Below are positions 1 to 4,553 of a stretch of DNA of 4,553 nt, one piece after another. Both the position numbers and the translations under genes were made by a program. Source of the DNA: a virus (lineage: Duplodnaviria > Heunggongvirae > Uroviricota > Caudoviricetes); IMG/VR virus record IMGVR_UViG_2531839239_000019; one strand, written 5' to 3'. Under the pieces are notes generated by a model that was not told where the DNA came from, searched no databases, and worked only from the letters and a program-made list of their open reading frames with translations. How positions within the stretch are numbered: position 1 is the first letter of the stretch; each line of letters begins with the position of its first letter.

Positions 1-204
1 TATGTTTTTTATAATTTTATTTTATTAAATTTAAATGCATTAGTAATGGCTATTCTATATAGCAATATAAGAACTGTTACAAAAAAAGGGGGGGCAATTA
101 CAGGTAGTTATGGATGATGAGTGAAACAGATATTGGAGAACCGGGGAATGAATGATGTCTGAGTCTTATATATCAGAACTCCTTCGCTGTCGCTGGGGGC
201 TCCT

Positions 205-978
205 GTGCTTATGTCGTTTCCCCGATTCGGTTTTGAACGATTACCGAATGTTGAAGAATTATGCCAAAATATAGAAAGGATTTACTGCATGAATACCCAA
301 TATTTACAGTATGTTCGTGAGCAACTTATGGCAGCTACTGCTGACTTGAACGGAGCAACGAAAGGCCAGCTCGAAGCCTGGCAGGAGCATGCACAATTTG
401 ATACTGGTACATACAAACGAAAGAAGCCGCGCATTCTGGATGAGGTAACTGGCAGGATGATTACGCTGGATAATCCGCCGATTTCCGGTAAGCAGTCGTA
501 CGCAAAAGGTTCATCCATTGCACTGGTCAGCCAGGTTGAGTTCTCAACCTCGTCATGGCGCCGCGCGGTTCTGTCTCTCGAAGAACATCAGAAAGCGTGG
601 TTGCTGTGGAGTTACAGCGAAAGTGTTCGCTGGGAACATCAGGTCACCATAACGCAGTGGGCATGGAGCGAGTTTAAGACTCTGTTGGGTACCAGGAAAA
701 TTGCAGGTAAGACACTGGAACGTTTGAAGAAGTTGATCTGGCTGGCGGCACAGGATGTGAAGAACGAGCTGGCAGGGCGTAAGACCTATGAATACCAGGA
801 GCTGGCATCACTGGTGGGAGTGACATCAAAAAACTGGTCTGAGACATTTACTGAACGCTGGGTTGCAATGAAACACATTTTTCTACAGCTTGATAGCCAA
901 GCTTTATTGCTTTTAACGAAAACACGTTCAAAACAAAAGACCACATTTTCACAGCAAGATATTGCAAAACTGGATTAA
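205..978 (+). CDS. Putative late-gene antiterminator (Q-like; not lambda-type Q)
   Basis: 257-aa ORF ending about 310 bp upstream of the holin, with terminator-like hairpins in between; this is the position Q occupies in lambdoid phages. The sequence does not resemble lambda Q as I recall it; the size fits the larger roughly 250-aa Q family (e.g. Qin QuuQ). The ORF opens with GTG at 205; the ATG at 211 (GGGGG at 195-199 upstream) is an alternative start. Assignment is positional plus size only. Confidence 0.5.
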   Translation: MLMSFPRFGFERLPNVEELCQNIERIYCMNTQYLQYVREQLMAATADLNGATKGQLEAWQEHAQFDTGTYKRKKPRILDEVTGRMITLDNPPISGKQSYAKGSSIALVSQVEFSTSSWRRAVLSLEEHQKAWLLWSYSESVRWEHQVTITQWAWSEFKTLLGTRKIAGKTLERLKKLIWLAAQDVKNELAGRKTYEYQELASLVGVTSKNWSETFTERWVAMKHIFLQLDSQALLLLTKTRSKQKTTFSQQDIAKLD

Positions 979-1045
979 AAATCATATATTTTATGTAAAT
1001 CTGATATTTTGCCAATGTTGTACGCACTGGCAGTAATCCAAATTC

Positions 1046-1080
1046 AAGCCCGAGGTTTAAAGCCTTGGGCTTTTCTGTTT
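1046..1080 (+). terminator. Hairpin plus U-rich tract (terminator-like element 1, Q-S intergenic)
   Basis: aagcccgagg (1046-1055) pairs with ccttgggctt (1063-1072), a 10-bp stem with one G-U pair and a 7-nt loop, followed by ttctgttt (1073-1080). Confidence 0.35.
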
Positions 1081-1159
1081 CTGAACGGTGAGTAGCCTTC
1101 CAACCTACCCCAGCCAGGGGGTCTTCAGCTGTTGAGTTGATATTGCTTAGCCCTCTGTT

Positions 1160-1185
1160 GCCAGCTACATGCTGGCTTTTTTATT
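1160..1185 (+). terminator. Intrinsic terminator, candidate tR' equivalent upstream of the lysis genes
   Basis: gccagc (1160-1165), loop tacat, gctggc (1171-1176), then a T6 run (1177-1182). GC-rich stem plus T-tract, about 105 bp upstream of the holin start, matching the lambdoid pR'-tR'-S layout. Confidence 0.55.
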
Positions 1186-1287
1186 CCAGGCTTGTGGGGA
1201 GCATCAACTCCGTGCTTTGTCGTTAAATTACCCCGTGAGCCTGATTTCTGACATTTAACGTCCCGGCCTTTTGTCGGCGGCGAAACA

Positions 1288-1605
1288 TTGGCTATTCATA
1301 TGCACGAAAAAGAGAGCCTTGCCGGAGCGTTCTGGCTCGTTTTGCTGATCATCGCAGGTTGGGGCGGTCTGGTCCGCTACCTGATAGATGTGAAGCAGAG
1401 TAAAGCAACGTGGAGTTGGATAAATGCTCTGGCTCAAATAGTGGTATCAGGATTCACCGGTGTTATTGGTGGCCTGATCAGCATCGAAAGTGGATTCAGT
1501 ATTTACATGATTCTCGCGACAGCGGGGATTAGTGGTGCGATGGGTTCGGTTGCACTGACGTACTTCTGGGAACGACTGACAGGGGTGAAAAATGCAAAAT
1601 CTTAA
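1288..1605 (+). CDS. Holin (class I-like, three predicted transmembrane segments)
   Basis: 101-105 aa with three hydrophobic stretches (about residues 11-29, 43-65, 69-94) and a charged C-terminal tail ([11 protein letters not shown]). Its 3' end overlaps the endolysin start by 14 nt. The ORF begins at TTG 1288; an ATG lies at 1300. Not lambda S by sequence, as far as I can recall. Confidence 0.75.
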   Translation: MAIHMHEKESLAGAFWLVLLIIAGWGGLVRYLIDVKQSKATWSWINALAQIVVSGFTGVIGGLISIESGFSIYMILATAGISGAMGSVALTYFWERLTGVKNAKS

Positions 1606-2068
1606 TCCTCAGCGTAAAGCCTTCCTCGATATGTTGGCGTGGTCAGAAGGAACGGATAACGGGCGACAACCGACACGTAACCACGGTTATGATGTTATTG
1701 TTGGCGGCGAACTGTTTACTGATTACTCCGATCACCCTCGCAAACTTGTCACGCTACACCCCAAACTCAAATCAACAGCCGCCGGACGTTATCAGCTTCT
1801 TTCACGCTGGTGGGATGCTTACCGTAAACAGCTTGGTTTGAAAGACTTCTCCCCCAAAAGCCAGGACGCAGTGGCATTGCAGCAGATTAAAGAGCGTGGT
1901 GCTTTACCTATGATTGATCGCGGTGATATCCGTCAGGCAATCGACCGTTGCAGTAATATCTGGGCTTCACTGCCGGGCGCTGGTTATGGTCAGTTCGAGC
2001 ATAAGGCTGACAGCCTGATTGCAAAATTCAAAGAAGCTGGCGGAACGGTCAGAGAGAGTGAGGTATGA
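1592..2068 (+). CDS. R: Endolysin, lambda R-type lytic transglycosylase
   Basis: 158 aa. The translation (…[20 protein letters not shown]…[24 protein letters not shown]…) matches lambda R as I remember it almost throughout, apart from the first few residues. SD AGGGGTG at 1581-1587; start overlaps the holin stop. Confidence 0.93.
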
Positions 2069-2526
2069 GCAGAATAACCGCGATTATCTCCGCTCTGCTC
2101 ATCTGCATCATCGTCTGCCTGTCATGGGCTGTTAATCATTACCGTGATAACGCCATTACCTACAAAGCCCAGCGCGACAAAAATGCCAGAGAACTGAAGC
2201 TGGCGAACGTGGCAATTACTGACATGCAGATGCGTCAGCGTGATGTTGCTGCGCTCGATGCAAAATACACGAAGGAGTTAGCTGATGCGAAAGCTGAAAA
2301 TGATGCTCTGCATGATGATGTTGCCGCTGGTCGTCGTCGGTTGCACATCAAAGCAGTCTGTCAGTCAGTGCGTGAAGCCACCACCGCCTCCGGCGTGGAT
2401 AATGCAGCCTCCCCCCGACTGGCAGACACCGCTGAACGGGATTATTTCACCCTCAGAGAGAGGCTGATCACTATGCAAAAACAACTGGAAGGAACCCAGA
2501 AGTATATTAATGAGCAGTGCAGATAG
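2065..2526 (+). CDS. Rz: Rz, inner-membrane spanin subunit (i-spanin)
   Basis: 153 aa with an N-terminal TM segment ([20 protein letters not shown]) and a coiled-coil-like periplasmic part. ATGA start/stop overlap with R (2065-2068). Near-identical to lambda Rz as recalled. Confidence 0.93.
2285..2467 (+). CDS. Rz1: Rz1, outer-membrane lipoprotein spanin subunit (o-spanin), embedded in Rz in the +1 frame
   Basis: 60 aa with a signal peptide and lipobox (LVVVGC) followed by a proline-rich mature part ([15 protein letters not shown]). Strong SD AAGGAG 8 nt upstream of the ATG. Lies entirely inside Rz in a different frame, as in lambda. Confidence 0.9.
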
Positions 2527-2550
2527 AGCTGCCCATATCGATGGGCAGCT
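2527..2550. terminator. Hairpin between the convergent Rz and bor genes (possible bidirectional terminator)
   Basis: agctgcccat (2527-2536), loop atcg, atgggcagct (2541-2550): a perfect 10-bp stem sitting exactly between the Rz stop (2526) and the bor stop (2558). No clean T-tract on either side, so a terminator function is uncertain. Confidence 0.4.
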
Positions 2551-2557
2551 CATGCAA

Positions 2558-2851
2558 TTATTGTGAGCAATACACACGCGCTTCCAGCGGAGTATAAATG
2601 CCTAAAGTAATAAAACCGAGCAATCCATTTACGAATGTTTGCTGGGTTTCTGTTTTAACAACATTTTCTGTGCCGCCACAAATTTTGGCTGCATCGACAG
2701 TTTTCTTCTGCCCAATTCCAGAGACGAAGAAATGGTGGGTGATGGTTTCCTTTGGTGTTACTGCTGCCGGTTTGTTTTGAACAGTAAACGTCTGTTGGGC
2801 ACATCCTGTAATAAGCAGGGCCAGCGCAGTAGCGAGTAGCATTTTTTTCAT
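2558..2851 (-). CDS. bor: Bor outer-membrane lipoprotein (serum-resistance moron)
   Basis: 97 aa starting MKKMLLATALALLITGC with lipobox LITGC. Matches lambda Bor as recalled almost residue for residue. Encoded opposite to the lysis genes. Confidence 0.93.
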   Translation of the reverse strand: MKKMLLATALALLITGCAQQTFTVQNKPAAVTPKETITHHFFVSGIGQKKTVDAAKICGGTENVVKTETQQTFVNGLLGFITLGIYTPLEARVYCSQ

Positions 2852-2984
2852 GGTGTTATTCCCGATGCTTTTTAAAGTTCGCAGAATCGTATGTGTAGAA
2901 AATTAAACAAACCCTAAACAATGAGTTGAAATCTCATATTGTTAATATTTATTAATGTATGTCAGATGCGAAGGATCGTCACTG

Positions 2985-3050
2985 TATTCCCGGATTAACT
3001 ATGTCCGCAGCCCTGACAGGGAAACTCCTCTGCGGGAGTGTCCGGGAATA
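2985..3050. repeat. Nested inverted repeat (potential large stem-loop or protein-binding site) upstream of bor and downstream of the ybcV-like gene
   Basis: Outer arms tattcccgga (2985-2994) and tccgggaata (3041-3050) are a perfect 10-bp inverted repeat; inner arms ccgcag (3005-3010) and ctgcgg (3030-3035); innermost ccctg/caggg (3011-3021). Confidence 0.5.
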
Positions 3051-3142
3051 ATTAATAACGATGCACACAGGGTTTAGCGCGTACACGTATTGCATTATGC
3101 CAACGCCCCGGTGCTGACACGGAAGAAACCGGACGTGATGAT

Positions 3143-3553
3143 TTAGCGTGGAAAGATTTGTGTAGTGTTCTGAATGCTCTCAGTAAATAGTAATGAATTA
3201 TCAAAGGCATAGTAATATCTTTTATGTTCGTGGATATTTGTAACCCATCGGAAAACTCCTGCTTTAGCAAGATTTTCCCTGTATTGCTGAAATGTGATTT
3301 CTCTTGATTTCAACCTATCATAGGACGTTTCTATAAGATGCGTATTTCTTGAGAATTTAACATTCACAACCTTTTTAAGTCCTTTTATTAACACAGTGTT
3401 ATCGTTTTCTAACACAATGTGAATATTATCTGTGGCTAGATAGTAAATATAATGTGAGACATTGTGACGTTTTAGTTCAGAATAAAACAATTCACAGTTT
3501 AAATCTTTTCGCACTTGATCGAATATTTCTTTAAAAATGGCAACCTGAGCCAT
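3143..3553 (-). CDS. ybcV: Uncharacterised DUF1398-family protein (YbcV / lambda p78-like), AT-rich moron
   Basis: The ORF track gives 3143..3676 (177 aa) from a TTG start. I prefer the internal ATG at 3553 ([11 protein letters not shown]…, 136 aa) because it has an SD GGAAGG 8 nt upstream and matches the 136-aa length I recall for E. coli YbcV. About 31% GC versus about 48% in the lysis genes. Confidence 0.7.
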
Positions 3554-3838
3554 TGGTAAAACCTTCCATGTGATACGAGGGCGCGTAGTTTGCATTATCG
3601 TTTTTATCGTTTCAATCTGGTCTGACCTCTTTGTGTTTTGTTGATGATTTATGTCAAATATTAGGAATGTTTTCAATTAATAGTATTGGTTGCGTAACAA
3701 AGTGCGGTCCTGCTGGCATTCTGGAGGGAAATACAACCGACAGATGTATGTAAGGCCAACGTGCTCAAATCTTCATACAGAAAGATTTGAAGTAATATTT
3801 TAACCGCTAGATGAAGAGCAAGCGCATGGAGCGACAAA
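3554..3838. promoter_or_regulatory. Divergent intergenic region between the ybcV-like and ybcW-like genes (putative divergent promoters)
   Basis: 285-bp AT-rich spacer between divergently oriented genes. Contains a tandem tatcgttt repeat (about 3596-3612), a TTGACA hexamer on the minus strand (3653-3658) and a TAATAT hexamer on the plus strand (3793-3798). I could not assemble a convincing -35/-10 pair with correct spacing, so promoters are not located. Confidence 0.3.
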
Positions 3839-4045
3839 ATGAATAAAGAACAATCTGCTGATGATCCCTCCGTGGATCTGATTCGTGTAAAAAATATGCT
3901 TAATAGCACCATTTCTATGAGTTACCCTGATGTTGTAATTGCATGTATAGAACATAAGGTGTCTCTGGAAGCATTCAGGGCAATTGAGGCAGCGTTGGTG
4001 AAGCACGATAATAATATGAAGGATTATTCCCTGGTGGTTGACTGA
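3839..4045 (+). CDS. ybcW: Small uncharacterised protein (YbcW / lambda p79-like)
   Basis: 68 aa, [20 protein letters not shown]…; SD GGAG at 3828-3831, 7 nt before the ATG. Length and sequence fit the DLP12 YbcW protein as I recall it. Divergent from the ybcV-like gene. Confidence 0.7.
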
Positions 4046-4081
4046 TCACCATAACTGCTAATCATTCAAACTACTTAACCT

Positions 4082-4116
4082 GTGACAGAGCCAACACGCA
4101 GTCTGTCACTGTCAGG
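4082..4116. repeat. Inverted repeat / hairpin between the convergent ybcW-like and ylcI-like genes
   Basis: gtgacag (4082-4088) pairs with ctgtcac (4103-4109) around a 14-nt loop; the right arm continues as a tgtcac/tgtcag direct repeat (to 4116). No T-tract follows on either strand. Confidence 0.35.
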
Positions 4117-4209
4117 AAAGTGGTAAAACTGCAACTCAATTACTGCAATGCCCTCGTAATTAAGTGAATTTACAATATCGTCCTGTTCGGAGGGAAGAAC
4201 GCGGGATGT

Positions 4210-4404
4210 TCATTCTTCATCACTTTTAATTGATGTATATGCTCTCTTTTCTGACGTTAGCCTCCGACGGCAGGCTTCAATGACCCAGGCTGAGAAATTT
4301 CCGGACCCTTTTTGATCAAGAGCGATGTTAATTTGTTCAATCATTTGGTTAGGAAAGCGGATGTTGCGGGTTGTTGTTCTGCGGGTTCTGTTCTTCGTTG
4401 ACAT
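4210..4404 (-). CDS. ylcI: Small ribbon-helix-helix-like DNA-binding protein (YlcI / DUF3950-like)
   Basis: 64 aa with a basic N-terminus (MSTKNRTRRTTTRNIRF) followed by a pattern that looks like a beta-strand and two helices (IRFPNQMIEQINIALDQKGSGNFSAWVIEACRRRL), typical of Arc/CopG/MetJ-type RHH proteins. ATG at 4404 with GGGG about 9 nt upstream. Fold assignment is from sequence pattern only. Confidence 0.65.
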   Translation of the reverse strand: MSTKNRTRRTTTRNIRFPNQMIEQINIALDQKGSGNFSAWVIEACRRRLTSEKRAYTSIKSDEE

Positions 4405-4553
4405 GAGGTTGCCCCGTATTCAGTGTCGCTGATTTGTATTGTCTGAAGTTGTTTTTACGTTAAGTTGATGCGGATCAATTAATACGATACCTGCGTCATA
4501 ATTGATTATTTGACGTGGTTTGATGGCGTAGATGCACGTTGTGACATGTAGAT

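Follow-up and report, generated by a model that had tools for sequence, protein, structure and literature searches.

Late-gene control and lysis region of an Escherichia coli O157:H7-type lambdoid prophage: a known module mosaic with a further junction inside Q

The window analysed here is a complete draft contig of 4,553 bp (AOED01000106.1), and its genes and features are collected in Table 1. A late-gene antiterminator gene (Q) was followed by a candidate late promoter, terminators, a holin gene and the endolysin gene R, and the spanin, bor and right-arm genes completed the contig. We are highly confident that the window comes from an O157:H7-type lambdoid prophage of E. coli and covers its functions in late-gene control and lysis; compared with lambda it is a mosaic of modules. 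The open reading frames of the preliminary description (Q-like frame 205-978, holin 1288/1300-1605, R 1592-2068, Rz 2065-2526, Rz1 2285-2467, and bor 2558-2851 on the minus strand) were recovered at the same positions. A tRNA scan of the window detected no tRNA genes; in several related cassettes, unlike here, tRNAs are present between Q and the holin. A minus-strand Rfam match to glmS (14.6 bits, E 0.3) was attributed to chance.

Table 1. Genes, RNA elements, and junctions of the 4,553-bp window
Feature	Position	Strand	Evidence
AT-rich intergenic DNA	1..151		lies between lpxR and ylcG in CP-933K and phage 434
ylcG-family small ORF, 39-40 aa	155..274	+	NCBIfam NF033498, E 7e-13; same name in RefSeq and phage 434
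Q82-family late-gene antiterminator, 229 aa	289..978	+	PF06323; phrog_304; identity to phage 82 Q
59 bp common to the Q alleles of two O157 prophages, within which the hybrid Q crosses over	384..442		mismatch maps
Candidate late promoter PR'	962..990	+	consensus scan: -35 TTGCAA 962-967, 17-bp spacer, -10 TATATT 985-990
Terminated leader RNA, ~80 nt, IsrJ-like	994..1082	+	Rfam isrJ; fold; terminator scan
First tR' hairpin	1046-1072	+	terminator scan; U-tract after hairpin
Second intrinsic terminator	1160..1186	+	terminator scan; GCCAGC-loop-GCTGGC then T6; fold -11.9 kcal/mol
LydA-type holin, 101 aa, three hydrophobic helices	1300..1605	+	PF16083; phrog_785; alternative TTG start 1288
Module junction inside holin/R overlap	1590..1609		R ATG 1592; holin stop 1603-1605
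Lambda R-type soluble endolysin (lytic transglycosylase), 158 aa	1592..2068	+	identity to lambda R; PDB 1AM7
Divergence step against lambda inside R	1900..1955		about 86% upstream to 95-100% downstream; 100-bp bins and mismatch list
Rz (i-spanin)	2065..2526	+	PF03245, E 5e-53; 97.4% aa to lambda
Rz1 (o-spanin lipoprotein)	2285-2467	other frame, inside Rz	PF06085, E 3e-20; 96.7% aa to lambda
bor, serum-resistance lipoprotein	2558..2851	-	PF06291, E 2e-30; 97.9% aa to lambda Bor
ybcV/lambdap78	3143-3553	-	PF07166/PF13132 set, RefSeq names; 97.7% aa to lambda p78
ybcW/lambdap79	3839-4045	+	PF07166/PF13132 set, RefSeq names; 100% aa to lambda p79
ylcI-like DUF3950	4210-4404	-	RefSeq names; PF07166 and PF13132 found across 3143..4404

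The Q protein matched PF06323 over profile positions 1-217 of 220 with a score of 313.5 bits (cut-off 25, E 1e-93), and phrog_304 with E 5e-108. Phage 82 Q (X92588) shared 221 of the 229 residues with it (96.5%; icd-prophage Q 98.3%), and nucleotide identity was 94.7% over 143-978. The gene had the nin/rusA region on one side and the lysis genes on the other, with the candidate promoter, a candidate pause element, and an intrinsic terminator on its 3' side. No similarity to lambda Q was detectable (BLASTP E 4.1), and no Pfam match to the lambda Q family PF03589 was obtained, so Q does lie outside that family, as had been proposed. Lambdoid Q proteins form three mutually unrelated families, Q21 (PF06530), Q-lambda (PF03589), and Q82 (PF06323) (PMC9388147). 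A PDB sequence search with Q returned no solved relative of the Q82 family. Like phage 82 Q (UniProt P13870, PF06323), the window Q is expected to act by sigma70-pause-dependent, NusA-stimulated antitermination; the comparison of its PR' with that of phage 82 is indirect. The rusA-orf45(ylcG)-Q order of phage 82 matches that of the icd-adjacent parent prophage. The window Q differs from phage 82 Q in its first 32 residues, where it has the 434/CP-933K variants M14, A15, N21, and Q32.

Q most likely begins at ATG 289, as in phage 82 Q and RefSeq, and the GTG 205 start given in the preliminary description was not retained. In the resulting 257-aa frame the Pfam match began only at residue 32, the added N-terminal stretch would overlap ylcG, and the MNTQYL start is the one used by phage 82 Q, RefSeq, and the curated phage 434 record. 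Upstream, the intergenic segment 1..151 was 100% identical to the ybhC-adjacent prophage of O157 and 99.3% identical to phage 434; it had no counterpart in the icd-adjacent prophage, where homology begins at 138.

The candidate PR' overlaps the final Q codons. The block TTGCAAAACTGGATT was invariant in seven Q82-type cassettes (E. coli, Salmonella, Enterobacter, and Klebsiella), and a spacer with the sequence AACTGGATT was conserved. An extended -10-like motif, TGATATTTT, was found at 1002-1010 within the conserved initial transcribed region and is a candidate sigma-dependent pause element. PR', the pause element, and the Q-binding site are putative assignments made from consensus and conservation. 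The promoter and initial transcribed block was kept in seven phages of four genera, each with a terminator at about +50 to +80, and this promoter, initial transcribed block, and terminator have no counterpart in lambda. This conservation after Q82-family genes, together with the absence from lambda, supports the earlier proposal that a different Q implies a different late promoter and qut. Homology to 434/CP-933K stopped at 1011, just 3' of the block, and a different region follows there. The leader 994..1082 folded at -27.6 kcal/mol (z -3.5). A third terminator-like hairpin at 1193-1214 was weak (z -1.2) and was left out of the count.

The Rfam isrJ model (RF01393) aligned with 994-1073, its position 1 falling on 994, at 30.4 bits, short of the gathering threshold of 37. 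The leader aligned to the model at its 5' 14 nt and at the terminator, and differed in the middle hairpin. Above-threshold members occurred at the same site 3' of a Q82-type Q in KO-TP1 (63 bits) and ENT1 (72.7 bits); the Gifsy-1 isrJ itself, located after anrP, scored 100.3 bits. IsrJ, encoded by Salmonella Gifsy-1, is an sRNA that binds Hfq and influences the translocation of SPI-1 effectors, and StxS acts in trans from the PR' of Stx phages. We tentatively suggest, as a rather unlikely reading, that the leader is a diverged IsrJ-family member, that IsrJ-type sRNAs are terminated leaders of Q82-type PR' promoters, and that the RNA could be constitutive and possibly trans-acting in O157:H7 lysogens.

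The holin matched holin superfamily III (PF16083) over profile positions 2-78 of 78 with 77.6 bits (cut-off 28.4), and the phrog_785 'holin' profile with E 1e-39. Hydropathy placed its hydrophobic segments at about 7-28, 41-62, and 66-89. It is a small membrane protein with a charged C-terminus and an adjoining endolysin gene, whose start its own gene overlaps by 14 nt. Against lambda S no similarity was detectable (BLASTP E 8.6) and no Pfam match to the S family was obtained, in agreement with its earlier placement outside that family. LydA-type holins of the Klebsiella temperate phages vB_Kpn_RAH1 and ST846-OXA48phi9.2 were 83-85% identical in amino acids and 78-80% in nucleotides, and also lie directly upstream of, and overlap, the endolysin gene. 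The endolysins beside them are unrelated (a 149-aa annotated lysozyme R and a 179-aa lysozyme of the N-acetylmuramidase family), and so are the Q proteins of these phages, which are Cys-rich and 260-269 aa long. The MAKRM dual-start motif, clear in the Klebsiella homologues, is absent here: the window reads TTG-A-I-H-ATG (L-A-I-H-M) at this place and has no upstream ATG, Lys, or Arg. A dual-start (holin/antiholin) motif is not strictly required in the LydA-type family.

Three independent comparisons located the junction between the holin and lambda-type DNA at 1590-1609. In megablast, lambda homology ran from window 1609 (lambda 45510) to 4553 (lambda 48452) at 96.7% identity, lambda 45510 being the first base past the S stop at 45509; blastn moved the start to 1597. 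Homology to the Klebsiella-phage holin genes stopped at 1590-1598, and the R matches in all lambda-S-type phages began at 1609. A recombination junction had been predicted at or near the S/R overlap (about 1592-1610), with the R match starting only after the first codons. Both predictions agree with these results. The N-terminus was as written, and four of the nine amino acid differences from lambda R fall in codons 2-6. Because the junction falls exactly in the gene overlap, the incoming holin dictates the first endolysin codons: as the holin 3' end overlaps R, a holin swap rewrites R codons 2-6 and leaves the remainder of R intact. The best explanation is that the mosaic arose by whole-module exchange at gene boundaries.

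R was 94.3% identical to lambda R in amino acids, two of the differences being C-terminal, and matched the lambda lysozyme structure (PDB 1AM7) with E 2e-100. The catalytic Glu19 was present within LAWSEGT. No hydrophobic N-terminal, signal, or SAR segment was found in R (maximum 19-residue Kyte-Doolittle hydropathy 0.12). Per 100-bp bin, the 5' two-thirds of R showed 76-91% nucleotide identity to lambda, rising to at least 95% from about 1900; over 1606-1900 the closest other allele was that of mEp234 (90%). The near-identity to lambda claimed earlier for R, Rz, Rz1, and Bor holds at the amino acid level (94.3% for R, values for the others in Table 1), and not for the first ~300 nt of R (~86%).

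The Rz1 lipobox was LVVVGC. Past bor, the right arm of lambda/DLP12 type (3143..4404) reached within 50 bp of the cos end, so the lambda-type block R-Rz-Rz1-bor is present as described but does not stop at bor, and continues through ybcV, ybcW, and ylcI to the window end. Altogether the window shares R, Rz, Rz1, bor, lambdap78, lambdap79, and the orf upstream of cos with the lambda right arm (NC_001416 45510-48452; 96.7% in nucleotides, 94-100% in amino acids). The Q, PR'/qut, 6S region, and S of lambda are exchanged for unrelated modules, and R codons 2-6 differ. Pfam families and the start of lambda homology thus confirm the proposed mosaic, in which a non-lambda Q and holin are joined to a lambda-type R-Rz-Rz1-bor block.

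The mosaic is genuine but already known, the same arrangement being present in hundreds of sequenced genomes, and any suggestion of a new mosaic is not supported. At least 80% of the window was found in 316 of 5,426 complete E. coli genomes. In the icd-adjacent O157:H7 prophage (NZ_CP030767.1 1176560-1196200; NZ_CP017251.1, strain 86-24), 384-4553 differed only at 2671 and 2687, two bases of bor, and the gene order was that of the window: rusA-ylcG-Q82-type Q-PR'/terminators-LydA holin-R-Rz/Rz1-bor-ybcV-ybcW-ylcI-nohD. Uniform identity to a single phage, the observation said beforehand to speak against a new mosaic, was thus nearly reached over 384-4553 and did not extend to the left part: 42 positions differed in 138-383, and window 1-137 was absent from that prophage. 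When another bor copy was sought as the source of the 2671/2687 differences, no complete genome carried the exact window bor, and the best match was 99.7%.

Other relatives share parts of the window. Escherichia phage PhiR47_2 (PV340567.1) has the same rusA-ylcG-Q-holin-R-Rz-bor order, with 96.1% identity over 138-2908 and 99.3% over the 5' part of R, which is annotated there as two ORFs; it departs from the window after bor and has other genes before the terminase. Phage 434 (OL657226.1) was 99.3% identical over 1-269. It and CP-933K, the ybhC-adjacent O157:H7 prophage, carry lpxR-ylcG followed by a Q82-family Q with the same PR' core, but their Q body differs from the window Q by 25 aa. Past 1011 they are unrelated to the window and encode a TfpB-like membrane protein, DUF3927, and then a SAR endolysin together with a class II pinholin. 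The sequence comparisons show directly what the genes are, which families they belong to, where the junctions lie, that the promoter and leader are conserved, and in which other genomes the arrangement occurs.

Two junctions were found beyond the one at the holin/R overlap, namely the divergence step at ~1900 inside R and a join at 384-442 inside Q. In the mismatch maps, 1-442 had no mismatch to CP-933K (100% identity) and 384-4553 had two mismatches to the icd-adjacent prophage. The 59 bp common to both maps is the join in all hybrid draft contigs and in the reciprocal chimera. As the window is an entire draft contig, the join arose either as a chimera during assembly or by true exchange between prophages.

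We give an even chance to an assembly chimera, in which AOED01000106.1 would thread from CP-933K-type sequence (lpxR, ylcG, and the 5' end of Q) into the icd-adjacent prophage (from the 3' end of Q onward) through the shared 59 bp and the hybrid Q would be absent from the cell. The window is a complete short contig, and its two parts are identical to two prophages co-resident in one O157:H7 genome. The junction occurred in none of the 5,426 complete genomes, where the best match over 230-640 was the parental allele (95.6%). Only seven contigs, all of 11.5 kb or less, carried the hybrid Q, compared with at least 1000 for the parental Qs, whole chromosomes included; the exact reciprocal hybrid was likewise confined to short contigs, and GCA_000462745.2 contained both reciprocal hybrids. 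One of the seven, KB004214.1, fuses window 1-1596 to the traI 3' end, followed by the traX, finO, and IncFII repA of a plasmid, and SNP clusters near the ends of other contigs suggest run-in to other prophage copies. An artefact is less easily reconciled with the same clean junction in assemblies from 2012 to 2025 and from different projects, and a real inversion would also give both reciprocal products in one assembly. The two prophages are oppositely oriented in several finished O157 genomes (CP017251, CP017669, and CP022689), whereas CP030767 has the pair on the plus strand. The reciprocal allele was also seen on two unbroken Logan contigs and is probably real in those samples, because the contigs would presumably have ended at any fork in the shared sequence.

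A real hybrid Q, whose probability we place slightly below even, would have formed by homologous recombination between the Q genes of the co-resident prophages, giving a CP-933K-left/icd-right arm either reciprocally (inversion) or as a gene-conversion patch. Between the two Q regions, ~870 bp align at 93-94% identity and include the 59-bp perfect core; all four combinations of left and right alleles occur in public data, and independent assemblies show the junction repeatedly. O157 prophages are known to rearrange with one another (Asadulghani et al. 2009, cited in PMC7547250). Recombination in the cell fits less well with a junction seen in no finished genome and on no contig above 11.5 kb, and in one or more of the carrier contigs phage DNA is joined to plasmid DNA, which is most simply a misassembly. 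A topological argument against reciprocal exchange, that direct repeats would lead to a ~614 kb deletion, was set aside, as the relative orientation of the prophages varies among finished O157 genomes. The left 383 bp are of the other prophage type and their join may be an assembly artefact, so the window may not be one physical prophage throughout.

A recent recombinant of lambda itself with a phage-82-like phage is highly improbable. Lambda gives the best phage match to 1609-4553 and phage 82 Q is nearest to Q, but the evidence already contradicts such an origin: lambda identity is only 96.7% overall and falls to ~86% in the 5' 300 nt of R, and the arrangement is found in 316 complete genomes and is fixed in an O157:H7 prophage with the DLP12-like early genes emrE, ybcK, ybcN, ybcO, and rusA.

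The module mosaic suggests a working scheme, drawn from what is established for phage 82 Q and for lambda lysis, in which promoter use, pausing, antitermination, and lysis activity are predicted from the sequence. The Q82-family gene travels with its own putative cis elements: PR', the initial transcribed region with the -10-like pause element, and the tandem terminators (1046-1082, 1160-1186). The LydA-type holin cassette (about 1170-1605) follows, and R begins within its 3' end, which includes the R start and the next few codons; from about 1597-1609 lambda/DLP12-type DNA supplies R, Rz/Rz1, bor, ybcV, ybcW, and ylcI, to near cos. Without Q, PR' would yield only the ~80-nt terminated leader RNA. 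Q would bind at PR' and load onto RNA polymerase while sigma70 keeps the enzyme paused close to the promoter. As Q would make the polymerase terminator-resistant, it could read through the terminators into holin-R-Rz/Rz1. The holin would then permeabilise the inner membrane and release the soluble transglycosylase R, which is consistent with three hydrophobic segments in the holin compared with none in R, and the Rz/Rz1 spanin would disrupt the outer membrane.

The arrangement is a textbook case of lambdoid module exchange, and its value goes little beyond correct annotation. It also carries a caution, as prophage 'mosaics' taken from short draft contigs need read-level confirmation; here two O157:H7 prophages are joined inside Q, perhaps by artefact. 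The sole lead of some wider interest concerns the IsrJ-family sRNAs, which appear to represent leader transcripts from Q82-type late promoters.

The features of the window were taken from the ORF list and family scans (table below). No tRNA genes were detected in a scan of the window.

Annotated features of the window, and the isrJ matches compared with its leader
Feature	Position	Strand	Basis or remark
ylcG-family small ORF	155-274		Family scan
Q82-family antiterminator Q			PF06323, 313.5 bits
Non-coding stretch (320 bp)			Between Q and holin
Leader compared with isrJ matches	994-1082	+	Matches: L024 1234-1308; L026 1251-1324; L027 1233-1309 (sequences with isrJ-family matches)
LydA-type holin	1300-1605		PF16083; possible TTG start at 1288
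R	1592-2068		
Rz	2065-2526		
Rz1	2285-2467		Embedded within Rz
bor	2558-2851	minus	
ybcV/DUF1398	3143-3553	minus	
ybcW	3839-4045		
DUF3950/ylcI-like gene	4210-4404	minus	

In a megablast search of 50,697 phage records, the top match was lambda (window 1609-4553 against lambda 45510-48452, 96.7%). In lambda, R starts at 45493 and S ends at 45509, so the homology starts at the first base past the S stop; a patchy blastn match reached back to 1597. R showed 94.3% amino acid identity to lambda, with nine differences, four in codons 2-6 and two at the C-terminus. Rz, Rz1, and Bor showed identities of 97.4%, 96.7%, and 97.9%, and lambdap78 and lambdap79 of 97.7% and 100%, respectively. Q against lambda Q, and the holin against lambda S, gave no significant alignment. 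The preliminary description, which called R, Rz, Rz1, and Bor lambda-like and Q and the holin not, is therefore borne out, as is the junction it placed at about 1592-1610, since three independent comparisons converge on one 20-base interval. First, lambda homology begins at 1597/1609. Second, the nucleotide homology of Klebsiella temperate phages to the window stops at 1590-1598; these phages carry a holin 83-85% identical to the window's beside unrelated Q genes and two unrelated endolysins, one of 149 aa annotated as lysozyme R and the other a 179-aa lysozyme of the N-acetylmuramidase family. Third, all lambda-S-type phage R alleles (lambda, mEp234, HK620, CUS-3, and others) start matching at 1609. 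The left end of the holin module lies where Klebsiella homology starts, at about 1170-1274. The R start codon (1592) is within the 3' end of the holin (stop at 1603-1605), so the holin cassette carries its own version of R codons 1-6, which accounts for the R N-terminus MQNLNP in place of lambda MVEINN.

Nucleotide identity of R to lambda per 100 bp was 76, 91, and 88% across 1597-1896 and 95-100% beyond. A step was thus observed at 1900-1955 inside R, from ~86% over 1609-1896 to 95-100% from 1897, and strictly lambda-like DNA starts only at ~1900, within R. In the phage collection the nearest other allele over 1606-1900 was that of mEp234 at 90%, with lambda at ~86%. On sequence comparison, the 5' part of R is a distinct allele, and R a mosaic of this diverged part and a lambda-like 3' part.

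The N-terminus of R lacked a hydrophobic segment (19-residue hydropathy at most 0.12); R kept Glu19 and matched lambda lysozyme 1AM7 (E 2e-100). R would therefore be a soluble cytoplasmic endolysin needing a hole-forming holin. The holin showed three hydrophobic segments and a charged C-terminus, a topology that would be lambda-S-like despite no sequence similarity. Its Klebsiella homologues begin with MAKRM, the classic dual-start motif, whereas the window holin has TTG-A-I-H-ATG at 1288-1302, reading (TTG)L-A-I-H-M. The dual-start, positively charged antiholin motif thus seems lost in the E. coli version, and antiholin control may be absent or different.

Three unrelated Q families are known, Q21 (PF06530), Q-lambda (PF03589), and Q82 (PF06323) (PMC9388147), and the window Q belongs to the third, with 96.5% identity to phage 82 Q. 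The 257-aa ORF first assigned to it (205-978, starting at GTG) is probably over-extended by 84 nt. ATG 289 is the preferred start, as the PF06323 match begins at residue 32 of that ORF and the resulting MNTQYL start is used by phage 82 Q (X92588), RefSeq, and the curated phage 434 record. Phage 82 Q loads at a QBE and a sigma70-dependent pause at 82 PR', helped by NusA (PMC4914094). A sequence search of the PDB gave no solved Q82-family structure.

A candidate sigma70-type promoter lies across the end of Q (TTGCAA 962-967, 17-bp spacer, TATATT 985-990). Seven Q82-type cassettes were aligned: the window, phage 82 (Q end only), 434, Gifsy-1, PPompW, Enterobacter ENT1, and Klebsiella KO-TP1. They share a block with the consensus TTGCAAAACTGGATTrAAA..CATATATTTyATGyAAATCTGATAT, in which TTGCAAAA and TGGATT are invariant in all seven. 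The block runs from the -35 through the entire spacer and the -10 to an extended -10-like element, TGaTAT, at 1002-1010. This last element is a candidate for the sigma-dependent pause, and Q may bind in the conserved spacer and the initial transcribed region. In every cassette a variable spacer and then an intrinsic terminator at about +50 to +80 follow 3' of the block. In the window the first terminator (1046-1072 plus a U-tract) has a 12-bp stem, with a leader fold of -27.6 kcal/mol (z -3.5), and the second is at 1160-1176 plus T6. Homology to 434/CP-933K covers 1-1011 and ends just 3' of the block, marking the right end of the Q module. The promoter block, leader, and terminators of this module support the earlier expectation that a different Q brings a different late promoter and qut specificity.

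Further observations were made around PR'. The first tR' hairpin (1040-1074) was 94% identical to a hairpin of Klebsiella phage vB_Kpn_RAH1 (L022 3192-3225) located 3' of an unrelated Q; the tR' terminator and the Q type seem to be exchanged independently. On the minus strand, a perfect TTGCN6TTGC, the lambda CII-binding consensus, overlaps the PR' -35 at 954-967 (one match against 0.35 expected, not significant alone); in the curated record of phage 434 this site is labelled paQ, with a CII site. A strong sigma70-like match (TTGGCA, 16 bp, TAAAAT; 10/12) on the minus strand at 988-1015 is aimed back into Q and faces the PR' initial transcribed region.

At least 80% of the window was present in 316 of 5,426 complete E. 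coli genomes, and the top matches were O157:H7 strains (99.0% over 138-4553). From 384 to 4553 the window departs from the O157:H7 prophage adjacent to icd (NZ_CP030767.1; likewise in strain 86-24) only at 2671 and 2687; the mismatch map gave 44 differences in all, all but these two at 142-383. In this icd prophage the early genes are DLP12-like (emrE, ybcK, ybcN, ninE, ybcO, rusA, ylcG), and the genes for packaging and the head resemble those of lambda. The Q-holin-R-Rz-bor order recurs in phage PhiR47_2, at 96% identity; none of the 50,697 phage records covered 80% of the window. The preliminary description was accurate in observation and sound in interpretation, but the mosaic is not a new arrangement: it is an ordinary, classic lambdoid module mosaic, already sequenced in this O157:H7 prophage and hundreds of genomes. 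Positions 2671 and 2687, the sole differences over 4.2 kb, both lie in bor; the exact window bor sequence was in no complete E. coli genome, and the two changes were missing from two other draft contigs carrying the hybrid Q. In many O157:H7 chromosomes the homologous region is 5,729 bp in two pieces, due to an inserted IS1203 (IS3-family); the window version is uninterrupted.

A second junction lies inside Q. Positions 1-442 were 100% identical to another O157:H7 prophage, CP-933K at ybhC, which carries lpxR-ylcG-Q and then a late region unrelated to the window's. The two parental Q alleles share 59 bp perfectly at 384-442, where the window changes parent, giving a hybrid Q with residues 1-32 of 434/CP-933K type and 52-229 of 82/icd type. 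In draft assembly GCA_000335295.2 the window makes up contig AOED01000106.1 from end to end, and an assembly chimera of two O157 prophages and a real exchange between them are about equally probable. The hybrid protein occurred in 7 contigs, all ≤11.5 kb, against at least 1000 contigs, including whole chromosomes, for each parental protein, and the junction was in no complete genome (best match over 230-640, the parental allele at 95.6%); both results argue for a chimera. The exact reciprocal hybrid, on 9 short contigs and likewise in no complete genome, and the presence of both forms in GCA_000462745.2 point the same way; however, several finished O157 genomes carry CP-933K-type and icd prophages in opposite relative orientation, which means that both products would be expected from a real inversion too. 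Phage DNA is also joined to plasmid DNA in KB004214.1 (GCA_000316725.2; L007 2639/2640), where window 1-1596, 5 nt into R, is fused gaplessly to the traI 3' end, and traX, finO, and IncFII repA of an F-type plasmid come next. The join is probably a misassembly and likewise favours a chimera. Against a chimera, the junction turns up repeatedly in assemblies dated 2012 through 2025, and the reciprocal allele lies on unbroken Logan contigs; as a fork at the common stretch would presumably break contigs, those samples probably contain a true reciprocal allele.

Two points are worth passing on. One is that the contig may be chimeric; the other is a link to IsrJ, a 74-nt Hfq-associated sRNA affecting SPI-1 effector translocation (PMC2330248). 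The Rfam isrJ model matched 994-1073 at 30.4 bits, below its threshold of 37; model position 1 falls on 994, a few bases 3' of the PR' -10. Positions 961-1007 were 91.5% identical to Gifsy-1 DNA directly upstream of isrJ, and Gifsy-1 has an above-threshold match downstream of the same promoter block. Klebsiella KO-TP1 gave an above-threshold match (63 bits) directly 3' of its annotated Q82-family Q, and Enterobacter ENT1 (an unannotated record) gave 72.7 bits at the corresponding position. Antiterminated phage promoters have been proposed as a source of sRNAs in the StxS paper, which names IsrK and a phage 82 short RNA but not IsrJ (PMC7547250). From the position of these matches, 3' of Q82-type Q genes or the promoter block, Q82-type late operons appear to give rise to IsrJ as their terminated leader RNA.

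Follow-up and report, generated by a model that had tools for sequence, protein, structure and literature searches.

The late genes of phage lambda are expressed from a constitutive promoter by Q, pR', which is followed by a -10-like pause element and by a terminator, tR', where a short RNA (the 6S RNA) ends and which is read through in a Q-dependent manner. At lambdoid late promoters, the repeat of the -10 element located downstream of the promoter is the inducer of sigma-70-dependent pausing. Tandem terminators after lambda pR' were reportedly described by Luk and Szybalski in 1983. The Q-binding element (QBE) of lambdoid Q proteins sits between the -35 and the -10 hexamers (PMC4914094). The closest described system is that of phage 82, whose late promoter has a -10-like element nearer to the consensus than that of lambda, with an extended -10, together with GCC at +15-17, a wild-type U at +25 and pauses at +25/+26 (Bird et al., PMC5001585). 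Short terminated late-promoter RNAs have also been cited for phage 82 (PMC7547250), and in the Stx phages the short lysogen RNA StxS arises from the constitutive late promoter and ends at tR' (PMC7547250). StxS shares this arrangement with the locus studied here, differing from it in Q family and in sequence, as well as in being processed from a 258-nt precursor.

The stretch of DNA analysed (4553 nt, hereafter the window) is the late region of a lambdoid prophage, the features of which are collected in Table 1. The gap between Q and the holin had been proposed, by a sequence-only reading, to be the late promoter, Q-utilisation and tR' region of a lambdoid phage, and this is supported in kind by a promoter, by the pause landmarks and by a Q protein with 97% identity to that of phage 82 over 229 aa (record X92588). 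The probability that the late genes of a phage-82-type lambdoid prophage are controlled from 962-1287, by the mechanism set out in the last section, is put at about 0.8. The late-gene switch between Q and the holin is of the phage 82 type, which is well studied (promoter, pause site and terminator), and a back-up terminator is added to it; the main finding is therefore an ordinary one and already known, and a leader element lying in front of the holin is the sole item that may be new.

Copies 100% identical to 979-1287 occur in many E. coli O157:H7 genomes, and 899 out of 5426 complete E. coli genomes contain DNA similar to it. The first late gene encodes a holin of the LydA type, for which related records annotate either of the two starts, both in frame. 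The window was searched for tRNA genes and none was found. Its first part, 1-320, shows 100% identity to a second O157:H7 prophage (LpxR - YlcG - Q), which carries a phage-434-type leader and a class II holin, and the best matches to the remainder begin at 138; the window accordingly resembles a mosaic whose joint falls at the start of Q or within it.

Table 1. Features of the late region, in window positions; +1 is the putative transcription start of pR'.
Feature	Positions	Strand	Remarks
YlcG-like ORF			First gene of the window, followed by Q
Q antiterminator gene, phage 82 family	289-978	+	Pfam PF06323 Phage_antiter_Q, E = 6.8e-94
pR' -35 hexamer, TTGCAA	962-967	+	Promoter scan; within the last codons of Q
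Promoter spacer AACTGGATTAAAAATCA, candidate QBE	968-984	+	
pR' -10 hexamer, TATATT	985-990	+	Promoter scan; 17 bp from the -35
Q-holin gap	979-1287		309 bp
Putative transcription start, +1 = A997, AAA run	997-999	+	7 nt past the -10 hexamer
Putative sigma-70-dependent pause element, extended -10-like TGaTATTTT	1002-1010 (+6 to +14)	+	
GCC (+15-17), AT-rich stretch, predicted pause positions +25/+26 (T1021, A1022)	1011-1022	+	
Hairpin 1, tR' of phage 82 type (t82-like)	1046-1082	+	Stem-loop 1046-1072 + UUUUCUGUUU
Spacer between hairpins	1083-1159	+	Mosaic joints at ~1083 and ~1123
Hairpin 2, second intrinsic terminator	1160-1185 (+164 to +186)	+	GCCAGC-TACAT-GCTGGC + T6; stem end +180
Conserved leader RNA element	1184-1248	+	Long-range helix 1187-1199 / 1231-1243 around ATCA...CGTGCTTTGTCGTTAAAT
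Small hairpin just 5' of the holin starts	1259-1282	+	-11.8 kcal/mol, z = -2.05
Holin, first late gene	1288 (TTG) or 1300 (ATG) to 1605	+	PF16083 Phage_holin_3_3
Endolysin	1592-2068		
Rz, with Rz1 embedded	2065-2526		
bor		minus	After Rz/Rz1
ybcV, ybcW, ylcI			Last genes of the window

The late promoter and its putative pause element

By eye, no convincing sigma-70 promoter had been located in the gap, and the transcription start had been left undefined. Both points can be amended. A promoter scan gives TTGCAA-17-TATATT at 962-990, the -35 hexamer lying 12-17 bases 5' of position 979, and all the Q82-family loci examined (Q identity 59-97%) carry TTGCAA-17-TATAYT where Q ends. A direct repeat follows, in which AAATCATATATTTT (979-992) recurs 18 bp further on as AAATCTGATATTTT (997-1010), the second copy including the pause element, which is present in all Q82-type leaders. 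The start is placed at A997, because no other position suits all four descriptors published for the 82 late promoter: with it, TG falls at 1002-1003, TATTTT at 1005-1010, GCC at 1011-1013 and T at 1021. The Rfam isrJ model, discussed below, begins at 994, 3 nt 5' of this putative +1. Slippage at the 82 late promoter is reportedly the subject, to go by its title, of a 1990 paper by Guo and Roberts, with which the AAA run at 997 would agree. By analogy with phage 82, RNA polymerase is predicted to pause at +25/+26 here. The features by which a Q82-type late control region was recognised, namely overlap with an 82-family Q gene, a sigma-70 promoter with a -10 repeat, GCC at +15-17 with U at +25, and an intrinsic terminator placed after the pause site but before the first late gene, are all found in the window.

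The spacer between the two hexamers is a candidate Q-binding element, both by its location and by its conservation. The string AACTGGATTAAAA within it is also kept in Gifsy-1, where it lies 3' of the anrP stop codon; as it is noncoding there, its conservation cannot be accounted for by the coding of Q.

The window, an E. coli prophage copy, resembles the phage 82 pR' region in its Q gene and in the promoter that overlaps the end of Q; it also has the -10-like repeat with its extended -10, the GCC and the U at their positions (+15-17 and +25) and, further on, an intrinsic terminator whose U-tract is interrupted. The record of phage 82 (X92588) ends at the Q stop codon and the leader was compared by descriptors, its likeness resting on those published and on a string taken to be t500 (a derivative of the phage 82 terminator); full-text literature searches with the pause-element and terminator strings returned no labelled phage 82 sequence. 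Lambda follows the same logic but differs in the Q family, in the pause (+16/17 versus a predicted +25 here) and in the length of the RNA (~194 nt versus a predicted ~80 nt here), and a comparison of lambda DNA with the window gave no similarity. The scan used picks up lambda pR' but misses lambda tR'.

Some further features were observed around the promoter. A modest hairpin (UUGCCA...UGGCAG, 1009-1033, -8.7 kcal/mol, z = -1.26) covers the putative pause site, and IsrJ-type leaders have another one (GUCG...CGAC) at the same place, the position being kept and the sequence not. On the minus strand, TTGCAATATCTTGC (954-967), which overlaps the pR' -35, agrees with TTGC-N6-TTGC, the consensus for CII binding; this is a match to the consensus only, and the phage 434 record labels its corresponding site paQ. 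The strongest promoter-like match of the window, TTGGCA-16-TAAAAT (1015-988, 10/12), is also on the minus strand, directed leftwards into Q and antisense to the initial transcribed region of pR'. Finally, GCCAATGTT (1011-1019, +15 to +23 of the pR' RNA) is a perfect 9-nt complement of AACATTGGC (1284-1292), which lies over the TTG of the holin. This pairing was set aside as chance, about 0.25 such matches being expected in 361 nt and the pairing being lost when either partner is exchanged.

The first hairpin and the predicted short late-promoter RNA

Two hairpins with U-tracts had been noticed in the gap, at 1046-1080 and 1160-1185. Both are present on the + strand (1046-1082 and 1160-1185) beyond chance, and each consists of a G+C-rich stem-loop placed directly before a U-rich tract on the transcribed strand, as is expected of an intrinsic terminator. 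The scan finds 4 terminator-like sites in 940-1300, all on the + strand, against 0.5 +/- 0.8 in shuffled sequences, and 11 in the whole window against 4.1 +/- 1.7. Moreover, G-U pairs in hairpin 1 and in the variants of hairpin 2 are compatible with the + strand only. Hairpin 1 has 12 pairs, 6 of them G-C, and a loop of 3, and is followed by TTTTCTGTTT; folded alone it reaches -18.4 kcal/mol (z = -4.45), a value equalled by 0 of 200 shuffles. A collection of 44 unique Q82-type leaders was obtained from 120 loci (Q identity 59-97%), and 39 of them carry a terminator hairpin with its stem end at +49 to +76. Fifteen different hairpin sequences occur among these 39 leaders, including a series of G-C, G-U and A-U at one and the same pair. 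The phage 434 type of leader has a different and closer terminator, annotated as such.

Since the promoter and the published 82 landmarks lie upstream of it, hairpin 1 is taken as tR', of the t82 type, and, with its stem ending at +76, termination in the U-tract would yield an RNA of ~80-85 nt. Termination at this hairpin is predicted from its structure and from the analogy with phage 82. One of the options offered by the sequence-only reading was that only the second hairpin is tR', the first one ending upstream transcription; hairpin 1 would then do nothing more than close the Q operon, and hairpin 2 would be the real tR' of a promoter situated between the hairpins. Hairpin 1 does lie shortly 3' of the Q stop codon and would also halt unmodified polymerase arriving from upstream. 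However, the promoter, position 997, the -10 repeat and the pause landmarks are all 5' of hairpin 1, and on the + strand nothing passes the promoter scan between the hairpins (1083-1160), nor inside the leader element. Furthermore, IsrJ ends at the equivalent of hairpin 1, and hairpin 2 is also found behind unrelated types of Q, so that this option can hardly be correct. Hairpin 1 is not merely a terminator of upstream transcription.

Hairpin 1 shares AAGCCC...GGGCTTTTCTGT with a string that we take to be t500, in which the upper stem and the loop are redesigned. The same string is found in a primer in PMC7072734, where it bears no t500 label.

The RNA predicted to end at hairpin 1 resembles IsrJ, which is a mapped 74-nt RNA (PMC2330248). 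The Rfam isrJ model (RF01393) aligns over its full length to 994-1073 with 30.4 bits (E = 0.0087), a score below the gathering score of the family, which is 37 bits, so that by this criterion the RNA falls outside the family. Nevertheless, homology with isrJ is supported by synteny and by chimeric intermediates. In Gifsy-1, whose Q is 69% identical, IsrJ (100 bits) lies just 3' of TTGCAA-17-TATATT, and leaders exist in which an IsrJ-type 5' part is joined to a t82-type terminator. With the window, Gifsy-1 shares the promoter, the first 14 nt of the RNA, the two hairpins ending in the terminator and the location downstream of a Q82-family gene; it differs in the internal sequence of the RNA and in having a c4/IsrK-antirepressor module between Q and the promoter. 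This module, which is P1-like, occupies the interval between the Q82-family antQ and its late promoter (locus L004, 1665-2610). As the late promoter behind it is just 5' of IsrJ, IsrJ is the terminated late-promoter RNA of Gifsy-1, the counterpart of the lambda 6S RNA, a link which was not met in the literature examined. When the window was scanned against Rfam with E up to 1, the sub-threshold isrJ was the only match; AgvB, AsxR and STnc100 were not found, and hairpin 2 gave no match.

The ~80-nt RNA running from pR' to t82 could, in addition, be a trans-acting regulator like IsrJ or StxS, an idea that is compatible with its role in the switch. In this respect, IsrJ affects invasion and effector translocation in Salmonella (PMC2330248), StxS regulates rpoS and stx1 (PMC7547250), and the present RNA has its first 14 nt and its arrangement of two hairpins in common with IsrJ. 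Nevertheless, the middle of the RNA is unlike IsrJ and the conservation of its 5' end is already accounted for by the pause element, which makes a regulatory function a possibility on the doubtful side.

The second hairpin in a mosaic leader

Hairpin 2 (stem-loop 1160-1176) has 6 pairs, 5 of them G-C, and a loop of 5, followed by TTTTTT. Folded alone it gives -11.9 kcal/mol (z = -1.87), with 8 of 200 shuffles as good; since this energy is weak by itself, the reality of the hairpin rests on comparative data. Within the window's own family, all stem changes keep the pairing (GCCAGT and GTCAGC, both leading to G-U) and there are changes in the loop as well, while other phages carry quite different stems at this position. 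A terminator-like hairpin with a T-tract at most 22 nt from the conserved helix of the leader element is found in 108 of 118 unique relatives (92%), and 75 different hairpin sequences were counted at this place among them (loci L090-L270). Judging from these comparisons, the position preserves a structure whose sequence can vary freely.

The homology between the window and its relatives breaks at ~1022, 1076, 1083, 1123, 1174, 1197 and 1255, that is, repeatedly along the leader, and the stretch after pR' has been described as a moron insertion site with small-RNA genes (Tree et al., PMC4104026). One locus (L007) carries the equivalent of 1123-1320, including hairpin 2 and the same holin, behind a non-82 antiterminator gene and a small ORF. 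In another (L008), a leader of the Q82 type that has a t82-like terminator precedes a forward 171-aa ORF (1650-2165) with no Pfam match; then come a different stem at the position of hairpin 2 and sequence similar to 1174-1244. Reverse-oriented inserts also occur, one of them a 106-aa putative lipoprotein (locus L058, 2290-2875) and another a DUF3800 protein standing in place of both t82 and hairpin 2 (locus L038, 2235-3398); variants of this last type mean that neither terminator is indispensable in every relative. Taken at the level of sequence, hairpin 1 is part of the Q82/pR' module and hairpin 2 is a separate module tied to the lysis cassette, found also behind unrelated Q genes. The alternative also considered from the sequence, namely that the region encodes two alternative termination points, comes closer to this evidence; the hairpins are, however, not equivalent and belong to different modules.

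A different origin for hairpin 2 has to be considered in such a leader, where it could be the leftover terminator of a lost moron or small-RNA gene, with no present role. The leader is an insertion hot spot, as the joints listed above indicate, in relatives the terminator at this place closes an ORF lying upstream, or else an RNA such as IsrI, and no ORF was found when 1083-1159 was searched. Against a relic stands the fact that a terminator occupies exactly this boundary in 92% of the unique relatives, whatever is upstream; moreover, the 75 stem sequences imply selection for structure rather than for sequence, and the changes within the window's own family all preserve the pairing. On balance, a mere leftover is unlikely. 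Even less probable is a separate small-RNA gene, transcribed from a promoter of its own within 1083-1160 and terminated by hairpin 2, in the manner of STnc100 or PasD. STnc100 and other small RNAs are indeed located between pR' and the holin in related loci, and prophage small RNAs adjoining holin/lysozyme operons have been reported, but 1083-1160 holds neither a + strand promoter-like match nor an Rfam match up to E = 1, and PasA/PasC are on the opposite strand and unrelated in sequence.

We read hairpin 2 instead as a guard terminator, which would catch leak-through from hairpin 1. According to one description, t500 is a derivative of t82 with a stronger hairpin, and in one study its termination efficiency was only 31% in vitro, under conditions that differ from those of the cell. 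Leak-through at t82 is plausible because even this strengthened derivative terminates so incompletely in vitro. Any unmodified polymerase would be halted by a terminator standing immediately in front of the lysis genes, whereas a Q-modified one would pass.

A possible holin leader and the proposed switch as a whole

Directly 3' of hairpin 2, and beginning at its T-tract, 1184-1248 folds into a 13-bp helix (fold z = -3.26). When IMG/VR was scanned for the pattern, using two different anchors, more than 100 unique variants were obtained, in nearly all of which per-sequence folding gave a 12-15-bp long-range helix, around a loop of the form ATCA...GTTG(A/T)TAAAT. The variants fall into at least four sequence families, for instance CAGGCUCACGGG/CCCGUGAAGCCUG, GCCCAGACCCUCGGG/CCCGCAGGGUCUGGGC and the CAGGCUUGUGGGG/CCCCGUGAGCCUG of the window. 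A covariance model, R1, was built from one of the sequence families; it scores 42.3 bits on the window (E = 1.5e-9) and finds the other families too. Since a bulge shifts the register between families, RNAalifold on a MAFFT alignment recovered only 4 pairs, and was replaced by the per-sequence folds and by an alignment guided by the covariance model. With 75 distinct sequences aligned in this way, 93.9% of the helix cells are paired, versus 22-46% when the partners are slid, 3 pairs show compensatory changes and the covariation score exceeds that of all 500 shuffles; as the model itself shaped the alignment and only a few lineages contribute the compensatory changes, this amounts to moderate evidence and not to proof. 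G-U pairs in the helix favour the + strand.

The element is found 19-51 nt upstream of holins of at least five unrelated Pfam families (3_3, 2_1, 2_3, 3_1 and 8), in phages of Escherichia, Salmonella, Klebsiella, Citrobacter, Enterobacter and Raoultella, including Gifsy-2, HK225, mEp237 and Klebsiella and Citrobacter phages, and in most records it is unannotated. The lambda, phage 434 and Gifsy-1 loci examined all lack it. When 80 genome loci with a 16-nt seed were scored, only five exceeded 37 bits, all from Enterobacteriaceae, and the sole other model match was a weak one in Microbacterium (23 bits); most matches to the 16-nt pattern in genome contigs were chance matches in unrelated phyla, which the model dropped. 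No Rfam family matches 1184-1248. As to known identities, PasA/PasC were rejected, their published probes and partial sequences being on the opposite strand and unrelated, and so were an ops (RfaH) site, boxA and a CsrA site in the conserved loop, which were considered by eye only and whose key positions vary between families. The leader sequences of the window are absent from the supplements of Tree 2014, and the HnrS paper states no location with respect to Q or the holin. It is tentatively proposed, at slightly worse than even odds, that 1184-1248 is an undescribed structured "holin leader" RNA, a modular cis-acting element of enterobacterial lambdoid phages. As for its putative role, it can only be guessed at, and might be the shielding or timing of holin translation or the stabilisation of the 5' end of a processed lysis mRNA.

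In Gifsy-1 (locus L004, 3211-3300), after the IsrI terminator, the leader element is missing exactly between two TATTTCC repeats, a clean deletion that is followed by a truncated holin_8-type ORF. In the window, the holin cassette proper begins at the joint at 1255, where homology picks up in loci with other inserts, and its two starts, TTG 1288 and ATG 1300, are preceded by the small hairpin of 1259-1282. This arrangement (1259-1300) recalls that of lambda S, with its dual start and upstream stem-loop.

The working of the region is proposed in the light of published phage 82 work and of homology, from which the start site, the pause, the termination at each hairpin and the Q-dependent read-through are drawn. 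What the sequences themselves show is which elements are present, where they lie, how far they are conserved and that the two hairpins descend from different modules. The sigma-70 promoter pR', overlapping the end of Q, would initiate at A997, after which sigma-70 would rebind at the -10 repeat (+6 to +14) and hold RNA polymerase at +25/+26. If Q is lacking, the polymerase would leave the pause and terminate at hairpin 1, releasing the ~80-nt RNA, and any polymerase that gets past it, or that arrives from another upstream origin, would be stopped ~100 nt further on at hairpin 2, directly before the lysis cassette. If Q is present, it would bind the promoter spacer and load onto the paused complex, and the polymerase thus modified would read through both terminators into the holin, endolysin and spanin genes.

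A widespread prophage region is annotated in this way to the base, with its late promoter and tR' and with the proposed start and pause site. Furthermore, IsrJ of Salmonella is tied to the late-promoter transcript of Q82-family phages and becomes readable as the counterpart of 6S RNA and StxS. The terminators differ in origin and probably also in task, the one serving as a switch and the other as a guard before lethal lysis genes, and such roles would explain why lysogens survive when a moron with a promoter of its own is inserted between pR' and the holin. If the holin-leader RNA is functional, it would represent a control element shared by lysis cassettes across holin families, and a direct handle on how the timing of lysis, or its basal silence, is set.

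Follow-up and report, generated by a model that had tools for sequence, protein, structure and literature searches.

A conserved structured element at the junction of the lysis and packaging genes of phage lambda and its relatives

The window analysed here, a stretch of 4,553 nucleotides, represents the late region of an O157-type E. coli lambdoid prophage, and its positions 2500-3700 are 99.8% identical to O157:H7 chromosomes. On the plus strand it carries a Q-like ORF (205-978), the lysis genes for holin (1288-1605), endolysin R (1592-2068), Rz (2065-2526) and Rz1 (2285-2467), and a 68-aa ORF (3839-4045), while bor (2558-2851), ybcV (DUF1398; 3143-3676) and a ylcI-like ORF (4210-4404) are read from the minus strand. 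The gap of 291 bp between bor and ybcV holds a 66-bp nested inverted repeat (2985-3050), which a first-pass annotation of the window had singled out as a potential long hairpin or symmetric protein-binding site.

The three inverted repeats described there are present: perfect outer arms of 10 nt (TATTCCCGGA/TCCGGGAATA, 2985-2994/3041-3050, 100% complementary), 6-bp inner arms (CCGCAG/CTGCGG, 3005-3010/3030-3035) and a small innermost palindrome (CCCTG-A-CAGGG, 3011-3021). Since a loop of one nucleotide is impossible, just three or four of the five innermost pairs can physically form, and RNAfold draws four of them. The repeats had been called concentric; they are nested, but their centres lie at about 3017.5, 3020 and 3016, so that the result is a hairpin with asymmetric internal loops. 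When the 66-mer was folded, the plus strand reached -30.5 kcal/mol (z -4.40, with 0 of 200 shuffles as good) and the minus strand, for which the annotation had suggested the calculation, reached -27.4 kcal/mol (z -3.28, 1 of 200); both strands therefore fold better than shuffled sequence and the long hairpin forms. The bor ATG (2851) is 134 bp away from the repeat and the ybcV stop codon (3143-3145) 93 bp, in agreement with the distances given before, and we also agree that it is not a canonical intrinsic terminator. The G+C-rich hairpin of such a terminator is there (helices P2-P4 below, -30.5 kcal/mol), but a T-tract 3' of it is absent on both strands, P2 being followed by AUUAAUAACG on the plus strand and by CAGUGACGAU on the minus strand, and a terminator scan returned nothing at 2985-3050.

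A BLAST search of 50,697 phage records with the bor-ybcV intergenic sequence as query found matches in 371 records, many of them confined to the region around the repeat, at 73-82% identity, with flanks that share nothing. By a pattern scan and nhmmer, 138 copies were collected from lambdoid phages and prophages (70 distinct sequences over domain I, described below), and the repeat exceeds chance because it is conserved with compensatory change in these 138 copies. The annotation had proposed a comparison of lambdoid phages with and without ybcV, and had named as a refutation the absence or lack of conservation of the element in close relatives that carry the same flanking genes; the element is kept with and without ybcV. 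Conservation extends 3' of the repeat into two more hairpin domains, and in the ES18 copy about 185 nt are conserved, at about 75% identity with E. coli phages. The positions first given for the arms were correct but the extent of 2985-3050 was too narrow, as the conserved unit is 2963-3136: the repeat is the core hairpin (helices P2-P4 of domain I) of a larger, three-domain structured element. By covariance model, the copy of reference lambda lies at 46,864-47,035 (+) and that of the K-12 prophage DLP12 at 579,005-579,177 (+), with nothing annotated at either place. In the Sakai chromosome (NC_002695.2) copies lie at 1,946,752-1,946,937 (+, Sp10), 1,779,454-1,779,639 (+, Sp9) and 2,234,444-2,234,629 (-, Sp12), and Sp15 carries a further one. 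Among 133 copies fetched through the 5' half alone, 127 have a near-invariant 3' block; four are truncated, and since three of these have no intact partner in the sequences examined, the element may be dispensable. A scan of bacterial genome contigs gave mostly chance matches, because the search pattern specifies just 17 bases, and the real matches were only in Escherichia, E. albertii, Intestinirhabdus and a few contaminated or misassigned contigs.

The whole element (2963-3136, plus strand) measures 174 nt in the window and 183-186 nt in most relatives, and homology to copies in other contexts begins and ends within a few bases of 2963 and 3136. A covariance model, R1, trained on 30 non-redundant copies, scores the window copy, itself a member of the training alignment, at 145.8 bits (E 2.5e-39). 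Domain I begins with helix P1, in which GGATCGT (2973-2979) pairs with ACGATGC (3058-3064); at the corresponding alignment columns (10-16/95-101) 99% of cells are paired and U.G, U-A and C-G alternate at two pairs, and the window copy has a G2974/G3063 mismatch. P2 is formed by the outer arms of the repeat, and across the family both sides have changed in four of its ten pairs (for example U-A/U.G/C-G and C-G/U.G/G-C). In P3, formed by the inner arms, the conserved helix comprises only 3006-3010/3030-3034, the 3005/3035 pair being confined to lambda-type copies and the partner of column 42 being C, T or A in most copies; 98% of the P3 cells are paired, with C-G/U.G at one pair and a single double change from C-G to U-A. 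The apical hairpin P4 (3011-3021, a loop between CCC and GGG) has three pairs (3011-3013/3019-3021) that are retained in almost every copy, and it is lost by a 10-nt deletion in Stx2_707-type copies, which makes P4 dispensable.

Domain II (about 3070-3107) is, in most relatives, a clamp of GGG and CCC around a covarying hairpin, with arms such as CCGCG/CGCGG, CTGTG/CGCAG and CAGC/GCTG in different copies. The window carries a divergent, ybcV-linked variant, and in the lambda-type, ybcV-linked copies, that of the window included, the pairs of the model are mainly broken. The hairpins of domain II were considered as terminators and rejected, being followed by just two or three U, and a UUAA kissing contact between domains I and II proved not to be conserved. 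Domain III (3108-3132) is a hairpin in which CCGG (3108-3111), a 17-nt loop and a second CCGG (3129-3132) follow one another; the loop contains an invariant GAAGAAA and ends in the invariant GGAAGAAA (3121-3128). This domain is the clearest case of covariation, with both-sided change in five of six stem pairs (for example GTCCGG/CCGGAC, GTCCTG/CAGGAC and CTCGA/TCGAG). A Chi-like GATGGTGG in its loop is not conserved. Besides the helices, the family keeps a series of near-invariant unpaired segments, namely AUUAAC, GAGUGU, AAUCAAAAA, CACACC, CUCAU-G-UCGCC and the loop with GGAAGAAA. GGA motifs of the CsrA type are not enriched (5 seen against roughly 3 expected, by a rough estimate).

Over the 70 distinct sequences of domain I, 98.3% of cells pair and five pairs show both-sided change, and none of 500 shuffles reached either value. 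For the full structure, evaluated on the 30 non-redundant copies, 93.8% of cells pair and both sides have changed in 14 of 40 pairs, compared with 5.8 ± 1.5 in shuffles (0 of 500 on all five measures), with the reservation that the aligned copies are closely related (mean column identity 81-89%), so that cells are not independent events and double changes are few. When the registers were slid by 1-3 columns, pairing across the full structure fell to only 36-61%.

The mismatches that the family tolerates carry information on the strand, since T.G and G.T cells are wobbles only in plus-strand RNA and C.A and A.C cells only in minus-strand RNA. The G.U-type outnumbers the C.A-type by 151 to 9 cells in domain I and by 89 to 15 in the whole element (21 versus 8 pair columns), and 95.7% of cells are paired on the plus strand versus 89.2% on the minus strand. 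One-sided mutation bias is not the cause, as A/G and C/T transitions both contribute and the unpaired columns are polymorphic both ways (C/T in 14, A/G in 8). This asymmetry, read from aligned sequences, favours selection on the single-stranded form of the plus strand, the sense of the late transcript, and speaks against the minus-strand placement of the first reading. It is not strict proof of RNA, because G.T is also tolerated in single-stranded DNA. Folding energy does not favour the plus strand in the window copy and does not decide between the strands there; the whole element has z -1.35 (+) and -2.59 (-). The loops of the element are as conserved as its stems, which goes beyond the needs of a simple nuclease site or exonuclease barrier.

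In all informative copies the element lies between Rz and the terminase genes, in the same orientation as both, and its presence is independent of bor and ybcV. Upstream it may adjoin Rz directly, bor (-), rha (+) or other genes, and downstream the terminase genes directly, ybcV (-), ylcI (-) or the 68-aa ORF (+); in ES18, for example, its upstream neighbour is rha and the genome record ends nearby, and in Lambda_4B5 it follows bor. Where accessory genes are absent the element starts 11-16 nt after the Rz stop codon, and from its end it is about 55 bp to the cos region, or 290-435 nt to the small terminase gene. In VT1-Sakai the match begins 8 nt past the Rz stop, the terminase genes come next, and neither neighbour is a leftward gene. 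The element had been presented as a minus-strand feature downstream of ybcV and upstream of bor, a description which cannot hold for the copies that directly follow Rz in phages without bor, or directly precede the terminase genes in phages without ybcV.

There is, then, an undescribed structured element of about 175-186 nt that lambda and its relatives keep at the junction of the lysis cassette (S-R-Rz) and the packaging genes. Its constant position and orientation, the compensatory changes and the wobble excess favour an RNA of the plus strand, and we think it probable, on these alignments, that it is a functional plus-strand RNA element of the late operon. More tentatively, the most economical role would be that of a module acting in cis on the processing and/or stability of the late mRNA where its lysis and packaging parts meet; of the roles suggested in the first-pass annotation, a processing site is still the preferred one. 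The element would be transcribed within the Q-dependent late transcript from pR' and act there as RNA, as a long irregular hairpin of the kind that is cut by RNase III or blocks exonucleases. With such a hairpin the lysis mRNA and the head and tail mRNA downstream of it could meet different fates, and it would also protect the otherwise exposed untranslated spacer (about 430 nt or more) between Rz, cos and the terminase genes. RNase III processing sites in lambda late RNA, reportedly described by Daniels et al. in 1988, would be a precedent. Against a role of this kind, lambda packaging and lysis have both been reconstituted, and the region of the element is not known to be needed for either.

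Like the RNase III hairpins of phages (lambda sib and the N-leader, T7 sites of the R0.3-R1.1 type), the element folds into a long, irregular stem interrupted by internal loops, stands between functional blocks of a transcript and lacks a U-tract, and by analogy it would plausibly determine where mRNAs end and how stable their parts are. Stacked P1 (7 bp), P2 (10), P3 (5) and P4 (3) provide the irregular duplex of about two turns that is expected of an RNase III site between cistrons. Unlike such sites, however, the element has three domains and near-invariant loops, more than an RNase III site needs, and no sequence similarity to sib or the T7 sites, with which it was compared by description, is known. 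The portion of a K-12 RNase III survey available to us lists no site in borD-ybcV, and the late operon of DLP12 is hardly expressed. The put antitermination RNAs of HK022 are cis-acting stem-loop RNAs that act on their own transcript; their sites follow closely on early promoters, and their target is RNA polymerase. By description, our element may be likened to them as a structured stem-loop RNA of a lambdoid phage with a proposed action in cis, but several kb separate it from pR', and the phages that carry it already rely on Q.

The element is shared by lambda, the reference temperate phage, and by Stx-converting prophages; if functional, it would provide late gene expression with an additional point of post-transcriptional control, between lysis and the assembly of virions. 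Segments of lambda late mRNA have long been observed to decay at different rates, and no cis element behind this is known to have been mapped. An element that is unannotated in the lambda reference record, in K-12 DLP12 and in the other records fetched was unexpected in lambda itself. The evidence so far is comparative, and it would place the element, with a putative function, among the structured cis elements of phage polycistronic mRNAs.

Instead of acting in cis, the element could be a trans-acting or autonomous non-coding RNA, cut from the late transcript, stable, and binding a conserved host or phage factor, for example as a decoy for a protein or sRNA or as a factor with an action near cos; we hold this to be rather unlikely. 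The near-invariant unpaired segments do suggest specific recognition rather than a mere duplex, there is no conserved partner in cis, as the surrounding Rz and terminase types vary, and in the arrangement without accessory genes the element ends close to cos, at the distance given above. Against it, neither a conserved promoter nor a U-tailed terminator at the 3' end accompanies the element, and our search for a conserved promoter or terminator of its own yielded only weak, non-conserved candidates. On the plus strand, a GATAAT has no -35 and is not conserved; on the minus strand, TTTACG-17-TATCGT has its -35 inside a variable loop and is not conserved either.

No known RNA family accounts for the element. 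Rfam 15 gave no match at it in the window at E<=1 and only noise (E>5) in a 281-nt stretch searched at E<=10, and in three element-bearing Sakai loci no match at the element reached the gathering score, while AgvB and STnc100 were found elsewhere in the same locus. ARAGORN reported 0 genes of the tRNA or tmRNA type in the window. The annotation of lambda, K-12 and Sakai does not describe the element, and a literature search (with the element sequence, borD/ybcV, the Rz-downstream region, and RNase III with late transcript as subjects) found no description, its coverage of key older lambda papers being incomplete. The element has features in common with the small RNAs of EHEC and Salmonella prophages (AgvB, AsxR, StxS, Esr41, STnc100, PasA-D, IsrK/IsrJ), which are likewise non-coding and lie in lambdoid late regions at insertion sites of accessory genes. 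Those RNAs are encoded in the interval from pR' to the holin gene or at other sites; they possess a promoter and/or a terminator and bind Hfq (PMC4104026; bioRxiv 10.64898/2026.05.13.724894). The element differs from them in following Rz and in lacking a promoter and terminator of its own, and none of the Rfam models of these sRNAs matches it; the described prophage sRNAs that we considered as candidates (AgvB, AsxR, StxS, Esr41, STnc100, Pas) are at other locations, with no Rfam model match at the element.

Published Hfq-crosslinking peaks come close to it. Table S2 of Tree et al. 2014 lists EcOnc10 (Sp12), EcOnc11 (Sp10) and EcOnc12 (Sp9) in Sakai prophages as orphan sites of Hfq binding, and at the printed coordinates EcOnc11 and EcOnc12 would fall inside domain I, on the antisense strand. 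We calibrated these coordinates with AgvB, for which the Rfam match is at 1,941,920-1,941,981 (NC_002695.2) and the position in the paper is 1,941,783-1,941,835 (NC_002695.1), an offset of about +137 to +146. After correction, EcOnc11 and EcOnc12 fall on CTGCTGTG...CACGGCAG followed by T7, which in our locus L203 (6476-6447) serves the leftward ylcI-like gene as a canonical terminator, with the element adjoining at 6253-6438; EcOnc10 falls between the ylcI-like stop codon and the element in Sp12. All three thus lie in the same prophages as the element and within about 20-80 nt of its right edge, but at least 19 nt outside it and on the opposite strand, as part of the terminator hairpin and T7 of the ylcI-like gene. 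With these peaks relocated, no RNA signal published so far coincides with the element itself, and an abundant RNA has not been reported there. An autonomous RNA of a new family, expressed late, freed from the late transcript, with loops recognised by a conserved factor, and unnoticed in lambda, seems to us unlikely; such an RNA may be a decoy for an RNA-binding protein, for example, or an RNA cofactor beside cos/pac at packaging.

The edges of the element are sharp. At the left edge, identity between copies with different flanks rises from about 0.25 to about 0.75, and at the right edge, just after domain III, it drops from about 1.0 to about 0.25. We distinguished 21 classes of left flank and 18 of right flank, in 39 combinations, and insertions of accessory genes thus avoid the interior of the element almost without exception. 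It marks the exact insertion points of bor, ybcV, ylcI and rha and is therefore a useful landmark for annotating the late regions of prophages, which also serves the study of how virulence-associated accessory genes are acquired.

These junctions raise the question of a feature acting at the DNA level, either a recombination linker of mosaic phages or a site for a packaging or architectural protein beside cos. The flanks reassort freely, in one hybrid copy (L043) a lambda-type 5' half is joined to an Stx-type 3' half, with one P2 pair broken, and in two loci (L013 and L040) two copies bracket an accessory gene; the element is near cos where accessory genes are absent, and recombination is stimulated left of cos (PMC3945230). 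The element resembles the moron junctions of lambdoid phages and their mosaic boundary or linker sequences (Juhala et al. 2000, as cited in PMC4104026), in that homology starts and stops at its edges and accessory genes have entered to the left and to the right of it. A passive linker, however, would not retain helices by compensation, nor show an excess of at least 6 to 1 of G.U-type over C.A-type cells, and with about 180 nt, covarying helices and a strand-specific constraint the element is better seen as a functional unit that insertions avoid than as a mere crossover patch. The same holds for the suggestion of a recombination scar at a moron boundary: the boundary is real, since breakpoints between unrelated neighbourhoods coincide with the edges of the element at the accessory-gene junctions, but what lies between them is no constraint-free scar, given 14 pairs with compensatory change and the strand-specific wobble excess in an intact module. 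A site for a dimeric protein, including the symmetric binding site first proposed, would keep the sequence of its half-sites, whereas here the arms covary, the repeats are nested with different centres and asymmetric loops, and most contexts are without bor. Proximity to cos is not constant either, as the element is 1.5 kb from cos in lambda and occurs, besides the cos phages, in ES18. ES18 is a headful-packaging phage. A DNA-level role is, in our judgement, improbable.

A function on the minus strand would make the element a 3' end, pause or processing site for leftward transcripts (of ybcV here, of ylcI elsewhere) or an operator of bor. The window copy gives this some colour: it folds slightly better on the minus strand, by the z-score reported above, and the hairpin 3121-3069 (-), followed by AUCGUUAUUAAUUAUU, resembles a terminator and, judged by hairpin and U-rich tail, may well be that of ybcV in this copy, where the ybcV stop codon lies 7 nt beyond the right edge, outside the element. 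A sigma-70-like promoter match for bor (CTGACA-16-AACAAT, 2938-2965, minus strand; a match to consensus only) adjoins the left edge. The element is nevertheless conserved where it has no leftward neighbour at all, as in the Rz-element-terminase order of VT1-Sakai, the ylcI-like gene ends in a canonical terminator of its own close beyond the element, and the family accepts changes by which minus-strand pairing is lost but avoids minus-strand wobbles. An operator of bor is unlikely, as the promoter match lies outside the element, in a bor-linked left flank that is missing from copies without bor, and two unrelated bor upstream regions adjoin the same edge; most copies have no bor. Taken as a whole, a minus-strand function seems to us very improbable.

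We see only a slim chance that the plus strand acts as single-stranded DNA, for instance as a priming or assembly signal on the strand that late rolling-circle replication displaces. A DNA hairpin would likewise show strand-specific pairing with tolerated G.T, and the hairpins found here have the length and irregularity for it, but the sequence gives no hint of a primosome site and the position at a transcript junction is explained more simply by RNA; we also know of no priming or assembly signal of this kind in lambdoid phages.

That the element is a small protein-coding gene (a recurrent 10-codon frame from ATG to TAA at its 5' end, or ORFs of 30-40 codons called on both strands by automatic annotation) is hardly credible, for although it is overlapped by ORFs of 30-40 aa, is annotated in some phage records as a "hypothetical protein" and in many copies starts with ATG, the A of this ATG has an identity of 0.38, with CTG, GTG, CAG or CCG in place of ATG, a Shine-Dalgarno sequence is not seen in the variable flank, 1-nt indels and the 10-nt P4 deletion occur inside the element, and substitutions track the helices rather than codons.

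That recombination crosses over inside the element, the three-domain structured module between Rz and the terminase genes, is shown directly by a hybrid copy at locus L043 (5021-5136, minus strand of the locus), whose 5' half is of the lambda type and whose 3' half is of the Stx type. Because the two halves have been joined, helix P2 of this copy carries a G.G mismatch. Two further contigs each contain two copies of the element, at 5053-5237 and 6003-6187 in L013 and at 12459-12643 and 10751-10858 in L040. In both contigs the paired copies flank a plus-strand accessory ORF, whose sequence starts MKELQKINSIMERL, and lambda-type cos, Nu1 and A come after the bracketed ORF. The second copy in L040 is cut short after helix P3, where it is fused to sequence leading into GGGCGGCGACCTC (cosN).

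Four other true copies of this coliphage element (L139, L150, L165 and L199) were found in genome contigs of assemblies labelled Candidatus Nanosynbacter, Pseudomonas yangonensis, Thiomicrorhabdus and "Proteobacteria bacterium"; since some of these copies lie on very short contigs, contamination or mis-binning with E. coli prophage or lambda DNA is suggested.

At its 5' end, the element would have P1 and P2 unwound by any ribosome reinitiating 3' of Rz. Many copies open with an ATG that begins a 10-codon frame (window 2966-2998, plus strand; common-type product MRCIVAVFPH*) running to an invariant TAA within the AUUAAC loop. This frame is probably fortuitous, given that the start codon is not conserved among copies and that the frame lacks a Shine-Dalgarno sequence.

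A strong minus-strand hairpin that runs from 3121 to 3069, with AUCGUUAUUAAUUAUU following it (window 3053-3121), looks like a terminator for ybcV; the hairpin of this candidate consists of sequence antisense to the divergent domain II and to a portion of domain III. A consensus scan also scored 3086-3061 of the same strand as terminator-like. The lambda homologue of ybcV, lambdap78 (1143-1676 in locus L247), is named "head protein" in the RefSeq lambda record; this looks like an annotation error, because E. coli RefSeq genomes name the homologue DUF1398.

In VT1-Sakai (L003), a near-perfect palindrome, AAATGATAACCATTATCATTT, lies at ~2690-2715, ~10 nt 3' of the element and just 5' of a G+C-rich cos-like sequence, and the motif is also present in the right-flank classes R2, R3, R13 and R16. 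The palindrome resembles a Fur box, and the PrrF Rfam model aligned there with its 5' end (E 6.8). Possible identities are an iron-responsive operator and a component of the cos architecture.

Placing the coordinates of Tree et al. 2014 on NC_002695.2 puts all EcOnc sites near 1.94 Mb off by ~140 nt. Once this genome-version shift is applied, the three Hfq-bound candidates EcOnc10, EcOnc11 and EcOnc12 of that study coincide with the Rho-independent terminator of the accessory ylcI-like (DUF3950) gene, at 6447-6476 in Sakai Sp10 (L203) and at equivalent sites in Sp9 (L204) and Sp12 (L205), and are therefore probably 3'-UTR-derived RNA of that gene.

Directly 3' of the Q-like ORF, window 994-1073 (plus strand) matched the isrJ Rfam model at 30.4 bits (E 0.0087), below the gathering score of 37. 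This stretch, which ends in a GC hairpin followed by UUU, probably represents the present prophage's short pR'-tR' leader RNA, the counterpart of lambda 6S RNA and StxS.

Follow-up and report, generated by a model that had tools for sequence, protein, structure and literature searches.

Two independently inherited accessory cassettes with ybcV-like and ybcW-like genes between the lysis genes and cos of a lambdoid phage

Two small genes of opposite orientation at positions 3143 to 4045 of a 4,553-nucleotide stretch of Caudoviricetes DNA (IMG/VR record IMGVR_UViG_2531839239_000019; hereafter the window) raise the question whether they constitute one functional unit. A sequence-only reading had taken them for a single moron module with promoters of its own in a shared AT-rich spacer, and had proposed a role in superinfection exclusion, anti-phage defence or host envelope modification. 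The layout underlying this proposal is confirmed by the open reading frames and by Pfam: a ybcV-like gene of 136 aa belonging to DUF1398 (V; 3143..3553, minus strand) and a ybcW-like gene of 68 aa (W; 3839..4045, plus strand) diverge from a spacer of 285 bp (3554-3838). Initiation of V at an upstream TTG (3676) instead of the ATG would yield a protein of 177 aa. Candidate Shine-Dalgarno sequences are GGAAGG at 3562-3567 (minus strand, 8 nt upstream of the V start codon) and GGAG at 3828-3831 (plus strand, 7 nt upstream of the W start codon).

Judged by sequence identity, the locus corresponds to the previously known and already annotated phage lambda genes lambdap78 (YbcV) and lambdap79 (YbcW). 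Window positions 2900-4553 are 97.9% identical to lambda 46801-48452, and the encoded proteins are identical to their lambda counterparts at 98.5% (V) and 100% (W). The latter also equals DLP12 YbcW in all amino acids, shares position and orientation with the lambda gene and matches PHROG 657 over positions 1-68 of 68 (7.5e-48), while a Pfam family was not found for it. Since the last nucleotide of the window is lambda 48452 of 48502, the placement of the pair between the lysis genes and cos holds as well.

The measured GC contents of 32.1% for V (GC3 29%), 39.6% for W and 49.3-50.9% for holin, R and Rz come close to the values of about 31, 38 and 48% given earlier, the further references being bor with 43.5% and the whole window with 44.1%. 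V constitutes the lowest-GC stretch of the window, about 4.9 SD below its mean by a binomial estimate. The spacer (39.3%) is only mildly AT-rich, not more so than W. Compared with diverged alleles, dN/dS amounts to 0.23-0.35 for V and 0.41-0.44 for W (overall range 0.19-0.44), which indicates purifying selection on both and thus real genes; Rfam gave no match within 2900-4553.

The moron concept is reportedly owed to Hendrix and colleagues. The lambda morons bor and lom, small genes of atypical composition at variable positions of the late region, are not needed for lytic growth; the bor product is a lipoprotein that confers serum resistance, and the promoter of bor has been mapped. V and W resemble them in size, atypical composition, dispensability and variable late-region position. 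V also shares with bor an orientation antisense to the late operon, whereas W is co-oriented with late transcription, and both V and W are classed as cytoplasmic, have only putative promoters and, unlike Bor, are not known to confer a lysogen phenotype. In the window, bor itself lies nearby on the strand of V and is an accessory gene in its own right (2558..2851, minus strand; Pfam Lambda_Bor, 1.9e-30), and an unnamed promoter in the HK630 record, presumably that of bor, falls at approximately 2981-3007 when the annotation is mapped by offset. Patchy presence at the same position and atypical composition support the view of V and W as lambdoid accessory genes of the moron type, as had been proposed, and both are dispensable for lambda plaque formation (literature summarised in PMC10695390).

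Whether these accessory genes travel together is decided by the homology breakpoints in related phages. Qin and ev099 share 3124/2966-3632 as well as 4242-4553 with the window and are devoid of 3633-4241, a W cassette of 609 bp; in both, V and the 79 bp upstream of it are located directly behind ynfO. Conversely, mEp460_ev081 and PhiR63_1 share only 3680/3721-4191 and thus retain W without V. The right-hand breakpoints therefore fall at 4191 in W-only phages and at 4241, within the 3' end of ylcI, in Qin/ev099; these blastn breakpoints delimit the downstream flank (4046..4241), and the cassette comprises about 510-610 bp. Clear bounding repeats were not found at its edges, the only candidate being an imperfect inverted repeat of 12 nt. 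Among isolated phages, ev099, Kati, Chlobot, PhiR49_1 and PhiR70_1 carry V only, while PhiR63_1, HannyBb and mEp460_ev081 carry W only, so that V alone, W alone, both genes or neither can occupy the same map position. A survey of 5,426 E. coli genomes found V in 3,010, W in 1,960 and the contiguous pair in 1,402. By subtraction, at least 1,608 genomes harbour V without contiguous W and at least 558 harbour W without contiguous V; these bounds replace junction-specific counts, which are blurred by the joining of nearby pieces. Because homology breaks within the spacer and each gene is often found alone, V and W are inherited independently. Judging from these alignments, they do not form a single co-inherited two-gene module, and that part of the sequence-only reading has to be abandoned.

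Scans of IMG/VR yielded near-identical copies only and are uninformative on the co-occurrence of V and W. The species-genome scan mostly recovered lambda contamination, with a decayed copy, the ydfO-like pseudogene in L203, as the sole diverged match. Contamination by lambda control DNA inflates the database diversity of both families.

The anatomy of the spacer is in line with these breakpoints. Its V-proximal part (3554..3632, minus strand), which moves with V and ends where the Qin/ev099 homology stops at 3632, consists of 79 bp that represent a relic of the 3' end of ynfO and of the ynfO-ydfO intercistronic region. It is followed by a junction segment (3633..3699), which is specific to the lambda/DLP12 arrangement: Qin/ev099 lack it altogether, and mEp460/PhiR63_1 lack most of it. 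The W-proximal upstream region (3700..3838, plus strand) moves with W, the homology to W-only phages beginning at 3680/3721. By its sequence, the spacer is accordingly best described as a recombination junction composed of the ynfO relic, the junction segment and the upstream region proper to W. It is not shared by one module.

The spacer also contains sites for host transcription factors. A PdhR box (3615-3631) matches a SELEX site exactly (PMC7660256) and is at the same time the reverse complement of the final codons of ynfO, QVRPD-stop. Within the junction segment, an FNR site, ATGATTTATGTCAA (3644-3657), is identical to a ChIP-chip site sequence (PMC1802558). According to our own reading of the promoter geometry, this site and a -10-like hexamer, TAGTAT (3681-3686), would give a class II arrangement directed toward W. 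A relaxed promoter scan additionally picked up the weak promoter-like TTCATA-N16/18-AATATT/TATTTT (3772-3801, plus strand). A consensus sigma-70 promoter was not found in the spacer, where sigma-70-like matches reach only 7-8 of 12 positions; the promoters of V and W are therefore putative, and the earlier statement that the genes have their own is not borne out by what is visible in the sequence. A weak terminator-like hairpin is located 3' of V (3086-3061), while a terminator-like site was not found directly 3' of W.

The DLP12 spacer of K-12 is 99% identical to that of the window and has been covered by several studies. The mRNAs of both genes drop approximately 10-fold in a K-12 pdhR mutant (PMC7660256), although this 'activation' by PdhR could be indirect, and an FNR ChIP site lies in the same spacer (PMC1802558). 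Binding of Hha to it has been reported together with a 17-fold induction of ybcW. Perturbation of H-NS by T4 MotB raised the DLP12 locus more than 1000-fold in BL21(DE3); as this strain contains a lambda DE3 copy besides that of DLP12, the reads are ambiguous. Microaerobic up-regulation of the locus is modest, stress induces ydfO and ybcV, and the K-12 literature describes conditional expression from the prophage.

Taken together, the locus is probably, at roughly 60%, a mosaic in which two accessory cassettes, independent of each other and each with an expression programme and role of its own, occupy a hot-spot of lambdoid genomes that is flanked by the lysis genes and cos. V is antisense to the Q-dependent late transcript, which rules it out as a late or virion gene; its transcription would come from host-controlled minus-strand promoters. 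Its ancestral context would be a two-gene unit, ynfO(ylcI)-ydfO, behind an FNR box, of whose junction the 79 bp upstream of V would be the relic. Silencing by H-NS/Hha would keep V off, and anaerobiosis, pyruvate signalling or stress would turn it on in the lysogen, where it may influence the stress physiology of the host by binding, without enzymatic activity. W would be a separate cassette, which in the lambda/DLP12 arrangement comes to lie between V and ylcI. Owing to its co-orientation with the late operon, W would be expressed in the lytic cycle as part of the antiterminated pR' transcript, and it may in addition possess a weak FNR-dependent promoter. Thus, W would be a passenger of the late transcript whose expression is not confined to the lysogen.

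With respect to V, the family assignment is unequivocal: the protein matches Pfam DUF1398 (PF07166) over its full length (profile 1-119 of 119; 2e-46; 157.4 bits against a cutoff of 22). Its predicted fold is the orphan one of the solved family member YdfO of Qin (2HH8), as modelled by an AF2 run for which the Klebsiella clade was added to the alignment (pLDDT 72.8); a first run with 17 close homologues reached a pLDDT of 50.4 and was discarded. V is basic (pI 9.2). Signal peptide, lipobox and TM helix were not detected in it, the maximal 19-residue Kyte-Doolittle hydropathy being 0.43. An internal duplication, which was considered, is unsupported (half-versus-half BLASTP, E = 0.78). The residues R14, Y34, Y36, N42, W102, R111, Y113 and N118 are invariant. 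Nothing material sets V apart from lambdap78, DLP12 YbcV, Qin YdfO and YcgX. The more diverged DUF1398 genes, at identities of 46% (YcgX), 38% (Klebsiella) and 35% (Salmonella), are stand-alone chromosomal genes outside prophages. V (lambdap78) is non-essential in a lambda CRISPRi screen, as is bor, which is also on the opposite strand. A TraDIS study lists ydfO as 'essential' and offers no explanation specific to this gene; the call is probably an artefact, for instance of multi-copy read mapping, and was left unused.

The more frequent partner of V is not W but the DUF3950 gene ynfO/ylcI, and V could accordingly form with this upstream gene a regulator-effector or toxin-antitoxin-like unit that was split by a later insertion of W. 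The window carries a ylcI-like gene of the YlcI/YnfO family (4210..4404, minus strand, 64 aa; Pfam DUF3950, 5e-20; NCBIfam YlcI_YnfO_N), and a perfect FNR consensus box, TTGATGCGGATCAA (4465-4478; 0.03 matches expected by chance in the pattern search), is centred 67.5 bp upstream of its ATG; two K-12 sites of nearly the same sequence, 'nohB' and 'nohA/ydfO', are among the FNR ChIP targets (PMC1802558). The Qin genes ynfO and ydfO point the same way with 57 bp between them, the V homologue of ev099 also has a co-directional ORF directly upstream, and many E. coli genomes are annotated with ynfO followed by ydfO. Besides this box, the ynfO relic upstream of V and the lack of a detectable minus-strand terminator-like site between ylcI and V favour such a unit. 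The flanks of the Qin/ev099 ynfO(DUF3950)-ydfO(DUF1398) arrangement are homologous to the window, the identity being 85% for V together with its 79 bp and 95% for the 5' part of ylcI and the cos side. The two differ in that about 50 unrelated bp replace the 609-bp cassette that places W between ylcI and V, and in the length of the DUF3950 protein (YnfO 77 aa, YlcI 64 aa), which follows from the breakpoint within the 3' end of the gene. This change from 50 bp to 609 bp is a replacement, so that the direction of the W insertion is unproven. Moreover, an obligate toxin is at odds with DUF1398 genes that stand alone in Klebsiella, Salmonella and the ycgX locus, and W separates ylcI from V in the window. 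In a type II toxin-antitoxin system, the antitoxin gene would always be expected beside the toxin gene, which, judging from these arrangements, does not apply to V. The impression that YlcI might be a ribbon-helix-helix protein found no support from searches either: an Arc/Mnt-type assignment was dropped as evidence, since YlcI did not align with Arc and gave no significant match to PDB sequences or Pfam. The existence of such a unit is therefore considered doubtful.

Quite unlikely as well is the original notion that V and W are a co-evolved divergent moron module which shares a bidirectional promoter region and acts jointly, for instance in the exclusion of superinfecting phages, in defence or in modification of the envelope. 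The two genes are indeed adjacent and divergent in lambda, DLP12 and the 1,402 E. coli genomes mentioned above, both transcripts fall in the pdhR mutant with a single PdhR box between the genes, and the products are a basic and an acidic protein with pI values of 9.2 and 4.9. Together, these features may point to a functional interaction of V and W. They are outweighed by the frequent occurrence of either gene alone and by the composite spacer with its internal breakpoints. As to the proposed activities, the best PADLOC matches of V and W were at noise level with 16.7 bits (REase_II) and 12.8 bits (Mem_04), and permissive NCBIfam/Pfam matches (anthranilate synthase, DPCD, XFP_C) were far below thresholds and dismissed as noise. 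The prediction of neither TM segments nor signal peptides for either protein argues against an envelope role; for W, signal peptide and TM helix were not detected and the maximal 19-residue Kyte-Doolittle hydropathy is 0.93. In addition, W alone suffices to trigger the Vulcan system.

This latter property governs the interpretation of W. According to a 2026 preprint, lambdap79 activates the NIR-HEAT NADase defence system Vulcan, which is triggered by infection with lambda-vir; lambdap79 was deleted in 7/7 escapers, and its co-expression with Vulcan was toxic, W thus being sufficient as the trigger (bioRxiv 10.64898/2026.09.04.749371). Within the two-cassette reading, W would be what the HEAT-repeat sensor of this NADase recognises in lambda. 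Since W activates Vulcan, it is a target of defence and not a defence gene, contrary to the earlier proposal, and its sensing is a liability to the phage rather than the function of W. The statement that neither gene has an established function still stands for V; for W, a phenotype as Vulcan activator has now been published (bioRxiv 10.64898/2026.09.04.749371). The native role of W may lie in binding a host or defence protein. For comparison, T7 Ocr is a small, acidic and dispensable phage protein that triggers PARIS and acts as a DNA mimic with known counter-defence activity. By analogy, W would be another small, acidic, dispensable protein whose mere presence activates a suicidal defence effector, although it differs from Ocr in having no known counter-defence activity, and homology to Ocr was not detected. 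CRISPRi against lambdap79 scores as 'essential', although the gene is non-essential according to the literature, a mismatch consistent with polar interruption of the late transcript from pR', with which W is co-oriented.

Decay of V and/or W into functionless remnants is highly improbable. It could be argued from the fact that V has no known phenotype, from decayed copies such as the L203 pseudogene, and from DLP12 ybcW, which appears silent in aerobic LB given that Vulcan is not auto-activated in MG1655. The W family, which is confined to Escherichia phages and prophages, nevertheless retains a conserved core starting with YPDVV..CI in every natural variant, strictly so even at 52% overall identity, and thousands of genomes carry full-length copies of the genes. 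The low dN/dS values and the W protein itself, which is evidently made during infection as Vulcan senses it, argue in the same direction.

A virion ('head') or envelope function of V, suggested by PHROG 413 'head protein', by RefSeq and older lambda records and by phage records with 'head protein' or 'putative envelope protein', is close to refuted already, because the gene is antisense to the late structural operon (that is, opposite to Q, S, R, Rz and W), is non-essential by CRISPRi screen and literature, has stand-alone chromosomal homologues outside prophages, encodes neither TM segment nor signal peptide, and, in the fold search of the predicted structure, resembled no virion protein among PDB and BFVD entries and fell into no virion or lysis-accessory family.

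V and W are among the last genes of lambda, DLP12 and Qin without a known function, and between about one third and one half of the complete E. coli genomes carry them. The widely propagated labels 'head protein' and 'envelope protein' on DUF1398 proteins are unsupported. The two-cassette view alters the design of experiments, in that V should be investigated together with ylcI/ynfO, on the minus strand and under anaerobic or de-silenced conditions, and W as a late lytic protein and immunity trigger. A more far-reaching and tentative reading, which we regard as unlikely at present, would have W as a dedicated late counter-defence or host-takeover protein that is guarded by Vulcan, and V together with YlcI/YnfO as an FNR-controlled effector which is induced in the anaerobic gut and alters the physiology of the lysogen. 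If this were true, the last uncharacterised corner of lambda would hold an anti-immune factor and an oxygen-responsive lysogenic-conversion function, both of them new.

The window represents the right-hand end of a lambdoid phage or prophage and comprises the genes for the Q antiterminator (205/289-978), a LydA-type holin (Phage_holin_3_3; 1288-1605), the R endolysin (1592-2068), Rz and Rz1 (2065-2526 and 2285-2467) and, on the minus strand, bor (2558-2851), followed by the DUF1398 gene V (3143-3553, minus strand), the small gene W (3839-4045, plus strand) and the DUF3950 gene ylcI (4210-4404, minus strand), with cos about 50 bp past its end. Nucleotides 2900-4553 share 97.9% identity with lambda 46801-48452 and 99% with phage PhiR26_1, and 3143-4045 matches an E. 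coli O157:H7 PV15-279 prophage at 100% identity. Given the lambda identity, V is lambdap78 (ybcV of the K-12 prophage DLP12) and W is lambdap79 (ybcW). Hence, the locus is already known, since lambda and K-12 annotations include both genes, the structure of the V family has been solved and a W phenotype was recently published. Positions 1-2066 are not lambda-like: homology begins at 1597 with HK630/lambda and at 2066 with DLP12 (blastn), and the LydA-type holin is not lambda S, which makes the window itself a mosaic with its joint in or just before R. Directly downstream of Q, the stretch 994-1073 (plus strand) scores 30.4 bits (E 0.009) with the Rfam model of the Salmonella sRNA isrJ, below the gathering score of 37, and closes with a terminator-like hairpin; it probably represents the 6S-RNA-like pR' late leader that goes with this Q type.

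We favor, with a probability of about 0.6, that V and W are independent cassettes with distinct proposed roles, confidence being high for the anatomy and low for the biochemistry. V would be a host-regulated binding protein on the lysogen side, responsive to stress or anaerobiosis, and W a passenger of the late transcript, which would bind some host or defence protein and is what Vulcan, an NADase defence system with a HEAT-repeat sensor, detects. Comparison with relatives (blastn) places homology breakpoints within the V-W spacer. The K-12 prophage Qin and phage ev099 match the window over V with its upstream 79 bp (3124/2966-3632) and over 4242-4553; both lack 3633-4241 (609 bp), which in Qin is replaced by about 50 unrelated bp between flanks of 85% and 95% identity to the window. 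In mEp460_ev081 and PhiR63_1, homology is confined to W and its own flanks (3680/3721-4191); these phages place W between gnsB and cos/Nu1, and V is not nearby. A 12-nt inverted repeat of 92% complementarity (TCAATTAATAGT / ACTTTTAATTGA; 3673-3684 and 4222-4233) near both edges of the W cassette may reflect chance or a trace of its movement.

In Qin, 57 bp separate the DUF3950 gene ynfO from the DUF1398 gene ydfO, which follows it in the same direction, and in ev099 an ORF of the same direction immediately precedes the V homologue. Moreover, a reported 'PdhR box' match at 3615-3631 is the reverse complement of the final Qin ynfO codons (QVRPD-stop), so the V-proximal 79 bp are a relic of the ynfO-ydfO junction. 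Gene order and relic speak for a regulator-effector or TA-like unit of ylcI/ynfO and V that W would have split, an unlikely alternative that is weakened by stand-alone DUF1398 genes and by searches of Pfam, PDB sequences and the Arc repressor, which lent no support to an RHH fold in YlcI. These distant chromosomal genes have unrelated neighbors: YcgX by bluR (46% identity), Klebsiella (38%) and Salmonella (35%). A copy with 49% identity to V and many stop codons on the E. coli ECGI0523 chromosome (L203:5001-5397) is a decayed pseudogene adjoining phage tail-fibre and terminase remnants.

Slightly less likely still is the single V-W module with a shared spacer envisaged in the sequence-only reading, which is contradicted by independent inheritance: breakpoints fall inside the spacer, and V-only and W-only relatives occur. 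Isolated phages carry V in 43 records and W in 40, with V-only and W-only genomes both found. Among 5,426 complete E. coli genomes, 3,010 carry V, 1,960 W and 1,402 a contiguous pair; subtracting the pairs from the gene counts leaves at least 1,608 genomes with V lacking contiguous W and at least 558 with W lacking contiguous V.

V and W are both real genes under selection. V encodes 136 aa from an ATG at 3553 with a Shine-Dalgarno sequence, GGAAGG, 8 nt upstream; the TTG start at 3676 of old lambda records yields 177 aa, of which the extra 41 residues lie outside the DUF1398 match. W encodes 68 aa, and the spacer spans 285 bp (3554-3838). Comparison with diverged alleles gives dN/dS values of 0.23-0.35 (V) and 0.41-0.44 (W), and a pair of W-only phages yields 0.19 for W; that either gene is decaying junk is very improbable. 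GC content is 32.1% in V, 39.3% in the spacer, 39.6% in W and 49.3-50.9% in holin, R and Rz, close to the earlier estimates for V, W and the lysis genes; the supposed AT-richness of the pair is strong in V, but not in W or the spacer. A 40-aa spacer ORF (3631-3753, plus strand), annotated as CDS with RBS in a lambda imm434 record, has no PHROG match, crosses the mosaic junction and is probably not a gene.

Across three clades, the invariant DUF1398 residues are R14, F22, L26, Y34, Y36, N42, L94, A97-G98-V99, W102, R111, Y113, N118 and L120. The invariant positions of V are aromatic, Arg and Asn and lie mostly inside predicted strands, which hints at a binding surface rather than an enzyme active site. 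RefSeq phage records and PHROG 413 call DUF1398 proteins 'head protein', and older records use 'putative envelope protein'; neither label is supported for V by sequence, structure, orientation or genetics, and a virion or envelope role is the least probable reading of all.

Since the spacer shares 99% identity with its DLP12 counterpart, K-12 regulatory data should transfer. PdhR binds the spacer, and in a pdhR mutant ybcV mRNA falls 10-fold and ybcW mRNA 8.9-fold (PMC7660256). An FNR ChIP-chip peak is assigned to ybcW at the site TGTTGATGATTTATGTCAAATATT (PMC1802558), which is found in the window at about 3639-3662. Hha binds the region, with 17-fold ybcW induction (PMC2408971), and both genes rise more than 1000-fold upon over-expression of T4 MotB, which perturbs H-NS, in BL21(DE3) (PMC7827196) and modestly under microaerobic conditions (PMC8910356). 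Stress induces ydfO and ybcV, and YdfO over-expression is cited as increasing oxidative-stress resistance (PMC4077768, PMC7181518). The spacer FNR box is centred at 3650.5, 33 bp from a TAGTAT hexamer (3681-3686), by our reading a putative class II geometry toward W. A second FNR box, TTGATGCGGATCAA (4465-4478; chance expectation 0.03), is a perfect palindrome located between ylcI and cos, 67.5 bp before the ylcI ATG. Sites nearly identical to it in K-12, preceding nohB and nohA/ydfO, are FNR ChIP targets (PMC1802558), which suggests regulation by oxygen of either the ylcI/ynfO(-ydfO) unit or the region next to cos. A promoter scan of the spacer revealed no strong sigma-70 promoter, which would fit H-NS-silenced, activator-dependent promoters and leaves the module's proposed own promoters putative.

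W shares its strand with Q-S-R-Rz, and no plus-strand terminator-like site was found between Rz and W; hence, the Q-antiterminated pR' transcript must cross W toward cos and the head genes. In a dCas12a CRISPRi screen, lambdap79 scored as 'essential' although it is non-essential in the literature, whereas bor and lambdap78 on the opposite strand scored as non-essential; the authors document CRISPRi polarity (PMC10695390), which, applied to lambdap79, would fit read-through of W. Infection with lambda-vir triggers Vulcan, and escapers had lost lambdap79 in 7/7 cases, 'likely through recombination with Qin', and its co-expression with Vulcan is toxic (bioRxiv 10.64898/2026.09.04.749371). The loss is explained by Qin having both flanks without the cassette. 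DLP12 ybcW of MG1655, the host in these experiments, is identical to lambdap79, and Vulcan is not toxic there without infection (bioRxiv 10.64898/2026.09.04.749371), from which we infer that chromosomal ybcW is practically unexpressed during aerobic growth in LB.

W is acidic (pI 4.9) and cytoplasmic, with no Pfam family and no relative in the PDB. Searched exhaustively, a set of 1.84 billion representative proteins yielded only 199 matches, nearly all frameshifted or noisy lambda copies, natural variants being those of E. coli and one 52%-identical singleton. The N-terminal 16 residues vary; a core, YPDVV..CI..., and a C-terminal YSLxVD are conserved.

Lambda right-end DNA of 98-99% identity occurs in assemblies and 'plasmids' of unrelated taxa (L168-L202, H106-H121), among them Kitasatospora, Brevibacillus, Arcanobacterium, Staphylococcus, Synechocystis, Acinetobacter and a B. 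thuringiensis plasmid, often as contigs of about 3.5 kb, thousands of which in ENA encode frameshifted proteins (P0001-P0240). The source is almost certainly contaminating DNA, either the 3.6-kb Oxford Nanopore lambda control amplicon or lambda spike-in, which makes both families look more diverse, and their host range wider, than they are. In MW057783.1, 'Campylobacter phage CJLB-4' (48,361 bp), a record labelled as a phage of Campylobacter jejuni, V (98.5% identity) and W (100%) sit at lambda-like coordinates; the record looks like lambda itself, mislabelled or contaminated.

Taken together, this analysis adds a mosaic dissection, comprising the W cassette, the ynfO relic and two FNR boxes; it also rejects the label 'head protein' and adds a caveat on contamination. 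The locus is genuine 'dark matter' in the best-studied phage, but a specialist would find nothing surprising here.
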